A stretch of DNA of 64,000 bases from an uncultured Bacteroidales bacterium. Its GTDB lineage: Bacteria > Bacteroidota > Bacteroidia > Bacteroidales > UBA3663. Of this stretch, positions 1 to 64,000 are shown piece after piece; position 1 is the first letter of the stretch, and the number at the start of each line of letters is the position of its first letter. A model generated the notes under the pieces. The model saw only the letters and a list, made by a program, of their open reading frames with translations, was not told where the DNA came from and made no database searches. The translations under genes and the position numbers were made by a program. The stretch spans positions 48,218 to 112,217 of the forward strand of contig CACXTQ010000005.1 of assembly GCA_902770595.1 (NCBI GenBank), written 5' to 3'.

Positions 1-656
1 TGACCAAACCAACTGTGATAGTGCATTTCTCCCGTAAGGTAGGCATCAGCACTCAATGACTCGGCTTCAGCGATGAAGTCGCTGCCGGAGCCTCCGCAAA
101 GGGCAAGACAGTTGACAGGAGAAGCGTCTGGACGAAGACAAGCGGCTTCGCGATTATAGCGCAAAATACAGGATGAGGTGGCATCAGCAATCCCGGCCGA
201 GAGTTTTGACCGAAGATATACAAGCAGCTCTTGTGCAGACATGGAGCGAGGCAGCTTTCCAATAACGCCACACTCCGACATCGGACGTACATCGGCGAGT
301 TGGAGCAACGTAGCCAGACGATGGTTGATGCCACCTTCGGCCTTATCGAGGTTGGTGTGGGCACTGTAGATGCCGATTCCATAGCGGATGGCGGCCATAA
401 GGATGCGGCTAATGTAGTCGCTCTCAGGGTTGACGACCTTCAGCCCATGGAAGAGAAGGGGATGATGGCTCACCACCATCTGACAGTTGCGCTGATGTGC
501 CTCCTCGATCACCTCTTCGGTGATGTCGAGACTGGTAAGGACGCGACTGACCTCCATGCGGGGATCACCGCATTGGAGGCCAGCGTTGTCATACGATTCC
601 TGCAGTTCACGAGGCGCAAAGGCCTCGATGGCGCAGGCGATGTCATTAAGTCTCAT
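1..656 (-). CDS. NIF3-like dinuclear-metal-centre protein (YbgI / GTP cyclohydrolase 1 type 2 homologue); C-terminus runs off the window
   Basis: Absent from the ORF track because it is truncated. My translation of the minus strand from the ATG at 656..654 gives MRLNDIACAIEAFAPRELQESYDNAGLQCGD...QMVVSHHPLLFHGLK...GIGIYSAHTNLDKAEGGINHRLA, which carries the typical NIF3 HHP and AHTNLD blocks. The ATG overlaps the upstream TAA by 1 nt (TAATG). Confidence 0.8.
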   Translation of the reverse strand, partial: MRLNDIACAIEAFAPRELQESYDNAGLQCGDPRMEVSRVLTSLDITEEVIEEAHQRNCQMVVSHHPLLFHGLKVVNPESDYISRILMAAIRYGIGIYSAHTNLDKAEGGINHRLATLLQLADVRPMSECGVIGKLPRSMSAQELLVYLRSKLSAGIADATSSCILRYNREAACLRPDASPVNCLALCGGSGSDFIAEAESLSADAYLTGEMHYHSWFG

Positions 657-1603
657 TACCACTTGTATGAAAGACCGAAGCTGAGGAGCTCGGTGAACTG
701 GAAGTAACCCCAGCCCTCACCCTTTTTCTCAGGAGCTACAGCGTCGTCGAAACGAAGGTGCGTGTAGAGCTTGGTCGAGAAATACTTGTTGAGAGGCATA
801 TCGAAGGTGTTCTCCCAATCGACCTCGGTATAGACGTTGTTCTTGTACTTGCCGCAGTCCCAAAGAGGAGAATAGTAAGTGGCCTGGCTGTTCCAGGTCA
901 GATACTTGCAGACCTTGTACTCGAGGGTAGCCTTGGCACCCACACCGAAGTCATACAGGTTGAAGTCACCAGGATGCAGACCAAACTGGGTACCATCGAT
1001 GCGACCCTTATGCCAAACGCCGTCTGAATCGTATGCACGACGAGGATCGCTGACGAACTTGAGGTTGTAGCCAAAGGGCGACATGTAAACTGAGAACTTG
1101 ATCTTCTCGGTCTCCTTCTTCCAGTCCATACCGACAGAAAGGTTGATGGTTCCAGGGTTGAGGAACTTCGAAATCTCGACCACATCATTGTCTACCTCCT
1201 GCCAGCCAGTGCAGAACTGTGTCTGAGCAATACCTTGCACGGTATAGTACCAATGCTCTGTAGCCTGATAACCAAGTTTGGTGGTCCACTTGAGAATATC
1301 GTTGTTGGTGATGAACGTGCGATACTGACTGCTTGCGTTCACGAAACCGAGTTTGGCCTCGATAGCGTTGTCCCAAGCGAACTTCTCATACTTGTAGTTG
1401 AATGTGTAATCAGCAGTACCGAGCAGAGCGAAACTCGACACGCCGCCCTTGTACCAGTTCTTCGAAATGTAGCCCTGGGTGAACTGCAGGCTGGCATTGC
1501 CCGACTTGGTCCAGTGCTTGTTGGCATCTTCGGCAGCATCTTCTGCCATTACACTTGTTGCCGCCATCGACAAGACGATGGCCGAAAGAATCAGTTTTTT
1601 CAT
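656..1603 (-). CDS. DUF3078-like outer-membrane beta-barrel protein
   Basis: 315 aa. Signal peptide MKKLILSAIVLSMAATSVMA. Alternating aromatic/Gly beta-strand pattern, C-terminal ...LSFGLSYKW, and a WTKSGNASLQFTQGYISKNWYKGG block reminiscent of DUF3078. Confidence 0.6.
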   Translation of the reverse strand: MKKLILSAIVLSMAATSVMAEDAAEDANKHWTKSGNASLQFTQGYISKNWYKGGVSSFALLGTADYTFNYKYEKFAWDNAIEAKLGFVNASSQYRTFITNNDILKWTTKLGYQATEHWYYTVQGIAQTQFCTGWQEVDNDVVEISKFLNPGTINLSVGMDWKKETEKIKFSVYMSPFGYNLKFVSDPRRAYDSDGVWHKGRIDGTQFGLHPGDFNLYDFGVGAKATLEYKVCKYLTWNSQATYYSPLWDCGKYKNNVYTEVDWENTFDMPLNKYFSTKLYTHLRFDDAVAPEKKGEGWGYFQFTELLSFGLSYKW

Positions 1604-1784
1604 AATTTTATTGGTTTTAGTTATGAATTTTGAGTTCTAGATTGATGAATAGTGGGGAAGCCCCAATTGTAATTTGACATTTGTCAATTGTTAAATACAA
1701 ATGCAAAATTATAACAATTATTCCTTATTTGCAAAAAAATTTGATAAAACGACCAAAAAATTTGTTTTTTTGGCATTTTTGTCC

Positions 1785-1792
1785 TATCTTTG
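1785..1792 (+). promoter_or_regulatory. Bacteroidetes-type -7 box TATCTTTG, with TTTG at 1761..1764 as a -33 element
   Basis: Exact match to TAnnTTTG. The next credible start codon is about 200 nt downstream at 1997. Confidence 0.6.
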
Positions 1793-1952
1793 CAACCGCT
1801 AAAAGACAAAAGATGCTATATAAACGTCCGCCCACGCGACCTGATCTACTCGGCCGAATGGGAATGGTGACCAGGGGTTATGACAAAATCACGTCATGAC
1901 CAATGGTTTAGACCAAAAACGACGGGTATATGGCTTTTTTGTGTCCCAAAAC

Positions 1953-1987
1953 AAAATTGTTAATTATTAATTGTTAATTGTTATTTT
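1953..1987. repeat. TTAATTG heptamer tract (about 4-5 units)
   Basis: aaaattg ttaatta ttaattg ttaattg ttatttt, ending 10 nt before the ATG at 1997. Confidence 0.8.
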
Positions 1988-1996
1988 TATATTATT

Positions 1997-2788
1997 ATGC
2001 CAAAGATTGAAAAAGAATTCAGTGTAGAAGAGAAGCTGGCTAACCTTTACAAGCTGCAGCTTTACGTTTCGGAAATCGACCGTATCAAGGGTCTTCGTGG
2101 TGAACTGCCACAGGAAGTGGAGGATATGGAACGCGAGGTGGAAGAACTCAACGCCCGCATTGCCAAATTCCACGAGGACATCGAGGCCTGCCATCACAAG
2201 ATCCAGGATATGCAGGAGAAGATCACCCAGGCCGAAGAGCTGATTGAGCAGTACACCCATCAGCAGGATGATGTACAGAACAACAAGCAGTATGAGTTCC
2301 TGACCAAGGAGATCGAGTACCAGGGTCTGGAAATCGAACTGGCCAACAAGCGCATCCGCGAGAACCTCGACCAGATTGCCTTGTTCGAAGAGAGAGAGGC
2401 CAACTGCCGCAAGGAAGTGGAAGAGCGCCGTGGCGACCTTGAGACCAAGAAGGGCGAGTTGGACGAGATCATCGCCGAGACCCGCAACGAGGAAGAGGTA
2501 ATGCGCGAGAAGGCTAAGAAGATCGAGAACTCGATGACCGACAAGAGCCTGATGACAACATTCCAGCGCATCCACCGCAAGGCACACAACGGCCTGGCTA
2601 TCGTTCCCATCGAGCGCGAATCGTGCTCGGGTTGCTTCAACAAGGTGACCCCACAGCGTCAGATTGATGTGAAGCTCCGCAAAAAGATCATTACCTGCGA
2701 ATACTGCGGCCGTATCCTCATCGACGAAGACCTGGCCAACCAGAACGAGATGCGTCGCCGCAAGAAGGGACTCCTGGCCGGCCTCTAA
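1997..2788 (+). CDS. Coiled-coil protein with C4 zinc ribbon (COG1579/DUF164-like)
   Basis: 263 aa. Long heptad-rich E/K/Q region, then CSGC...(x21)...CEYC near the C-terminus. This family is commonly a neighbour of NIF3 genes. Confidence 0.7.
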   Translation: MPKIEKEFSVEEKLANLYKLQLYVSEIDRIKGLRGELPQEVEDMEREVEELNARIAKFHEDIEACHHKIQDMQEKITQAEELIEQYTHQQDDVQNNKQYEFLTKEIEYQGLEIELANKRIRENLDQIALFEEREANCRKEVEERRGDLETKKGELDEIIAETRNEEEVMREKAKKIENSMTDKSLMTTFQRIHRKAHNGLAIVPIERESCSGCFNKVTPQRQIDVKLRKKIITCEYCGRILIDEDLANQNEMRRRKKGLLAGL

Positions 2789-2794
2789 TGCGAC

Positions 2795-4378
2795 ATGCCT
2801 ACAAACAACAACTTTAGTACAAACGGAGGCGCGCCGGCCAACCGTCGCAATACCCGTGCACAATCGCCCCAGCAACCTGCTTTGGGCAAGGTGCAGCCTC
2901 AAGCCACTGAGGTGGAAGAGGCTGTGCTGGGTGCCCTTATGCTCGAAAAGGACGCCTACTCGGTAATCTCCGACCTGCTGAAGCCCGAATCGTTCTACGA
3001 CCACAAGCACCAGCTGATCTTTGCTGCCATCCAGGAACTGGCATTCAACCAGGAACCTATCGACATGCTGACGGTGACCAACCGTCTGCAACGCAATGGC
3101 GTGATCGAAGAGGTGGGCGGTGCCTACTACATCGCCACCCTGACGAGCAAGGTAGGCTCTGCGGCCAATATCGAGTATCATGCGAAAATCATCGCCCAGA
3201 AGTCGCTGGCACGCCAACTGATCAACTATGCAGGCAAACTCGAGTCGGCAGCGTTCGACGAGACGACCGACATCGACGCACTGATGCAAAGCGCCGAAGG
3301 TGAGCTGTTCCAACTCTCGCAGCACAACATCAAGAAGGATGTCGTCCAGATTGACCCGGTGATTCAGGATGCGCTGAAGAAAATCGAGCAGGCTTCGAAT
3401 CGCGACGACGGTCTGTCGGGTCTGCCTTCTGGCTTCCATGACCTGGACAAAATTACTTCAGGCTGGCAGAACACCGACCTGGTTATCATCGCAGCACGCC
3501 CTGCCATGGGCAAGACGGCGCTTGTGCTTTCGATGGTGAAGAACATGGCGGTGAACTACAACATCCCCGTCGGCATGTTCAGCTTGGAGATGAGTAACCT
3601 TCAGCTCGTGAACCGATTGCTGCAAAACGTTTGCGAAATCTCGGGCGAGAAGGTGAAGAGCGGTAGGCTGACCAGCGACGAGTGGACCAAACTGACCACC
3701 CGCATCACCCAACTGCAAGGTGCCCCCATCTATGTGGACGACACTCCTGGTCTGTCGGTATTCGAACTTCGTACGAAAGCCCGCCGACTGGTGCGTGAAC
3801 ATGGCGTGAAGATCATTATGATCGACTACCTGCAGCTGATGACGGCCGCTGGTATGCAATTCGGTTCGCGCGAACAGGAGGTTTCGACCATTTCGCGTTC
3901 GCTGAAAGGATTGGCCAAGGAACTCGACATCCCGATCATCGCACTGTCGCAGTTGAACCGTGGTGTCGAGACCCGCCAAGGCGAGGGAAAGCGTCCACAG
4001 TTGGCCGACCTCCGCGAGTCGGGTGCCATCGAGCAGGATGCCGATATGGTGTGCTTCATCCATCGTCCCGAGTACTACAAGATCTTTGAGGATGAGAAAG
4101 GCAACGACCTGCGCGGCCTGGCCGAAATCATCATCGCCAAGCATCGTAGCGGTTCGGTTGGTGACGTCCGCCTGAGGTTCCGTGGTGAGTTCGTTCGTTT
4201 CCAGAACCTTGACGAGGACTCTAGCCTCACCCCCACCCTCACCCCTTGGAGCGGTGACCACGAACTGACGTCCCGCATGGACAACGAACCACGTCCCGAC
4301 ATGTCACAACAGCCTAATGGTTTCGAAGCTCCTTCGGGCGGCTTCGGCGCTCCTGAACCAGGGGAGGCTCCATTTTAA
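2795..4378 (+). CDS. dnaB: Replicative DNA helicase DnaB
   Basis: 527 aa. EEAVLGALMLE N-terminal domain, Walker A AARPAMGKTA, IMIDYLQLM, LSQLNR and ADLRESGAIEQDADMV motifs. Confidence 0.95.
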   Translation: MPTNNNFSTNGGAPANRRNTRAQSPQQPALGKVQPQATEVEEAVLGALMLEKDAYSVISDLLKPESFYDHKHQLIFAAIQELAFNQEPIDMLTVTNRLQRNGVIEEVGGAYYIATLTSKVGSAANIEYHAKIIAQKSLARQLINYAGKLESAAFDETTDIDALMQSAEGELFQLSQHNIKKDVVQIDPVIQDALKKIEQASNRDDGLSGLPSGFHDLDKITSGWQNTDLVIIAARPAMGKTALVLSMVKNMAVNYNIPVGMFSLEMSNLQLVNRLLQNVCEISGEKVKSGRLTSDEWTKLTTRITQLQGAPIYVDDTPGLSVFELRTKARRLVREHGVKIIMIDYLQLMTAAGMQFGSREQEVSTISRSLKGLAKELDIPIIALSQLNRGVETRQGEGKRPQLADLRESGAIEQDADMVCFIHRPEYYKIFEDEKGNDLRGLAEIIIAKHRSGSVGDVRLRFRGEFVRFQNLDEDSSLTPTLTPWSGDHELTSRMDNEPRPDMSQQPNGFEAPSGGFGAPEPGEAPF

Positions 4379-4379
4379 A

Positions 4380-4424
4380 GGTTTAGAAAGGTTAAGAGGG
4401 GTTTAGAAAGGTTCGAAGGGTTCG
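4380..4424. repeat. 10-bp phased word repeat directly after the dnaB stop
   Basis: ggtttagaaa|ggttaagagg|ggtttagaaa|ggttcgaagg|gttcg. It is followed at 4432..4484 by cggaatacc x2 and tataacgtaat(t/a)ccga x2. Confidence 0.85.
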
Positions 4425-4502
4425 TTTTTTTCGGAATACCGGAATACCGTTATAACGTAATTCCGATATAACGTAATACCGAATCGCATGAAGAAATAAA
4501 TA

Positions 4503-5198
4503 ATGATGAATATTTCAAATAAGATAGGAATTGCATCGATTGCGCTGACCATGCTGGCAGGGCACATGACGGCACAGGAAGTCGTCGCGCCCAACTATCG
4601 CGAGATCCGCACATCGATACAGAACAGCAAGAGCCCGAACTACTATCCACTGCTCATGCGGCGATACTTGGAAAACGATACGACGCTCACTCTCGAGCAA
4701 TATCGTTGCCTCTACTATGGCTATACGCTCCAAGAGGACTTCGTGCCCTATCAGAAAGAAAGGGAGAAACTCTTCGAGATACGCCGCGAACTGGTCAACA
4801 CCAATGGAAGCAAGTCAACCTGCACCGAGGCAATCAAAGTAGCGCAATCGGCACTGGAGGACGATCCATTCGACTTGCTTGCCATCTCGACACTCGCATT
4901 CTCGTACCTTCAGTTGAAGGACACGGTAAGCCACTCGCTGTGGAACAACAAGCAGGATGCACTACTCGATGCCATCGTGTCGAGCGGTGATGGTACAGAT
5001 GTTGATGATGCCATCCACGTCATCAACCTCGAGCATGAATACGAAGTGCTGAACCGTCTGGGCCTGCAAATCGAATCCGACTCGCTTTGCAACGACAACG
5101 TGGAATACCTGAGAGTTCAGTCGAATGCCGAGGACGTGAGAGGCGTCTTCTTCAACTTCGGCGCTTGCCGACAGGCTTATCGCAAGAAGTATGAATAA
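4503..5198 (+). CDS. Secreted hypothetical protein (DUF4919-like)
   Basis: 231 aa with a signal peptide ...LTMLAGHMTAQ. The YYPLLMRRYLENDTTLTLEQYRCLYYGY block resembles DUF4919. Confidence 0.5.
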   Translation: MMNISNKIGIASIALTMLAGHMTAQEVVAPNYREIRTSIQNSKSPNYYPLLMRRYLENDTTLTLEQYRCLYYGYTLQEDFVPYQKEREKLFEIRRELVNTNGSKSTCTEAIKVAQSALEDDPFDLLAISTLAFSYLQLKDTVSHSLWNNKQDALLDAIVSSGDGTDVDDAIHVINLEHEYEVLNRLGLQIESDSLCNDNVEYLRVQSNAEDVRGVFFNFGACRQAYRKKYE

Positions 5199-5208
5199 CA
5201 AATACAGA

Positions 5209-5244
5209 ATCTAGGACATCTAGAATATCTAGGACATCTAGAAA
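5209..5244. repeat. 9-bp phased CTAG word repeat
   Basis: atctaggac|atctagaat|atctaggac|atctagaaa, between convergent genes. Confidence 0.85.
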
Positions 5245-5247
5245 AAT

Positions 5248-5283
5248 TTAGGGGCGCATCATGCAATCGTGATACGCCCCTAA
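5248..5283. terminator. Hairpin between convergent genes (9-bp stem ttaggggcg/cgcccctaa, 18-nt loop)
   Basis: Arms at 5248..5256 and 5275..5283 are exact reverse complements. An A-run lies upstream. The hairpin sits between the 5198 stop (+) and the 5303 stop (-). Confidence 0.6.
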
Positions 5284-5302
5284 CTATTGAAGAAAAATCA
5301 CC

Positions 5303-6811
5303 TTACTTTGAAAGATCGACAGCGAAGTAGCCTACACGGCCCTGGGCTGTAACTGCGGCAATGAACATTACCGGATCCTGATCGGCAGAACGCTTGGTAG
5401 TAAGCTGGTTGAAGATGTTCTCGATGTCCTTGGCGCTCTTCACAGCCTGGTCATTGATCTTGATGATGACCATCTTCTCACGCAGTCCTGCACGGTAGAA
5501 GAGTCCGTTGGTCTCGAGCTTGTCAATCTGTACGCCAGTACGAACACCATAGCGGATGAGCTCCTCAGCAGAGAGGTTCTTGAAAGTGGCACCCAGCTTG
5601 TCGATACCCTTGGTCTGGATCACGTCGGTGTTGCCCTTAGTGTTCTTGAGTGTAACGGTGAAGTTCTTCTTATCACCCTTACGATCGACTACGACCTTCA
5701 CCTTATCGCCTGGTCGATAGCGGGCAATCTCGCCCTGAAGTTGAGCCATGGTGTTGATAGTAGTTCCGTTGACCGAAGTAATGACGTCACCTGGCTTGAT
5801 GCCTGCCTCAGCAGCACCACCATCTTCGGATACCTGATCGACATAAACACCTTCGTTGACCTTCAAATCCTTCTGCTCTACCACATCGGCATTGACATCA
5901 CCACCGATGATACCGAGCAATGCACGCTGCACTGTGCCGTACTGCTTCAAGTCGGTCACAACCTTGCTCACGATGCTCGAAGGCACAGCGAAGGAATAAC
6001 CAGCGTAGTTGCCGGTCTGTGAATAGATGGCAGTATTGATGCCCACAAGTTCGCCGGCCGTGTTGACGAGAGCGCCACCTGAGTTGCCTGGATTGACGGC
6101 TGCATCGGTCTGGATGAAACTTTCGATACCGAGCTTGCTGCTGCCTACGCTGATACTACGAGCCTTGGCGCTGACGATACCTGCGGTGACCGTGCTGGTG
6201 AGGTTGAAAGGATTGCCCACAGCAAGTACCCATTCGCCAATCTTCAGTGCATCACTCTGTCCCATAGGGATGGTGGGAAGGTCCTTGGCATCAATCTTTA
6301 GCAAAGCGATGTCAGTGGTAGGATCGGTGCCCACAAGAGTTGCGGTGAACTGACGACGATCGTTGAGGGTGACGGTGAGTTCGTCGGCCTTGTCAATCAC
6401 GTGATTGTTGGTGACAATGTATCCGTCGCTCGAAATGATGACACCCGAACCGGCGCCAACGGGCATCGGATCGCTCGACTGAGGCTCCTGCTGACGTTGG
6501 CCACGCTGACCGAAGAAGAAATCGAAGAAAGGATCGTTCATGCCTCCGAACGACTGCGCCTGACGCACCTGCTTGTTGGTGATGCCCACCACGGCATTCA
6601 CCGTCTTCTCGGCAGCACGCGTGAAATCGTTATCGGTCACCGAACCCGTCGAGGTGGTAAAGAATCCTGTTGGGGTAAGTGAAATAGAACTATCCTGCTG
6701 GGCAAGGTCATTCACCATCTTGCCCTCCATTACCTTAAATGTGGCAGCGGCAGTAACTCCGCTCACAACAACCATAGCTCCCAAGAGCTTTAATACACTA
6801 CTTGTTTTCAT
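5303..6811 (-). CDS. htrA: Periplasmic serine endoprotease, HtrA/DegP/DegQ family (trypsin-like domain + 2 PDZ)
   Basis: 502 aa with a signal peptide. Catalytic blocks TNNHV, DIALLK and GNSGGALVN, plus PDZ-like C-terminal halves. Confidence 0.9.
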   Translation of the reverse strand: MKTSSVLKLLGAMVVVSGVTAAATFKVMEGKMVNDLAQQDSSISLTPTGFFTTSTGSVTDNDFTRAAEKTVNAVVGITNKQVRQAQSFGGMNDPFFDFFFGQRGQRQQEPQSSDPMPVGAGSGVIISSDGYIVTNNHVIDKADELTVTLNDRRQFTATLVGTDPTTDIALLKIDAKDLPTIPMGQSDALKIGEWVLAVGNPFNLTSTVTAGIVSAKARSISVGSSKLGIESFIQTDAAVNPGNSGGALVNTAGELVGINTAIYSQTGNYAGYSFAVPSSIVSKVVTDLKQYGTVQRALLGIIGGDVNADVVEQKDLKVNEGVYVDQVSEDGGAAEAGIKPGDVITSVNGTTINTMAQLQGEIARYRPGDKVKVVVDRKGDKKNFTVTLKNTKGNTDVIQTKGIDKLGATFKNLSAEELIRYGVRTGVQIDKLETNGLFYRAGLREKMVIIKINDQAVKSAKDIENIFNQLTTKRSADQDPVMFIAAVTAQGRVGYFAVDLSK

Positions 6812-6868
6812 AACTATTTTTTAATTTTTTATTGTTGATTTCTTGTTTTTTCGTCTTATTTGACGGTG

Positions 6869-6876
6869 CAAAGATA
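6869..6876 (-). promoter_or_regulatory. -7 box TATCTTTG (minus strand) upstream of htrA
   Basis: The plus strand reads caaagata, about 58 nt upstream of the ATG at 6811. Confidence 0.55.
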
Positions 6877-6992
6877 CACAAGTTTAAGCGAATTAAGTTA
6901 AAATGGGACGAAATTTTAACATTTTCTATTAAAAAAGGGGCAAAGAATTAAAATTTTGAATTCCGTTTACATTCATTTTAAATAATTTTGCG

Positions 6993-7000
6993 TATCTTTG
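6993..7000 (+). promoter_or_regulatory. -7 box TATCTTTG driving rnpB
   Basis: Exact TAnnTTTG 6 nt before the P1 stem of RNase P RNA. Confidence 0.7.
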
Positions 7001-7005
7001 CGCCC

Positions 7006-7384
7006 GCAGTAGGCCTGTCTGTCGCTCGCTCACACGCGAGAGGAAAGTCCGGGCTACACAGGGCTCCATGCCGGTTAACAGCCGGTAGGCGGCGACGTTT
7101 AGGTTAACGTAACAGAAAATAACCGCCCCACAAGGGGTAAGGGTGAAAAGGCGAGGTAAGAGCTCACCGCACACTTGGTAACAAGGCGTGGCTGTACGTC
7201 CCATGGGTTGTAAGATCATGTATACTGGTGGTTGGTACGTGTCGGAAACGATACTGTGTCCATGAAGGGCGGCCCGTCCAAGCCAGGGGGTAGATTGCTA
7301 AAGTGCGTCAGCAATGGCGAACTCAGATCAATGGCAGACGCCTGTCGAAAGACAGGGACGGAACCCGGCTTATAAGCCTACTGC
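7006..7384 (+). ncRNA. rnpB: RNase P RNA, bacterial type A
   Basis: Universal GAGGAAAGUCCGGGCU (P4 5' strand), ACAGAAAAUAACCGCC, GGUAAGGGUGAAAAGGCGAGGUAAGAGCUCACC, and ACGGAACCCGGCUUA (P4 3' strand). P1 pairing between gcagtaggc (7006..) and gcctactgc (..7384), followed by a T-run. Confidence 0.95.
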
Positions 7385-7404
7385 ATTTTTTATTAAAATC
7401 GAGA

Positions 7405-9423
7405 ATGGCGGACAAAGACAAGCAGGCAAGGACATACGAAAAAGTAGTACGGCGGCTGGTGAACGGACAACTGCAAAATGCGTTGACGTTGATCAGCAAG
7501 CATTGTGTTTTGGAGCCACGTCTATATTCCATTGGCGAAGAAGCTGAAACGGTGCAGAAGGACTACGACCGAATGCTTTCCTTTTTGGCAAAAGGAACTC
7601 ACGACCCCAAACTTCAGGAACAACACGACATCCTGATGGAGCGCGCCTGGAAACTCGCCGAAAGCCTTTACGATGCCGAACAACCTGTGGAGTTACCCTT
7701 CGAGGAAACCATCATCGTGCTCCTTGAACAACTTCTTGCCGAGCCGGAAGATGACCATTGCCTCAACCGTATCTTCGAGCAAGTGGCAGAAAGCAGACAT
7801 CTACCTAAGGCAGATCGCAAGGAGCTGCATAAGGCAATGCTCAACGACAGCATACCCGAATATGTGCGTGCCACCCTCCTATCGGCCATCACGCTGCACC
7901 TAACTCAGAACTTCGATGCCCGCATGGTGGAGGATCTCTACACCTATACGCTCGACGATCAGCCCGTGCAACTTCAGATGCAGGCGTGGATCACGCTGGT
8001 CTTTGTCGCCCTCATCCATACCCATCGCATCGAACATCTGCCCCGTCTGCGCGAGCAATACCAGTTCATTTGCGAAAGCCAGCCCGATTTGCTATTCGAC
8101 ATACAGATTGCCCTTTTGCAGTGCCGCGAGGCATTCTCCTTCGACAAGAAACTGCACAAGATCATCAACCAAGATGGCGAGGACGATGAATTCAGCGAGC
8201 AGGAACGCGTCAGGGAATTCTTTGAATTCATCACCGAAGGCATTGACACCACCCTGTCGATGTTCTCACACCTCAAGAAGATCAAATTTTTCAGCGGTGA
8301 AGGCACACGTCACCATTGGCTCGAACCATTCAGCCTCACGCAACCCGACGTCAAGGCAGTGCTCGACGAGAACCCCAAGGCTATGCCATGGACGCGGATG
8401 ATGATGGCTTCGGTTGCCCAGTGCAATACCGACAAGTACAGTTCGTTCATGACCATGCAGGCCTACAACAAGGACCTGATGGCCAACATCAGCGAGAAAC
8501 TGCAAGAGAAAGGGTTGGTCTTCGACGACATCCTGCCAGTAAGTCCACTCTACGTGATGCGCAACTATCTGCACGACCTCTTCCGCTACTGCAACATGCA
8601 CCCCAAGGGCGAAGCGATGCGCTATCCGCTCTTCGATCGCAACCTCGACATGAGCCAGAACAAATGGCTCAGTGCAGGCATCAGCCACCCCGACCAGTTG
8701 AAGAAGACTGCCGAATTCCTTTTCCGCAAGGAACGTTGGGACGAGGCATGCATCACCTACAGCACCCTGCTCAAGCACGAAGTGACCGAGGAGACCCTGC
8801 AAAAACTCTACTACGCCATGTGGAACGGCGACAGCAGTTACGACAAACGCAAGGCCACGCAGACGCTCATCAAGTGCAACACCCTCTTCCCTGGCAACAA
8901 GTGGACGCTTCGCCATCTGGCCGATGCTTATCACGAAGCACAGGAATACGAGATAGAGGGACAGGTGCTCCACGAGGCGCTCGAACATTTCCCCGATGAC
9001 CCGACGATGCTGATGCGCCTGGGACGATGCCTCACCTGTCAGGACCGCATAGATGAAGCCATCGAAATACTCTACAAGGCCGACATCAAGAAGGAAGGGC
9101 AACTGCGCGTGCATCGCGAATTGGCCAACGCACTTTTCCTGACCTACGACCACACGCGAGCCGAGCGATTCATCCGTATGGTGCTGAGCCGTCCTGAGCC
9201 AGATATGGACGATTGGATACTGGGCGGTCATATTGCCCTCCAAGACCAAGACATCCCTCTTGCCGTCGAACGATACAAGAAGGCGAACGACACAGCGTAT
9301 GCCTATAACGGAATACTCCGCGACAAACCTAAACTCATACGTGCCGGCATCGCCGAACACATCATCCTCCTTGTGATGGAACTTTTGTTAAAGGATTTGC
9401 AGGCCACTTCGAACCCCTCTTAA
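7405..9423 (+). CDS. TPR-repeat protein, function unknown
   Basis: I moved the start to MADKDKQ (ATG 7405) because the track start at 7303 lies inside rnpB. C-terminal TPR-like helices: LADAYHEAQEYEIEGQVLHEALEHFPDDPTMLMRLGRCL... Confidence 0.6.
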   Translation: MADKDKQARTYEKVVRRLVNGQLQNALTLISKHCVLEPRLYSIGEEAETVQKDYDRMLSFLAKGTHDPKLQEQHDILMERAWKLAESLYDAEQPVELPFEETIIVLLEQLLAEPEDDHCLNRIFEQVAESRHLPKADRKELHKAMLNDSIPEYVRATLLSAITLHLTQNFDARMVEDLYTYTLDDQPVQLQMQAWITLVFVALIHTHRIEHLPRLREQYQFICESQPDLLFDIQIALLQCREAFSFDKKLHKIINQDGEDDEFSEQERVREFFEFITEGIDTTLSMFSHLKKIKFFSGEGTRHHWLEPFSLTQPDVKAVLDENPKAMPWTRMMMASVAQCNTDKYSSFMTMQAYNKDLMANISEKLQEKGLVFDDILPVSPLYVMRNYLHDLFRYCNMHPKGEAMRYPLFDRNLDMSQNKWLSAGISHPDQLKKTAEFLFRKERWDEACITYSTLLKHEVTEETLQKLYYAMWNGDSSYDKRKATQTLIKCNTLFPGNKWTLRHLADAYHEAQEYEIEGQVLHEALEHFPDDPTMLMRLGRCLTCQDRIDEAIEILYKADIKKEGQLRVHRELANALFLTYDHTRAERFIRMVLSRPEPDMDDWILGGHIALQDQDIPLAVERYKKANDTAYAYNGILRDKPKLIRAGIAEHIILLVMELLLKDLQATSNPS

Positions 9424-9454
9424 CTCTTCGAACAATTATTAACTCTACATAAAA

Positions 9455-12298
9455 ATGGAATACAACTTTAGAGAAATCGAGCCGCGCTGGCAGGCTCAGT
9501 GGGTCAAGGATCAGACCTACAAGGTCGAGATTGACCACAAGAAGCCCAAGTACTACGTGCTCGATATGTTCCCCTATCCTTCGGGAGCGGGTCTTCACGT
9601 AGGCCACCCACTCGGCTACATTGCTTCAGACATCTTCTCACGCTACAAGCGCCTCTGTGGCTTCAACGTTCTTCACCCGATGGGCTACGATGCCTATGGC
9701 CTGCCCGCCGAACAATATGCCATCCAGACGGGACAGCACCCCGCCATCACCACCGATAAGAACATTGCCCGTTACCGCGAGCAACTCGACCGTATCGGCT
9801 TCTGCTTCGACTGGAGCCGCGAGGTACGCACCTGCGACCCTGGCTACTACAAGTGGACACAGTGGGCCTTTGCGCAGATGTTCGAAGCCTATTACGACAA
9901 CGATGCACAGAAGGCTAAGCACATCGCCGACCTCGTAGCTCGATTTGAGGCCAATGGCAGCAAGGGCGTTAATGCCGCCTGCTCCGTCGAGCTCGACTTC
10001 ACCGCCGAAGCCTGGAAGGCCAAGAGCGAAGTGGAGAAGCAGCAGACCCTGATGAACTATCGCATTGCATACCTGGGCGAGACGATGGTGAACTGGTGTC
10101 CCATGCTCGGCACCGTGCTGGCCAACGACGAGGTTGTCAATGGCGTGAGCGAACGCGGCGGTTATCCCGTCGAGCAGAAACTCATGCGCCAGTGGTGCCT
10201 CCGCGTCTCTGCATATGCCCAGCGTCTGCTCGACGGCCTGGAGACCATCGACTGGACCTACGCCCTGAAGGAGACCCAGCGCAACTGGATCGGTCGTTCG
10301 GAAGGTACCGAGGCACAGTTCAAGGTGGTGCCCAACGACAACCCACAGACACTGACCGCTGACGGCAAGCCTCTCGAGTTCACCATCTTCACCACTCGCG
10401 CCGATACCATGTTCGGTGTTACCTTCATGGTGCTTGCTCCTGAAAGCGAATATGTGCAGATGGTAACCACGTCCGACCACAAGGCCGAAGTGGAGGCTTA
10501 CCTCGACAAGTGCAAGCACAAGACCGAACTGGAGCGCCAGGCCGGACATGAGGTGACGGGCGTCTTCAGCGGTGCCTACGCCATCAACCCAATTACGGGC
10601 GATGAGATTCCGATCTGGATTGCCGAATACGTACTTGCCGGTTACGGCACAGGTGCCATTATGGCTGTTCCCGCCCACGACTCACGCGACTGGGCTTTTG
10701 CCAAGCACTTCAACCTCCCCATCATCCCGCTCATCGAAGGCGACTATGACCTCAACGAGGGTTCGTTCGATGCCAAGGAAGGCATTATGAAGAACTCGTC
10801 GAACGCCGAACTCAGCCTCAACGGTCTCTGCGTCAAGGACTCCATCCAAGCCATGAAGGAGTACGTCACCCGCAAGGGCTTGGGCCGTGTGAAGGTCAAC
10901 TACCGTTTGCGCGACGCTATCTTCAGCCGCCAGCGCTACTGGGGCGAGCCCTTCCCCATCTATTACAAGGATGGCATGCCCTACGTGCTGCCCGAGGAGT
11001 GCCTGCCACTCCAACTGCCCGAGGTGAAGAACTTCAAGCCCACCTCGACAGGCGAACCACCGCTCGGCAATGCTCAGGTTTGGGCTTGGGACGAGGCCAA
11101 CAAGAAGGTTGTGGACAAGGCCTTGATCGACAACAAGACTGTCTTCCCGCTCGAACTCTGCACCATGCCAGGCTTTGCAGGTTCATCGGCCTACTACACC
11201 CGTTATACTGACCCGCACAACGATGAAGCACTCGTCAGCCATGAGGCCAACGAGTACTGGGACAACGTCGATCTCTATCTCGGCGGTTCGGAGCACGCTA
11301 CTGGTCACCTCATCTACAGTCGCTTCTGGAACAAGTTCCTCAAGGACTGGGGCGTGGTGAAGAGCGAGGAACCCTTCAAGAAGCTCATCAACCAGGGCAT
11401 GATTCAAGGAAGCAGCCGTTTCGCACTGCGTTTGAAGGGTACCCAGAAGTATGTCAGTGCCGACATCGCTGCTGAATACGGCGAATGCGACCCCGTACAT
11501 GTGGACGTGAACTTCGTCAATGGCCTGGAAATGGATGTCGAGAAATTCCACCAGTGGACGCCAGAGTTCAAGGATGTGGAGGTAATCTGCAATGCTGATG
11601 GCAAGTTCATTACGACTGCCGCCGTTGAGAAGATGTCGAAGTCGAAATACAATGTGGTTAATCCCGACGACATCTGCGAGCGTTACGGTGCCGACACGCT
11701 GCGTCTTTATGAGATGTTCCTCGGCCCCATCGAGCAGTCGAAGCCTTGGGACACCGCAGGTATCGATGGAGCCTTCCGCTTCCTCAAGAAGTTCTGGAAC
11801 CTCTATCAGACCCCAACCGACGCTGCTCCATCGGCCGACAACCTCAAGTCGCTCCACAAACTGATCAAGAAGGTAACGGGCGACATCGAGCAGTTCTCGT
11901 ACAATACAGCCATCTCGGCATTCATGGTCGCCGTCAATGAGCTCACCCAGCAGAAGTGCAGCAGCAAGGCTATCCTCGAACAACTCGTCGTGCTCATCGC
12001 TCCTTTTGCTCCCCACATCGCCGAAGAACTCTGGCACCAGCTTGGCAACACCACTACCGTCTGCGACGCCCAGTGGCCCAAGTGCGAGGAGAAGTATCTC
12101 GTTGAAAGCACCATCAAGTACCCCGTCCAGATCGGTGGCAAGATGCGCTTCACCATCGACATCCCTGCCGATGCCACCTCTGACGAAGTACAAGCCGCTG
12201 TCCTCGCGCATCCCGATGCCCAGAAGTGGATTGCCGGCAAGACCGTCCGCAAGTTCATCTTCGTGCCCAAGAAGATCGTCAACCTCGTTGTAGGCTAA
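9455..12298 (+). CDS. leuS: Leucine--tRNA ligase
   Basis: 947 aa. HVGHPLGY (HIGH) and KMSKSK (KMSKS) motifs, with a CP1 editing-domain insertion. Confidence 0.97.
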
Positions 12299-12324
12299 GC
12301 ACACACATTATATATATTAATATT

Positions 12325-12355
12325 ACAGGCTGCAAGCAAAAAGCTCGCAGCCTGT
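12325..12355. terminator. Bidirectional hairpin between leuS and asnS
   Basis: acaggctgc (12325..12333) pairs with gcagcctgt (12347..12355). Flanked by A/T runs. Confidence 0.7.
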
Positions 12356-12378
12356 AATTTATTATCACTTTTGAAGAT

Positions 12379-13803
12379 TTAGAACTCAGCCGACTTGGGA
12401 GTGCGGGGGAACGGGATGACGTCGCGGATGTTCTGCATGCCGGTAACGAAGAGGATGAGGCGCTCGAAGCCGAGGCCGAAACCTGCGTGTGGGCAAGTGC
12501 CGAAGCGACGGGTATCGAGATACCACCACATATCCTTCATCGGAATGTGACGCGTCGTGATTTCGTTCATGAGCTTGTCATAGTTCTCCTCACGCACCGA
12601 ACCACCGATGATCTCGCCGATCTGTGGGAAGAGGACGTCGGTACCCTGTACGGTCTCCTCCATCTCCTCGCCATTGAAGATAGGACGCTTGTCATCAATC
12701 TTCATATAGAACGACTTGATCTTCTTGGGGTAGTTGGTCATGATGACAGGCTTCTTGAAGTACTCCTCAACGAGGAAGCGCTCGTGCTCGGAAGCAAGGT
12801 CGTCGCCCCAGTTGCAGGGGAACTCGAATTTCTTGCCGTCCTTGATGGCCTGCTGCAGGATCTCGATGCCCTTGGTGTAAGGCAGATGCACGAAGCTGTC
12901 CTTCAACACACCTTCGAGACGCTCGATGAGCGTTGGGTCGATGAGTTTGTTGAGGAACTCGAGCTCCTCACGGCAGTTGTCGAGTGCCCAGCGTACGCAA
13001 TGCTTGATGAAGTCCTCTTCGAGTGCCATCAGGTCGTCCATATCATAGAAGGCAACCTCTGGCTCGATCATCCAGAACTCTGCCAAGTGACGTGGCGTAT
13101 TGGAGTTCTCTGCACGGAAGGTAGGACCAAAGGTGTAGATCTGACCCAGTGCCGTAGCTCCCAGTTCGCCTTCGAGCTGACCGGAAACGGTGAGCGACGT
13201 CATCTTACCGAAGAAGTCGTCATCGTAGATGATGGAACCATTCTCGTCCTTCTTGAGGTCATAGAGGTTCTTGGTGGTCACTTGGAACATCTGGCCTGCG
13301 CCTTCGCAGTCGCTGGCGGTGATGAGGGGCGAGTGGAAATAATAGAAGCCGTGCTCGTGGAAGTACTGGTGAATAGCAATAGCCATATTGTGGCGGATGC
13401 GAAGGATGCAACCAAAGAGGTTGGTACGTGGACGAAGATGTGCCTTCTCGCGGAGGAATTCCATAGAGTGGCCCTTCTTCTGCAAAGGATACTCATTGGG
13501 ATCGCAGTCGCCAAGCACCTCGATGGTGCTGGCCTGGATCTCACACTTCTGGTTGCCGCCCTGGCTGGCCACAAGTTTGCCTACGACCTTGAGGCAAGCA
13601 CCTGTGGTGATACGCTTCAGGAGTTCTTCGTCGAACTTGGCAACGTCGGCTACGATCTGCACGCCTGAAACGCAGGAACCATCATTGAGAGCTATAAATT
13701 TAATGACCTTGTTGCCACGCATCGAACGGACCCATCCGCACACGGTGACTTCACGGTCGAGGACCTCCGACTTCAGGAGACCTTTGATGATTTCTCTTTT
13801 CAT
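12379..13803 (-). CDS. asnS: Asparagine--tRNA ligase
   Basis: 474 aa. Class IIb OB-fold N-terminus, [21 protein letters not shown] (motif 2) and GFGLGFERL (motif 3). Confidence 0.93.
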
Positions 13804-13894
13804 ACAATATACTTAAATAACACTGTTCGGGATTAGGCTAAATAGAAAGATACCTCACCCTTCCACCAGGAAGGGCAAGGATCTTGAACATTCA

Positions 13895-15511
13895 TTATTC
13901 GAATGCACCCATCTTGAGCATGCTTACCTCCTGCTGGGTGAGGTGACGCCAGCGGCCACGTGGCAGGTTCTTCTTGGTGAGTCCTGCGAAATAAACGCGG
14001 TCGAGCTTCACGACACGATAGCCGAGGTGCTCGAAGATACGACGCACGATACGGTTCTTGCCAGAGTGGATCTCGATACCAACCTGGTTCTTGTCCTCTT
14101 CGTTGGCATAAGCAATGGCATCAGCATGGATGGGACCATCGTCGAGTTCGATGCCTGCTGCAATGCGAGCGAGATCGGTCTCAGCCACATCCTTGTCAAG
14201 CCATACGTGATAGATCTTCTTCTTGATGTACTTGGGATGGGTGAGTTTCGAAGCGAGGTCACCATCGTTGGTGAGGAGCAGCACACCAGTGGTGTTGCGG
14301 TCGAGACGACCAACAGGGTAGATGCGCTCGCGGCTTGCATTGCGCACCAGATCCATAACGGTCTGACGGCCCTGTGGATCATCGCTGGTGGTGACGGTAT
14401 CCTTCGGCTTGTTGAGGAGTACATAGACCTTGCGCTCGAGGCTTACGGGCTGGTCGTTGAAGGTCACCTGATCCTTGCGGGTCACCTTGGTGCCGAGTTC
14501 GGTTACGACCTCACCGTTTACCTTGACCAAACCAGCTGCGATGTGCTCGTCGGCTTCACGACGCGAGCAAACGCCTGCATTGGCCAAATACTTGTTGAGA
14601 CGCAGTTCCTCATTCGGATCGACGATTGCCTCGGTGTATTCCACCGGACGATGTGGGTTGTAGCCCTGATGCTTGCGATTGGGTTTCTGCTTCTGAGGAC
14701 GTCCGAAACCGCCCTGCTGGGGACGACCGTAGCCACCCTGCTGGGGACGACCATAACCTCCCTGCTGGGGACGGCCATAACCGCCCTGCTGGGGACGACC
14801 GTAGCCACCCTGCTGGGGACGGCCATAACCACCCTGCTGACGACCGTAACCGCCCTGTGGACGGCCGTAGCCACCCTGCTGGGGACGCTGATAGCCGCGT
14901 GGCTGGTAACCGCCCTGTGGCTGATAGTTCTGCACATAGCCGCCTTCCTGTGGCTGCTGATTCTCCTGAGCCTTGCCTTCCTGTGGCTCGCCCTGGGGCT
15001 GCTGATAGCCCTGATTATCGTTGTAGCGTTGGTAGCCGTTATTGGGACGCTGTGGACGCTGGTAGCTCTGATAGCCGCCCTGCTCGCCATCCTGGTTGTA
15101 ACGACGATAGCCGCCCTGGGGACGCTGTGGACGCTGATAGCCGCCCTGGTAGCCGCCGCCCTGTGGACGCTGGTAGCCACCACCCTGCTGATAGCCGCCT
15201 TCGCCTTCCTGTGGGCGCTGATAGCCTTCGCCATCCTGCATTGGACGCTGGTAGCCGCCACCACGCTGATAGCCGCCACCACGCTGGTAGCCGCCACCGC
15301 GCTGATAACCGCCGCCACGACCATATCCGCTATAGTCGTTGGCGCCACCGCGCTGATAAGAGTTACGTGACTGTGGATCAAAGGCGGCTGCGTTACCGAA
15401 GCGGCTCTCGCCGATTCTGGGACGACGCTTTGGCGCCTGCTGTGATGCACCTTCTGGTGCTGCATTACCCTCCTGTGGGGTATTTGCCTGTGGGTTCTGA
15501 TTTTCTTCCAT
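13895..15511 (-). CDS. rluB: RluB-type 23S rRNA pseudouridine synthase with a roughly 290-aa G/Y/Q/R low-complexity N-terminal extension
   Basis: S4 domain [31 protein letters not shown] and core [22 protein letters not shown]. The track start at 15517 is a TTG; I prefer the ATG at 15511 (MEENQNPQ), 2 nt after the purB TGA. Confidence 0.85.
14699..14887. repeat. In-frame 24-bp tandem repeat (about 8 copies) encoding QQGGYGRP
   Basis: The unit ctggggacg(a/g)cc(g/a)ta(g/a)cc(a/g)ccctg is repeated. A second 18-bp repeat x4 (GGGYQR) lies at 15245..15316. Confidence 0.9.
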
Positions 15512-15513
15512 AA

Positions 15514-16863
15514 TCAAATTCCGGTGTAGTTAGTTGGAGAAAGCGCATGCAACTCTGCTTTCACTGACTCCGATACGTTTAATGAATCTATAAAATTAGC
15601 AATGGTTTGTTCGTTCATACCCGTATTGACACGGGTCAAAGCTTTAAGTGTCTCGTAAGGCTTGGGATAGCCTTCGCGACGAAGAATGGTTTGGATGCCC
15701 TCGGCTACGACAGCCCAGGCATTGTCAAGATCGCGACGGATAGCGTTCTCATTGAGCAGAAGTTTGCCAAGTCCTTTCTTTGTCGATGCCAAGGCAATGA
15801 GCATATGGCCCATGGGGACACCGACATTACGCAAGACTGTCGAATCGGTGAGGTCGCGCTGGAGACGGCTTACCGGCAACTTGGTGGCAAGGTGATCGAG
15901 GATGGCGTTGGCAATGCCAAGGTTGCCCTCCGAATTCTCATAGTCGATGGGATTGACCTTATGAGGCATAGCGCTGGAACCTACCTCGCCGGCCTTGATC
16001 TGCTGCTTGAAATACTCCATCGAGATGTACTGCCAGAAGTCACGGTCGAGGTCGAGCAGGACTACATTGATGCGACGCATGGCGTCGAAAAGAGCCGCAA
16101 GGTTATCGTAATTAGAAATCTGCGTAGTCCATTCCTCACGTTCGATACCAAGGCGCTCGTGGAGGAAAGCGTTGCCGAAGGCACGCCAATCGCGGTTGGG
16201 ATAAGCGATGTGATGAGCATTGAAGTTGCCTGTAGCACCGCCGAACTTACCGCTGATCTTCACCTGGCGCAGGTTCTCGAGCTGCTGGTTCAAACGATAG
16301 ACAAAGACCATCACCTCTTTACCAAGGCGTGTGGGTGAAGCGGGCTGACCATGAGTGCGGGCAAGCATTGGAATGTCCTTCCACTCTTCGGCATAGCGAG
16401 CAAGGATATCGATCACTTCCTGGAGAGCAGGAATATAGACCTCATAGATGGCCTCCTTGATCGACATAGGCACAGAAGTGTTATTGATGTCCTGGCTGGT
16501 AAGACCGAAGTGGATGAACTCCTTGTACTTCTCAAGACCAAGACGGTCGAACTCCTCCTTGAGGAGATATTCTACAGCCTTCACATCGTGGTTGGTCACC
16601 TTCTCGATGTCCTTGACACGCTGGGCTTCGGCTGGGGTAAAATTGCGATAGATATCGCGAAGACTGTCGAAAATACGGCTATCGACACTGGACAATTGTG
16701 GCAACGGAAGTTCACAAAGTGCTATGAAATACTCGACTTCCACACGAACGCGATACTTGATGAGGGCAAACTCGGAAAAGTATTCGCTTAGGACCTCCGT
16801 CTTGGAATGATAACGTCCATCGATAGGCGAGACAGCCGTCAGTGGACTGAATGAAAATTCCAT
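15514..16863 (-). CDS. purB: Adenylosuccinate lyase
   Basis: 449 aa. Fumarate-lyase signature [11 protein letters not shown]; N-terminal SPIDGRY. Confidence 0.95.
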
Positions 16864-16985
16864 TTTCTACAAAAGATAGTTAAAAGGGGGTTAAAGGGAT
16901 GTTAATGTGATACTAATGCGACGTAAATAGGGAGCAAAAGAATAGTAAAAAGAGACAAAAGTTTCTTGGGGTAAACAATTATCAC

Positions 16986-17666
16986 TTATTTCCAGAAATG
17001 GAATCCTACGTTGAACATGAGTGCGCTGACTCTGGCCGTACTTCCGTCGATGACGTCATTCCATACACCTGGCATGTAATCGACGCCAAGAGAAACGTGT
17101 CGCAAATCGTACCCTATCCCTACCATAGGGCCGAAGTCCCAATTCTCTGCATCGCTGTACGAACCGACGATGCGCGAAGCATAGATACCAGCGTCGAGCG
17201 AGAAACGGCTCTTGTAAGTCACGGGGATGAAATAACGATACTTGCCTTCGACCATCACTTCGTTGAGATGAATCACTTGCGTCAGGTCGTAACGCTGCTG
17301 ACGGCCATAGCCAAGACCAAGATCATTGTAATAAATCTTCTCGCCTCCAAACTGAGCATATACGGCACTTACACGGAAACCGTGGTGCTTCTTCTTGTTA
17401 TAGTCCCATGAGAAACTGAAAGCATACGAATCGCGGGTGTTCTGATAGGCTCCCGAGCGGCCAAATGTCGAATCGGTAAAACGGTCACGAGTCAACCAGC
17501 TGTGCACATATCCAGCCGACACGGTGAAGGAGTTTCCATAAAAGTAGTTGATGGCACGTGCTTCACGCTTGGCCTGTTCCTTTTTTGTGAATCGTTGAGC
17601 GAAAGATGGCATCGCAACAACCATCATAAAGATAATAAGTAGAACCGATCTCTTATTGATTTGCAT
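16986..17666 (-). CDS. Small outer-membrane beta-barrel protein (porin-family/OmpW-like fold)
   Basis: I moved the start to MQINKRSVLLIIFMMVVAMPSFAQ (ATG 17666) because the track start at 17735 lies inside the promoter box. Ends ...MFNVGFHFWK. Confidence 0.6.
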   Translation of the reverse strand: MQINKRSVLLIIFMMVVAMPSFAQRFTKKEQAKREARAINYFYGNSFTVSAGYVHSWLTRDRFTDSTFGRSGAYQNTRDSYAFSFSWDYNKKKHHGFRVSAVYAQFGGEKIYYNDLGLGYGRQQRYDLTQVIHLNEVMVEGKYRYFIPVTYKSRFSLDAGIYASRIVGSYSDAENWDFGPMVGIGYDLRHVSLGVDYMPGVWNDVIDGSTARVSALMFNVGFHFWK

Positions 17667-17732
17667 AAAAATTTCTCTTCTAATGAAATACAACCTGCAG
17701 CTATTATAATATATTAATATTAAATGTGGGCG

Positions 17733-17740
17733 CAAAGATA
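17733..17740 (-). promoter_or_regulatory. -7 box TATCTTTG (minus strand)
   Basis: The plus strand reads caaagata, 67 nt upstream of the ATG at 17666. Confidence 0.55.
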
Positions 17741-17830
17741 GTTAATTTTCAGGCAGGTTGCAAATCCAAGGGGGGCTTTTAACTTACTATAACCCGATAA
17801 TAGGGACTAATGGCATTTTGTGTTTACAAA

Positions 17831-17860
17831 AACGCGCAAAGACTCACGCCTCTGCGCGTT
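17831..17860 (-). terminator. Intrinsic terminator for the small membrane gene
   Basis: aacgcgca pairs with tgcgcgtt. On the minus strand the hairpin is followed by TTTTTG. Confidence 0.6.
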
Positions 17861-17904
17861 CTGTGTGATGTTCGTTGAAATAGATTGATGCAGTCTTGAA
17901 CGGA

Positions 17905-18108
17905 TTACTTTCCGCCACCAATCTTGTCGGCTGACTTGCCACCGAAAATATTCAGAAGAACACCGGCAACAACGAGTACGAAGCAAACGGCAAGAATAAC
18001 GGTATTAAGACTAGCGTCCTGAAGTGCTTCAGTATAGAAACTGATTGCCAAAACTACGACAACGATAAGGATGAGGATCGAACCTCCATACTGTTTAAGA
18101 GCTCTCAT
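17905..18108 (-). CDS. Small two-TM membrane protein (67 aa), unknown function
   Basis: Start trimmed to MRALKQYGGSILILIVVVVLAISF... There are two hydrophobic spans. The upstream part of the track ORF is an AT-rich promoter region. Confidence 0.45.
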   Translation of the reverse strand: MRALKQYGGSILILIVVVVLAISFYTEALQDASLNTVILAVCFVLVVAGVLLNIFGGKSADKIGGGK

Positions 18109-18230
18109 AATGTATTGTTTTGTGTTTTTAAAATGTATTTTCGACTTATATTTTGGGGCAAAGTAACAAAAAAAATCAATATGTTGGTCAAAAAAAACAA
18201 AAAAAATGCTTGAATTAACGAAAAAAAGCA

Positions 18231-18238
18231 TATCTTTG
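18231..18238 (+). promoter_or_regulatory. -7 box TATCTTTG upstream of plsC
   Basis: Exact TAnnTTTG, 83 nt before the ATG at 18321. Confidence 0.55.
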
Positions 18239-18320
18239 CCCCGAAAATAGTAAAATAAGCGTTTTTTTCTGCAATTATTTGACAAAAAAATGACGATTCC
18301 TATATGGAATCAATGATTAT

Positions 18321-19061
18321 ATGAAAGTTCTGTATTTCGTGTATCAATGGCTCATCTTTGTGCCACTTCTCATCATCGTATCCATTTTTGCCTCTCTTGC
18401 AACTATCATCGGATGCTGGCTTGGCAACAAGAACTTCTGGGGTTATTGGCCTGGAGTCATTTGGGCTCGTTGCATCATACGTCTCTCCCTCTGTCCCGTG
18501 ACTGTCGAAGGTCGCGAGAACATCAACAAGGAAACTGAATACGTCTTTGTTGCTAACCATCAGGGAGCATTCGACATCTTCCTCCTTTTCGGCTTCCTGA
18601 ACCATGACTTCCGCTGGATGCTTCGCAAGGGTCTCCGAAAGATTGTCTTTGTAGGCGCAGCTTGTGAACGTGCCGGTCATATCTATGTGGATTCGCACGG
18701 CACCTCGGGTATGATGCACACCATACGCCAGGCTTTGGCTACGCTCAAGGAAGGTCACTCGCTCATCATTTTCCCCGAAGGCACACGTTCGAACGACGGT
18801 CATCTCGGCACCTTCAAGAAGGGCGCATTCACGCTGGCTGCCATGCTCAAGGTGCCTGTGGTGCCCATCACCATTGAAGGTCCCTACAAGGTGATGCAGA
18901 AAGGCTCCTGGCTTATCCATCCGCATCATCTGAAACTCACCATCCACCAGCCGCTTGAACCCGTATCACGCAAGGAAGGCACCGATGCCGGCGTGGATCG
19001 TCTACTCCACGAGTCACAGCGCGTCATCGCCGAGTCGCTGGGCGAACCCTTGCAGAAATAG
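18321..19061 (+). CDS. plsC: 1-acyl-sn-glycerol-3-phosphate acyltransferase
   Basis: 246 aa. N-terminal TM; HX4D motif NHQGAFD; FPEGTRS block. Confidence 0.88.
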   Translation: MKVLYFVYQWLIFVPLLIIVSIFASLATIIGCWLGNKNFWGYWPGVIWARCIIRLSLCPVTVEGRENINKETEYVFVANHQGAFDIFLLFGFLNHDFRWMLRKGLRKIVFVGAACERAGHIYVDSHGTSGMMHTIRQALATLKEGHSLIIFPEGTRSNDGHLGTFKKGAFTLAAMLKVPVVPITIEGPYKVMQKGSWLIHPHHLKLTIHQPLEPVSRKEGTDAGVDRLLHESQRVIAESLGEPLQK

Positions 19062-19062
19062 C

Positions 19063-19878
19063 ATGAAAGTCATCGAGCAATATACCGAAGGCAAATCCAC
19101 CACTGTTCCATCTGAGGATGCTGCAGTGGTGACTGCGTTTTATGCGGCTGTCATTGACGGTGCGACACCCAAAACCGACTTCCGCTATCCAGGTGGAGAG
19201 ACACCGGGACACCTCGCTGCTCGTCTTCTGAGCGAAGCTATGCGTACCATGCCCGCCGACCTTGATGCAGAAGGCTGTGTCGCAAGGTTGACCAAGGTTC
19301 TGCACCAAGACGATGTGACACCTTCCAATCGTCCCATCGCTTCGCTGGTCATCTATTCCGAACCACGACGCGAAGTATGGATGATCGGAGATTGTCAATT
19401 CGGCTACATCGACGGGGAGAATATCTTCCGCACAGTGACGAATACCAAGCTAATCGACAAGTGCCTTTCAGAATGGAGGCGTGACATCATCCTCAGCTAT
19501 CTGAGCAGAGGTCGAATGACAACAGAAGAAATTGCAGCCAACGACCCTGGACGGCGCATCATCCAACCGTTCATCACCCACCAGGTACGCTATCAGAACG
19601 CCAAAACGCAGAACCCCTTCAACTATACCATGCTCGATGGGGAACCTGTTCCGAAGCATTACATCAAAGTGTACCGACTTCCTGCCGATGTGCATCAGCT
19701 TATACTAGCCACCGATGGTTATCCAGTACTGATGCAGAACCTTGAAGAATCGGAGAAGCAACTGCACCATCTATTGCAGGAAGACCCGCTTTGCATCGGC
19801 CCACTGCTCGGCTCAAAAGGCGTGCAACCCGGGAACAAAAGCAACGACGACCGCACATATCTGAGACTGGAAATATGA
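19063..19878 (+). CDS. Hypothetical protein, possibly a PP2C-like phosphatase fold
   Basis: Start trimmed to MKVIEQY (ATG 19063, 2 nt after the plsC stop). VIDGATPK, WMIGDC, LILATDGYP and NDDRTYLRL are spaced like PP2C metal-binding motifs. This is a weak call. Confidence 0.4.
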   Translation: MKVIEQYTEGKSTTVPSEDAAVVTAFYAAVIDGATPKTDFRYPGGETPGHLAARLLSEAMRTMPADLDAEGCVARLTKVLHQDDVTPSNRPIASLVIYSEPRREVWMIGDCQFGYIDGENIFRTVTNTKLIDKCLSEWRRDIILSYLSRGRMTTEEIAANDPGRRIIQPFITHQVRYQNAKTQNPFNYTMLDGEPVPKHYIKVYRLPADVHQLILATDGYPVLMQNLEESEKQLHHLLQEDPLCIGPLLGSKGVQPGNKSNDDRTYLRLEI

Positions 19879-20285
19879 AGACAAAAAAAGAATCGACCGG
19901 AACTCCACCAATCCTCGCCCGACTGCAGCAATTCATGGATCACGAGAATCTCACAGCCTACCAGGTCAACAAGGACTCGGGGCTGTGCAAAGGTCTCCTC
20001 ATCAATGCCTTCACCAACCAGCGGGGACTTACAACATCGACACTCGAAGTCATCCTCAACACTTATCCCCAACTCAATGCCAACTGGCTCATCGTGGGAC
20101 GAGGCGAAATGCTCAATCCCGAACCTGATGCGGCCGTTCCCTTGTCAGCTACCGAACAACACATTCGTCATCTGGAAGAACTGAAGAAGCAATGCCTCGA
20201 AATGATCAAGTCGATACAGCAGATGAAGATAGAAGAACAGAAGTCGGCCGATGACAGACTTATCGGCAGTCTGCTCAAGGATTGA
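19875..20285 (+). CDS. HTH DNA-binding protein (phage-repressor/XRE-like) with C-terminal coiled coil
   Basis: Start trimmed to MKTKKEST; its ATG overlaps the upstream TGA (ATGA). ILARLQQFMDHENLTAYQVNKDSGL...NWLIVGRGEM is typical of this HTH class. Confidence 0.6.
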   Translation: MKTKKESTGTPPILARLQQFMDHENLTAYQVNKDSGLCKGLLINAFTNQRGLTTSTLEVILNTYPQLNANWLIVGRGEMLNPEPDAAVPLSATEQHIRHLEELKKQCLEMIKSIQQMKIEEQKSADDRLIGSLLKD

Positions 20286-20310
20286 GATGCATAAGGGCCG
20301 AGACACAATT

Positions 20311-20345
20311 CGGGGGCTTCCCACTTTGCGTGTGGGAAGCCCCCG
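20311..20345. terminator. Strong bidirectional hairpin (13-bp stem)
   Basis: cgggggcttccca (20311..20323) pairs with tgggaagcccccg (20333..20345), between convergent genes. Confidence 0.8.
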
Positions 20346-20362
20346 AACTATATTTGTGACTA

Positions 20363-21517
20363 TTACAGGATCTTCTTGTAGAGGGCAACGATGTCGTCAC
20401 GGGTCACCTTGCGAGGATTGCCTGGAGTGCAAACGTCAGCGATGGCCTGATCAGCCAGTGCGTCGATGTCCTTCTCGTAGATACCAATCTCACTGAGGTG
20501 CTGTGGAATACCCACTTCGATGGCCAATGCACGAACGGCATCGCATGCAGCCTGTGCAGCCTCGATCTGGGTCATACCCTTCTTGTAGGCGCCCATAGCC
20601 TTGGCGATTTCAACATACTTCTCGCGGCAAACAGGAGCATTGAACTCCATAACCGTAGGCAGAAGGATAGCGTTGGCTACGCCGTGAGGAATGTTGTGGA
20701 GCGAACCCATCGGGTGAGCCATACCGTGAACAACTCCGAGACCTACGTTCGAGAATGCCATACCAGCAACATACTGTGCGAGTGCCATGCCTTCGCGACC
20801 CTTAGGATTCTGTGGATCGAATACGGCGAGACGCAGGTACTTGTTGATGAGACGGATGGCCTCAATCTCGAACATATCGCTGAGTTCCCAGGCAGCCTTG
20901 GTGATATAGCCTTCGATAGCGTGTGTCAATGCATCGAGACCCGTAGCAGCGGTAGTAGCCTTGGGGAGAGAATACATCAGCTCGGCATCGACAATCGAGC
21001 AGCAGGGGATGTCATTAGGATCCACACAAACCATCTTCTTGTGATTCTCCTCGTCGATGATAACGTAGTTGATGGTAGTCTCGGCAGCAGTACCTGCAGT
21101 CGTTGGGAAGCAGATTACGGGCACGCTCTTATGCTTGGTAGGAGCTACACCTTCGAGGCTGACAACGTCGCTGAACTCAGGATTGTTGGTAACAATACCA
21201 ATTCCCTTGGCAGTATCCATCGAAGAGCCGCCACCGATGGCAACCATAAAGTCGGCCTTGGCATCAGCAAATGCCTTCACGCCATTCTTCACGTTGGTTA
21301 CGGTTGGATTGGGCACTACATCCGAGTAGATCTCGTAAGGGATGCCGGCCTCATCCATAACGTCGGTCACCATCTTGCATACGCCAAATTTAACCAGACC
21401 TTTGTCGGTTACCACGAGGGCTTTCTTGAAACCAAGACGTGCAACCACTGCGGGCAATTCCTTGCGAGCACCAGCTCCGAAGTAGCTAAGTTCATTAAGA
21501 ATAAAACGGTTTACCAT
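20363..21517 (-). CDS. Iron-containing alcohol dehydrogenase (lactaldehyde reductase FucO-like)
   Basis: 384 aa. GGGSSMDTAKG NAD-binding block; metal ligands in LTHAIEGY and HGMAHPMG. Confidence 0.85.
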   Translation of the reverse strand: MVNRFILNELSYFGAGARKELPAVVARLGFKKALVVTDKGLVKFGVCKMVTDVMDEAGIPYEIYSDVVPNPTVTNVKNGVKAFADAKADFMVAIGGGSSMDTAKGIGIVTNNPEFSDVVSLEGVAPTKHKSVPVICFPTTAGTAAETTINYVIIDEENHKKMVCVDPNDIPCCSIVDAELMYSLPKATTAATGLDALTHAIEGYITKAAWELSDMFEIEAIRLINKYLRLAVFDPQNPKGREGMALAQYVAGMAFSNVGLGVVHGMAHPMGSLHNIPHGVANAILLPTVMEFNAPVCREKYVEIAKAMGAYKKGMTQIEAAQAACDAVRALAIEVGIPQHLSEIGIYEKDIDALADQAIADVCTPGNPRKVTRDDIVALYKKIL

Positions 21518-21578
21518 AATAGTTTGTTTTAAGATAGAAGGTTGAAAATAGGGGTTAGAACTCTAATTGATTATCTCG

Positions 21579-23777
21579 TTATAAGTTGTATTTCACATAA
21601 AAGTCACGCTCGGAAATGATTTCGACGCCCAGTTGACGCGCCTTGTCAAGCTTGTTCTGTCCTGGAGCATCGCCCGTCACCACATAGTTGACCTTGCCGC
21701 TCACCGATCCCACATATTTGGCTCCGTGTCCGGTGAAGAATGCCTTGATCTCGTCGCGTTTGAAGCGATAACTGGTACCTGTGAAAATCACCGTCATACC
21801 TTCAAGGGCATTGCCAAGTTTCTCTGCGCTCTGATAATCCTGCTGGAACTGATAGTCGGGCGAACCGATGCAAGTATAATCACTCAGATTGGCTTCAAGG
21901 ATGTTCCTGGCCATGATTTCTCCGATGCCATCGATAAGCAGCAATTCTTCGAACGTCGCAGCGCGGAACTTCGACCAGGAGCCGAAATGTTCGGCAAGGA
22001 GTTTGCCTGTGATCTTACCCACGCCATCGATGCCAAGACCTCCGATGATGCGGTCGAGGGTCAGTGTACTGATGCTTTGCGCAATGCCATCGAACATCAG
22101 CGCCACCGACTTCTCGGCATACCCCTCTCCCAACTGCTGCTGAATGTGAGTGCGGTAATTGGGACAGAAGACATCGGGTTCCCACGTGCTCTCGTCCTTG
22201 ACAAAGACACGATAAAGGTCATCGACCGAAGCAATGTCCAGTTTGTCATAAAGGTCGGCCAAAACGTTAGGACCCAAACCTTTGATATTCGCGCAATCCT
22301 TGCCGCACCAATACTCCAGACGCTGGATGGCCTGTTCACGGCAATGATGATTCGGACAGATCCAATATTCGCCTTTCTTCACCAGCGCAGTCGCGCAACA
22401 GGGACACGTCTCGGGGAATTTGATGGCCTTGAGTTGTACCTCCTCGGCAGCATTGCGCAGGGCATCGATGCCAGTCACCTGCGGAATCACCTCGCCCGCC
22501 TTTTGCACAAATACATACGAACCGATAGCCAGACGGAGGCTGCGGATATATGACTCATTATTCAACGTGGCACGTGCCACCACCGATCCAGAAATGGTCG
22601 TTGGTTCAAGTTCGGCAACGGGTGTGATATGACCTGTCATGCCCACCTGGAAGGTCACGTCGCGTATTACCGTAGACTGTGCCTCCTGCGGGAACTTGCG
22701 CGCCTTGCACCAATTGGGGAACGTTGTGTTCAGTCCCAGGAATTCCTGGTGCCGACGTTCATTCACCTTGACAACGACGCCATCGCAATCGTAGGGCAAC
22801 TTACGGCCGATACGTACCTCGTTGAAGGCATTGATGGCATCGGTAAGTTGCTTGAGGTCGCTGAAAGCCTGACGTCCGGGGGTCTTGTAATAGTCAAAGC
22901 CCAGCTTGCCAAGCAGTTCGAGCGTTTTCTCCTGGCTGCTTAACACATCGCGCTGAAATGCCTCATCAGTCGAATAGGCAGCGTAAGCATTCACCACAAG
23001 TCCACGTTTGGCAGTAACCTTCGGGTCGAGTTGCTTCAGCGAGCCACTCGCAGCATTGCGCTTGTTGGCAAATGGACGTTCTCCGTTCTTCTCCTTCTCT
23101 GCATTGAGTCGATCAAAAGCACCTTGCGGCATCAGCACTTCTCCTCTCACTTCGAAATAGGATGGCAATTGGAGTTGATCTGCTGTTTCGGAACTTTCTT
23201 CGGCAAACAGGTCGTCGAACAACGAGGGTTCCTTCGAAGCAGTCTTCGATGCTGTTTTTGTGCCACCTTCCACCATCAGTTTCAAAGGCACGTTTCGAAT
23301 AGTGCGCACGTTGGCGATTACCGATTCGCCCTCGATCTGATTGCCGCGCGTCACGGCATCGACAAGTTCGCCGTTACGATAGACGAGCGAGATGGAGAGG
23401 CCATCATACTTCGGCTCGTAGGTAAACGAAATCTCGTCATTGGGGAAAGCGGCACGAAGTTTCTGGCTAGTCGAAAGCAACCATTCCTGCAGTTCCTCAT
23501 CGCTATAGACGTTCTCGATGCTCTGCATGGGGATGACGTGACGATGCTTCTCGAAGGCACCTTGTATGTCCGAGCCGACACGTTGGGTGGGGCTATCGGG
23601 CAAGACTATGCCCGAAGCCGCCTCCAAAGCCTGCAACTGCTTGAATTCCATGTCGAACTCAAAGTCCGTCATCGGCGGGTCGTTCTCTATATAATATTTA
23701 TAGGAAGCCCACGCCAAGGCTGCGGTCAAGCTGGCTTGGTCGTTGACGTCACGCTTGTTGAATTCCTCAAGTGTCAT
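21579..23777 (-). CDS. ligA: NAD-dependent DNA ligase
   Basis: 732 aa. Adenylation motif EPKYDGLS, Zn finger CPCCATALVKKGEYWICPNHHC, HhH repeats and a BRCT tail (TVIFTGT...). Confidence 0.9.
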   Translation of the reverse strand: MTLEEFNKRDVNDQASLTAALAWASYKYYIENDPPMTDFEFDMEFKQLQALEAASGIVLPDSPTQRVGSDIQGAFEKHRHVIPMQSIENVYSDEELQEWLLSTSQKLRAAFPNDEISFTYEPKYDGLSISLVYRNGELVDAVTRGNQIEGESVIANVRTIRNVPLKLMVEGGTKTASKTASKEPSLFDDLFAEESSETADQLQLPSYFEVRGEVLMPQGAFDRLNAEKEKNGERPFANKRNAASGSLKQLDPKVTAKRGLVVNAYAAYSTDEAFQRDVLSSQEKTLELLGKLGFDYYKTPGRQAFSDLKQLTDAINAFNEVRIGRKLPYDCDGVVVKVNERRHQEFLGLNTTFPNWCKARKFPQEAQSTVIRDVTFQVGMTGHITPVAELEPTTISGSVVARATLNNESYIRSLRLAIGSYVFVQKAGEVIPQVTGIDALRNAAEEVQLKAIKFPETCPCCATALVKKGEYWICPNHHCREQAIQRLEYWCGKDCANIKGLGPNVLADLYDKLDIASVDDLYRVFVKDESTWEPDVFCPNYRTHIQQQLGEGYAEKSVALMFDGIAQSISTLTLDRIIGGLGIDGVGKITGKLLAEHFGSWSKFRAATFEELLLIDGIGEIMARNILEANLSDYTCIGSPDYQFQQDYQSAEKLGNALEGMTVIFTGTSYRFKRDEIKAFFTGHGAKYVGSVSGKVNYVVTGDAPGQNKLDKARQLGVEIISERDFYVKYNL

Positions 23778-23789
23778 CGGTCGGTTCTC

Positions 23790-24428
23790 TTATAGGTAGT
23801 CAATCTTGATGACAATCTTGCGCGGAGTGCAAGGCTGTTTGCCGATGCCGGTCGCCTGATGTATATCGTCGGGGAAGAAAAGATAGAAATGCTTGGGGTC
23901 GGAGTCGATCACAAGGCACTCGTTGGCTGCCGGTATCTTCTTCTTGTCCCAGCCGAAGTTCTGCACATCCTTCTTCTCGTTGTATTCGTTGCGCGGAACG
24001 AGACATTCAGGCGAATGGGTCACATGGTAACGCTCCGAACCAGTCACATCCCATTGCAGGTCGATGGTGCGACGATGCTGTTCCCACTGGCAATTCTCAG
24101 GAGTGCGCAGTGCCTGATTGAGCACCTTTACGTAGGCGTGGCTCCATTGCATGGCATTATTGCTGGGCTCCATCTTCAAAGGATCGACGCTGGCAAGCCA
24201 TGCGAAAATCGAATCCCACATAGCGGGAGCCTTCTGATACTGCTCGTAGAACGTCTGCACATTGATATGATCGTAGGGTTTCACCTTGAAACCATTCTTC
24301 CACTTGCCTTTCTTGAACCAAGCCATGGCCTCGGCAGTTGCCGTAGGTTTAGCGAATGACGCCTCCTGTGCCATAGTTATACAAAGACAAGATAAGGAAA
24401 GAACCAGAATGAGGAAGATCTTTTTCAT
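23790..24428 (-). CDS. Secreted YhcH/YjgK/YiaL (DUF386) family protein
   Basis: 212 aa with a signal peptide. HRRTIDLQWDV and FYLFFPDDIH blocks are typical of DUF386 cupins. Confidence 0.6.
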   Translation of the reverse strand: MKKIFLILVLSLSCLCITMAQEASFAKPTATAEAMAWFKKGKWKNGFKVKPYDHINVQTFYEQYQKAPAMWDSIFAWLASVDPLKMEPSNNAMQWSHAYVKVLNQALRTPENCQWEQHRRTIDLQWDVTGSERYHVTHSPECLVPRNEYNEKKDVQNFGWDKKKIPAANECLVIDSDPKHFYLFFPDDIHQATGIGKQPCTPRKIVIKIDYL

Positions 24429-24462
24429 CGTACAAAATTGGGTTATAGATAATTTTTCGGAG

Positions 24463-24470
24463 CAAAGATA
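24463..24470 (-). promoter_or_regulatory. -7 box TATCTTTG (minus strand)
   Basis: The plus strand reads caaagata, 35 nt upstream of the ATG at 24428. Confidence 0.55.
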
Positions 24471-24545
24471 AGGAATTTTATTTAAAGTTGTATCGGCAAA
24501 CGTAAAAAAAATGTTCGATTTTTTGTTTTGTTAGGAAAAACCTAT

Positions 24546-24553
24546 TATCTTTG
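24546..24553 (+). promoter_or_regulatory. -7 box TATCTTTG
   Basis: 33 nt upstream of the ATG at 24586. Confidence 0.55.
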
Positions 24554-24585
24554 CAGCGAAAAACCAACAAAAAACACTACACAGA

Positions 24586-25002
24586 ATGATCATCAAGCAA
24601 GTCAGCGTCAGCATCGAGGACCGTGTCGGTTCCAGCTGGCAGGTTTTCCAGACTTTGGCCGACAACCGCATCAACATCCTTTCGTATAGCATCGAAGATA
24701 CTCCCCCGCAAGGCACCCTGCGGCTCATCGTCGACGATGCGACCAAGGCCGACGAGGTGCTGCGTAATGTCGGCTTCCGCACACAACTTACCAACGTGTA
24801 TTCGATGAATGTCCCCAACCACATCGGATCGATGAGTCGTGTGCTCAAATACCTGACCGAAAAAGAGGTCTCGATTGACTTCATGTATGTCTTCCAGTAC
24901 ATGGGTATTTCTCAGACCGTTCTGCATTCGCGCAACATGAAGCAGCTTGAGCAAGTGCTCACCCGATATGAACAAGAGCAGCTCAACTTGACATCCAAAT
25001 AA
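24586..25002 (+). CDS. ACT-domain (amino-acid-binding) protein
   Basis: 138 aa. Two beta-alpha-beta-beta-alpha-beta-like halves: IIKQVSVSIEDRVGSSWQVFQTLADNRINI / VYSMNVPNHIGSMSRVLKYLTEKEVSI. Confidence 0.55.
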   Translation: MIIKQVSVSIEDRVGSSWQVFQTLADNRINILSYSIEDTPPQGTLRLIVDDATKADEVLRNVGFRTQLTNVYSMNVPNHIGSMSRVLKYLTEKEVSIDFMYVFQYMGISQTVLHSRNMKQLEQVLTRYEQEQLNLTSK

Positions 25003-25078
25003 ATCAACTGTATGGGCTTCATAGGAGGATTTTAGGATTTTTTAATACGATAATTTTGCCTATTAGTCGAAAAATGAT

Positions 25079-25086
25079 TATATTTG
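25079..25086 (+). promoter_or_regulatory. -7 box TATATTTG bracketed by an 8-bp inverted repeat
   Basis: attagtcg (25062..25069) and cgactaat (25090..25097) flank the box. Confidence 0.5.
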
Positions 25087-25187
25087 CGCCGACTAATTAC
25101 ACACATTCCCCTTTCCTTCGGGTTGAGGAAGTTGCTATAAATAAAAATCATTTACTGTAAACCATATAAATAAAATTAATATCCGCT

Positions 25188-25499
25188 ATGAACAAAATTT
25201 ACAGTGACCCTATCGAGAAGGCACAACTTCTCATCGAGGGACTTAAGAAAAATCGTTCCTATCTTGAAACCAAGGGCTACGACCTGTCAATCATCGAACG
25301 TCTTGAAAAAGCCTGTGAGGAAATGACCCGCGAAGGTGAAGCTGTTGCCATCGAGGAGGAGGCTCTCTCGAAACATCGCGTCAAATGTCACACCATCCTC
25401 AGTGGTCTGAAGCGTGATCTGTACGCCGGCAAGAATGGCATCAAGACGATGTTCGACCAAGAGCAGTGGAATCAGTACGGCGTGCCCGACAAGCGCTGA
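25188..25499 (+). CDS. Hypothetical helical protein (103 aa)
   Basis: An ORF with coding-like composition and its own promoter. I recognise no motif. Confidence 0.45.
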   Translation: MNKIYSDPIEKAQLLIEGLKKNRSYLETKGYDLSIIERLEKACEEMTREGEAVAIEEEALSKHRVKCHTILSGLKRDLYAGKNGIKTMFDQEQWNQYGVPDKR

Positions 25500-25543
25500 T
25501 CTCGATTGGGTTTTGGCAATAGATAGGACAAAACACCAGCACG

Positions 25544-27520
25544 ATGAATAGATTGTCCGTCTTTATTGCAACACTTATCCTCAACCTGACCTTCTCAAAA
25601 GGTTGGGCTGAGGATTTTCATATCTATGTATCGCCTGTCGGCAACGACACGTGCCAAGGGACTGCACTTTCTCCTGTTGCATCCTACCAACAAGCTTTAC
25701 GCTTGGCTCGCGAAAAGCGACGCGCGGGTTGGGACGAAGGAGCACTTATCATCGACTACCCCGACACGCCCGAACGCTTTCTCCTCACCGAGCCCATCCG
25801 CATCCGCCCCGAAGACAGCGGCACGCCCGAAACACCACTCATCATCACCGGCAATTCGTCGATAGAAGGGAGCGAATTGAGCGGCGGCATGCCCATCACC
25901 CGATGGAAACGACAAGGCAAACTGCTTGTAGCCGACGTTCCTGAATGGAATGGCTACCCTATCGACTTCCGTCAGTTCTACAGCCCCATCAAGGCAGTGC
26001 GCGCCCAGGATGTTCCCGTGGTCTTTGATTCCGAGCAGGATGAGTACGAGCAGATGTCACGCATCCTGAGCCTTGACAAGACTCGACGAATTCTCTATGT
26101 CCCCGCCACGCCGGCCATCCGTAATATTGCTCGTCAGGGCGTTGGACATACCGAGATGGTGCTGCACACGATGTGGTGTACCAACAACTTGCGCATCAAG
26201 ACTATCACTATCCAAGGTGACTCAGCTGCCATCTGGTTTCAAGAACCCGAGGCAGATGTCTTTTGGGAGCATCCCTGGCCTCTTCCATTCACCGGCCAAC
26301 ACGCTTCGCCCTTCTATCTCACCAATCATTTCGCCCTCTTGGATGAACCGGGCGAATGGTTTCACGACATCGGTTCGCACAAGTTGTACTATTATCCTCG
26401 CAATGCCGAAGAGGCTGACTGGATGCTGCACACGAATTCGAACCGAGAACTAATCCCCTATGTGCCCGCTCTCGAGAATATCCTCATCATCGAAGGTACA
26501 CCCGAACGTCCCGTTCACGATGTTTTGATTCGTCAGTTCGCCTTCTCTGGCACCACTTGGATGCGTCCGTCCACCCATGGGCACGTACCGCTCCAAGCTG
26601 GCATGTATCTCATCGAGGGTTACAAGTTGCGACCCTCCATCGTTCGACCCGACCGCAACCACAAGCTCGACAACCAAGCCTTCTGTGGTCGTCCGGCGGC
26701 AGCAGTCCGTGTTCATCATGCCCAACGCATCACATTCGACCAATGCTCGTTCTCACAGACCGCCTCCACCAGTCTCGACTTCGAGGAAGGCGCCTTGGAC
26801 TGCATCGTCGCCAACTGCACCTTTTATAATATAGGTGGGGCGGCAATTGTGGCAGGGTCTTTCAGTCCAGAGTCTTTCGAAGGGCATCTTCCCTATGCTC
26901 CCCAGGATCCTCGGCAACTCTGCCGTGGTCTCATCGTTGCCAACAACTGGATCGAAAACACCGGACTCGAAGATTGGGGCACTCCCGCCATTTCTGCCGG
27001 ATGGGTCACCGATGCGTTGATTGCCTACAACTCCATCCGCAACGTGCCCTATTCGGGCATTTCTTTGGGCTGGGGATGGACGCAATCGCTCAACTGCATG
27101 AGCGGCAACGAAGTCTATCGTAATCGCATCACCCGCTATGCGCGTCATATGTACGACGTGGCTGGTATCTACACCCTCAGCGCACAGCCCAAGACCTACA
27201 TTACAGAGAATGTCATCGACAGCATCTGTCATCCCTCCTACGTCCACGACCCGAAGCATTGGTTCTACCTCTACACCGACGAAGGGTCCTCGTTCATCAC
27301 CGTGCAGGACAACTGGTGCCCGGCCGAAAAGTTCCTGCAAAACGCCAACGGTCCCGGCAACACCTGGCATAACAATGGTTCCACGGTGGCAGACTCCATC
27401 CTCTACAATGCCGGCTGCAAACATTGGCTATGGGAGGGCACAGACCCCATCCCCTCGATGAGCCTCGACGACATCAAGCGCATCCGTCCCCTCCTCCAAA
27501 CGCGCAAGCCCAAAAAATAA
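25544..27520 (+). CDS. Secreted right-handed parallel beta-helix protein (pectate-lyase-fold glycosidase/lyase)
   Basis: 658 aa with a signal peptide. N-terminal FHIYVSPVGNDTCQGT, repeated NC/NN...I..N turns, and IAYNSIRNVPYSGISLGWGW. Confidence 0.65.
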   Translation: MNRLSVFIATLILNLTFSKGWAEDFHIYVSPVGNDTCQGTALSPVASYQQALRLAREKRRAGWDEGALIIDYPDTPERFLLTEPIRIRPEDSGTPETPLIITGNSSIEGSELSGGMPITRWKRQGKLLVADVPEWNGYPIDFRQFYSPIKAVRAQDVPVVFDSEQDEYEQMSRILSLDKTRRILYVPATPAIRNIARQGVGHTEMVLHTMWCTNNLRIKTITIQGDSAAIWFQEPEADVFWEHPWPLPFTGQHASPFYLTNHFALLDEPGEWFHDIGSHKLYYYPRNAEEADWMLHTNSNRELIPYVPALENILIIEGTPERPVHDVLIRQFAFSGTTWMRPSTHGHVPLQAGMYLIEGYKLRPSIVRPDRNHKLDNQAFCGRPAAAVRVHHAQRITFDQCSFSQTASTSLDFEEGALDCIVANCTFYNIGGAAIVAGSFSPESFEGHLPYAPQDPRQLCRGLIVANNWIENTGLEDWGTPAISAGWVTDALIAYNSIRNVPYSGISLGWGWTQSLNCMSGNEVYRNRITRYARHMYDVAGIYTLSAQPKTYITENVIDSICHPSYVHDPKHWFYLYTDEGSSFITVQDNWCPAEKFLQNANGPGNTWHNNGSTVADSILYNAGCKHWLWEGTDPIPSMSLDDIKRIRPLLQTRKPKK

Positions 27521-27533
27521 CCTTTCGAACCCA

Positions 27534-27618
27534 GACCCCCTCTAATCCCCCTGCTTAGGGGGAAGAACCAAACCCCGACAAGCAAGTCCTCCCCCTAAGC
27601 AGGGGGACAGAGGGGGTC
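27534..27618. repeat. Long imperfect inverted repeat (about 28-bp arms, 28-nt spacer) between two glycosidase genes
   Basis: gaccccctctaatccccctgcttaggggg (27534..27562) versus ccccctaagcagggggacagagggggtc (27591..27618). Each arm contains its own C5..G5 mini-palindrome. Confidence 0.85.
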
Positions 27619-27637
27619 TCCTCAAACCCCATTTCCC

Positions 27638-29764
27638 ATGACCTGGCTTTGGTACCCCGCCGACTTTGAAATCTGGCTCGGCAATCGCTTCAACAACCGA
27701 CGCACCGAACGCGGTGCGATGTTCCCACCCTTCTGGAAACAAGATAGCCATTGGACGACTGTCGAATTCTGTCGCGAATATGAATTGGCAAAGCCCGAAA
27801 CCATCCACATCTATGTGGAGGGCCGTTACAACTTCATGTTCGATGGCAAGTTGCAGTTCGGCGAACCCACCGAATGGTTGGTTCCCGCAGGCCGTCACAA
27901 GATCAACATTAAGGTCCACAATCCCGCCACGCCTCCAGCCCTCTTCATCGAGGGAGAAACCATCAAATCCGACGCCTCCTGGCGCGTCACCCATGAGGAC
28001 AAGATCTGGATTGACGAAAACGGTGTCGCACATGGTTCGGGCATCTACCTCGTCCCAGGATTCTGGAATTTCAATACGCCCTCCGATCGTCCTTCCCTCT
28101 TCCGTCTTGCCCGCGAAGAATGGAAGGCAGTCTCCACGCGCGTCTTGTCAGGCACATCTTCCGACGAATCCTCGAATGGGAAAGCCACAACCCTTCTCGT
28201 CGATTTCGGCAAGGAGGCCATGGGTTACATCGTCCTCAACGGCATCCAAGGCCACGGCATCGTCGAACTCTACTACGGCGAAAGCGAAGCCGAAGCCCTC
28301 GACAAGGACTATTGCGAAACGCTCGACAAACTTGAGGTCGAAACCTGTCCGCGCTTCGTAGTCCCCGAGTCGAAAGCCTTCCGCTTCGTGCAGGTCGTGC
28401 TTCCCGAGGGGATGACGGTCGAAAGCGTCAGCATGGAGTACGAATATTTGCCGCAGGACCTCTCACGCAGTGGTTCATTCGAATGTTCCGACGACGAACT
28501 CAACCGCATCTGGCAGGTCGGGGCTTACACGATGGATCTTACCACGCGCGAATTCATGATGGACGGCATCAAGCGCGACCGCTGGACCTGGTCGGGCGAT
28601 GCCATTCAGTCCTATCTGATGAACTATTACCTGCGCTTCGACAGCGACACGGTGAAGCGCACCATCCGTCAGTTGCGCGGCAAGGATCCCGTCTCGTCCC
28701 ACATCAACACCATCCTCGACTACACCTTCTACTGGTTCAAGTCGGTCTATGACTATTATCAATACACAGGTGACCGCGACTTCGTCTGCGAGATGTATCC
28801 GCGCATGCTCACCCTCATGGACTACTGCCTGGGCCGTCTCTCTGATGGTTGGGCCATCGGCCAGCCCGATGACTGGGTCTTCATCGACTGGGTCGATTTT
28901 CCGATGCACAAGCGTGGCATCGTATGCTTCGAACAGATCCTTTTCTGCAAGAGTCTCGAGACCATGCAGCTCTGCAAGGATCTTGTCGGCCCACTCTCCG
29001 ATCTGCAGATGAGCAACCTGCACCTCTCCTATCCCGATGTGGACTATGGAGCCAAGGCTGCCGAACTCCGCTCGAAAATCGACAAGACCTTCTGGAGCCC
29101 TGCCGCCCATGCCTATCTCCATGCCCTCGAACCCTCAAACCCCTCAAACCTCTCGAACCTTCTCTTAAACCCTCAGGTCAACAAGTTCGCCAGCATGTTT
29201 GCCATCCTCTATGGCTATGTCGACGAGCAGCGCCAACACGAAATCTTGCACAATGTGATGCAGAACCCCAAAGTGCCAGCCATCACCACACCCTACATGC
29301 GCTTCTACGAACTTGCCGCACTCTGCCAACTGGGACAGCACGACGATGTCCTCTCCGAAATCAAGGCCTACTGGGGTGGTATGCTTCGCGAAGGAGCTAC
29401 GACGTTCTGGGAGAAATACAATCCCGAGATGAAGGGCGACGAACACCTCACGATGTACGGTCGTCCCTACGGCAAGTCGCTCTGTCATGCGTGGGGAGCC
29501 AGCCCCGTCTATCTGCTTGGCCGTTATTTCCTCGGCATCGAACCGACTTCTCCAGGTTATACCACATGGCAGGCAAAACCTCATCTATCCAGCCTCGACT
29601 GGATGCGCGGAGCCGTGCCCACTCCTTTCGGCCCCATCCGCATCGAAGTCACCAAGCACCAAGTTACCCTAACCACCCCTCTCGGCATCGGTCCCGGCAC
29701 GCTCTTCATCGATGGAAAAAACATCTCCATTCCACCAGCTCAAACCACAATAATCGACTATTGA
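27638..29764 (+). CDS. GH78-like six-hairpin glycosidase (alpha-L-rhamnosidase family)
   Basis: 708 aa with no signal peptide. DGIKRDRWTWSGD, FWEKYNP and SLCHAWGASPVYLLGRYFLGIEP resemble GH78 catalytic and C-terminal blocks. Confidence 0.6.
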   Translation: MTWLWYPADFEIWLGNRFNNRRTERGAMFPPFWKQDSHWTTVEFCREYELAKPETIHIYVEGRYNFMFDGKLQFGEPTEWLVPAGRHKINIKVHNPATPPALFIEGETIKSDASWRVTHEDKIWIDENGVAHGSGIYLVPGFWNFNTPSDRPSLFRLAREEWKAVSTRVLSGTSSDESSNGKATTLLVDFGKEAMGYIVLNGIQGHGIVELYYGESEAEALDKDYCETLDKLEVETCPRFVVPESKAFRFVQVVLPEGMTVESVSMEYEYLPQDLSRSGSFECSDDELNRIWQVGAYTMDLTTREFMMDGIKRDRWTWSGDAIQSYLMNYYLRFDSDTVKRTIRQLRGKDPVSSHINTILDYTFYWFKSVYDYYQYTGDRDFVCEMYPRMLTLMDYCLGRLSDGWAIGQPDDWVFIDWVDFPMHKRGIVCFEQILFCKSLETMQLCKDLVGPLSDLQMSNLHLSYPDVDYGAKAAELRSKIDKTFWSPAAHAYLHALEPSNPSNLSNLLLNPQVNKFASMFAILYGYVDEQRQHEILHNVMQNPKVPAITTPYMRFYELAALCQLGQHDDVLSEIKAYWGGMLREGATTFWEKYNPEMKGDEHLTMYGRPYGKSLCHAWGASPVYLLGRYFLGIEPTSPGYTTWQAKPHLSSLDWMRGAVPTPFGPIRIEVTKHQVTLTTPLGIGPGTLFIDGKNISIPPAQTTIIDY

Positions 29765-29768
29765 TATT

Positions 29769-30434
29769 TTGAGTGAAGAGACTCTAACAAAACGACAAGC
29801 TATGAATCAAACGAATCGGCTCCACCTCTTGCTACTGTCCTTTGTCGTCATAGTCTTCATATGGTCAGCAATCAATGTGCAGGACACCTATCTCACCTGG
29901 GTACTTGAAGCTGCGCCTGTCATTATCGCACTACCTATCCTCCTCTTCACCTATAAGAAGTTCAAATTCCCCACTTCTATTTATGTCATTATCACCATTC
30001 ACATGGCGCTTTTGCTTGTCGGTGCACATTATTCTTATGCTAAAGTACCCCTTGGTGAATGGATGAAGGATTGGCTCGGCTTCGAACGCAACAACTATGA
30101 TAAGATAGGACACTTCACGCAAGGATTCACACCTGCTCTTGTTTCGGTGGAGATTATTCGTCGCTGCATCCCGCTTACATCTTTCAGGTGGATAAGTTTC
30201 TTCTCGTTCTGCATCTCAATGACCGTTGCAGCCCTCTACGAAATTATCGAATGGCTCTCGTCTTTGGGCAATCCGGAAGATACCGAGGCTTTCCTGGGCA
30301 CACAAGGATACATCTGGGATACACAGTCGGATATGTTCATGTGCCTTTGTGGAACAGTCATCGCACTTCTCCTATTTGGGGCCATTCATCCGTGGTCGTC
30401 GAAAACTCAAACAAGTGAAGAGCGTCAGTCGTGA
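29769..30434 (+). CDS. DUF2238 (YjdF-like) inner-membrane protein
   Basis: 221 aa from a TTG; an alternative ATG at 29802 gives MNQTNRL. Multiple TM spans and a DKIGHFTQGFTPAL block. Confidence 0.6.
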   Translation: MSEETLTKRQAMNQTNRLHLLLLSFVVIVFIWSAINVQDTYLTWVLEAAPVIIALPILLFTYKKFKFPTSIYVIITIHMALLLVGAHYSYAKVPLGEWMKDWLGFERNNYDKIGHFTQGFTPALVSVEIIRRCIPLTSFRWISFFSFCISMTVAALYEIIEWLSSLGNPEDTEAFLGTQGYIWDTQSDMFMCLCGTVIALLLFGAIHPWSSKTQTSEERQS

Positions 30435-30456
30435 CAACCTGCCTTATAACCTTTTT

Positions 30457-30812
30457 TGGCCAAGATTGGTTATTCTCCTCCAGAAGTATGACCTTTCTTG
30501 GCCAAGATTGGGTATGCGCCCACCGAAGAATGACCTTTCCTGGCCAAGATCGGGTATTCTTCCATCGCGGCATGACCTTTCTTGGCCAAGATCGGGTATT
30601 CTTCCATCGCGGCATGACCATTCCTGGCCAAGATTGGGTATGCGCCCATCGCGGCATGACCTTTTCTGGCCAATTGGGTATGCGCCCATCGTGGCATGAC
30701 CTTTCTTGGCCAAAATTGGGTATGCGCCCATCGTGGCATGACCTTTCTTGGCCAAGATTGGGTATAAAACAATCGCGGCATGACCAATCTTAGCCATAAT
30801 TGGTCATGCCGC
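30457..30812. repeat. 8-copy tandem array, 42-bp period, of CTTGGCCAAG-centred imperfect palindromes, closed by a perfect 14-bp-stem hairpin
   Basis: tggcca recurs at 30457, 30499, 30541, 30583, 30625, 30667, 30707 and 30749 (spacings 42,42,42,42,42,40,42). Terminal hairpin: gcggcatgaccaat (30775..30788) / attggtcatgccgc (30799..30812). Confidence 0.95.
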
Positions 30813-30867
30813 TGTTGTAGATTGCTGAATCTCTATTCAAAGCAGGTTTTCTACAATCATATCGTTG

Positions 30868-32676
30868 TCATTTCTGTTTATACCACTCCTGTAACACATA
30901 AAAGGCCTTTTTCTTTTCTCCGTTATCGGAGAAGAGCCCCTTGCGATTGTAGTAGTCCTGAACGCCATTGAGCACACGACGAGGAGAACGGAAGTCCTTC
31001 AGAATCCAGGGAGAGGTTCCTGCCAAGCCCTCAACCTTGTCGAGCATGGCGCAGTTCTCGCGATAGAGGTTCTCCTGGAATTCCTCCGTCCAGCGCTGAT
31101 TCTTCTCCCCATGAAGTCCATATTTTGCGCCACCGCCGAACTCGCTGACGATGACAGGCTTGTCGTAAGGAATTTCCCATGACATCTTCGCCGCATCATT
31201 CACATCACGATACCAGCCGATGTATTGGTTGAAACTTACTACATCGACATACTCGTGCATATTGTCCTGCAGACGATTCTTGAAGTTGGAAGCCGATGTA
31301 ACCTCCATCGCCATGGATATGAGACGTGAGTTGTCGAGCGAACGAGCGTGCAGCGCCAAACGACTCAGGAACTGGTCGCGTTCGGGCGAATGGGGCGTTT
31401 CGTTGGCAATGCTCCAGATGATGACATTGGCGCGGTTCTGATCGCGCAGAATCATGTCGGTCAACTGGCGCTCGGCATTCTTGTAGGTGTCAGGATTGGT
31501 CCATGCAATGGTCCAATAGACAGGAATCTCCGACCAGACGAGAATGCCCATTCGCTCTGCCTCGCGCACGGCATATTCGTTATGGGGATAATGAGCAAGG
31601 CGAACGAAGTTACAGCCCAGTTCCTTTGCCCATGAAAGCAGCGTGTGGGCATCTTCGGTCGAATTGGCACGTCCTCCACCATTGGGCTTCTCCTCTTGGA
31701 TGCTGATTCCTTTGAGGAAGATAGGTTGACCATTGAGCAGCAACTGTTTGCCACGTGTCTCGATGGTGCGGAAGCCAATCTCATCCTTGATAACTTCTTC
31801 GCCCAACCGAATCTCAACCTGATAGAGTTTGGGATTCTCGGGTGACCAAAGCTGCACTTTCTTGGCCTTCATGGTAACTAAAGCCGTGCCTTCATTATCG
31901 GTCGTAACAACCTGATGCAGTTTCAATTCCGGAACATCGAGCGTGACTTGTTTTCCTGCCTCCGCCTTATTGAGTTTGACGCTGAATGTGACGGGACGAG
32001 CGCCCCGTTTGTCAACCTCCAAACTGGCGAGACGGAGGCGATAATTCTCTACATACGTGGGTGAAACATCGATGAGCAGCACGTCGCGTGTGATGCCGCC
32101 ATAGTTCCACCAGTCGAAGATTTGGGTAGGAACGTTCTCAGCATGGCGCTTGTTATCGACCTTGAGGATGACGAAGTTTTCTCCCTCCTTCAACTCATCA
32201 GTCACATCGTAGTTGAAAGGCGTGAAACCTCCGACATGGTGTCCGACAAACTTGCCATTGACATAGACATGTGCATCGTAGTTGACTGCACCGAAATAGA
32301 GCAGGGTGCGATGGTCTCCGTTGGGACGCCAGTCGAAAGAGCGCTTGAACCACACCGTACCCTCATAGAAGAACAATCGTTCATCCTGCGTATTCCAATC
32401 GCCAGGCACCTGCATGGTCGGAGCCTTGTCGAAGTCGTACTCGATGAGGTCTTCGGGACGCTGAGGCTTGGCATTGACGAAAAAGCCCCAACGCATAGGC
32501 TTCATACGATAGTCGTAATAGCCCTCCTCCTGCACATCGACAATATAGTTCCAGGAGCCATTGAGCGAAGTTGTCTGACGTGCCAATACATTTGCCACTT
32601 GTGGCACCTCGTCGGCCAAGGCTAAAGCAGTCGACGAAAAGCATAGAACCGCAAGCGACAACAAAACATTTTTCAT
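30868..32676 (-). CDS. Glycoside hydrolase family 2 (beta-glucuronidase/beta-galactosidase-like)
   Basis: Start trimmed to MKNVLLSLAVLCFSSTALA (ATG 32676). Sugar-binding, Ig-like and TIM-barrel order; NFVRLAHYPH and WSIANE (acid/base Glu) blocks. Confidence 0.85.
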   Translation of the reverse strand: MKNVLLSLAVLCFSSTALALADEVPQVANVLARQTTSLNGSWNYIVDVQEEGYYDYRMKPMRWGFFVNAKPQRPEDLIEYDFDKAPTMQVPGDWNTQDERLFFYEGTVWFKRSFDWRPNGDHRTLLYFGAVNYDAHVYVNGKFVGHHVGGFTPFNYDVTDELKEGENFVILKVDNKRHAENVPTQIFDWWNYGGITRDVLLIDVSPTYVENYRLRLASLEVDKRGARPVTFSVKLNKAEAGKQVTLDVPELKLHQVVTTDNEGTALVTMKAKKVQLWSPENPKLYQVEIRLGEEVIKDEIGFRTIETRGKQLLLNGQPIFLKGISIQEEKPNGGGRANSTEDAHTLLSWAKELGCNFVRLAHYPHNEYAVREAERMGILVWSEIPVYWTIAWTNPDTYKNAERQLTDMILRDQNRANVIIWSIANETPHSPERDQFLSRLALHARSLDNSRLISMAMEVTSASNFKNRLQDNMHEYVDVVSFNQYIGWYRDVNDAAKMSWEIPYDKPVIVSEFGGGAKYGLHGEKNQRWTEEFQENLYRENCAMLDKVEGLAGTSPWILKDFRSPRRVLNGVQDYYNRKGLFSDNGEKKKAFYVLQEWYKQK

Positions 32677-32680
32677 AGCA

Positions 32681-33835
32681 TTATTCCCATTTGAGTAATA
32701 CATACCAGGCTCCGGCGCAAGCCAGGAGCGTGGTTCCGAAGACGATGAGAAGCTGCCACCAGGTCATGGGGTTGGCAATGTACTGGAAGTCCTTCCATTC
32801 CTTGCGCTGCCAAAGCTGGATATTCTCGCGAAGCCAGTTGGCAAACTCCTGCAGATTGAGAGGTTCGCCATCGTGGTCGCGTGCCCAGCTTTCGAGGGCA
32901 AGCTCCATCCGAGGTTCGTCCATCCAACTGAAGGCATTGCACCAACGGAGCACGTAGGGATCCTCACCGATATCGTCCGAAGAATCGCTCACCTTGGGAC
33001 GCTCCACGCCCAGACAGATGGTAAACTCGTTCTTGTTGCCGCCGTGCCAGTAGGCACGCTGCTTCTCGCCTATCGTCAGGCCCTTGCTCGCATCGTATAG
33101 GAGCACGAAGAAGTGCACCTGGCACGAACTGCCCATCGAGGCATTGAGCAACTGGAAGGCTCGCTGGTCGGCATCGGTGGCTATGTCGAGTCCCAAGATG
33201 GGTTGCTGTTCGTAGTTGTGGATTGCAGGATAGTCGTAAAGGCCAAGTTCCTGTGCCGCCTGCCTGGAAATCTCCTCATAGCGGAAGATGGAGTTCGAGC
33301 GGTCGAGCGGGTTGTTATAACGATGGGGATAGGTCTGCGTCTGCATGTGCTCGACGACCTGATCCCACACGCAAAGGTCGCCGCCGCCACCTGCCACACA
33401 ATTGGCGTGGAAGGTCGAGAAGTAGGAAACATGTCCTCCCCATAGCCATACCAACTGATCGAAGATGGCGTGTGAAATGTTCTCAACATGGCCGGTATTG
33501 AGTGTCCACGTCCAATATTCGGGGTGATGGACATAACGAACGCGCGTCACTGTCCGCGTATTACCCCTTCCGTCGCGGACGGTCTCGGTATAAACCTGGC
33601 GCTCGGTCCACTCACGATAGTGGCGTACCTCGGTGACATAGCCGCTGAGGAACTCGGTATCGAAACCGGCATAGCGTGCCCCTTTGTGTGCCAAGCCCAC
33701 TATACCTTCGGTCACAGCAAGTACTACCGCGTATGCCACATAGGGTACACAGTAGGCGTCACCCCCTCCTTGATTAACCCACAGCCAGTGGGCAAAGAGG
33801 GTAATCGGCGGAAGAAGATAGGCTAAGCGATGCAA
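32681..33835 (-). CDS. Hypothetical membrane protein (2 N-terminal TM + 1 C-terminal TM, roughly 300-aa central domain), unassigned
   Basis: 384 aa. The only in-frame start is the TTG at 33835. Coding-like composition. Its stop lies 4 nt before the GH2 ATG. Confidence 0.5.
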   Translation of the reverse strand: MHRLAYLLPPITLFAHWLWVNQGGGDAYCVPYVAYAVVLAVTEGIVGLAHKGARYAGFDTEFLSGYVTEVRHYREWTERQVYTETVRDGRGNTRTVTRVRYVHHPEYWTWTLNTGHVENISHAIFDQLVWLWGGHVSYFSTFHANCVAGGGGDLCVWDQVVEHMQTQTYPHRYNNPLDRSNSIFRYEEISRQAAQELGLYDYPAIHNYEQQPILGLDIATDADQRAFQLLNASMGSSCQVHFFVLLYDASKGLTIGEKQRAYWHGGNKNEFTICLGVERPKVSDSSDDIGEDPYVLRWCNAFSWMDEPRMELALESWARDHDGEPLNLQEFANWLRENIQLWQRKEWKDFQYIANPMTWWQLLIVFGTTLLACAGAWYVLLKWE

Positions 33836-33846
33836 TTTACTTAAAT

Positions 33847-34016
33847 GATATTAAGGGATATTTGGGGATATTAAGGGATATTTGGGGACGTTACCTTCGC
33901 CATGTAGAAGATGGGGAAAGCTAACAATTGTTAATTGTTATATTAATTGTTAATTGAACAAACGTCCCTTAGAATCCCTTAAAATCTCTTAGAATCACTT
34001 AAAATCCCCTAGAATT
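33847..34016. repeat. Composite 170-bp imperfect palindrome built from 10-bp words around a TTAATTG core
   Basis: Left arm: gatattaagggatatttggg x2 (33847..33886). Centre: caattgttaattgttatattaattgttaattg (33925..33956). Right arm: cccttagaat|cccttaaaat|ctcttagaat|cacttaaaat|cccctagaat (33966..34015). ggacgtt and aacgtcc mark the inner arm ends. Confidence 0.85.
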
Positions 34017-34548
34017 ATTTCTTCTTGAAAAGTTCGACTTCGTCATCAATGCCCGTCGTGGTGACAGTCTTGGTGCGGGTGCTTGAGATGATCTTGTAGT
34101 CGATCTTGCTCTTGTTCGAAATGAAGAACTTGGCAGGAATGGTCTCGAGGAGTGTTTCACGCTGACGGATGATGTCGAGCATGCGTGTCTGCGCCTGGGT
34201 GAAATAGGAACGCTGCACCTCGATGGCCTGCATCAAGTCCTTGTAGAGAGAGGTATCGAAGTCGGGGTTACTCTCCTGAATCCACTTCATAGCCGTGCTG
34301 CCGTCCTGGCTGTAACGGCCAGAAATGATTTCGGGGTAAATCTTCTCGAACGTTTCACGATACTCGTCGGTGACACCGGCCTTCTGCTGGATAACCTTCC
34401 ACATCTGGTCGTGTACGCTCTCTACCTTGCCCTTCTGAGCCTCTGCCTCCTTGCGAAGAGCAACCTCCTGGTTGTTGTAAACGATATACATGCCGATGAG
34501 AATGATGACCACAACGGCAATGACCGCAATTAAAATCAAAGTTGCCAT
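34015..34548 (-). CDS. LemA-like single-pass membrane protein
   Basis: 177 aa. N-terminal TM followed by YNN..., and a C-terminal ...IEVQRSYFTQAQTRMLDIIRQRETLLETIPAKFF laid out like the LemA R..YN...FP block. A divergent match. Confidence 0.5.
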   Translation of the reverse strand: MATLILIAVIAVVVIILIGMYIVYNNQEVALRKEAEAQKGKVESVHDQMWKVIQQKAGVTDEYRETFEKIYPEIISGRYSQDGSTAMKWIQESNPDFDTSLYKDLMQAIEVQRSYFTQAQTRMLDIIRQRETLLETIPAKFFISNKSKIDYKIISSTRTKTVTTTGIDDEVELFKKK

Positions 34549-34622
34549 GTTTCTGATGGATAATTGATAGTTTATAATAAATAAATGTACTCTCTAAAGA
34601 AAAATGAAGTGTTTCAACGCCG

Positions 34623-34630
34623 CAAAGATA
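34623..34630 (-). promoter_or_regulatory. -7 box TATCTTTG (minus strand) upstream of the LemA-like gene
   Basis: The plus strand reads caaagata. Confidence 0.55.
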
Positions 34631-34798
34631 AACACTAAATCGTGATTGTGCAAATTTTTTGGCGAAAATATTTTGTCGAAGCGCAAAAACCATTATTTTT
34701 ATGCAAACAAACGTTAACAAACGCGCAAAAATACAACTATTTTGTAAAATTATCTTAAATGTAATATACTTTGCAATACAAGGTACTAAAATAATGCA

Positions 34799-34806
34799 TA
34801 TATTTG
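34799..34806 (+). promoter_or_regulatory. -7 box TATATTTG upstream of padR
   Basis: Exact TAnnTTTG, 57 nt before the ATG at 34863. Confidence 0.55.
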
Positions 34807-34862
34807 CAGCGGCAAAACAAAATATCCGAAAAAAAAACCTCTTACATAATAAAAGTATCAAT

Positions 34863-35213
34863 ATGAATACGGAAAACGCTAAATCGCAGATGCGGAAAGG
34901 AATGCTGGAGTATTGCATCCTTCTCTTGCTGCACAAAGGGCCGGCCTACGCCTCCGACATCATTCAGCAGCTTAAAGAGGCCCAACTCATCGTGGTGGAA
35001 GGAACCCTCTATCCCCTGCTGACACGCCTGAAGAACGATAGGCTGCTGAAGTACGAATGGCAGGAATCGACCCAAGGGCCTCCGCGCAAATACTACGCGC
35101 TGACGCTCGATGGTGAGGAATTCCTCCGACACCTCGACTCGGCCTGGAACGAGTTGACCAACACCGTCAACATCCTCCACAATGGCAGCGAAGTCGTCAT
35201 TTCCCAACAATAA
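34863..35213 (+). CDS. PadR-family transcriptional regulator
   Basis: Start trimmed to MNTENAK. GMLEYCILLLLHKGPAYASDIIQQL...EGTLYPLLTRLKNDRLL...RKYYALT is a canonical PadR winged helix. Confidence 0.9.
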   Translation: MNTENAKSQMRKGMLEYCILLLLHKGPAYASDIIQQLKEAQLIVVEGTLYPLLTRLKNDRLLKYEWQESTQGPPRKYYALTLDGEEFLRHLDSAWNELTNTVNILHNGSEVVISQQ

Positions 35214-35264
35214 AATAATGTATATAAAGGAAACCAAATCATCAAACATCAAAACGTCAAGAAT

Positions 35265-37001
35265 ATGAAAACGAGTATAAACATCAATCTGTTCGGCACG
35301 CTATACGCCATCGACGAGGACGCACACCAGCTGCTCAGACAGTATCTCGACAACATGAAGAGTTACTTCAGCAAGCAGGAAGGAGGCGACGAAATCTCGG
35401 ACGACATCGAACACCGCGTAGCTGAACTCTTCTGGGAACTGAAACAGGCCGGCAACGAATCGATCACCATTGAGCAAGTGAGAAGCATCATCCAGGAAAT
35501 CGGCAATCCCGAAGATTTGGGTGGATCACAGACCAGCGACGAAGGGCGACCCACTGACGATGGACAAAATACGAACAATGATGGTCAGCAATCGACCGAC
35601 GGAAGCCAACAGTTCAAGCAAGACATAAAGGACTCTGTACGCAATGCAGGATCGAAGACCAGGGACTGGATGAGCCATCGCCGCTATTACCGCGACCCTC
35701 AGGACAAAATGGTAGGAGGCGTTCTCTCAGGATTAGCACATTACTTCGGCAACGGTGACCCCATCATCTGGCGTCTGCTTTTCGTGGTGCTGACTCTCTT
35801 TGGCCTTGCCATCCCCATCATTCCCATCTATCTGATAGTCTGGCTCTGTGCTCCCGAGGCAAAGACCGCCGAAGAACGCCTTCGCATGAAGGGTATGGAG
35901 GTAAACCCCGAGAACATCAAGTCGCAGGTGCTGGGCTATGACGATCCCTCGACAAGCACGCAGCAGAACAACAGCGGATGCCTGGGCAGCTTTACAGGAC
36001 TGATGGCCATTTGCTTCAAGATACTTCTTGTACTGTTGGCCATCCCCGTTCTCTTCGTCATCGCTGTTGTGCTCTTCGCCCTCTTTGCCGTATTGTTCAG
36101 CCTCGTAGCAAGCCTCTTCGGACTGGCAACCGGCCTCACTGCAGGCGGCACTTCGCTGATCGGATCGGTTATCGCTCCCGAGAAATGGACCATCCTCGCC
36201 CTTGTCCTGGCTGCGCTGGCGTTCATCGCTCTCATCATCTACACAATCTATCGATTCTTCCATCGCGACCGTACTCCCGCCAGCGGACTCACCTATATTA
36301 TCCTCTTCGCGCTGATGCTCCTGTCTGCACTGATTGGCTGGACCAGCATCAACAGACTATCGCAAAAGTGGCACGACGTGGACTGGAGTTCCGTCATCAA
36401 TGGCGTCGATTGGGATATTGACGACGACGATTGGGAGAACCGAGGCAGTACAGTCTATTGTGACTCAATCTATTCCATCCCAGCCTTCAACAAGGTGGAG
36501 GTTCTGGGAATCGCCCGGGTAATCTACCGCAAGGGGGACAGCTGCAGCGTGCGCGTCAATGCCGCTGACTTCCTGCTGAAACACACCATCATCGAAGAGG
36601 AGGACGGAAAGCTGCTCATCACGCAGGACGACCAGCTGGGCCACAAGAATAATCTGGGCAACTTGAACCTGAAGGTATATGTCACGGCCCCTTACATCAC
36701 CAACCTCTGGATGCGCGGCATCGGAAAGGTTGAATTCGACGGACAAATCGAACAGGAACAGCCCATGCGTTTGGAACTGGAAGGTATCGGCAAGGTTGAT
36801 ATCGAAAACGTGACCTGCCCCAAGCTCGAAGTGGTGAACAAGGGTGCCGGAAAGGTGGACATCAAAGCCTACGTGGACAGCCTTATTGTCTCTAACGAGG
36901 GCATCGGCAAGATTGACATCGAAGGACGTGCCTACAGCTATCAGCGCAACAACGAAGGCATTGGCTCCATCGATGACAACGAACTGAAAATAGGAATGTA
37001 A
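35265..37001 (+). CDS. PspC-domain membrane protein with C-terminal DUF2807/GIN-type beta-helix
   Basis: 578 aa. RRYYRDPQDKMVGGVLSGLAHYFGNGDPIIWRLLFV (PspC), several TM spans, and repeated GIGKVD/GAGKVD/GIGKID turns. Confidence 0.8.
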   Translation: MKTSININLFGTLYAIDEDAHQLLRQYLDNMKSYFSKQEGGDEISDDIEHRVAELFWELKQAGNESITIEQVRSIIQEIGNPEDLGGSQTSDEGRPTDDGQNTNNDGQQSTDGSQQFKQDIKDSVRNAGSKTRDWMSHRRYYRDPQDKMVGGVLSGLAHYFGNGDPIIWRLLFVVLTLFGLAIPIIPIYLIVWLCAPEAKTAEERLRMKGMEVNPENIKSQVLGYDDPSTSTQQNNSGCLGSFTGLMAICFKILLVLLAIPVLFVIAVVLFALFAVLFSLVASLFGLATGLTAGGTSLIGSVIAPEKWTILALVLAALAFIALIIYTIYRFFHRDRTPASGLTYIILFALMLLSALIGWTSINRLSQKWHDVDWSSVINGVDWDIDDDDWENRGSTVYCDSIYSIPAFNKVEVLGIARVIYRKGDSCSVRVNAADFLLKHTIIEEEDGKLLITQDDQLGHKNNLGNLNLKVYVTAPYITNLWMRGIGKVEFDGQIEQEQPMRLELEGIGKVDIENVTCPKLEVVNKGAGKVDIKAYVDSLIVSNEGIGKIDIEGRAYSYQRNNEGIGSIDDNELKIGM

Positions 37002-37002
37002 G

Positions 37003-37563
37003 ATGATTACCGAGCAACAACTTATCGAAGTGGGCTTCATCGCCAAGCTCCACGGCCTGAAAGGCGAGATGCAGGCCCGCATCACCGATGGCGTCATCGA
37101 CGAGGTGGAGCACTGCCCCTACCTGGTGTGCGAACTGGATGGCATCTATGTTCCGTTCTTCCTCGAAAGCCTGCGTTTCCGCTCGTCGGAGAGCGCACTC
37201 CTGAAGTTCGAAGACATCGACTCGGCAGAAAAGGCCGAACCCTTCTGCGGGCTGAAACTATACTTCGACCGCAAGTGTTTCACGCCCGAAGAACAGAAGC
37301 AATATGAGGAAAAGGTCGAGGAAGACCTTGAATTCATCGGTTACCAGCTCATCGACAAGACCCTGGGGCCTATCGGCGAAATCGTGGACATCAACGACCT
37401 GACCGAGAATGTGCTTTTCATCGTCGAACATGAGGGGGAAGAAATAATGATTCCCGCCGCCGATGACCTTATCCTGGACATCGACGACGAGAACGAGACC
37501 ATACTCATGGACTTGCCCCAAGGACTTGTCAACTTCGATGAAGCAGAAACAGACGAAGAATAG
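37003..37563 (+). CDS. rimM: 16S rRNA processing protein RimM
   Basis: 186 aa. IAKLHGLKGEM and PRC-barrel C-terminus, with an acidic tail. Confidence 0.85.
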   Translation: MITEQQLIEVGFIAKLHGLKGEMQARITDGVIDEVEHCPYLVCELDGIYVPFFLESLRFRSSESALLKFEDIDSAEKAEPFCGLKLYFDRKCFTPEEQKQYEEKVEEDLEFIGYQLIDKTLGPIGEIVDINDLTENVLFIVEHEGEEIMIPAADDLILDIDDENETILMDLPQGLVNFDEAETDEE

Positions 37564-37564
37564 G

Positions 37565-37607
37565 CTAGATCGTCTAGATAATCCAAGAGGTCTAGAAAGT
37601 CTAGAAC
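37565..37607. repeat. 9-bp phased CTAGA words directly after the rimM stop
   Basis: ctaga at 37565, 37574, 37592 and 37601 (spacings 9/18/9), between convergent genes. Confidence 0.8.
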
Positions 37608-37617
37608 AAAACGAATA

Positions 37618-38478
37618 TTATTTATTGAACCGAATCACCACCCAGTCGTGACGACTACGGTGATGATGATAAACAAGACCCAGCTGTTCGGCGCAAGCTC
37701 GGATGGCTGGGACATCTGTCTCGTAGAATCCGCTCATCAACAAGGTGGCGCCCGGGCGCATAACGCCAACATAACGCTCCATGTCCTGCAAAAGGACATT
37801 GCGATTGATGTTGGCTAGGACAAGATCGTAAGTAGGACCTTCGGCGAGCAGTGAGGCATCTCCACATTCTACCTTCATTCGTCCGGCCAATCCATTGTAG
37901 AGCACATTGTCAACAGCATTGGCAGCCACCCAGTCGTCAATCTCGATGGCACGCACTTGTTCGGCGCCAACAAGGGCACACAGAATGCCGAGTACGCCTG
38001 TACCTGTTCCCATATCCAGCACCTTGCCCGTCGGCTTGATTTCCAGTATCTCTTCAAGCAATTGGCTTGTCGTCTCGTGCGTTCCCGATCCGAACGACAT
38101 ACGCGGATCGATGATCACATCATATCGGCACGCGGGAATCTGGCTGGCAGGAGTGAGCGGCGAATGCACACAGCACTCCTCTCCCACCACGATGGGTTCG
38201 AACTGCCGGCTTTGCTCCCACTGATGGTTCCAATCCTGCATCTCGATAACCTGTGATTCCCATGTCACCTTGACATCGGGCAAGGGAAGATTGGCAAGCA
38301 AAGCATCGAGTTGATGGCCTGAGAACTGTTTCTCTGATATATATGCCTTAAGACAGGAGGTCTCACCACCTTCCGTAGCAAATGAATCGAAACCCAGCGG
38401 AGCCAATAAGGCAGCAAGGATATCACACGTCTCCTCTGCAAATGGCGTGGGCATTAATTTGACTTCTATATAATCCAT
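37618..38478 (-). CDS. prmA: Ribosomal protein L11 methyltransferase
   Basis: 286 aa. IIDPRMSFGSGTHETT and SAM motif VLDMGTGTGVLG. Confidence 0.9.
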   Translation of the reverse strand: MDYIEVKLMPTPFAEETCDILAALLAPLGFDSFATEGGETSCLKAYISEKQFSGHQLDALLANLPLPDVKVTWESQVIEMQDWNHQWEQSRQFEPIVVGEECCVHSPLTPASQIPACRYDVIIDPRMSFGSGTHETTSQLLEEILEIKPTGKVLDMGTGTGVLGILCALVGAEQVRAIEIDDWVAANAVDNVLYNGLAGRMKVECGDASLLAEGPTYDLVLANINRNVLLQDMERYVGVMRPGATLLMSGFYETDVPAIRACAEQLGLVYHHHRSRHDWVVIRFNK

Positions 38479-38546
38479 AAAGTGTTAAATGTTAAATTTC
38501 AAATGTTAATTGAAGCCCCTTTTTGTTAAATCTCTTTTCATCGCTG

Positions 38547-38554
38547 CAAATATA
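38547..38554 (-). promoter_or_regulatory. -7 box TATATTTG (minus strand) upstream of prmA
   Basis: The plus strand reads caaatata. Confidence 0.5.
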
Positions 38555-38652
38555 GCTATTTTTTTGCTTGTCAAGGCCAAATTAATCAAAGTTTTTTTAA
38601 ACTTTTATTAGGATTCCCCGTCCAAACACTGAAAATTAAAACCTAGATAGCA

Positions 38653-39900
38653 ATGATGAAACGTTTGATTCTAGCTGCGCTGGCAGTGGCAGTGACACTT
38701 CCCGCAGCAATCTCGACCCAGGCTCAGGACGACGTCTATTACAGCCGTAAGAACAGCCGCAAGCAGGCTTACGAATCGACTTCGAACGACGTTTGGTCCA
38801 CCAAAGCCAATGACGATTGGGACGTTGACGCCTACAACCGTCGGTCGTCTTCGTTCAACACTACTCCCGAAATAACACTGCAGAGCGACAGCCTGATGCT
38901 TTCGGCTCAACCTAAGACTGTCCCCGATACCATCTATGTGGTAGAGCAGTATTATAACAGCAACCGTATTCGTCGTTTCCACAATCCACGCTTCACCTGG
39001 TGGATGTGGGACCCCTGGTACGACGTAGCCTACTGGGATCCATACTTCTGGGATTACTGCTACTGGGATCCCTGGTGGTATGTCACCCCCGCCTTCGGTT
39101 TTCACTGGGGCAACTGGTGGTATGGTTGGAACTACGGCTACTATACCGGATGGTACGGCGGGTGGTATTCTCCCTTCTATCATCCCTATCCCCACTACTG
39201 GGGTCTCTACGGGTGTGGTGGAGGCGGTGGCTACCGCAACAACATGGGCGGACACTATGCCCACTATGATGGGCATGGAATGGGGAATCACTATGGTCGA
39301 AACGGCTTCCATAGCGGACGCGATAATACGCGCACATCTTCAATCTCCACCCAACCGGGCATTGCCAGCCGAAATGGTGCCAACCTTCGCAACAGCAACA
39401 TGCGAGGCGATATGCGCCGCGGCAATCGCGGACGTGATGGCGGCAACGTGGCAACACGTGGTGGCAACGGTACTCGCGGCGGTAACGGATCGCGCGGTAC
39501 TATAGGCGCAGATGGCAGAACATCCACTCGTCCTGGATCGGGCAACAACCCTGCCGTGAGCACGCGCAGCAATCGCAACTTCGACAACAGCAGTGCTCGG
39601 CGTAGCGCCAATGGTGTACGCCAATCCGACGACGGACGCACAAGCACACGCCAAACTGGTGTTAGCGGTACCCGCAGCAGTTCACGCGGCAGTGCCAGTG
39701 TCAGCGGAAGAGGCGTTGGCGGCTTTCACATCGGCGGTGGCGGCTACAGCGGCGGAAGCTCTCGCAGCAGCGGTGGCGGCTATAGTGGCGGCACACGCAG
39801 TGGCGGTGGCGGTGGCGGCGGCAGCTACAGCGGCGGCGGTGGCGGCGGTGGCAGCCACAGCGGTGGCGGCGGTGGACACAGCGGCGGCGGTCGTCGATAA
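38653..39900 (+). CDS. Secreted low-complexity protein (W/Y/P-rich core, then R/G/S/N-rich and poly-Gly tail)
   Basis: 415 aa. Signal peptide ...AISTQAQ; YFWDYCYWDPWWYVTPAFGFHWGNWWYGWNYGYYTGWYGGWY; ends GGGGGGSYSGGGGGGGSHSGGGGGHSGGGRR. Confidence 0.6.
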   Translation: MMKRLILAALAVAVTLPAAISTQAQDDVYYSRKNSRKQAYESTSNDVWSTKANDDWDVDAYNRRSSSFNTTPEITLQSDSLMLSAQPKTVPDTIYVVEQYYNSNRIRRFHNPRFTWWMWDPWYDVAYWDPYFWDYCYWDPWWYVTPAFGFHWGNWWYGWNYGYYTGWYGGWYSPFYHPYPHYWGLYGCGGGGGYRNNMGGHYAHYDGHGMGNHYGRNGFHSGRDNTRTSSISTQPGIASRNGANLRNSNMRGDMRRGNRGRDGGNVATRGGNGTRGGNGSRGTIGADGRTSTRPGSGNNPAVSTRSNRNFDNSSARRSANGVRQSDDGRTSTRQTGVSGTRSSSRGSASVSGRGVGGFHIGGGGYSGGSSRSSGGGYSGGTRSGGGGGGGSYSGGGGGGGSHSGGGGGHSGGGRR

Positions 39901-39910
39901 AAGCTAAATC

Positions 39911-39943
39911 GATAGCGGCATCCTATCAGGGATGGCCGCTATC
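39911..39943 (+). terminator. Bulged hairpin after the low-complexity gene
   Basis: gatagcggcatcc pairs with ggatggccgctatc (one bulged G). There is no strong T-run. Confidence 0.4.
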
Positions 39944-39995
39944 TTGAAAATCAACGTGAAAAAGCATATTATTTAATTCGAACATCCTCATATAT

Positions 39996-41555
39996 ATGAA
40001 ACGAATTATAACATCAGCAGCCGCCATCCTATTGGTTGCTGCATCAGCAAACGCACAAAATATTGTCAATGCCGCACATATTGGCTCCGAAAGCATTAGT
40101 GGAACTGCACGTTATCGGTCGATGGCAGGAGCCTTTGGCGCATTGGGTGGCGACCCATCGGTAATCACCGACAACCCTGCCGGCTTGGCTATTTATCGCG
40201 GAACCAATGTTTTGACCATCACCCCACACTGGGGATTCACTGGCACAAAATCGAAAGGTTCGGAAGAAGCCACCAATAGCGACCACAACTTTGCTCTCTC
40301 GAACCTGGCAGCGATCTTCTCTTACCGCACGCCCAATAGCGACAACCTCGTGAACTTCAACTTCGCCCTCAGCATCGACCGTCAGTACGAGAACAATTCG
40401 AAATACAATACCATCATTGATGGAGGAAGCAGCTTTGGTCAGTACCTTACGAACCAGGCCAACAACTATCTTGGCGGAACACTGTCTCCTCAAACGGAAT
40501 TCGACTGGTATAACAACGGCTCGCGGGCACCATTCCTTTCAATGATGGCCTACGACATCTATGCCATTGTCGATGATCCCCACAATCCTCACGCTGTGAT
40601 TGATCCGATGAAAGGACAGACAGCCTACAAGCGCCTTTTCGTCGATGAAGACACACGCTTGGATCATTACAACATCTCCGGTGCCTTCAACTTCAACGAT
40701 GTCTTCTACTTGGGAGCCACGATGAGCATCTCCGATTATCGGTCAATCCAGCGGACTGAATTTGACGAAGACTATTCTTACGACTACGATGGCAGTTACA
40801 TTGCGTATGACAACAAAGTTGAATTCAAAGGTTCTGGCATCGACTTCAAAGCGGGTGTAATCTGGTCTCCTTTCGACAGTTGGCGAATTGGTGCATCTGT
40901 ACACACTCCTACATGGACCACCATCAGCGAATACTACGAGGGATCCATGATTACCGATGACGAACATGTGAGCGATTGGAGCACATACTACGACAGTTGG
41001 AAATATGAGTTCAGCACACCTTGGGAATATCAGTTCTCAGCAGCCTACATCTTTGGAACAAGAGGACTCTTGAGCGTCGAGTATGACCTTCGCGACTTCA
41101 CGACCATGGAATACTCTCATAACCGCAGCTATGGCTTGACCGACAACTACTTCAGCTACGCCAATGACTGCATCGACACTTACCTGCAGCCTCAACACAC
41201 CTTCAAGGTTGGTGGCGAGTATCGTATCACAAAGAATCTGAGCGGTCGTCTGGGATATGCATTCGTCACATCACCCTTTACCGACGATGCCCTCTACGGC
41301 AACGTTGCTGCCGGCGACATCAACCAGTGCTTCTATGAGACTACCAAAGTCAACTACCAAACCCTTGGCAACCAATACTACATCACGGGAGGTTTGGGCT
41401 GGAGCGGCGCGAACTGGTACATTGACGCAGCCTTCATGTACCATCATTCGAAGATTCATGCTGCCGCTTATCCCGGTGACTTTGCACCCACTGAGCCCAT
41501 TGACGTGAACTTCGGCGAAAAGAATGTCGATGTCACCATCGGTTACAGATTCTAA
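39996..41555 (+). CDS. FadL/TodX/OMPP1-like outer-membrane beta-barrel protein
   Basis: 519 aa with a signal peptide. GTARYRSMAGAFGALGGDPSVITDNPAGLA resembles the FadL-family N-terminal hatch motif. C-terminal ...VTIGYRF. Confidence 0.5.
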   Translation: MKRIITSAAAILLVAASANAQNIVNAAHIGSESISGTARYRSMAGAFGALGGDPSVITDNPAGLAIYRGTNVLTITPHWGFTGTKSKGSEEATNSDHNFALSNLAAIFSYRTPNSDNLVNFNFALSIDRQYENNSKYNTIIDGGSSFGQYLTNQANNYLGGTLSPQTEFDWYNNGSRAPFLSMMAYDIYAIVDDPHNPHAVIDPMKGQTAYKRLFVDEDTRLDHYNISGAFNFNDVFYLGATMSISDYRSIQRTEFDEDYSYDYDGSYIAYDNKVEFKGSGIDFKAGVIWSPFDSWRIGASVHTPTWTTISEYYEGSMITDDEHVSDWSTYYDSWKYEFSTPWEYQFSAAYIFGTRGLLSVEYDLRDFTTMEYSHNRSYGLTDNYFSYANDCIDTYLQPQHTFKVGGEYRITKNLSGRLGYAFVTSPFTDDALYGNVAAGDINQCFYETTKVNYQTLGNQYYITGGLGWSGANWYIDAAFMYHHSKIHAAAYPGDFAPTEPIDVNFGEKNVDVTIGYRF

Positions 41556-41570
41556 AAATCTTCAATAATA

Positions 41571-44012
41571 GTGGAGAATTACCTATCAACACTCAATGAG
41601 AGCCAACGGGCCGCCGTAGAATACTGCGACGGCCCTCAACTTGTAATTGCCGGTGCAGGTTCGGGCAAGACGCGCGTCTTGACCATGAAGATCGCCTATC
41701 TTTTGACCCACGGATATCGTCCCCAGGACATTATTGCACTGACCTTTACCAAGAAGGCAGCCACCGAGATGCAGCAACGTATCCAGCAGATTGTTGGTCC
41801 TGCACCCGCCCGACGACTCTGGATGGGCACCTTTCACTCGCTCTTCTGCCGTATCCTCCGACGCGAAGCGGGTCGTCTGGGTTTTCGCTCCGACTTCACC
41901 ATCTACGACCAGACCGACTCCCGCTCCTTGATCAAAACCATCATCAAGGAGATGGAGCTCGATGACAAGATCTATAAGCCCAACAGCGTGCAAGCTCAGA
42001 TTTCAAACGCGAAGAACAACCTGATTACTCCGGGTATGTACAGCGCAAACAAGGAACTGCTCACCTATGATGCACGCTCCAAGCGCCCACTGCTGCACAT
42101 TATCTACCGGAACTACTGGAACCGCTGTTTCCAGGCAGGAGCCATGGACTTCGACGACCTGTTGGTCTATACCAACATCCTCTTCCGCGACCATCCCGAT
42201 GTGCTCGAGTTCTACCAGCAGTATTTCAGCTATGTGCTCGTCGATGAGTACCAGGACACCAACCGTGCCCAGCATCTCATCGTAGAGCAGCTTGCTGCCA
42301 AGCACGGTCATCTCTGCGTAGTGGGTGACGATGCCCAGTCAATCTATTCTTTCCGTGGCGCCAATATCCACAACATTCTGGATATGCAGCACAAGATCCC
42401 CGACACCAAGCTCTTCAAGCTGGAGCAGAACTATCGCTCGACGCAAAACATTGTGGATGCCGCCAATTCGCTCATTGCGAAGAACAAGGATCAGATACGC
42501 AAGACAATCTTCAGCGAAAACGACCGAGGCTCGAAACTCATCCTCACCGGCACCTATTCCGACCTGGAGGAATCCTATCAGGTGGCAGGACGCGTACAGT
42601 CGCTTCACGACGACCAGGGTTACAACTACCGCGACATCGCCATCCTATACCGCACCAATGCGCAAAGCCGCACCCTCGAGGAAGCCCTGCGCAAACGCAA
42701 CATCCTCTATCGCATCTACGGAGGCTTGTCGTTCTATCAGCGCAAGGAGATCAAGGATATCATCAGCTATCTGCGACTCATCACCAATCCTGCCGACGAG
42801 GAGGCATTTAAGCGCATCGTCAATTATCCGGCTCGCGGCATTGGTCAAACCACCATCAACAAGATTGCAGCCATCGTGGCAACCGGCAAGACCTTCTTCG
42901 ATGTGTGCTCCGATCCCGAGGCCCACAACCTGGATGTCAACAAGAGCACAGCCGCCAAGTTGCGCGGGTTCACAGCGCTTATCCAGCATTTCCAGGAACT
43001 GAACGAACAACTCAACGCTTATCAGCTTTGCGATCGCGTCATCGTCGAGAGTGGCATCAAAGCCGACCTGGCTCAGGACAACACTGTCGAAGCAATAAGC
43101 CGTCGTGAAAATGTCCAGGAACTTCTGTCAGCTATTCAGACGTTTACACTGGGAGCCGTTGAAGAAGGTCGCGAAGTCAAACTCGTCGATTTCCTTGCCG
43201 ACGTCTCTTTGAGCGGAGATTTGGAACCCGAAGGACACGACGCCGACGACGACATCAAGAACTCCGATTATGTTTCCCTGATGACCATCCATTCGGCCAA
43301 GGGTCTCGAATTCAAGAATGTATTTATCGTAGGTATCGAGGAGAACCTGCTGCCTTCCGAAATGTCGCTCAACGAACCTGGTGGTGTAGAAGAAGAGCGT
43401 CGCCTGCTCTACGTGGCCATCACCCGTGCCGAAGAGAATTGCTTTATGAGCTATGCCAAGTCTCGTTTTCGCAACGGAAAGAGCGAAGCAAGCCGTCCAA
43501 GCCGATTTATCAAGGATATCGACAGGCAATTCATCCAGCAGACCGGCAGCCCGGATTCAAGCACCGACTACGGCAGCGCAGGCGGTGGAAGGTTCGGCTT
43601 CGACTATGGTGGGCACAGCAGCTTTGGCACAGCGGGCAAAGAGGGAAGGACGATAGACAAGCGCAACATTGTCTGGCATCATCCCGGAGAACTACCCGAG
43701 ATACAAAAGCGCCCGGAACCGAAACCCTCTCCGCTCGACCTCTCCGGTCCCATCCGCAAGACCATTCGTCCCAACGGAGCATACACCGAGGGAATGAAGC
43801 CCAAGGCCAGCACTGCTTCATCCGAATCAGCCACCATCACCTTCAATGGCCAGCTTTTGCAGGCAGGCACACGCATCGCCCACGACCGTTTCGGCGAAGG
43901 CACCATCACTTCGGTCGATGGCAGCAACGACAGCGCACGCATCTCAGTCAATTTCGACCATGTCGGGAACAAAACCCTCCTCCTGAAATTCGCAAAAATC
44001 AAAGTGATATAA
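41571..44012 (+). CDS. UvrD/PcrA/Rep-family ATP-dependent DNA helicase
   Basis: 813 aa from a GTG start. AGAGSGKT (Walker A), VDEYQDTN, a YRS..NI block, and a C-terminal Tudor-like HDRFGEGTITSV. Confidence 0.92.
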   Translation: MENYLSTLNESQRAAVEYCDGPQLVIAGAGSGKTRVLTMKIAYLLTHGYRPQDIIALTFTKKAATEMQQRIQQIVGPAPARRLWMGTFHSLFCRILRREAGRLGFRSDFTIYDQTDSRSLIKTIIKEMELDDKIYKPNSVQAQISNAKNNLITPGMYSANKELLTYDARSKRPLLHIIYRNYWNRCFQAGAMDFDDLLVYTNILFRDHPDVLEFYQQYFSYVLVDEYQDTNRAQHLIVEQLAAKHGHLCVVGDDAQSIYSFRGANIHNILDMQHKIPDTKLFKLEQNYRSTQNIVDAANSLIAKNKDQIRKTIFSENDRGSKLILTGTYSDLEESYQVAGRVQSLHDDQGYNYRDIAILYRTNAQSRTLEEALRKRNILYRIYGGLSFYQRKEIKDIISYLRLITNPADEEAFKRIVNYPARGIGQTTINKIAAIVATGKTFFDVCSDPEAHNLDVNKSTAAKLRGFTALIQHFQELNEQLNAYQLCDRVIVESGIKADLAQDNTVEAISRRENVQELLSAIQTFTLGAVEEGREVKLVDFLADVSLSGDLEPEGHDADDDIKNSDYVSLMTIHSAKGLEFKNVFIVGIEENLLPSEMSLNEPGGVEEERRLLYVAITRAEENCFMSYAKSRFRNGKSEASRPSRFIKDIDRQFIQQTGSPDSSTDYGSAGGGRFGFDYGGHSSFGTAGKEGRTIDKRNIVWHHPGELPEIQKRPEPKPSPLDLSGPIRKTIRPNGAYTEGMKPKASTASSESATITFNGQLLQAGTRIAHDRFGEGTITSVDGSNDSARISVNFDHVGNKTLLLKFAKIKVI

Positions 44013-44018
44013 TCTAGC

Positions 44019-44054
44019 CCCCTAAAACGACAAGCGTGTCAAGGAATTTCCCTT
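44019..44054. terminator. Strong bidirectional terminator (15-bp stem)
   Basis: acaagcgtgtcaagg pairs with ccttgacacgcttgt, with a 6-nt loop and a following GTTTTTT. Confidence 0.85.
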
Positions 44055-44130
44055 GACACGCTTGTGTTTTTTACTATAGTGACTATATTATCTATAGGAA
44101 CTATAATGTATTATGAACTATCTCTCGCTA

Positions 44131-45480
44131 TTAAGCCAGCAGCTTCTGGAACTCTTCGAAGGTTACCTCCTTCTGCTCGAGAGTGATGGCATTGCCGACG
44201 AAGTTCATGATCTTGCGGGTGATGGCACTATCACGAAGCTGGCCGCGCTGCTTCTCATCCTTAACCATATCCTCGGCGTACTGCTTTACATACTCCTCAG
44301 GGATGTCGGTAAGGCCGTACTGAGCCATCTGAGCCTGTACGTGTCCAGTAGCCTCAGCCTTGATGTCGTCGTCAGAGATCTTGATGTCATTGGCTGCAAC
44401 AATCTTCTCTTCGATGAGCTGCCAAGTCAGGTCCTCCATCATCTTGGGGAAGTCCTCATCAAGCTTCTTGGCATCGCGCTTCTCGTCTTTCGAGAGGAGC
44501 CACTTCTTGAGGCTTGCCTCGGGGAACTTGAGCTCACCTACCTGGTCGATGAGAGTCTTGCGGGTATCGACGCTGAACTTATAGTCGCTGCTGCTCTTGT
44601 ACTGAAGTGCGATCTGAGTAGCAACGGTCTTGCGGAACTGCTCCTCGGTGGTGCACTCGTCACCGAACACCTTCTTGAAGAACTCTTCGTTGAGCTGGGC
44701 TGGCTCGTGGTGGTTGATCTCGGTGATGGTGAAACGGAAGTTGGAAGTCAGGCCTTCTACCTCCTCCTTCTTCTTGCCAAGCAACGATGCGAGCTCGTTT
44801 ACGTTGTTGTCGTAGGCAGCAGCAGGATTGAAGTCAACGCTTGAGAACTTCTTAGCGCCCTCAAACTTGGCTTTCTCATCATCGCTCTTCATATAGCGAG
44901 GATAAACGGTGGTGCCTTCGTACAGGATGCCACCCTCCTTGATATTGCCGTCGGCATCGAGCTCGGCGATGTCACCCTTGATGACGTCATCCTGGGTAGC
45001 AGTATCAGCATTCACATACTCGCCGTACTGAGTCTGGTAAGCCTTCACCTGGTTGTCGATCATCTCATCGTTAACCTTGATGTTGTAGTAAGGCACCTTC
45101 ACGCTCTTGTCAACGGTAAGACTGAACTCTGGAGCAATAGCAATGTCGAAGCTTACGGTGAAGTTCTCTTCGTTGGCAAAATCGACAGGCTTCTGATCCT
45201 GAGCAACCATAGGCTCACCAAGGACGTTAAGCTTGTTGTCGGCGATATACTTGTACATCGAATCGTTGATCAGTTTGTTCACCTCATCGATAACGATCTG
45301 TGTGCCATACATTCTCTTGACAAGGCTGGCAGGAACCATACCTTTGCGGAAACCAGGCATCTGTACCTTCTTGCGGGTCTCCTTGATCTGCTTCTCAACT
45401 GCTTCTGCGTAGTCGGCCTTCTCGATGTCGAGGCTAAGGACGATATTTACGTCATCTACGACTTTCTTTGTAATATTCAT
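44131..45480 (-). CDS. tig: Trigger factor
   Basis: 449 aa. PGFRKGMVP ribosome-binding signature at the N-terminus. Confidence 0.9.
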   Translation of the reverse strand: MNITKKVVDDVNIVLSLDIEKADYAEAVEKQIKETRKKVQMPGFRKGMVPASLVKRMYGTQIVIDEVNKLINDSMYKYIADNKLNVLGEPMVAQDQKPVDFANEENFTVSFDIAIAPEFSLTVDKSVKVPYYNIKVNDEMIDNQVKAYQTQYGEYVNADTATQDDVIKGDIAELDADGNIKEGGILYEGTTVYPRYMKSDDEKAKFEGAKKFSSVDFNPAAAYDNNVNELASLLGKKKEEVEGLTSNFRFTITEINHHEPAQLNEEFFKKVFGDECTTEEQFRKTVATQIALQYKSSSDYKFSVDTRKTLIDQVGELKFPEASLKKWLLSKDEKRDAKKLDEDFPKMMEDLTWQLIEEKIVAANDIKISDDDIKAEATGHVQAQMAQYGLTDIPEEYVKQYAEDMVKDEKQRGQLRDSAITRKIMNFVGNAITLEQKEVTFEEFQKLLA

Positions 45481-45521
45481 TGTTAGGTTTGTATTAATTA
45501 TATAGTTTTCGATTTCTTTGT

Positions 45522-47468
45522 TTATGCATCAATTTCGGCGTATGTGGCGTTCTGCTCGATGAACTCACGTCGTGGAGCCACTTCTTCACCCATTAGGAGC
45601 GAGAAGGTCTGATCGGCCTGAATAGCATCCTCGATGTTGACCTGCTTCAGACGACGGTGAGCCGGATCCATGGTGGTGTCCCAAAGCTGCTCGGCATTCA
45701 TTTCACCCAGACCTTTGTATCGCTGGATCTTCACTCTGTCTTCCTTGCCTTGACCATAGTTCTGGAGGAAGGCATCACGCTCGGCATCGTCCCAGCAATA
45801 CTCATCGTACTTGCCGATGGTGCAGCGATAAAGCGGAGCCTGTGCGATATACACATATCCACCATCAATGAGTGGACGCATGTAGCGGAAGAAGAGGGTA
45901 AGGATGAGGGTGGCGATGTGCGCACCATCGACATCGGCATCGGTCATGATGATGACCTTGTGATAACGCAGGTTATCGACATCGAGCGTCTTGTCCTCAC
46001 GCAGGTTCACACGGAAGGCGCGGAACATGTTCTGAATCTCCTCCGAGTCGAGCATCTTATGGATAAGCACCTTCTCGACATTCAGGATCTTACCACGCAA
46101 CGGAAGGATGGCCTGATAGAAGCGATTGCGTCCCGACTTGGCCGTACCACCTGCCGAGTCACCCTCGACCAGGAAGATCTCGCATTCTTCGGGATTCTTG
46201 CTCGAGCAGTCGGCCAGTTTGCCTGGCAGGCCACCGCCTGTGAGCTTCGACTTCTTTTGCACATTCTCGCGTGCCTGACGGGCAGCGATACGTGCCTGGG
46301 CTGCCAGGACAACCTTCTCGATGATAATGTGAGCCTGTTCGGGATGTTCCTCCAGGTAATTGTCCATAGCCTTGCGCACAGCCTTCTGTACGGCAGGACG
46401 CACTTCCACATTACCCAGCTTGGTCTTGGTCTGACCTTCGAACTGTGGCTCGGCAACCTTCACGCTCACCACGGCGGTGAGACCCTCCTTGAAGTCCTCG
46501 GCCTTGATGTCGTTGGCAAGCTTGGCCTTCTCAAACATCTTTTCCTTGTTGCCGTACTCCTTCAGAGCGCCACCCAAGGCTGAACGGAAACCATCGAGGT
46601 GCGTACCGCCTTCGTAGGTGTTGATGTTGTTCACGAAGCTGTGGATCGTCTCCGAATAGCCGGTGTTGTAGGTCAGTGCCACTTCGACGGGCACACCATC
46701 GCTTTCGGTAATGAGGTGAATGATGTCGGGAATCAACGGAGTGCGGCTCTCGTCCATCCACTTCACGAATTCCTTCAAGCCCTCGGTGCTGTAGAACATC
46801 TGGAAACGGGGCTTGCCATCAGCCTGGACGGCCTCTGGACGCAGGTCAGTGAGTGAAAGTCGGATGCCCGTGTTCAGGTAGCAAAGGTCGCGCAGACGTT
46901 CTGCAAGACGATCCCATTCGAACACCGTCTCGGTGAAGATCGAGTCATCAGGATGGAAGATGATGGTTGTACCGGTATCTTCGGCATCGCCAATGATCTC
47001 CACACCCGTCACAGGCTTGCCGAAAGCATACTCCTGACGATAGATGTGACCCTGACGATGAACCTCGGCCACGAATTTATCCGACAAGGCATTGACGCAG
47101 CTCACGCCCACGCCATGGAGACCACCGGAAACCTTGTAGGTGTTCTTGTCGAACTTGCCACCAGCGTGCAGCACGGTCATAACAACCTCAAGAGCCGAAC
47201 GCTTCTCCTTCTGATGCATGTCCACAGGAATGCCTCGTCCGTCATCGACCACCTTGATGGTGTTTCCTGGGAGGATATAGACCTCGATATTGTGGCAATA
47301 GCCGGCCAGGGCCTCATCGATACAGTTATCGACCACCTCGCTGACGAGATGATGCAAACCCTTTACGCTGGTATCGCCAATATACATAGCCGGACGCTTG
47401 CGCACAGCTTCAAGACCCTCAAGGACTTGGATGTGACTGGCGTCGTAGTTGTTCTCAATCTGTGACAT
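45522..47468 (-). CDS. gyrB: DNA gyrase subunit B
   Basis: 648 aa. LEGLEAVRKRPAMYIGD, GLHHLV.EVVDN.IDEA, GGLHGVG and TOPRIM EIFLVEGDSAGG. Length and N-terminus fit GyrB rather than ParE. Confidence 0.85.
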   Translation of the reverse strand: MSQIENNYDASHIQVLEGLEAVRKRPAMYIGDTSVKGLHHLVSEVVDNCIDEALAGYCHNIEVYILPGNTIKVVDDGRGIPVDMHQKEKRSALEVVMTVLHAGGKFDKNTYKVSGGLHGVGVSCVNALSDKFVAEVHRQGHIYRQEYAFGKPVTGVEIIGDAEDTGTTIIFHPDDSIFTETVFEWDRLAERLRDLCYLNTGIRLSLTDLRPEAVQADGKPRFQMFYSTEGLKEFVKWMDESRTPLIPDIIHLITESDGVPVEVALTYNTGYSETIHSFVNNINTYEGGTHLDGFRSALGGALKEYGNKEKMFEKAKLANDIKAEDFKEGLTAVVSVKVAEPQFEGQTKTKLGNVEVRPAVQKAVRKAMDNYLEEHPEQAHIIIEKVVLAAQARIAARQARENVQKKSKLTGGGLPGKLADCSSKNPEECEIFLVEGDSAGGTAKSGRNRFYQAILPLRGKILNVEKVLIHKMLDSEEIQNMFRAFRVNLREDKTLDVDNLRYHKVIIMTDADVDGAHIATLILTLFFRYMRPLIDGGYVYIAQAPLYRCTIGKYDEYCWDDAERDAFLQNYGQGKEDRVKIQRYKGLGEMNAEQLWDTTMDPAHRRLKQVNIEDAIQADQTFSLLMGEEVAPRREFIEQNATYAEIDA

Positions 47469-47613
47469 GTTGTAAAATTGTGTTTTTTAGTTTTCTCCCG
47501 ATTATTCGGAAGAGTCATTCACGTGCGTACGCGCGCGTAATATAATAATGTCCGCAAGGTCCAATATGGGCACAATACGGGCATTATTGGGCACAAACGA
47601 CCCTCGTACAAGC

Positions 47614-47865
47614 TTACAGCTTGTTGACGTACTTGGCAAGCTTGGACTTGAGGTTACCAGCCTTGTTGGCGTGGATAACGTTCTTCTTAGCCAGCTTGTC
47701 GAGCATTGCAGATACCTTTGGGAGAGCTGCAGTTGCCTCAGCCTTGTCGGTAGTGGCACGGAGCTTGCGAACGGCGTTACGTGCAGTCTTGGCATAGTAA
47801 CGGTTTGCGGTGTTGCGGGTAATGGTCTGCTTGATGCGCTTCTTTGATGACTTGTGGTTTGCCAT
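47614..47865 (-). CDS. rpsT: 30S ribosomal protein S20
   Basis: 83 aa. [13 protein letters not shown]... is the basic S20 N-terminus. Confidence 0.95.
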
Positions 47866-48103
47866 TGTTTTTTAATAGTTTTTGCGGCATTGGAGTTACA
47901 AGCGGCCGCGTATTGTTTGATAATTATTTTAAAATGTATTGCTCTCGCTCTTCCCCTCCGATGTCATCGTCAAGACGAAGCATCCAAAAGAACTCTCCAG
48001 CCAAGCACCGCCATGTCGCTCCCGCTGGTATTGCCCGATCACGAAGCCGGGACTTGCAGTGTACCAAGGTGCACTTTTTGGAGGAAAAGCCCAAAAGCGG
48101 GTG

Positions 48104-48111
48104 CAAAGATA
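48104..48111 (-). promoter_or_regulatory. -7 box TATCTTTG (minus strand), the only consensus promoter upstream of rpsT
   Basis: The plus strand reads caaagata, about 240 nt upstream of the rpsT ATG (47865). Confidence 0.5.
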
Positions 48112-48185
48112 GTTAAATTTTCTCATATATACAAACTTTTTTGAAGAAAAATCGAAGAAAACTTTGTTTTTAAAGCGAAATGCGC

Positions 48186-48193
48186 TATATTTG
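48186..48193 (+). promoter_or_regulatory. -7 box TATATTTG upstream of recO
   Basis: 52 nt before the ATG at 48245, divergent from the rpsT box. Confidence 0.55.
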
Positions 48194-48244
48194 CACGCAA
48201 ATTTGACAATCGAAACTAACAAACTTTGCTGCCGCGTTTTCATA

Positions 48245-48985
48245 ATGGCCAACGAAATCGATAAGACACAAGCCATTGTACTCTCCACAGTACCCATCAA
48301 CGACCATTCGCAGTTCGTGCATCTCTACACCGAGCAATATGGTCGGATGACGTGTCGTATTCCCTTGGCTTCGAAAGGCAAACGTGCTAACCGTCTGCGA
48401 ACGATGATGACGTCCATGACCGTGCTCGACCTGGTGCTCAATGGAAATCCCTCCGACGAAATACGGTCCATAGGCGAAGCACAAATCGTGCAGTCGCCCT
48501 ATATGCTCACCCTCAGCCATCCCGACAAGTCGGCACAATGTCTCTATATGGCCGAACTCATCGCCCATACGGTGCGTGAGGAGGAAGCCAACCCGCGTCT
48601 CTGGGACTACATCCTCGCCAGTCTGACGATACTCGAGCAATGCGAAGCGGGATGGGCCAATTTTCACCTCATCTTCACCTGCGGACTCATCGCCCAGCTC
48701 GGCTTCAGCGTCGATACCAGCAATTATGAGCAAGGGTGTCGCTTCGACCTTGTCGAAGGCATCTTCACCACAAACCCCATCCTCCATCCCTATTACCTCA
48801 ACGAGGAATCTGCCCGATGGTTTTGTAAGCTCTTCGACACGCACTACGACACGATGCAGCAGCTCGACGTCAATCGTGCAGGGCGCGACTATCTGCTCGA
48901 CACCCTGCTCATTTTCCTGGGCCAGCACATCCCTGAAATGGGGCGTCTGAAAAGTGTCGATGTGCTCAAATCACTTTTTGAATGA
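48245..48985 (+). CDS. recO: DNA repair protein RecO
   Basis: Start trimmed to MANEIDKTQAIVLSTVPINDHSQFVHLYTEQYGRM (OB fold). 246 aa. Confidence 0.8.
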   Translation: MANEIDKTQAIVLSTVPINDHSQFVHLYTEQYGRMTCRIPLASKGKRANRLRTMMTSMTVLDLVLNGNPSDEIRSIGEAQIVQSPYMLTLSHPDKSAQCLYMAELIAHTVREEEANPRLWDYILASLTILEQCEAGWANFHLIFTCGLIAQLGFSVDTSNYEQGCRFDLVEGIFTTNPILHPYYLNEESARWFCKLFDTHYDTMQQLDVNRAGRDYLLDTLLIFLGQHIPEMGRLKSVDVLKSLFE

Positions 48986-49025
48986 TTTTTTCGTCACACT
49001 TCTTGACTTTCTCAATTTTTCTTTG

Positions 49026-49033
49026 TATCTTTG
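49026..49033 (+). promoter_or_regulatory. -7 box TATCTTTG
   Basis: 33 nt before the ATG at 49066. Confidence 0.55.
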
Positions 49034-49065
49034 CACCGGAAAAAACCGACTAAACTAATTCCACT

Positions 49066-50649
49066 ATGTATAAGCTTCTCAGACTCCTTCTCGTGTTCTG
49101 CATCACCCTCGGTATCGGCACCAGTTGTCAACCAGATGCGCCCGTGATCACCATCATCCACACCAACGACACCCATTCGCAGTTCGAGCCAGGCAAGACG
49201 CGCCAAGGCACCGTACAGGGCGGCGTCGTGGAACGTGCATCAATGCTTCAGTACTTCCGCCAACAGGATCCCGACCTGCTTTATTTCGATGCTGGCGATA
49301 TGTTCCAGGGTTCACCCTACTTCAACATCTTCAATGGCGAGCTCGAGATACTGTGCATGAACCAGCAGCAACTGGTGGCCGGCACATTGGGCAACCATGA
49401 GTTCGACAACGGCTTGGAATTCCTCGGCGAAATGCTGGCGAAAGCCAACTTCCCCATGCTGAGCTGCAACTACCATTGCGAAGGCACGCCTCTCGAAAGC
49501 CATATTCTCCCCCACCTCATCCTTGAACGCCATGGCGTAAAGATTGGTGTGACGGGCGTCACCGTGTCGCCCGAAGGACTAATCGCCAACCGTAACTGGA
49601 AAGGCATCACGTTCGAGGATCCACGCACAGCAGTCAATCGCGAAGCCGATTTCCTGCGCGGCGAAGGCTGCGACCTCGTCATCGTATTGAGTCACCTGGG
49701 CTACCTTCCCAACCCCAAGACCGATAGCGAAAGCGAGAGCGTGCTTGACAACGACCTTGTTCCTTCCATCCACGGCGTTGACATCATCATCGGCAGCCAC
49801 ACTCACTACAACATTGAGGAGGGCGTCTATATCAACGACGCCGACGAACAGCCCGTACTCGTCACCCAGACCGGCGGCAAGATGCTGCCCATGGGCTTCC
49901 TGAAGATAACCATGCAGAAAGGCAGCCGCTATCCCAAATGCAAATACAGCGTATCCACCATCGAATGCAAGAAACTGCATCCCGAGGACTATGACCTCAG
50001 CCCATACGGTCAGGAGATGCGCGATGTCATTGCACCCTATCAGCAAGCCCTCGTCGACCAGATGAATGTGCGACTGGGAACTGCCCCCGAACCCCTGGTC
50101 AAGGGCAAGCCGCAGAGCACCTTGGGTAACTTCGTGGCTGATTCCTACATTCAGATTGGCCAGAAGAAGACCGGCAAGAAGGTCGATTTTGCCATTGCTA
50201 ACCTTGGTGGTCTGCGCTCAGAGATCGATGCCGGTGACGTGACCGTCGGCACGATGTTCAACATCTTCCCCTTCGAAAACAAGATTGTCGTGCTGGGCCT
50301 CAAGGGCAGCGACCTCAAGCAGCTCATTGAAAGCAACGCCGGACGCAAGCTCGATGCTACAGGTGGTGCCGTCATCACACTCGAAATGGATGGCGACCGC
50401 TGCATCGCTTCCAACATCCTGATAGGAGGCAAGCCCATCAACCCCAACAAGATCTATTATGTCAGCACGCTCGACTTCCTGGCCGAAGGCAACAGCGGCA
50501 TGTCGGCGTTGACACGCGCCGTCGAGACCTACGACCCCAACATCTCGGCCCGCGACGCAATGATCGAATACGTCAAGGAACTTGATGCAGCCGGCAAGAC
50601 TGTAAGCGCCAAGATTGATGGTCGTGTCATCGACAAGACCAAACCATAA
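49066..50649 (+). CDS. Bifunctional metallophosphatase/5'-nucleotidase lipoprotein (UshA-like)
   Basis: 527 aa. Lipobox LGIGTSC; HTNDTHS, GDMFQGSP and GNHEFD metallophosphoesterase motifs; C-terminal 5'-nucleotidase domain. Confidence 0.88.
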   Translation: MYKLLRLLLVFCITLGIGTSCQPDAPVITIIHTNDTHSQFEPGKTRQGTVQGGVVERASMLQYFRQQDPDLLYFDAGDMFQGSPYFNIFNGELEILCMNQQQLVAGTLGNHEFDNGLEFLGEMLAKANFPMLSCNYHCEGTPLESHILPHLILERHGVKIGVTGVTVSPEGLIANRNWKGITFEDPRTAVNREADFLRGEGCDLVIVLSHLGYLPNPKTDSESESVLDNDLVPSIHGVDIIIGSHTHYNIEEGVYINDADEQPVLVTQTGGKMLPMGFLKITMQKGSRYPKCKYSVSTIECKKLHPEDYDLSPYGQEMRDVIAPYQQALVDQMNVRLGTAPEPLVKGKPQSTLGNFVADSYIQIGQKKTGKKVDFAIANLGGLRSEIDAGDVTVGTMFNIFPFENKIVVLGLKGSDLKQLIESNAGRKLDATGGAVITLEMDGDRCIASNILIGGKPINPNKIYYVSTLDFLAEGNSGMSALTRAVETYDPNISARDAMIEYVKELDAAGKTVSAKIDGRVIDKTKP

Positions 50650-50680
50650 TTTTTCTGATTATAGGTACCCAAGAAACTGT

Positions 50681-53248
50681 ATGTTCAAACTTAATTTCTA
50701 TGATATCGAATGCCATCGTCGTGCACGACGATGGCTCGTCTTAATTGGCTTGTTTGCCCTCTGTTCGACGAATCTCCTTGGGCAGAACATGCTTCGAAAA
50801 GTGGATCAGGAGAAGATGAAGGAGTGGGTCGATGAACAGATGGAGAAACTCACTCCCGAGCAAAGGTTGGGCCAGCTCGTCATACCGCTCTATTATATGC
50901 CAGATGCCACAAAGGCCAACCTCAACAGCATTACCCTCGACATCCAGGAGTATCATTTCGGTGGAGCCTTATTGAGCAAAGGCTCCATGGCCACCCACGC
51001 CAAACTCGTCAACCGCCTCCAGGAGGTTGCACAGGAAGAGGGTCTGCCCGGTATGATGATCTGTATCGACGGAGAATGGGGCCTGGCCATGCGTCTAAGC
51101 GATGCCATCAAGTACCCCCGCAACGGCGCACTCGGCAAGATCAACGAAGACGTACGCGACACGCTATGTTATATGTATGGTTTCGAAGTGGGTCGCCAGT
51201 GCCGTGAACTCGGCATTCAGGTCAACTTCGCCCCTGTACTCGACGTCAACACCAATCCCAAGAACCCCGTCATCGGAACACGTTCGTTCGGCAATAACCC
51301 CGAACTTGTCAGCCTCGCTGCATCGAGTTATGCACGAGGTCTGGAAGATGCTGGCGTACTGGCCGTCGGGAAACATTTCCCGGGTCATGGCGACACCCAA
51401 ACCGATTCGCACACATCTTTGCCGAAGCTCTCGCATAGTGTGAATCGATTGAATGAGGTGGAACTGCCCCCATTCCAGCACTTCATCAACCAAGGACTGG
51501 GCGGCATCATGACAGCCCACCTCGACGTGCCAGCATTGGCCGAAAAGAAAGGAATGCCGGCCACCGTCAGCAAGCGTATCATCACTAACATTCTGCGCAA
51601 CACCATGCACTTCGACGGACTTGTCTTCACCGACGGCTTGGCGATGGTAGGTGCCAAATACAAGGATGTCTGCATCAACGCACTTCTCGCGGGCTGCGAC
51701 ATCCTGGTGCAACCCACACCCCAGAAGACACAGATGAATGCGTTACGCAATGCACTCAAGAAAGGTTACAAGGGCAATGGTTACAAGCTTACCGCCCAGG
51801 AATTCCAGCAAATAGTGGACGAGAAATGCCGTCGTGTGCTCGAATGGAAATATGCCTTGGGTCTCGACCAGCCTCAGATGGTCGAGGTGGAAGGCCTGGC
51901 CGAGCGTGTCAACTCTGAATTTGCGGTTCACCTGAAGGATGAACTCCAGCGACTGAGTGGCAATTCCGGTCTCGTGGAATACGATCCTACCTTGCAGAAC
52001 CAGTTCAACGACATCGCTATGACCGAAGTCGCAAGCGAGTCCGCCGAACCGGCTGTAAAAGAAGAGGTTTTGGAAACCTTTGAGCCTCCCTACCCGCTCA
52101 TTGCCTTACCTACGGCCACCCCGCAGCAGGTGGGTATGGATATCAATCGGCTTGGCGAAGTGTCCAGGCTTGCCAACGAGTTCGTCAACTCGGGTGCAGT
52201 GCCAGGTTGCCAGATCATCGTGATTCGCAAGAACAAGGTGGTCTATGACCAGACGTTCGGACGGGTGGGCGGCAACCACGCGCAGAATCCTTACGGCGAC
52301 CGACCCGTTACGGCCGAAACCATGTACGACCTCGCGTCGCTCAGCAAGGTGCTGGGCACCGTGCCCGCCATCATGCTGCTGGTCGACGACCACAAGATCA
52401 GGCTTCGCGACCGCATCACCAAGTGGCTGCCCGAGCTCAAGGGCACACATTATGCCAAAGTCACCGTCCAGGACCTCCTCTACCACGAGTCGGGACTGAG
52501 GTCAACCTATTCTTTCTACAAGCTCACCGAGACGCCTGATTCGATCTTCCGCTCCAAGACCATGCTGCAGACCATCGCCACGCTGGACCCCAAACGCAAA
52601 TTGGGCCGATATCTGTACTCCGACCTCAGTTTCGTGCTCCTCCGTTACATCGTCGAGCGGCAGACCGGCGAACGTCTCGACCTGTTCCTCGAACGTCGTC
52701 TACCCGACTTCTACGGTCCCTGGTGCTGTTATAATCCCTTGCAGCATGGTGTTCACCGCGGAGCCATCGCTCCCACCGAGCAGGATGACGTCGTCCGCCA
52801 CCGCTTCATCCACGGCACCGTCCACGACGAGACGGGCGCATGGGCATTGGGCATCGAGGGCAATTCGGGTCTCTTCGCTTCAGCCGAGGCACTGGCTCCG
52901 CTCATCCAGATGATTGCCAATGGTGGAGAACTGGGCGGCAAACGCTACTTGTCGAAGGAGACCTGCCGGCTGTTCACAACGCAGCGTTCGCCCCACAGTC
53001 GCCGTGGACTGGGCTTCGACCGACAGAGCGCAGAACTCGACAATCCCAACCTCCCCGAGGTGTGCAGCCCGCAAACCTGGGGACATACGGGTTTCACCGG
53101 CACGTGCTTCTGGGTCGATCCCAAGCGTGAACTCACCTACATCTTCCTTTCCAACAAGATTTGTCCCGTACGCGACAATAAGGCCTGGACCGATGGGCAT
53201 GTGCGCCCACGCATTCTTCAGGCCATCTACGATGCGCTAAAAAGATAA
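50681..53248 (+). CDS. Fusion protein: GH3 N-terminal (NagZ-like beta-N-acetylhexosaminidase) domain + class-C-like serine beta-lactamase/PBP domain
   Basis: Start trimmed to MFKLNFY (ATG 50681). KHFPGHGDT...DSH (GH3), then ASLSKV (SxxK) and HTGFTG (KTG-like). Confidence 0.8.
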   Translation: MFKLNFYDIECHRRARRWLVLIGLFALCSTNLLGQNMLRKVDQEKMKEWVDEQMEKLTPEQRLGQLVIPLYYMPDATKANLNSITLDIQEYHFGGALLSKGSMATHAKLVNRLQEVAQEEGLPGMMICIDGEWGLAMRLSDAIKYPRNGALGKINEDVRDTLCYMYGFEVGRQCRELGIQVNFAPVLDVNTNPKNPVIGTRSFGNNPELVSLAASSYARGLEDAGVLAVGKHFPGHGDTQTDSHTSLPKLSHSVNRLNEVELPPFQHFINQGLGGIMTAHLDVPALAEKKGMPATVSKRIITNILRNTMHFDGLVFTDGLAMVGAKYKDVCINALLAGCDILVQPTPQKTQMNALRNALKKGYKGNGYKLTAQEFQQIVDEKCRRVLEWKYALGLDQPQMVEVEGLAERVNSEFAVHLKDELQRLSGNSGLVEYDPTLQNQFNDIAMTEVASESAEPAVKEEVLETFEPPYPLIALPTATPQQVGMDINRLGEVSRLANEFVNSGAVPGCQIIVIRKNKVVYDQTFGRVGGNHAQNPYGDRPVTAETMYDLASLSKVLGTVPAIMLLVDDHKIRLRDRITKWLPELKGTHYAKVTVQDLLYHESGLRSTYSFYKLTETPDSIFRSKTMLQTIATLDPKRKLGRYLYSDLSFVLLRYIVERQTGERLDLFLERRLPDFYGPWCCYNPLQHGVHRGAIAPTEQDDVVRHRFIHGTVHDETGAWALGIEGNSGLFASAEALAPLIQMIANGGELGGKRYLSKETCRLFTTQRSPHSRRGLGFDRQSAELDNPNLPEVCSPQTWGHTGFTGTCFWVDPKRELTYIFLSNKICPVRDNKAWTDGHVRPRILQAIYDALKR

Positions 53249-53274
53249 CTTCGAGAAAGCAAAATAAAGAAAAA

Positions 53275-53313
53275 AACCGCGAAAAAGACAGATTTCCGAA
53301 GCTTTTCGCGGTT
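53275..53313 (+). terminator. Intrinsic terminator
   Basis: aaccgcgaaaa pairs with ttttcgcggtt, followed by a T-run. Confidence 0.75.
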
Positions 53314-53340
53314 TTTCTTGTATAATCATCGTCGATTGAT

Positions 53341-53348
53341 TAACTTTG
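53341..53348 (+). promoter_or_regulatory. -7 box TAACTTTG upstream of the oad operon
   Basis: Matches TAnnTTTG, 52 nt before the ATG at 53400. Confidence 0.5.
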
Positions 53349-53399
53349 CACACTGAGAGTATACCAGCGTTCCAAAACATATTCAAACAAATTTACTAT

Positions 53400-53666
53400 A
53401 TGGAAGGATTACAGCCTATGGAAACCGCCCTGCTGCTAATGATAGTCGGCATGGGCACTGTGTTCATTATTCTGATCCTGATCATCTACCTTTCCAGGCT
53501 GATGATTATGGCCGTCAACAAGTTCGCTCCTGAAGAGGAGGTTGCGCCCAAGAAGGCCGCCGCTCCTGCTCCAGCTGCCGTTCCTGCCAACATTGAGGCC
53601 GCTATCAAGGCCGCCGTTGCCCAAGTGGCTCCAAAGGCAATGGTTACAAAAATTACAAAGGGCTAA
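53400..53666 (+). CDS. oadG: OadG-family small membrane subunit of Na+-translocating decarboxylase
   Basis: Start trimmed to MEGLQPMETALLLMIVGMGTVFIILILI...; Ala/Pro-rich linker. Confidence 0.7.
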   Translation: MEGLQPMETALLLMIVGMGTVFIILILIIYLSRLMIMAVNKFAPEEEVAPKKAAAPAPAAVPANIEAAIKAAVAQVAPKAMVTKITKG

Positions 53667-53707
53667 TTAAGAACTCCTAAAAAAGAAATTGCATTTACAA
53701 GAAAATT

Positions 53708-55543
53708 ATGGCAAAAGAAGTTAAGTTTTCGCTTGTCTTCCGTGACATGTGGCAGAGTGCTGGCAAGTACCAGCCTCGCGTTGACCAGCTCGTTAAGGTA
53801 GCCCCCAAAATCATCGAGATGGGCTGCTGGGACCGTGTAGAAACCAATGGCGGTGGCTTCGAGCAAGTTAACCTTCTCTATGGTGAGAATCCTAACCGTT
53901 CGGTTCGTGAGTGGACCAAGCCCTTCCACGAGGCTGGCATCCAGACCCATATGCTCGACCGTGCACTCAATGCCCTCCGCATGTTCCCATGCTCCAAGGA
54001 CCTCCGCAAGCTCTTCTACGTCGTGAAGAAGAAGCAGGGCACCGACATCACCCGTATCTTCTGCGGCCTTAATGACCCTCGCAACGTCATTCCATCCATC
54101 GGATATGCCAAGGAGGCAGGCATGATTGCACAGGCTGCCCTCTGCATCACTTTCTCTCCTATTCATACTGTTGAATACTATGTCAACCTCGCCAAGAAGT
54201 TCATCGAGGCTGGCGCCGACGAAATCTGTCTGAAGGACATGGCTGGCATCGGCCGTCCCGATAGCCTCGGCAAGATCGTTGCCGGCATCAAGGACTACAA
54301 GAAGGACATCATCATTCAGTACCACTCGCACGCTGGTCCAGGCTTCAACACTGCCTCCATCCTCGAGGTTTGCAAGGCTGGTTGCGACTACATCGACTGC
54401 GGCATGTCACCTCTCTCTTGGGGTACAGGTCACGCCGACGTCATCACCGTACAGGAGATGCTCAAGGATGCAGGCTTCAAGGTGAAGGACATCAACATGA
54501 AGGCTTACATGGAAGTGCGCACCCAGATCCAGGAGATGATGGACGACTTCCTTGGCTACTATATTCCCGCGCTCAACCACCTCAACAACTCGCTGCTCGT
54601 CAAGCCAGGTCTCCCCGGCGGCATGATGGGTTCGCTGATGACCGACCTGGAAGAGAACCTCGAAGGCCTCAACCGTTGGAAGGAAAAGAACGGCCAGCCC
54701 AAGCTCACCACCGACAACCTGCTCATCAAGTTGTTCGATGAAGTGGCTTACGTTTGGCCTCGCGTGGGCTATCCCTGCCTCGTGACACCATTCAGCCAGT
54801 ATGTCAAGAACCTCGCCCTTATGAATGTCATGCAGATGGAGAAGGGCAAGGAGCGCTGGAGCCTCATCGCCGACAACATCTGGGATATGATTCTCGGCAA
54901 GTCGGGCCAGCTGCCCGGACCCGTTGCTCCCGAGCTCGTGAAGCTTGCTGAGAGCCAGGGCCGCAAGTTCGAGACCGAAGACCCACAGACCTATGCACCC
55001 GACTGCCTCGACGAATTCCGCGCCAAGATGAAAGCCAACGGTTGGCCTCTCGGTGAGGATGACGAGGAGCTCTTCGAATACGCCATGCACCCATCGCAGT
55101 ACGAAGCCTACAAGAGTGGCAAGGCCAAGGCCGACTTCGAGGAGGATCTGGCCAAGCGCAAGGCTGCCAAGAATGCTCCTTCGGGCGAGATCAAGGCTCA
55201 GGACCTCAAAGTCACCGTCAATGGTGAAGTTTATACCGTAAGCATTGCTCCCAACGATGGTTCAGCTCCCGCTGCTGCTCCTGCCGCTGGTGCTCCCGTA
55301 GCCGCTGGTGAAGGTGCCGACGTACTCGCTCCGCTCGAGGGTAAGTTCTTCCTCGTCAAGAACGCTTCCGAAGTTCCTGTGAAGGTAGGTGATATGGTGA
55401 AGAAAGGTCAGACCATCGGTTACATCGAGGCCATGAAGACCTACAACGCCGTGGCTGCCGACTGCGACGGTCAGATCACCGCCATCCTCGCCAACCCAGG
55501 CGACAAGGTATTTGAGGACGACCCCATCTTCAAGATCAAGTGA
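53708..55543 (+). CDS. oadA: Oxaloacetate decarboxylase alpha subunit / transcarboxylase 5S-type carboxyltransferase with C-terminal biotinyl domain
   Basis: 611 aa. TIM-barrel carboxyltransferase region (RDMWQS, HSHAGPG), Ala/Pro linker, and biotin site IEAMKT. Confidence 0.85.
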   Translation: MAKEVKFSLVFRDMWQSAGKYQPRVDQLVKVAPKIIEMGCWDRVETNGGGFEQVNLLYGENPNRSVREWTKPFHEAGIQTHMLDRALNALRMFPCSKDLRKLFYVVKKKQGTDITRIFCGLNDPRNVIPSIGYAKEAGMIAQAALCITFSPIHTVEYYVNLAKKFIEAGADEICLKDMAGIGRPDSLGKIVAGIKDYKKDIIIQYHSHAGPGFNTASILEVCKAGCDYIDCGMSPLSWGTGHADVITVQEMLKDAGFKVKDINMKAYMEVRTQIQEMMDDFLGYYIPALNHLNNSLLVKPGLPGGMMGSLMTDLEENLEGLNRWKEKNGQPKLTTDNLLIKLFDEVAYVWPRVGYPCLVTPFSQYVKNLALMNVMQMEKGKERWSLIADNIWDMILGKSGQLPGPVAPELVKLAESQGRKFETEDPQTYAPDCLDEFRAKMKANGWPLGEDDEELFEYAMHPSQYEAYKSGKAKADFEEDLAKRKAAKNAPSGEIKAQDLKVTVNGEVYTVSIAPNDGSAPAAAPAAGAPVAAGEGADVLAPLEGKFFLVKNASEVPVKVGDMVKKGQTIGYIEAMKTYNAVAADCDGQITAILANPGDKVFEDDPIFKIK

Positions 55544-55558
55544 TTTCAAGCAATTAAT

Positions 55559-55614
55559 CTAATTGTTAATTGTTAATTATTAATTGTTAATTGATAATTG
55601 TTAATTGATAATGG
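55559..55614. repeat. TTAATTG heptamer tract (about 8 units) filling the oadA-oadB intergenic spacer
   Basis: aattg ttaattg ttaatta ttaattg ttaattg ataattg ttaattg ataATGg. The last unit contains the oadB start codon. Confidence 0.9.
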
Positions 55615-56858
55615 ATTTCATCAATACAATATTCTCCAACCTGTGGCACATGACAGCGTTCAGCGACATCGCCGCTGATCCACGCTTCATCATCATGTAC
55701 CTGCTTGGCTTCCTGTTCCTCTATCTGGGCATCTCGAAGCACTACGAGCCGCTGTTGCTCGTCCCGATTGCCATGGGCATTCTTCTGGCCAACTTCCCCG
55801 GCGGCGAGATGGGTGTCTTCGGTGCCGACGGTCAGGGTATCGTCCATCACAATGGTCAGGAATACCACGTCTATGAAATGGGTCTGCCCGAGATTGCTCA
55901 CGAACTCGGTCTGATGAACATGATCTACTACTGGCTCATCAAGACGGGCCTCATCCCACCGCTCATCTTCATGGGTGTGGGTGCCATGACCGACTTTGGC
56001 CCAATGCTCCGCAACCTGAAACTTGCCATCTTCGGCGCTGCTGCCCAGCTCGGTATTTTCAGTGTGGTACTCGTAGCTATCGGCGTGTTCGGTTTCACTC
56101 CTCAGGAGGCTGGTTCTCTCGGCATCATCGGTGGCGCTGACGGTCCTACCGCCATCTTCACCACCATCAAGCTGGCTCCTCATCTGCTGGGCCCCATCGC
56201 CATTGCTGCATATTCATACATGGCCCTCGTGCCTGTAATCATCCCGTGGGTTGTCAAGATCTGCTGCCGCAAGAAGGATCTCGAGATTAACATGAAGGAG
56301 ATGGATAAGCTCTATCCCGATAAGCTCAAGATCAAGAACCTGCGCGTGGCCAAGATCATCTTCCCAATCTTCGTCACTGTCCTTGTGGCCATCATCGTGC
56401 CTTCGGCTGTCAGCCTTATCGGCATGCTGATGTTTGGCAACCTCATCAAGGAGATTGGCTCCGACACAGCCCGCATCGCCGACACCGCAGCCAATGCGCT
56501 GATGAACATCTGCACCATCTTCCTGGGTCTCTCGGTGGGTGCTACGATGACCGTCGAGTCATTCCTCAACCTTACCACGCTTGGCATCATTGTCGGAGGC
56601 TTCCTGGCCTTCGCAGTCTCTATCGCAGGTGGTATCGGTCTGGTCTATCTCTTCAACCTCTTCTCAAAGAAGAAGATCAACCCGCTCGTAGGTGCCTGTG
56701 GTCTCTCCGCCGTGCCCATGGCCAGCCGTGTTGCCAATGGTATCGCCACCAGCATCAACCCCAAGAACAACATCCTCAACTACTGCATGTCGTCCAACAT
56801 CTCTGGTGTGATTGGTTCTGCAGTCGCTGCCGGTGTGCTCATCTCCTTCTTGGGATAA
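55611..56858 (+). CDS. oadB: Na+-translocating decarboxylase beta subunit
   Basis: Start at the ATG at 55611 (MDFINTIF). Polytopic, with EPLLLVPIAMGILLAN and GADGPT blocks typical of OadB/GcdB/MmdB. Confidence 0.88.
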   Translation: MDFINTIFSNLWHMTAFSDIAADPRFIIMYLLGFLFLYLGISKHYEPLLLVPIAMGILLANFPGGEMGVFGADGQGIVHHNGQEYHVYEMGLPEIAHELGLMNMIYYWLIKTGLIPPLIFMGVGAMTDFGPMLRNLKLAIFGAAAQLGIFSVVLVAIGVFGFTPQEAGSLGIIGGADGPTAIFTTIKLAPHLLGPIAIAAYSYMALVPVIIPWVVKICCRKKDLEINMKEMDKLYPDKLKIKNLRVAKIIFPIFVTVLVAIIVPSAVSLIGMLMFGNLIKEIGSDTARIADTAANALMNICTIFLGLSVGATMTVESFLNLTTLGIIVGGFLAFAVSIAGGIGLVYLFNLFSKKKINPLVGACGLSAVPMASRVANGIATSINPKNNILNYCMSSNISGVIGSAVAAGVLISFLG

Positions 56859-56876
56859 TCCTATGAAATAAGAAAT

Positions 56877-56920
56877 GCGCGTCCGTCTTTCCCAGATCGG
56901 GCGCGCCATTTCGTCTTTTT
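56877..56920 (+). terminator. GC-rich hairpin + T-run after oadB
   Basis: gcgcgtccg pairs with cgggcgcgc (one G-U), then catttcgtcttttt. Confidence 0.55.
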
Positions 56921-57000
56921 GCATTTGCCCGATTAAACCTTTCGATGGCAAATGCGTCCAAACAACGAATTTTAACCCACTAATACACTATCAACAAGAA

Positions 57001-58254
57001 ATGTCAAGAGTATTGCTTATCGGCTGCGGAGGTGTAGGCACCGTAGCAGCGCACAAGTTGGCCCAGAACGCCGACGTGTTTACCGACATCTGTATTGCCA
57101 GCCGCACCAAGAGCAAGTGCGACGCAACAGCCGAGGCCATCCGTGCCAAGGGCTACAGCAAGAACGGCGTGGTGGCCAACATCACCACCGCACAGGTCGA
57201 TGCCGACAGCGTGCCCCAGCTTGTGGCACTCATGAAGGAGTTCAAGCCCGAACTCTGCATCAACCTCGCCCTTCCCTATCAGGACCTCACCATCATGGAT
57301 GCTTGCCTCGAAGCTGGCGTGAACTATATGGACACCGCCAACTACGAACCCAAGGACGAGGCACATTTCGAATACAGCTGGCAGTGGGCCTACCGCGAGC
57401 GTTTCGAGAAGGCTGGTCTTTGCGCTATCCTCGGCTGCGGTTTCGATCCAGGTGTGACCTCCATCTTCACCGCCTACGCTGCCAAGCATCACTTCAAGGA
57501 GATCCAGTACCTTGACATCGTCGACTGCAACGCAGGCAATCACCACAAGGCATTTGCCACCAACTTCAACCCCGAGATCAACATCCGCGAGATCACCCAG
57601 AAGGGCCTCTACTACGAGAACGGCAAGTACATCGAGACCGAACCGATGGAGATTCACAAGCCCCTCACCTATCCTGGCATCGGCCCCAAGGAGTCCTATC
57701 TGCTTCACCACGAGGAGATCGAGTCGCTGGTCATCAACTATCCCACCATCAAGCGTGCGCGCTTCTGGATGACCTTCGGCCAGCAGTATCTCACCTACCT
57801 CGACGTAATCCAGAACATCGGCATGTCGCGCATCGACGAGATTGAATACAAGGCACCCCTTGCCGACGGCTCGGGCGATGCAGTGGTCAAGATCGTGCCT
57901 CTGCAGTTCCTCAAGGCCGTGCTGCCCAATCCCAAGGAGCTTGGCGAGAACTACGACGGCGAGACTTCCATCGGCTGCCGCATCCGTGGCATCGGCAACG
58001 ACGGCAAGGAGCACACCTACTACGTCTGGAACAACTGCAGCCACCGCGAGGCCTATCTCGAGACGGGTATGCAGGGCGTAAGCTACACCACGGGCGTGCC
58101 TGCCATGATTGGCGCCATGATGTTCCTCAAGGGCATCTGGAGCAAACCGGGCGTTCACAACGTCGAGGAGTTCGATCCCGATCCATTCATGGCCGAACTC
58201 AACATCCATGGCCTGCCCTGGCACGAAGAGCACGACGGCGATCTCGAACTCTGA
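57001..58254 (+). CDS. Saccharopine-dehydrogenase-family enzyme, carboxynorspermidine dehydrogenase-like
   Basis: Start trimmed to MSRVLLIGCGGVGTVAAHKL (Rossmann fold). YMDTANYEP and GCGFDPGVTSIF blocks. Confidence 0.75.
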   Translation: MSRVLLIGCGGVGTVAAHKLAQNADVFTDICIASRTKSKCDATAEAIRAKGYSKNGVVANITTAQVDADSVPQLVALMKEFKPELCINLALPYQDLTIMDACLEAGVNYMDTANYEPKDEAHFEYSWQWAYRERFEKAGLCAILGCGFDPGVTSIFTAYAAKHHFKEIQYLDIVDCNAGNHHKAFATNFNPEINIREITQKGLYYENGKYIETEPMEIHKPLTYPGIGPKESYLLHHEEIESLVINYPTIKRARFWMTFGQQYLTYLDVIQNIGMSRIDEIEYKAPLADGSGDAVVKIVPLQFLKAVLPNPKELGENYDGETSIGCRIRGIGNDGKEHTYYVWNNCSHREAYLETGMQGVSYTTGVPAMIGAMMFLKGIWSKPGVHNVEEFDPDPFMAELNIHGLPWHEEHDGDLEL

Positions 58255-58365
58255 TCTTTCTTTTCTATCACGAATTAGAGAATTTGAGAATATTATTATT
58301 TGACCCTATCTCTATTCGATACTCAATTCGATAATTCTTGAAAAAAGTATATCGTCGAAAAAAAC

Positions 58366-58402
58366 AAGCCCTCGGAATCTAGGTCTCGAGGGCTTTTCTT
58401 TT
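58366..58402 (+). terminator. Intrinsic terminator marking the end of the core block
   Basis: aagccctcg (58366..58374) pairs with cgagggctt (58386..58394), then ttctttt. Confidence 0.75.
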
Positions 58403-58526
58403 CCTCCCCACTCGGATCAACCATCCTGGTCATGCCAGTCAATGGATCGAACAGATAATCCATTTTTTATAGTTATCCCCTATTCAAATAAACTTATAAA
58501 GATTATTTAACGAATCTTCAAAGCCA

Positions 58527-58898
58527 TTAGTGAAGAAATGCACCAATAGAAAATGCTGCAATTAACCCTATAATTAAACTAATAGGCACCAGGGACGGAA
58601 ATAGCCACTGAGATAAAAACGTATTGTATTTAGAGTCCTTAAATTTTTCAATTATTTTAGTTTTATTTTTTTTGTATCTTATGTATGACAAATAGAAGCC
58701 TGTTGCATACAAGATAATAATTGCAATTTTCCCATTGACTTTATCTTGTACCAATGTATGCAGAATTTCCATCCAAACAGCTGATGCTATATTGAGAAAA
58801 ACCGCTGCCGTTGCAAATGAACCATATAATAAAGCAGGATCTTTTCTTGCTTGATAATATAAATACATCCGATAAAAATAATAGTCAAAAATAGTCAT
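58527..58898 (-). CDS. Multi-TM small protein, candidate cognate immunity protein of the RHS toxin
   Basis: 123 aa. Its start is 11 nt after the RHS stop on the same strand. Very AT-rich. Hydrophobic spans: LLYGSFATAAVFLNIASAVWMEIL, IAIIILYATGFYLSYI and WLFPSLVPISLIIGLIAAFSIGAFL. Confidence 0.6.
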   Translation of the reverse strand: MTIFDYYFYRMYLYYQARKDPALLYGSFATAAVFLNIASAVWMEILHTLVQDKVNGKIAIIILYATGFYLSYIRYKKNKTKIIEKFKDSKYNTFLSQWLFPSLVPISLIIGLIAAFSIGAFLH

Positions 58899-58909
58899 AT
58901 TCGTTATAA

Positions 58910-61900
58910 TTAAGGTAATTTATACTCATAAAAATAGTTCAAGGATGTGTCAATCCCGTTGCCTCCTGTATATATGTGCCAGATAAGATCTGCACCAAGA
59001 TACATCAAGCCCACCGCAGGACAGTACATTCCTGCCGCCAACATAACTATATTAGTTGCGTCCCCGAGTCCAACCGCTCTCTTTTCGTAAATATTATATC
59101 CAGTACTTGCAGCATCCATTAAAATTAGTCCATAGCCTGTTCCTTTAATCACAGGCCGAACCTTTTTTACCACATTAGTTATGCTATTGTAAATTTTTGC
59201 ATTCGGAGTTTTCACTTCAAAGGCCAAACTTTTCTTTAGGTCCCAAACGAATTTGGATTTTTCGCCCGTTTTCTTCTTTAGCCATTTTTCGCTGGATTCA
59301 TCCAGATCGCTGAGAAACTTGCCAGCCACGCCCAATTCTATCGCAACAAAATCGAGGCTGTTGATGAAGTCGTTCTTAAATACCTTGCAGGTCAGATAGA
59401 CTTCATCTCCTATGACATCGCCATGCGTATAATAGGCCCTTTTCGTCTCATCGTTGTAAGTCAGATTAGAGAGGAATTCGGTATCACTTGCATGATACCA
59501 GTTGCTCATGTCAATATCCTCAAGACGAGTATAGCTTGTTACTGCATCGTAGAATTGGCAGATTAAGGCAGGGTCGCTGGTGGACCAATAATCGCAGCCA
59601 TTGTAATCTCCGAAGTTCACGGGATCACCGATGCAGTAATTGTATGGACTTACCCCAGTACTTCTTTCGCACAGCGGGTCAATCCTGTCCCACATCGGAG
59701 CCATGGCGTAATATTGGCGTGCATGGATGTCATAGTTATCCAGTCCGAAGGAGCGGTCCAGTTCCTTGCCCTCGAATTTGTAGGGCTGCAGCAATTGGCG
59801 GGTGCTGATCTCGCCGATTACTCCTCCGTATGGATAGTAGTGCGTCACCTGCTCGATGGTGTCGGCACGGCCATCAATCACCATGCGGTTGCTGCCGAGG
59901 TAGTCCTTGACAAAATAATGGATTCCGTCGATCGTATCATTGGAGAACGAGAAGTAGCCGCCATCGAAATGATAGGATTCAGGATGGCCGTTCCGGAGGA
60001 TGAGACTGCCCAGATAGTCAGTCGTGTCGCGCAGGATGGTGTATCCGAAATTCGAAAGGCGCCTTTCGTGGACAGCGCGAAGCTTCCGACCGTCGGCAGA
60101 GTATGTATAACGGATATAGTTGCCGGCGCCACCGTTGTAGAAGGCAATCGAGGTCGGATGTCCGAGGTTGCTGTAACTGATGTTATGAATATCCCTGTTA
60201 AGATCTCTGGTCAAGGCACCGTTGCGGTTATAGCTGTATTCCTGGCTGGATGAATGGCCATCGACAAAGTCCGACGATCCGTCATAGCTCAGGCTGCCGC
60301 TAGCATCCGAAACCGAGGTGCGCTGGTTGCCGTGATAACTGAGTGTCAAATTGTCGATCAGACCGTACGAATTCGTGTCAAGCAACCCACGCCGCCGCAA
60401 GACTGTGATGTTGCTGTTCTTGTCGTAAGTTATCTTTTCGCCATATTTGTCACCGAGAAAGATTGGCTGGACGGAAAGGTCGGAGGCCGTTGTTCCGACA
60501 GTCGGGCTTTGGGCACTAACAGCATCCGCAAGAGTGAAGTCCAGATCTGTCGAAGGTATGAGGGACAGTGGATTGAAGAGCGAGGGATCGGAGACATTCG
60601 ACAGAGGGACTGGCGGTACAATCCCCGGATTGGGGCCAAAAGGATTGAGCCGTGCCGTTTCCGAATACGTGGCTTCTTCCAATCGACCTGCCTCATCATA
60701 AATATAGTCATACCTGCGACTGAAGCCACCCTGGCTCGGGACATACCAACTCATGGCTGAAATGGAGCCGTTGTAAAGGGGATTGCTCGAATTGTCCTGC
60801 CTGAACAGCATCTGCTCGAATCCGCCTGCCGAACGGATACTCGTCAGCCAGCCGTGCATGGGGTCGTAGTCATATTCCATGTCGGCTGACGAACCGTCCT
60901 GATTCGTTGTCCTTACGAGATTGCCCCAGTCATCGTATTCGCAGCTGAGGGTGTCTGTCTGTGTCCTGCCTGCCGCATCTGTCACTGCGATGGTGCGATA
61001 ACGCAATAGTCGGGAGTGGGGATAGTAATGGTTGTGCTGCTCGCTAGACACAAGTGTCTCAAGGCGGCCGCTTCCCGACAACCTATTGTACGACTTCTCC
61101 TCCTTCAAGACATCACCTACAAAGTTGTACCTCATCCTATGCGTACATAACATACCATCCAGCCCGACGGAAGCTATGCAAGCTATTCGGCCTTTGGCAT
61201 CATATTGATGGCACTGGATGAGATTACCGCCATTGATGCCTGGCTGCACGGTGCCAGCGAGTAGAGTGGAAGGTTTGCCGCAAATGACAGGTAGCTCGCC
61301 ATTCGCGCCGACATCTGCATCCATGGCGCTATCGAGTGAGTCCCGGACTGCAGCCGGGATGTCGTACAGGTCGAGGAATGCGTGGGAATTGTAATAGTTC
61401 ACGACTTCGACAGCCGTAAGCGACGATTCCATGTCTGCACAGATGCTGCTGTTGTTCAGACCCATCTGCGGGACGAACCCATATCCATAAGGCTTGACGA
61501 GACTCCCGTATGCACTGCTTCCTGAGCCGTAGATGGAATAGGTAAGGCAGAAACTGTCAGTGCACGAGGGGGAACTGTTGGCGAGGCATTGCACGACAGG
61601 ACGACCCAGCTTGTCGTAGAAAACCTTACGGAAAAGGCCCTTGGCACGCAGCTCTCCGTCCTGAATGCAGACCAGGCGGTCGGCCTTGTCATACCAGAAC
61701 TTGACGGCATCGCTGCCCGGGATGCATTTCTCGATAACTCTGCCCCGCTCGTCATACTTATATCCATAGGCATAAAGCGACAAGTCGGCATTCTCCTGAT
61801 ACATGGGAGACAAGACATATCTCAGCAGGCCGAGTTTGTCATAGACAAAGTAGGTGTCAAGACAGGCTGTCGCGCCTCGGCGTTCAAGGATTGTGTTACC

Positions 61901-62509
61901 CTGCAAATCTGAGAACTGTCTGACTGTGATACCATCTTCGTCAACAAAGGTGATGCAGGAGAGGCTACCGGCTTCATAACAGCCGTCCTCGTTCACTCCT
62001 TCCCCATCTGTCCACATGACATAGTGCTTTACCTCGCCTGCTGCATTGCTGCCATAGGTGACGATTCGGCTCCTGCCAGTCCAGGCGCTGCCAGGCATGG
62101 AGACTGCCACCTGACGACCCAGGGCATCGTATTCGAATCCCCGATATGGCCTGCTGTCAGAAAAGGTGCTTGCGCTCATAGAGTGGAAATTGTCAGGCGC
62201 CAGATAATGCTGTGTCTCATCATCGGGAATTGGGCACCACGATTGCGACACTTGCCCTTGGAAATTGTAGCTGACCATCGAACGCAGATTCCGTCCGTCA
62301 GAATTTCGCCCGCTGACGAGCATCTGATTCTGCCGTCCCAGGTCATCAAAATAACGGACGGTAAAGACGCTGTCGCTGCCAGAGGTGTCAAGATAAAGAC
62401 GTTCCAGAATGTAATTGTGGCAAGTATCCTGCGCATGAGCTACCGGCAAAGAAATCAGGACAGCCATTGCCAGGAGGCAGCATCTTGTGATTTGTCTTGT
62501 CGGATTCAT
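58910..62509 (-). CDS. RHS/YD-repeat polymorphic toxin with Sec signal peptide and an unassigned C-terminal domain
   Basis: 1199 aa. Signal peptide ...LISLPVAHAQ. Many YD-type repeats (YDALGRQ, YKYDERGRV, FYDKLGRP, YDAKGRI, YIYDEAGRL, YTYSADGRKL). RHS-associated core YYPYGG...YKFEGKELD...HARQYY...SPYNYCIGDPVNFGDYNG. Then 228 aa of unrelated sequence. Confidence 0.9.
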   Translation of the reverse strand: MNPTRQITRCCLLAMAVLISLPVAHAQDTCHNYILERLYLDTSGSDSVFTVRYFDDLGRQNQMLVSGRNSDGRNLRSMVSYNFQGQVSQSWCPIPDDETQHYLAPDNFHSMSASTFSDSRPYRGFEYDALGRQVAVSMPGSAWTGRSRIVTYGSNAAGEVKHYVMWTDGEGVNEDGCYEAGSLSCITFVDEDGITVRQFSDLQGNTILERRGATACLDTYFVYDKLGLLRYVLSPMYQENADLSLYAYGYKYDERGRVIEKCIPGSDAVKFWYDKADRLVCIQDGELRAKGLFRKVFYDKLGRPVVQCLANSSPSCTDSFCLTYSIYGSGSSAYGSLVKPYGYGFVPQMGLNNSSICADMESSLTAVEVVNYYNSHAFLDLYDIPAAVRDSLDSAMDADVGANGELPVICGKPSTLLAGTVQPGINGGNLIQCHQYDAKGRIACIASVGLDGMLCTHRMRYNFVGDVLKEEKSYNRLSGSGRLETLVSSEQHNHYYPHSRLLRYRTIAVTDAAGRTQTDTLSCEYDDWGNLVRTTNQDGSSADMEYDYDPMHGWLTSIRSAGGFEQMLFRQDNSSNPLYNGSISAMSWYVPSQGGFSRRYDYIYDEAGRLEEATYSETARLNPFGPNPGIVPPVPLSNVSDPSLFNPLSLIPSTDLDFTLADAVSAQSPTVGTTASDLSVQPIFLGDKYGEKITYDKNSNITVLRRRGLLDTNSYGLIDNLTLSYHGNQRTSVSDASGSLSYDGSSDFVDGHSSSQEYSYNRNGALTRDLNRDIHNISYSNLGHPTSIAFYNGGAGNYIRYTYSADGRKLRAVHERRLSNFGYTILRDTTDYLGSLILRNGHPESYHFDGGYFSFSNDTIDGIHYFVKDYLGSNRMVIDGRADTIEQVTHYYPYGGVIGEISTRQLLQPYKFEGKELDRSFGLDNYDIHARQYYAMAPMWDRIDPLCERSTGVSPYNYCIGDPVNFGDYNGCDYWSTSDPALICQFYDAVTSYTRLEDIDMSNWYHASDTEFLSNLTYNDETKRAYYTHGDVIGDEVYLTCKVFKNDFINSLDFVAIELGVAGKFLSDLDESSEKWLKKKTGEKSKFVWDLKKSLAFEVKTPNAKIYNSITNVVKKVRPVIKGTGYGLILMDAASTGYNIYEKRAVGLGDATNIVMLAAGMYCPAVGLMYLGADLIWHIYTGGNGIDTSLNYFYEYKLP

Positions 62510-62510
62510 G

Positions 62511-64000
62511 TCAATTGCGATAATTATATTCTATCCCAGTTTCGCGGCTGCCGTTGGAATCGCGTGTGCCAACGAGTCTGCCTCTGTCGTCATATTGGAA
62601 AGTCCTCTCACGCCGATTGGAGTCCTGCATCCAGATGATGCCGACGAGCGGGTCATATTTGAATGTGGTCACCAAATATCCGCTTCCCTCATATTGGGTT
62701 CTCAGTCTCTTCAGAGCTAGGGTCAGTTGTTCCCCGTCGGCCTCGACATCAGGACACTGAAGCGTCCTGTCCGCAATGATTTCCGCTACTGGTAGTGTGC
62801 CATTGTATCCATAGATGTAATTGACATAAGTTGTCTCATCCTTAGCAATGCATGCCACCTTCCCCTTCGCATTGTAGCTGTATGTGACTCGCTGCAACGG
62901 AGAGCCACTCAATCCTGAAGACATTCTTGTCGGAAGCCATTTGCCATAAAGCTGCTGATAAGTGGTTTCTGATGAGGCTACTCTTACGCTATCGACGTAT
63001 GTTTCTTCCTTCACGGGAATCTGCATATTCGCTTCACGCATTCCATCATATCTGTTATCCTGGAACGGATAGGTATAGATGGTCATCTGAGTCTTGCCGT
63101 CGCTGCGCGTCGTCTTCTTTACCAGGGGCCGAATGGTCCGAAGGTGTTCGTCATATTCGTATTCTTCGGTTTCCGTGATGCCGTCGTGCAAGACTGTCTT
63201 TTTGGACAATAAATTGTATGATGGGACTATGTGAACGGTTGAGACCGAGTATTCGTATTGTACACCGGCCACGTCAGAAATCCTCCAAACACCGTTTAGT
63301 CCATCCTCGAAAATGATTTTAGGTCTGATGCGTACTCCGCCATCATATATGGCAAGGACTCCATTGTCGTATAGGTTGTTTTCTTCATAAACCAACGAGT
63401 CATTCCCTGTCATCGACTTTTGATAGATTCTTTTCCTGGCAAGCTGGTATGCGGGATTACCCCTATCATAATTATAGGCAGGATCCCATAGGATTATTGA
63501 TTCCCAGCTATGGGAATCGCTATCCTCTTGGGGCAGCTCTGGATAGAATCGGGAATAGTCATACAGCGTCTTTCGGCTATATTCTTCTGTTGTCCCATCG
63601 TATTCTGCTATTTTAAGATAATGAATCGGAGCGCTGCCTTCCGTCAGCGGCCGGACGGGAGAGCCCCGCCATTCCCTGCGCAGCAAGGCAGAAGGTGCGC
63701 CAGGATATGGAGCAGTAATCCCGCTGCTCAGTCTTGACGGATAATCACGGAAATAAAGGTCCTCCCTGACGGACATGTTCAAGGTGTTCAGTACGCAATA
63801 GGGGGCCACAGCATCGAAGTACCTATAGGACTTCCTGTGGGACAGTGAACCGTCAGACTGATAGCTTGAGTAGCTCCTCAGACGCAATCCGCCCCAAATG
63901 CCATCCTCTTCGATATAGTTCGATTCAAAATCGAAGACAGTGTATCCGCCAGTGGGATAAACGATCTTTGTCAGGGACGAGGCTTTGCAATGCTCCTCAT
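62511..64000 (-). CDS. YD-repeat-like large protein, N-terminus beyond the window; upstream partner of the RHS toxin
   Basis: The frame stays open to position 64000 (my translation upstream of the track TTG: ...KIVYPTGGYTVFDFESNYIEEDGIWGG-LRLRSY...). C-terminal FQYDDRGRLVGTRDSNG is a YD repeat. Its stop is 1 nt before the RHS ATG. Confidence 0.7.
   Translation of the reverse strand, partial: EEHCKASSLTKIVYPTGGYTVFDFESNYIEEDGIWGGLRLRSYSSYQSDGSLSHRKSYRYFDAVAPYCVLNTLNMSVREDLYFRDYPSRLSSGITAPYPGAPSALLRREWRGSPVRPLTEGSAPIHYLKIAEYDGTTEEYSRKTLYDYSRFYPELPQEDSDSHSWESIILWDPAYNYDRGNPAYQLARKRIYQKSMTGNDSLVYEENNLYDNGVLAIYDGGVRIRPKIIFEDGLNGVWRISDVAGVQYEYSVSTVHIVPSYNLLSKKTVLHDGITETEEYEYDEHLRTIRPLVKKTTRSDGKTQMTIYTYPFQDNRYDGMREANMQIPVKEETYVDSVRVASSETTYQQLYGKWLPTRMSSGLSGSPLQRVTYSYNAKGKVACIAKDETTYVNYIYGYNGTLPVAEIIADRTLQCPDVEADGEQLTLALKRLRTQYEGSGYLVTTFKYDPLVGIIWMQDSNRRERTFQYDDRGRLVGTRDSNGSRETGIEYNYRN

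Follow-up and report, generated by a model that had tools for sequence, protein, structure and literature searches.

The 42-bp tandem array that lies between two convergent genes of the window (the whole 64-kb stretch of DNA that was analysed) is best explained as one copy of a modular interspersed repeat, which was dispersed as a whole block and whose terminal unit has been co-opted locally. We put the probability of this reading at roughly 0.55. The 42-bp arrays as such are a real, lineage-specific family of modular interspersed repeats, apparently undescribed; we found no earlier description of a 42-bp family in the literature. The element would be a polar block of about ten units, made up of a distinctive first unit, inner units that are quasi-palindromic but asymmetric, a last unit that is a near-perfect palindrome, and a tail that looks like a decayed unit. 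The whole block, and not the single unit, would have spread to many intergenic sites in the ancestor of the clade, presumably as a non-autonomous, MITE-like element. The copies have been inherited vertically since then, while their inner units were homogenized, gained and lost, the gains and losses presumably occurring by unequal exchange or slippage. At the window locus, the block fills the gap between the convergent genes, and its terminal hairpin, together with an A-rich linker that supplies a U-tract on the minus strand, would terminate the GH2 gene.

Interspersed palindromic repeats of the REP/BIME, BOX and Correia kinds have been well studied in Proteobacteria and Firmicutes but have barely been described in Bacteroidales, which are dominant in the gut and rumen. 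The 42-bp arrays show regularities that the classical families lack, namely, an exact 42-bp period over unit types of unrelated sequence, a size that is most often about ten units, and fixed polarity with specialized ends. In a sister lineage, moreover, the orthologous site is occupied by another unit type, which likewise has no parallel in the classical families. Should the arrays have a trans-acting partner, it would become tractable to ask what builds repeat arrays, what sets their size and what leads to their co-option.

The array at the window locus

The array covers 30446..30812 and consists of nine head-to-tail 42-bp units, with a perfect 14-bp-stem hairpin at the far end. The features of the region, in order along the window, are the following.

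29802..30434, + strand: DUF2238 membrane protein gene (ORF), whose stop codon lies 11 nt ahead of unit 1
30446..30487, + strand: unit 1, core ATAACCTTTTTTGGCCAAGATTGGTTAT and the first-unit-specific linker TCTCCTCCAGAAGT, read in register
30488..30779, + strand: inner units 2-8, each with a 28-bp core ATGACC-N3-CTTGGCCAAG-N3-GGGTAT and a 14-bp linker
30656..30695, + strand: unit 6 (40 bp), inside the inner units
Unit 8 linker: A-rich, ATAAAACAATCGCGGC
30765..30812, - strand: terminator-like site, putatively of the GH2 gene, hairpin then GAUUGUUUUA, 56 nt downstream of the GH2 stop codon
30775..30812, no strand assigned: terminal unit 9, perfect 14-bp-stem hairpin GCGGCATGACCAAT / ATTGGTCATGCCGC with a 10-nt loop
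30813..30867, + strand: tail, a linker-like stretch and a decayed unit (TGTTGTAGATTGCTGAATCTCTATTCAAAGCAGG...); on the other strand it is the GH2 3' UTR
30868..32676, - strand: GH2 glycoside hydrolase gene (ORF), convergent with the DUF2238 gene

The first-pass annotation of this DNA described eight units of 42-bp period, marked by TGGCCA at eight positions. The hexamer is found at exactly those positions, with spacings of 42, 42, 42, 42, 42, 40 and 42. The period is also returned by Tandem Repeats Finder (30449..30803, period 42, 8.5 copies, 85% matches, score 409), but the number of units is nine when the first and last are counted. A unit consists of a 28-bp core, ATGACC-N3-CTTGGCCAAG-N3-GG(G/T)TAT, and the 14-bp linker after it. 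The central CTTGGCCAAG had been taken for a perfect palindrome in each unit; it is exact in three window units only and has one mismatch in four. Unit 6 owes its 40 bp to a 2-bp deletion. When the units are read in register, the linker variants follow one another as TCTCC, GCGCCC, TCTTCC, TCTTCC, GCGCCC three times and AAAACA, that is, in blocks and not in the alternation of two variants that had been proposed.

At the end of the array, the hairpin arms (30775-30788 and 30799-30812) are 14 nt each and perfectly complementary. The terminal hairpin had thus been described correctly, as had the convergent flanking genes ending at 30434 and 30868, which encode the DUF2238 and GH2 proteins. The repeat element does not stop at unit 9 but runs on as a tail to about 30860. 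A 27-nt unit pattern allowing up to three mismatches matches seven times in the window, each time within the array, and has no match in 100 shuffles. Searches of the 64-kb window found no further units outside the array. The 10-mers of the hairpin arm that had been pointed out at 1895 and 58427 are present, but neither place carries a unit; we rejected them as related copies and regard them as chance matches.

A dispersed family in rumen Bacteroidales

The distribution of the unit was determined by scanning 185,579 species-representative genomes with a strict 24-nt pattern, ATGACCNNTYYTGGCCAARATYGG. The pattern matched 81 stretches, 78 of which are in eight MAG species of rumen Bacteroidales, at 5-15 per MAG; the prospect that the unit occurs nowhere else, raised in the first-pass annotation as a ground for doubt, is thereby disposed of. 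The hosts of these MAG species include water buffalo, sheep and reindeer, and a RUG rumen bin is also represented. Two matches outside the clade, in a Microgenomates record and a Caulobacteraceae record, equal the number expected by chance. Inside one locus, the distances between matches are multiples of 42 bp. The arrays have been recovered in independent assemblies from ENA, JGI and NCBI. The unit pattern had no match in viral contigs, and a phage origin was rejected on that basis.

All arrays are intergenic. The units are almost never solitary, 526 of 531 core-like sites being within arrays in the 654 kb covered. Of the 59 contexts, 12 are between divergent genes; where the neighbours run in tandem, 9 of 25 arrays lie antisense to the two of them. 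The neighbours are ordinary genes: Pfam confirms ETF, GH97 and semialdehyde dehydrogenase among others, and, judging by eye, we take array neighbours to include ClpA-, RecN-, Asd- and GlgB-like proteins. The 80 non-redundant neighbouring proteins represent 94 Pfam families, among which there is no recurrent neighbour and there are no par genes. A 162-aa ORF that looked AraC/HTH-like, by eye only, was considered as a partner gene and rejected, since it belongs to two paralogous loci.

Modular anatomy of the arrays

Polarity is uniform inside each array; the counts of G.T-type and A.C-type units are, for example, 8:0 or 0:9. The two ends are specialized. The first unit is followed by a TTCTYC-N4-GAAG linker (in the TTCTTC-N4-GAAG form), which recurs at unrelated loci. 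The last unit carries GGTCAT, is the best palindrome of its array and is again common to unrelated loci. It is followed by a tail of about 35-45 nt, for which 40 non-redundant loci give the consensus.Ct.C..TTtgAGAaaG.t.aTTc.c..t.c.aA, and this consensus reads as one extra linker plus a decayed unit. The inner linkers are array-specific, with about 0.9 identity to the consensus of their own array. Because the first-unit linker, the last unit and the tail are common to unrelated loci, whereas the inner linkers are particular to each array, we infer that arrays were dispersed whole.

Mobility is suggested by this dispersal and by the shared ends only. No transposase partner, clear terminal inverted repeats or target-site duplication was found at the arrays, and Pfam analysis of the neighbours revealed no IS partner in the array flanks. 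A weak end symmetry, CAAAYC-N-GGCATGACC ... GGTCATGCC-N-GTTTGA, is seen in a subset of arrays only. The Bacteroidetes promoter motif, TAnnTTTG, is not enriched at array ends.

When 13 independent arrays are compared, identity between arrays is 0.89 in the 28-bp core, a figure partly inflated by the collecting pattern, which fixes some core positions, and 0.52 in the 14-bp linker. The conserved core positions include an asymmetric T at position 26. The difference between core and linker points to continuing sequence-specific constraint, which argues against a dead selfish element.

The size of the arrays is also regular. Of 80 complete arrays, 69 measure 9-12 x 42 bp, with a mode of about ten units, as measured by lag identity, which reads about one unit too long, and in assemblies that are all short-read metagenomes, in which array lengths may be truncated or collapsed. 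Running Tandem Repeats Finder on the family loci revealed both pure type-A arrays and mosaics. The mosaics are alternations of type A and a further 42-bp unit, type B (AAGCACTCTGACGGCCGTCAGAGTGCTT), and have periods of 84 or 126. A third 42-bp unit, type C (GCATGTCC..AACGTTCG..GGACATGC), is present as a two-unit pattern in at least 120 metagenome contigs. The length of type-C arrays, which come from an independent metagenome set, peaks at 10-13 among the matches listed. The sequences of types A, B and C are unrelated, and yet their 42-bp period is identical. Units of 40 and 43 bp, which break the reading frame, exist as well, and L008, L028 and L032 carry a 41-bp repeat. The constancy of the period across the three types and a size near ten units are, in themselves, a hint at function.

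History of the locus

Three loci (L052, L040 and L071) are orthologous to the one studied here, their flanks being 88-95% identical to the window. The orthologues keep the first unit, the last two units and the tail, and differ in the inner units. The unit totals are 9 in the window and 10, 10 and 11 in L052, L040 and L071, respectively. Contig L084, whose flanks are 100% identical to those of the window over 680 bp on either side, has ten full units, none of 40 bp, as against nine in the window, one of them being 40 bp. The difference between L084 and the window reflects either strain variation or assembly collapse. Nine units in another composition are found in L086-L088, and two contigs, L083 and L085, end inside the array. 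Unit number, which the first-pass annotation had proposed to compare among strains, varies between strains and species, as seen in the orthologues and in the ten versus nine units of L084 and the window.

Farther away, in L090 and L091, where the DUF2238 protein is 82% identical, a 42-bp array is present at the orthologous site but is built of another unit type, GCATGTCCGCTCTGTTCCCTTGGAGGACATGC. At identities of 70% or less, synteny is gone. No empty site was found among the loci or the orthologues, the array being still present down to 82% protein identity.

Comparison with known repeat elements

The closest architecture is that of the BrickBuilt/MITE464/PgRS elements of Porphyromonas gingivalis, a likeness drawn from their published description. 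Those elements consist of a minisatellite of 23- or 41-nt units set between a leader and a tail, and are present in 10-20 copies, always intergenic (PMC4596501; Klein et al., 2015). They share with the 42-bp arrays the order Bacteroidales and end modules that flank an uninterrupted minisatellite. In both cases, the element is multi-copy and always intergenic, its copy number varies between strains, and its loci are kept between related species. With distinct end modules and 5-15 intergenic loci per MAG, the 42-bp arrays have the make-up of a MITE with a minisatellite. The ends differ, however, in that the leaders and tails of BrickBuilt/PgRS elements are non-repetitive, can reach about 300 nt and terminate in inverted repeats of the IS5 type, whereas the 42-bp arrays end in modified units. 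The number of repeats in BrickBuilt ranges from 1 to 23, whereas it clusters near 10 in the 42-bp arrays. Unlike the BrickBuilt/PgRS repeats, the 42-bp units are quasi-palindromic, and their several types all keep to the one period.

The array had initially been called REP/BIME-like. As in the REP/BIME of E. coli (PU types Y, Z1 and Z2), palindrome-derived extragenic units are dispersed and form mosaic clusters, and BIME-2 arrays reach about 12 units. Like BIMEs, the 42-bp elements may be able to end transcripts or protect 3' ends. However, BIME units have a GTAG foot and lie on either side of a RAYT gene; they mostly stand alone or in pairs, alternate in orientation and keep clear of divergent promoter regions. 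The 42-bp units, in contrast, are all direct and exact in period, the inner ones are unfolded, GTAG is missing and no RAYT was seen near the arrays. The name REP/BIME-like is right in spirit, given that the elements are dispersed, intergenic and multi-copy, but wrong in the defining details, which are the uniform polarity, the missing foot tetranucleotide, the lack of singletons, the poor inner hairpins and the divergent contexts.

Two other families invite comparison. The pneumococcal BOX element, boxA-(boxB)n-boxC, usually contains 0-8 boxB and folds whole into one long hairpin through the complementarity of boxA and boxC. It is, like the 42-bp arrays, a modular intergenic element in which a middle module, of about 45 bp, is tandemly repeated between distinct ends, although the lineage is unrelated. 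MIRU are likewise minisatellites dispersed over intergenic sites, with units of 40-100 bp and a copy number that varies by strain, but they are oriented with the adjacent genes, have small coupled ORFs and are non-palindromic. By analogy, the 42-bp elements are best read as resembling BIME, BOX and BrickBuilt elements.

Possible phased protein binding

A different kind of likeness is to sopC of the F plasmid, which has 12 x 43-bp repeats, each with an inverted repeat that binds SopB, at a single locus adjoining sopAB. The geometry of the 42-bp arrays is nearly identical: they have about 10-12 direct repeats of 42-43 bp, set at whole helical turns and centred on a short palindrome, CTTGGCCAAG. 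The first-pass annotation had offered an iteron or centromere array, or a phased array more generally, as a second possibility. The phased geometry and the conserved core are compatible with the latter. A plasmid-type array is not what we find, because the arrays occupy many chromosomal loci beside housekeeping genes, 5-15 or more per genome, and not a single locus beside rep/par genes; unlike at sopC, par genes are not found nearby.

The arrays could still serve the host as phased sites for a sequence-specific DNA-binding protein that functions in nucleoid organization, insulation or titration. Each 28-bp core would then be one site and, 42 bp being four helical turns, about ten sites would be displayed on one face of the helix. 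The excess of core over linker identity between arrays (0.89 vs 0.52) extends to non-palindromic positions and is consistent with such sites, even though the core value is partly inflated by the collecting pattern. Also consistent are the findings that inner units are not hairpins, that the period is fixed at 42 bp in every unit type, that the unit number has its mode near 10 and that the arrays are kept at orthologous sites in all sampled species. Against this, unrelated A and B units alternate in one array, so that two proteins or structure-based recognition would be needed. Moreover, no recurrent neighbouring gene presents itself as the gene for the binding protein, and every kind of intergenic context is occupied. 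We consider a host-serving binding array unlikely, although it deserves to be taken seriously.

A possible RAYT origin and the orientation of the arrays

In Bacteroidetes, RAYTs with atypical, weakly structured REPs have been described (PMC6006769). The 42-bp units could be repeats of such a RAYT (subclass 2.6, with 'atypical' REPs lacking GTAG) encoded elsewhere, and the arrays would then be products of its cleavage and joining of ssDNA. We regard this as quite unlikely. A motif scan of the window and of about 1.4 Mb of DNA flanking some 200 arrays found no HUH/Y1 ORF (RAYT/IS200-like), so that the association with a RAYT-type transposase envisaged in the first-pass annotation is not seen in these flanks. 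When the flanks were searched by phmmer with E. coli RayT, the single match was spurious, to a low-complexity ORF. True REPs would also be expected to show features that the arrays do not have: there are no single units and no inverted dimers, one orientation holds for all units of an array, and a GTAG or CGTC foot is absent from the unit plus linker consensus of 13 independent arrays. The window tail does contain a GTAG, at 30820, but it is not a conserved feature of other tails.

The orientation of the arrays nevertheless fits such an origin in one respect, since type-A polarity tracks local GC skew, as ssDNA elements do. The bias is followed by 54 of 65 arrays and by 21 of 28 locus groups (p = 0.0125), and the array-linked component of the skew is -0.05 once the coding-strand effect is removed. 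The + strand of the window is C-rich over all 64 kb. However, type-C arrays give 33:17 with the opposite sign of skew, among the matches listed. An orientation bias with respect to the replication strand is kept only as a lead, because type-C arrays do not reproduce it.

In our view improbable is the further idea that the arrays serve the host as cis-elements of a new class. As such, they would be polar blocks of controlled size (about 10 x 42 bp), perhaps replication-oriented, whose 28-bp cores are read sequence-specifically by a dedicated trans factor. The unit types (A, B, C and the L090 variant) would be co-evolving with that factor by lineage, and the blocks might act as insulators, domain boundaries or barriers polar to forks or transcription.

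Folding, probable termination and a possible RNA role

The terminal unit differs in its folding from the inner ones. It reaches -24.9 kcal/mol when read on the + strand and -27.5 kcal/mol when read on the - strand, with z from -4.8 to -6.6 (-6.6 on the - strand). A single inner unit of the window folds at -5.9 kcal/mol (z +0.9), which is no better than shuffled sequence. The whole array region folds at -180 kcal/mol (z -9 vs shuffles), equally on the two strands (-180.3 vs -181.4), and this energy derives from pairing between different units.

On the minus strand, a terminator scan found a 15-pair stem with 8 G-C pairs, followed by GAUUGUUUUA, and flagged it as terminator-like. The terminal stem is kept in the orthologues: a double change in L040, from G-C to T-A, is compensatory, and in L052 one G-C pair has become G-T. 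An extended stem with a U-rich tract on the opposite strand is present in seven arrays, which represent three locus groups. Sorted by context, this configuration was seen with a convergent downstream gene in 6 of 6 known cases and with a co-oriented one in 0 of 27. Because the stem with the U-tract is confined to convergent-downstream contexts, and in view of the terminator scan, the last unit at the window locus probably doubles as the intrinsic terminator of the GH2 gene, a local co-option as judged from its sequence. The configuration is found in only three independent locus groups and therefore cannot explain the whole family.

A broader role in RNA would have the array act as a multi-stem-loop 3' UTR that, in the manner of E. 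coli REPs, stabilizes or terminates the upstream mRNA, or as an independent non-coding RNA. The region does fold far beyond shuffles, and the array begins 11 nt past the DUF2238 stop codon, but the two strands fold equally well and lone inner units do no better than shuffles. The base pairs of the inner units can be read in two ways. Across the family, pair 3-26 is G.T in 242 cases, A-T in 60, G-C in 27 and A.C in 0. Such an asymmetry, G.T but never A.C on one strand, would suit an RNA in which a G.U pair is tolerated, but it is also explained by descent from one G.T ancestor. Pair 4-25, which is beside the G.T pair, is an A.G mismatch in 40% of the inner units, and the compensated C-G is rare (132 A.G vs 7 C-G). 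The antisense position of 9 of the 25 arrays between tandem genes also speaks against an RNA role, and the arrays have no promoter motif of the Bacteroidetes type beside them. At gathering thresholds, Rfam identified only RNase P, elsewhere in the window. With E-values up to 10, the array gave weak microRNA-precursor matches and one snoRNA match, far below gathering scores. A known RNA family was rejected for the array, given the lack of a match at gathering thresholds. Taken as an account of the arrays as a whole, an RNA role appears very unlikely.

Open reading frames and practical consequences

That the arrays encode a protein repeat of 14-aa units, are a VNTR restricted to one locus or arose in assembly as an artefact is scarcely credible: although all frames are open and public gene callers put 155-169 aa ORFs on arrays, the 40- and 43-bp units break the frame, no frame is preferred, and the arrays occupy many dispersed loci in the independent ENA, JGI and NCBI assemblies. 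Coding was rejected on the broken frame and on every frame being open, and the five ORFs of 99-157 aa that cross the window array are spurious, as had been suspected. A CRISPR array was also rejected, since there are no unique spacers and the 14-nt linkers are homogeneous (about 0.9 to the array consensus). In practical terms, the arrays break short-read assemblies and lead to spurious 100-170 aa ORFs being annotated in public rumen MAGs, and they could serve as VNTR markers for strain typing.

Array variants at orthologous and related loci

The intergenic site between the convergent DUF2238 and GH2 genes also carries a 42-bp array in a relative whose DUF2238 protein is 82% identical (L090 2130-2480, and also L091). 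The units there are of another type, with arms GCATGTCC/GGACATGC and a new centre, and the GH2 gene of this relative has a separate canonical terminator hairpin of its own. In the MAG RGIG6006, one flank of an L006-type locus (L033 7876-7925) bears a terminal unit and about one third of a B unit, and nothing more. The longest array, L037 with about 16 units, lies on the same contig, and comparison of L033 with L006 and L037 suggests that a rearrangement with breakpoints within the arrays may have occurred.

Some 42-bp arrays are adjoined by a distinct 41-bp tandem repeat, GCAATATTGTACTGCTTGTGTACACTTGATACAATCTCGTC, whose unit length equals that of the 41-nt repeats reported for the Porphyromonas gingivalis element MITE464/PgRS (PMC4596501). 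It is found at the following positions:

L008 4196-4466, 41-bp repeat
L028 942-1284, 41-bp repeat
L032 1442-1520, 41-bp repeat

Reading frames and contig ends at the arrays

Two paralogous loci per genome carry a 162-aa ORF that is putatively AraC/HTH-like as judged by eye. In both cases the final codons and stop codon of this ORF fall within the array tail (L009, L039, L041, L042, L045, L049, and L066), and thus its reading frame appears to extend into the repeat element. Public gene calls placed on the arrays themselves are spurious ORFs of 155-169 aa (L082 and L084, the latter with flanks identical to those of the window, both at 7896-8363; L090 2179-2688), for which there was no Pfam match. 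The short-read contigs L083 and L085 end inside the array.

Other repeats and features of the window

An AT-rich heptamer, TAATTGT / AATTGTT, is present in 3-8 tandem copies at each of three separate intergenic spots:

1955-1997, heptamer tandem repeat, intergenic
33926-33956, heptamer tandem repeat, intergenic
55560-55612, heptamer tandem repeat, directly upstream of the ORF starting at 55605

The second of these is bracketed on both sides by 10/20-bp tandem repeats within 33847-34015, GATATTAAGGGATATTTGGG in two copies on the left and five copies of the TCCCTTAGAA type on the right. Since the two sets are approximate reverse complements of each other, this intergenic region forms a composite inverted structure.

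Minisatellites are also found in frame within coding sequence, at 14693-14887, 15245-15319, and 39728-39891. Those in the ORFs around 13.9-15.5 kb repeat every 24/72 bp and every 18/36 bp, and the ORF at 38653-39900 contains GGC-rich repeats.

GC skew on the + strand is negative (C-rich) over nearly all of 1-64000, independent of gene orientation, with a cumulative value of -0.77 over sixteen 4-kb bins; slight C-richness is seen in the coding strands of these genomes as well. The window also includes an RNA gene:

7006-7388, + strand, bacterial RNase P RNA class A (239 bits, full length)

Follow-up and report, generated by a model that had tools for sequence, protein, structure and literature searches.

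The window, by which we mean the whole 64,000-nucleotide stretch of DNA analysed, carries an RHS gene whose cargo end and downstream neighbor, as judged by sequence comparison, form a toxin-immunity pair of the Bfe1 type carried by a Sec-exported RHS shell, not an unprecedented effector. The 228-amino-acid tail of the RHS protein consists of two modules. The first, module A, appears to be a pre-toxin adaptor, and the second, module B, to be distantly homologous to the toxic domain at the C terminus of Bfe1. Bfe1 is an experimentally validated type VI secretion system (T6SS) toxin of Bacteroides fragilis 638R, is in wide use, and serves as the counter-selection marker in pLGB13-type vectors (PMC6692515, PMC13035841, PMC13213661). 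Apart from the Bfe1 link and module A, this is an ordinary RHS toxin-immunity cassette.

The RHS open reading frame is intact, and its product is ordered as signal peptide, DUF6443, YD/RHS repeats, Rhs-associated core, and cargo tail (58913-59596, aa 972-1199). The features of the shell are as follows.

58910-62509, minus strand: gene for the RHS protein, 1199 aa (open reading frame with matches to Pfam DUF6443 and RHS_repeat and NCBIfam TIGR03696)
62432-62509, minus strand: predicted Sec signal peptide (MNPTRQITRCCLLAMAVLISLPVAHA, followed by Q), read off the translation by eye
59597-59839, minus strand: Rhs-associated core, closing the shell and bearing the autoprotease motif (TIGR03696, aa 891-971)

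DUF6443 lies at aa 42-151 (Pfam, E 7.5e-12), and the repeats are matched by Pfam RHS_repeat (E 2.3e-13) and TIGR01643 (E 2.1e-5). TIGR03696 covers aa 891-971 with an E-value of 2.3e-11 and 44 bits against a cutoff of 32.5; the match takes in HMM positions 1-75 of 76 and thus agrees with the sequence-only reading, which had ended the core at ...GDYNG971. An identical RHS protein is present on 8 public contigs. GC content is 0.531 in the core, 0.435 over aa 973-1051, 0.403 over aa 1066-1199, and 0.304 in the downstream immunity gene. The earlier descriptions of the tail as AT-rich relative to the core and as exchangeable RHS cargo are borne out by this shift in composition (0.40-0.44 versus 0.53) and, for the latter, by the conserved downstream immunity gene described below.

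The locus forms a four-gene island between the rpoZ/DUF4293 and saccharopine dehydrogenase/oxaloacetate decarboxylase genes, and no T6SS genes lie near it. The upstream 906-aa protein was considered as a TcB/SpvB-like partner by comparison with the fused protein P0060, and the idea found no support: BLASTP aligned it to P0060 only over YD repeats; Pfam and NCBIfam likewise returned only the YD repeat.

At the end of the core lies a junction at which the tail may be released by autoproteolysis.

59594-59611, minus strand: junction G967-D-Y-N-G-C972, with a predicted cut between C972 and D973 (alignment with 80 relatives)

The 80 aligned relatives read (I/V)DPxG(M/L/R/E/K) before the cut and DYWST after it, with the D and G conserved and the P variable; the proline of the DPxGL-type motif is often replaced (DWNG, DDDG, DRFG, DIFG, DYFG, DYDG). 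GDYNGC retains D968 and G971 of the DxxG motif, has lost the proline, and is followed by the DYWST that the relatives keep. Because the conserved D and G are present, RHS self-cleavage at this junction is plausible, and the earlier description of the junction as degenerate was overstated, since many relatives also lack the proline. By this alignment the cut likely falls between C972 and D973, one residue past the tail start given previously. Like the TcC/Rhs cocoon proteins (TIGR03696), which have a C-terminal aspartyl autoprotease, the protein combines YD repeats with a core that stops at the junction, and its exchangeable, AT-rich tail is paired with an immunity gene. It differs in having GDYNGC in place of DPxGL and in the conserved module of ~80 aa after the cut; in classical TcC/Rhs proteins, hypervariability sets in at the very first residue of the tail.

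Searches with the whole 228-aa tail against Pfam and NCBIfam (E ≤ 1) and against PDB sequences (E ≤ 10) returned only noise, and Foldseek found no match in PDB or BFVD (best PDB E-value, 0.75). A word-indexed search of 5.8 billion proteins recovered two fragments as the only close homologues. An exhaustive HMMER search with the tail identified 99 relatives, which divide into ~80 that match module A only (tail positions 2-80), 9 that match module B only, and a few that match both.

59357-59593, minus strand: module A, a pre-toxin alpha/beta module, aa 973-1051 (HMMER relatives; AlphaFold2 [AF2])
59315-59356, minus strand: linker, lying in an amphipathic helix of low confidence that connects the modules (AF2, Kyte-Doolittle)

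Module A has the consensus DYWSTxDPxxIxxF...WxHxSDxEFxxNLTYNDET... and occurs in at least 80 Bacteroidota RHS tails, where it always starts at the RHS DxxG cut site, with unrelated sequence behind it. These tails are uniform in length (197-257 aa) and diverse in their second halves. AF2, run on the tail with an 86-sequence alignment (mean pLDDT 78.6, versus 40 with a 3-sequence alignment), models tail aa 1-70 at pLDDT 91-94; the helix that follows at tail aa 76-109 has a pLDDT of 44-58, and its Kyte-Doolittle hydropathy is ~1.1 at tail aa 87. Module A has no match in Pfam, NCBIfam, or PDB, the PT-TG, PT-VENN, and PT-HINT families of Pfam included. Because at least 80 RHS tails share this module and then continue into unrelated toxins, module A appears to be a pre-toxin adaptor and not a toxin, and it most likely serves cargo handling or delivery instead of killing. 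The "entry" domains of CdiA-CT proteins and the PT-TG, PT-VENN, and PT-HINT domains are conserved modules that sit between a delivery scaffold and variable toxins and are widely reused. Module A is reminiscent of these in being reused between a scaffold and varied toxins.

The remainder of the tail is module B.

58913-59314, minus strand: module B, Bfe1-type toxin domain, aa 1066-1199 (HMMER, NF053698, hhalign)

Nine relatives (P0010, P0031, P0046, P0060, P0064, P0070, P0074, P0095, and P0100) carry module B behind other pre-toxin regions. The motifs of module B are W..KSK.VW..KK, IY, IGLG(D/N), and Y.GAD; across 14 divergent members W1076, S1085, Y1107, Y1170, and D1174 are invariant and K1084 is nearly so. 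Seven of these 14 members match NF053698, the NCBIfam equivalog family of the Bfe1 T6SS effector, over HMM positions ~181-313, with a best E-value of 4.6e-11 (P0100) and one of 1.7e-8 for P0031; the longer L007 open reading frame reaches 1.9e-11. These relatives score at most 44 bits, over HMM positions 181-313 only, against a full-length cutoff of 315 bits. The window tail has no direct match to NF053698 at E ≤ 10, and profile-profile alignment (hhalign) joins the window clade to the Bfe1-like subgroup with 98.4% probability (E 6.9e-15, 103 columns). Because its relatives match NF053698 and the window clade aligns to those relatives, module B is, by a transitive link, distantly homologous to the toxic domain at the C terminus of Bfe1, which contains transmembrane segments. 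The earlier label of a previously uncharacterised effector is therefore no longer apt for module B; as for a known toxin emerging from profile or structure searches, the tail itself is unmatched, Foldseek included, and it is the relatives that match NF053698.

Querying the protein collection with module-B alignments enlarged the family and retrieved no named Bfe1 protein. A genome-contig profile search with the Bfe1-like subgroup found 3 loci, none of them from B. fragilis, and tblastn against plasmids gave no match. A wider superfamily (the "GEGGLDL...GFIPGxGW...YFGGK" group) keeps the C-terminal hairpin described below, lacks the K-S motif, and has other sequence in place of the domain's polar N-terminal half.

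58970-59071, minus strand: hydrophobic helix-Pro-helix hairpin, aa 1147-1180 (AF2, Kyte-Doolittle, invariant Y1170 and D1174)

AF2 places the two helices at tail aa 177-191 and 193-209 with pLDDT 85-94. Only tail aa 176-209 reaches membrane-like hydrophobicity (maximum 1.7 over a Kyte-Doolittle 19-mer); tail aa 152-170, ahead of the hairpin, is only weakly hydrophobic. A rough Hessa sum (dGapp) for the hairpin is +2.8 kcal/mol, near that of the first membrane helix of the immunity protein. On this model the hairpin is predicted to be able to enter a membrane. The tail had been described as glycine-zipper-like: a hydrophobic helical hairpin is indeed present, but it is the one membrane-like segment and not a canonical zipper. 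Its conserved small residues are irregularly spaced, and the sole GxxxG of the hydrophobic end (G152-G156 of the tail) lies outside it; we rejected the strict glycine-zipper label, as the hairpin has no repeated GxxxG. Comparison with pore formers and glycine-zipper proteins (Tse5-CT, Tse4, Ssp6, colicin pore domains, and the Gly-zipper families of Pfam) gave no match in Pfam, NCBIfam, PDB sequences, or Foldseek.

The candidate immunity gene begins 11 nt past the RHS stop codon.

58527-58898, minus strand: immunity gene for a Bfi1-like protein of 123 aa with three predicted membrane helices (NF053699; conserved adjacency)
58484-58549, minus strand: relic of a second module-B C terminus (LLVHFFTNGFEDSLNNLYKFI, ending in a stop codon; BLASTP, DNA alignment)
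58358-58395, minus strand: likely intrinsic terminator and end of the operon (9-bp stem plus U7; RNA fold)

A homologous open reading frame with three transmembrane helices lies directly downstream of the toxin in all eight loci examined, which come from Bacteroidales, Flavobacteriales, Chitinophagales, and Sphingobacteriales, and BLASTP aligns the window protein to the one following the P0100 toxin at E 2e-10. This adjacency strengthens the earlier proposal that the polytopic membrane protein is the immunity candidate, here for module B. The protein matches NF053699, the Bfi1 family, over residues 1-110 (HMM positions 1-118 of 131; E 0.0025), at 17.8 bits against a curated cutoff of 100 bits and within a class, hydrophobic membrane proteins, prone to spurious weak matches. 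Four of five members of the immunity family match NF053699 weakly (best E, 6.3e-5); no other family is matched by more than one of these hydrophobic proteins.

The relic lies in a different frame from the immunity gene, whose end it overlaps, and aligns as DNA to the 3' end of the RHS gene itself; its translation is identical to the extreme C terminus of P0001 at 12 of 19 positions (BLASTP, E 5e-7). A 46-aa open reading frame after the immunity gene gives the impression of an RHS core tip and has no HMM match. The terminator folds at -18.3 kcal/mol (z -4.0), with none of 200 shuffled sequences as good; a pattern scanner missed it because of its 12-nt loop.

Compared with Bfe1/Bfi1 of the GA3 T6SS of B. 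fragilis 638R (NF053698/NF053699; Bfi1 is BF638R_1987), module B corresponds to the last ~130 aa of the toxin (HMM 181-313), which include its predicted transmembrane part; in Bfe1, transmembrane regions are predicted in the C-terminal portion past aa 242 (PMC13035841). The immunity protein, at 123 aa, aligns nearly end to end with the 131-position Bfi1 model, at weak scores, and both systems place the immunity gene directly downstream and belong to the same host phylum. Unlike Bfe1, the window RHS protein lacks an N-terminal Hcp2-Hcp3 loading module and neighboring T6SS genes, and module B is fused through module A to a Sec-exported DUF6443-RHS shell. Published reports of Bfi1 are confined to the T6SS loci of B. 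fragilis (PMC6692515); the window immunity family spans four Bacteroidota orders.

We propose the following mode of action for the toxin. A TcC-like RHS shell, exported by Sec, would carry a two-part cargo of module A and then module B. The cargo would be cut off at the predicted aspartyl autoproteolysis site (...GDYNGC before DYWST...), and module B would be set free in the periplasm of the Bacteroidota cell under attack. There the helix-Pro-helix hairpin, with its invariant Tyr and Asp, would enter the cytoplasmic membrane and cause ion leak and depolarisation by no enzymatic chemistry. The producer would be shielded by the co-transcribed three-helix, Bfi1-type inner-membrane protein, which would neutralise the toxin within the membrane. 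Periplasm-directed Bfe1 kills (PMC6692515), and none of the three Bfe1 papers (PMC6692515, PMC13035841, PMC13213661) states its mechanism. The functional model adopted is Tse5 (RhsP1)/Tsi5 of Pseudomonas aeruginosa, whose RHS shell ends in a small hydrophobic toxin that acts without enzymatic activity and depolarises the cytoplasmic membrane, and whose immunity factor is a small integral inner-membrane protein (PMC9637101, PMC10684867); Tse5-CT is a 149-aa pore former, and its immunity protein has two transmembrane helices (PMC9637101). Tse5 is represented in the PDB and was matched by the window tail neither in sequence nor in fold; it has no equivalent of module A, and it is delivered by a PAAR-like domain, VgrG, and the T6SS, whereas the window protein has a signal peptide and DUF6443.

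An RHS-borne Bfe1-type toxin that permeabilises or depolarises the membrane is the best explanation of the whole, and we give it about an even chance. In its favor, the wider superfamily conserves the hairpin and not the polar half, and the lack of any enzyme family or fold match agrees with the earlier view that the tail has no enzyme signature and that a membrane-acting mechanism is the most plausible (AF2 hairpin at tail aa 177-209; Kyte-Doolittle 1.7). Against a pore, the helices are short (~15-17 aa), marginally hydrophobic, and free of a canonical GxxxG zipper, the conserved polar residues of module B could mark a binding or catalytic site, and AF2 confidence is low at tail aa 81-132, where the most conserved polar motif lies. 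The marginal hydrophobicity, the missing zipper, and the polar residues suit a non-enzymatic binder, possible if somewhat unlikely, in which the hairpin would only anchor the protein and a polar face (W1076, K1084-S1085, Y1107, Y1170, and D1174) would capture an essential envelope protein or lipid carrier, with the immunity protein mimicking or masking the target. Polar residues that stay invariant within an otherwise divergent family fit such a face. There is also precedent in two B. fragilis T6SS effectors that bind envelope proteins and form no pores, Bte1 with PpiD-YfgM and BteO with OmpA-family proteins; their genes lie in the variable region that also encodes Bfe1, and transmembrane domains are predicted for BteO (PMC12541434, PMC13035841). 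These Bacteroides effectors would resemble module B in acting non-enzymatically on the envelope and, for BteO, in its predicted transmembrane domains (PMC13035841). They act by binding the proteins named (PMC12541434) and showed no homology to module B, and BtiO, the partner of BteO as Bti1 is of Bte1, is an OmpA mimic not described as a small polytopic membrane protein. The exchange of the polar N-terminal half in the wider superfamily argues instead that the hairpin is the functional core, and an immunity protein integral to the membrane is typical of those acting against membrane-inserting toxins.

Read as a catalytic center (Ser/Lys or Ser/Asp/Tyr, K1084-S1085 ... D1174), the conserved residues would make module B a small enzyme whose substrate lies in the membrane, for example lipid II, undecaprenyl phosphate, or a phospholipid. 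The invariance of W, S, Y, Y, and D and near-invariance of K in the 14 members would suit this, as would the action of Bfe1 from the periplasm (PMC6692515); we nevertheless regard it as quite improbable, since no family or fold of hydrolases, lipases, amidases, or phosphatases was matched, half of the ~130-aa domain is hydrophobic hairpin, and the K-S motif is missing from the wider superfamily. Least probable is the earlier view of the whole 228 aa as one toxin domain lacking known relatives. The empty Pfam, NCBIfam, and PDB searches and the two lone close homologues are what that view would lead one to expect, but the 99 HMMER relatives divide the tail into independently distributed modules, module B is tied to the Bfe1 family and, at weak scores, the immunity gene to that of Bfi1, and the first ~80 aa are a shared pre-toxin module, which leaves only the last ~130 aa as toxin.

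A bolder proposal, which we consider unlikely, is that module A may be the cargo-handling or target-entry domain of a T6SS-independent, Sec-dependent RHS route and, as a linked reading, that the Bfe1/module-B domain may represent a mechanistically new class of membrane toxin. If true, the module-A route would be common to Bacteroidota and would serve membrane toxins and presumably cytoplasmic toxins alike, and the invariant Tyr and Asp in the short hairpin might block a specific essential inner-membrane machine in place of forming a generic pore.

As it stands, the comparison places the Bfe1 toxic domain and its Bfi1-like immunity proteins in a polymorphic-toxin superfamily carried on RHS proteins in at least four Bacteroidota orders, so that Bfi1-like immunity may exist outside B. 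fragilis. It offers a diverse alignment and a short list of residues (K1084, S1085, Y1107, Y1170, and D1174) for mechanistic work. Module A, hitherto uncatalogued, flags where many RHS toxins of Bacteroidota are cut and could aid automated annotation of toxin boundaries.

The RHS gene is an intact open reading frame and the third member of a four-gene island, which is listed here with two downstream features.

L013:3288-4310 (contig with the complete 906-aa gene): gene for a 340-aa protein lacking any family match, preceding the 906-aa gene
62511-64000, minus strand: gene for a 906-aa protein, upstream of the RHS gene and cut by the window edge (complete at L013:4384-7104)
58910-62509, minus strand: RHS gene, 1199 aa, with the tail at its 3' end
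Starting 11 nt past the RHS stop codon: gene for the 123-aa immunity protein, which has three hydrophobic helices
58484-58549, minus strand: 21-codon relic of a second toxin C terminus, LLVHFFTNGFEDSLNNLYKFI*
58358-58395, minus strand: strong hairpin closing the operon (9-bp stem, 12-nt loop, U7)

Behind a signal-peptide-like N terminus, the RHS protein carries DUF6443 (E = 7.5e-12; aa 42-151) along with RHS repeats (E = 2.3e-13). TIGR03696, the model of the Rhs-associated core, matches aa 891-971 (HMM positions 1-75 of 76), so the conserved core ends at ...GDYNG971, where the sequence-only reading had placed it, leaving aa 972-1199 (58913-59596) as the tail. With this end confirmed, only noise in Pfam and NCBIfam at E ≤ 1, and no match among PDB sequences, the sequence-only description of the tail holds. 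GC content is 0.531 in the core, 0.435 in aa 973-1051 (which we name module A), 0.403 in aa 1066-1199 (module B), 0.304 in the immunity gene, and 0.567 in the housekeeping gene beyond it.

A profile built from the tail plus its two close homologues was searched exhaustively with HMMER against 1.84 billion representative proteins, and the 99 matches split into separate sets. About 80 match tail positions 2-80 alone (module A), nine match positions ~95-228 alone (module B), and a few (P0003, P0004, and P0101) carry both, as in the window. Every module-A-only match starts directly behind the RHS junction (I/V)DPxG(M/L/R/E/K), at DYWST. Complete module-A tails measure 197 to 257 aa from the junction, and in the second half they fall into several unrelated families, including the following.

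Tail families behind module A
GNQYV...DGGxIGYxT...GGxAGxxxGxxxG...: glycine-rich, hydrophobic (P0007, P0011, P0015, P0024, P0044, P0048, P0059, P0090)
GMPHGDSGR...KGExHWR: recurrent
SHNGGVWKVF...RIGTxDxNLNIxKK: recurrent
KMGxxxGNxxxQNxQ...GxGYHEIE: recurrent

Further families are present. The first has many GxxxG-type spacings, unlike the window tail, and is named by none of the scans run (the NCBIfam and Pfam results exclude P0007); the other three are probable soluble toxins, with which module A is reused too. Module A, a part of the window tail not previously catalogued, is a pre-toxin module and not the toxin itself.

These relatives also bear on the junction, which had been called degenerate. 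In the window it reads NFG-D968-Y-N-G971-C972, followed by D973-YWST, and in the closest relatives GDY(N/D)G(C/R/Y). Other residues frequently take the place of the DPxG proline in the 80 module-A proteins (DWNG, DDDG, DRFG, DIFG, DYWG, DYFG, and DYDG), while the D, the G, and the following DYWST are constant. GDYNG appears to be a common variant rather than a decayed site, and from its sequence self-cleavage there, predicted between C972 and D973, is plausible.

Module B follows differing upstream regions in its nine module-B-only relatives: a glycine-rich hydrophobic region in P0060 (a 2079-aa SpvB/FG-GAP/RHS protein) and likewise in P0095, P0064, and P0074, and a plain DPxGL junction in P0031 and P0070. 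In an NCBIfam scan, 7 of 14 module-B members matched NF053698 (Bfe1 family T6SS effector protein), always on the last ~130 of 313 model positions (P0100, E = 4.6e-11, or 1.9e-11 for its gene as a longer ORF in L007; P0031, 1.7e-8; P0006, 1.8e-4; P0010, 0.013; P0003, 0.072). The window sequence itself does not match this model; in hhalign, the profile of its clade aligned with that of the Bfe1-like subgroup over 103 columns (probability 98.4%, E = 6.9e-15). W1076, S1085, Y1107, Y1170, and D1174 are invariant in the 14-sequence alignment, and K1084 nearly so.

In B. fragilis 638R and GS086, the GA3 T6SS encodes Bfe1 in the variable region beside its minor hcp genes. This effector kills many different Bacteroidales, and Bfi1 (BF638R_1987) neutralizes it. 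The bfi1 gene was reported only in 35 B. fragilis strains, always adjoining bfe1 (PMC6692515). The immunity protein of the window matches NF053699 (Bfi1 family immunity protein) weakly (E = 0.0025) and almost end to end (residues 1-110 against HMM positions 1-118 of 131). A homologous ORF lies directly downstream of the module-B toxin in all seven other loci checked by DNA, several of these ORFs being uncalled in the source annotation.

L007 (Profundicola chukchiensis): BLASTP to the window protein, E = 2e-10
L008, L009, L016, L011 (Chitinophagales MAG), and L012 (Sphingobacteriales MAG): homologue directly downstream of the toxin
L015:753-1229: split into two ORFs, adjoining P0001, the closest toxin homologue (74% identical)

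The split points to either a pseudogene with a frameshift or faulty assembly of a short Logan contig. The homologues share an N-terminal motif, (D/N)Y(I/Y/F)(F/Y)YR(M/L/V/I/T)Y; four of five match the Bfi1 model (best E = 6.3e-5), the sole family matched by more than one of them. Because toxin and immunity protein independently point to the same known pair, a compositional artifact is unlikely, and these sequence relationships strongly suggest that the tail and the next gene form a Bfe1-type toxin/immunity pair on an RHS scaffold.

A glycine-zipper-like tail end and a plausibly pore-forming or membrane-depolarizing effector had been proposed. One segment only, tail aa 176-209, reaches membrane-like hydrophobicity (Kyte-Doolittle maximum, 1.7; rough Hessa sum, +2.8 kcal/mol, on a par with membrane helix 1 of the immunity protein); the other stretches do not, and the segment has no canonical GxxxG zipper. 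AlphaFold2 gave a pLDDT of 40 from three sequences and a mean of 78.6 from an 86-sequence alignment. In the latter, module A adopts an alpha/beta fold (pLDDT 91-94 over tail aa 1-70), aa 81-132 are poorly predicted, and the tail ends in a long helix (134-172), a hairpin (177-191 and 193-209, around P193; pLDDT 85-94), and a short helix (215-220). In a wider set of sequences the hydrophobic part alone (NxIGEGGLDLIMxGVGFIPGxGWxxSGxYFxGK...DFWN) is retained, preceded by a different polar half, which points to the hairpin as the putative common functional core.

The mechanism of Bfe1 is not stated in PMC13035841, PMC13213661, or PMC11901371. Its N-terminal ~70 aa load the effector into Hcp2-Hcp3; the soluble part spans residues 1-242, and transmembrane character is predicted for the C terminus (PMC13035841). 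When a signal sequence directs it to the periplasm, Bfe1 kills B. thetaiotaomicron, and pLGB13 uses it as its counter-selection toxin (PMC6692515). Among the possible readings, a membrane-inserting toxin is favored by this periplasmic action, the conserved hairpin, the absence of an enzyme signature in the tail, the polytopic immunity protein, and the example of Tse5-CT/Tsi5, in which a 149-aa Rhs-borne pore former is paired with a two-TM immunity protein (PMC9637101). Module B, non-enzymatic, would insert into the cytoplasmic membrane from the periplasm and depolarize the target cell, and the Bfi1-like protein would block it within the membrane; we give membrane permeabilization an even chance. 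That module B is instead a non-enzymatic target binder, like BteO or Bte1, seems unlikely, and we consider it quite improbable that it is a small membrane-associated enzyme relying on the invariant K-S/Y/D residues.

The window matches a 116-kb metagenome scaffold at 100% identity across 8 kb, and neighboring housekeeping proteins group with those of Bacteroidaceae and Bacteroidales MAGs. Flanking the island are bamD/rpoZ/DUF4293 and, at its opposite end, genes for saccharopine dehydrogenase and oxaloacetate decarboxylase; no T6SS genes were found in the loci inspected. The 906-aa gene, of which a 458-aa ORF is only the window-limited part, stops 1 nt ahead of the RHS start. Its product has a signal peptide and a single C-terminal YD repeat, with no other family match, and it and the 340-aa protein may be accessory to RHS delivery. 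The operon-end hairpin (-18.3 kcal/mol, z = -4.0), missed by a pattern scanner because of its loop length, separates the operon from the convergent saccharopine dehydrogenase gene. The module-B relic (BLASTP E = 5e-7 to the P0001 C terminus) shares the final codons of the immunity gene, read in another frame, and continues beyond the stop of that gene; cassette turnover probably left it as the scar of an earlier or displaced toxin cassette.

Nearby, a 46-aa ORF (MDYLFDPLTGMTRMVDPSGEE..., 58323-58463, minus strand) resembles by eye the YDPxxGRFxxxDPxG tip of the RHS core; since it has no HMM match and its 3' half overlaps the hairpin, it is probably not a gene. Elsewhere, L007:1800-8600, L009:1-2600, and L012:900-4900 hold arrays of orphan cassettes, each a short RHS-tip fragment, toxin tail, and small immunity ORF. 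The source annotation misses several of the immunity ORFs (L007:5414-5818, L009:2089-2487), and in L007 the RHS fragment (4310-5047) and toxin (4860-5423) lie in different frames. Downstream of the L008 pair, a long tandem-repeat region (L008:1376-1930) has ...CP(P/S)TNV(S/R/G)GH(H/L)P(V/I)... units on one strand, with several frames open.

What the sequence-only reading saw is confirmed, and its interpretation is partly supported: the tail is RHS-borne, and the lone uncharacterized toxin gives way to a pre-toxin module followed by a very probable Bfe1-type toxin. The tail adds a new and divergent member to a known toxin superfamily, on a known type of delivery protein.
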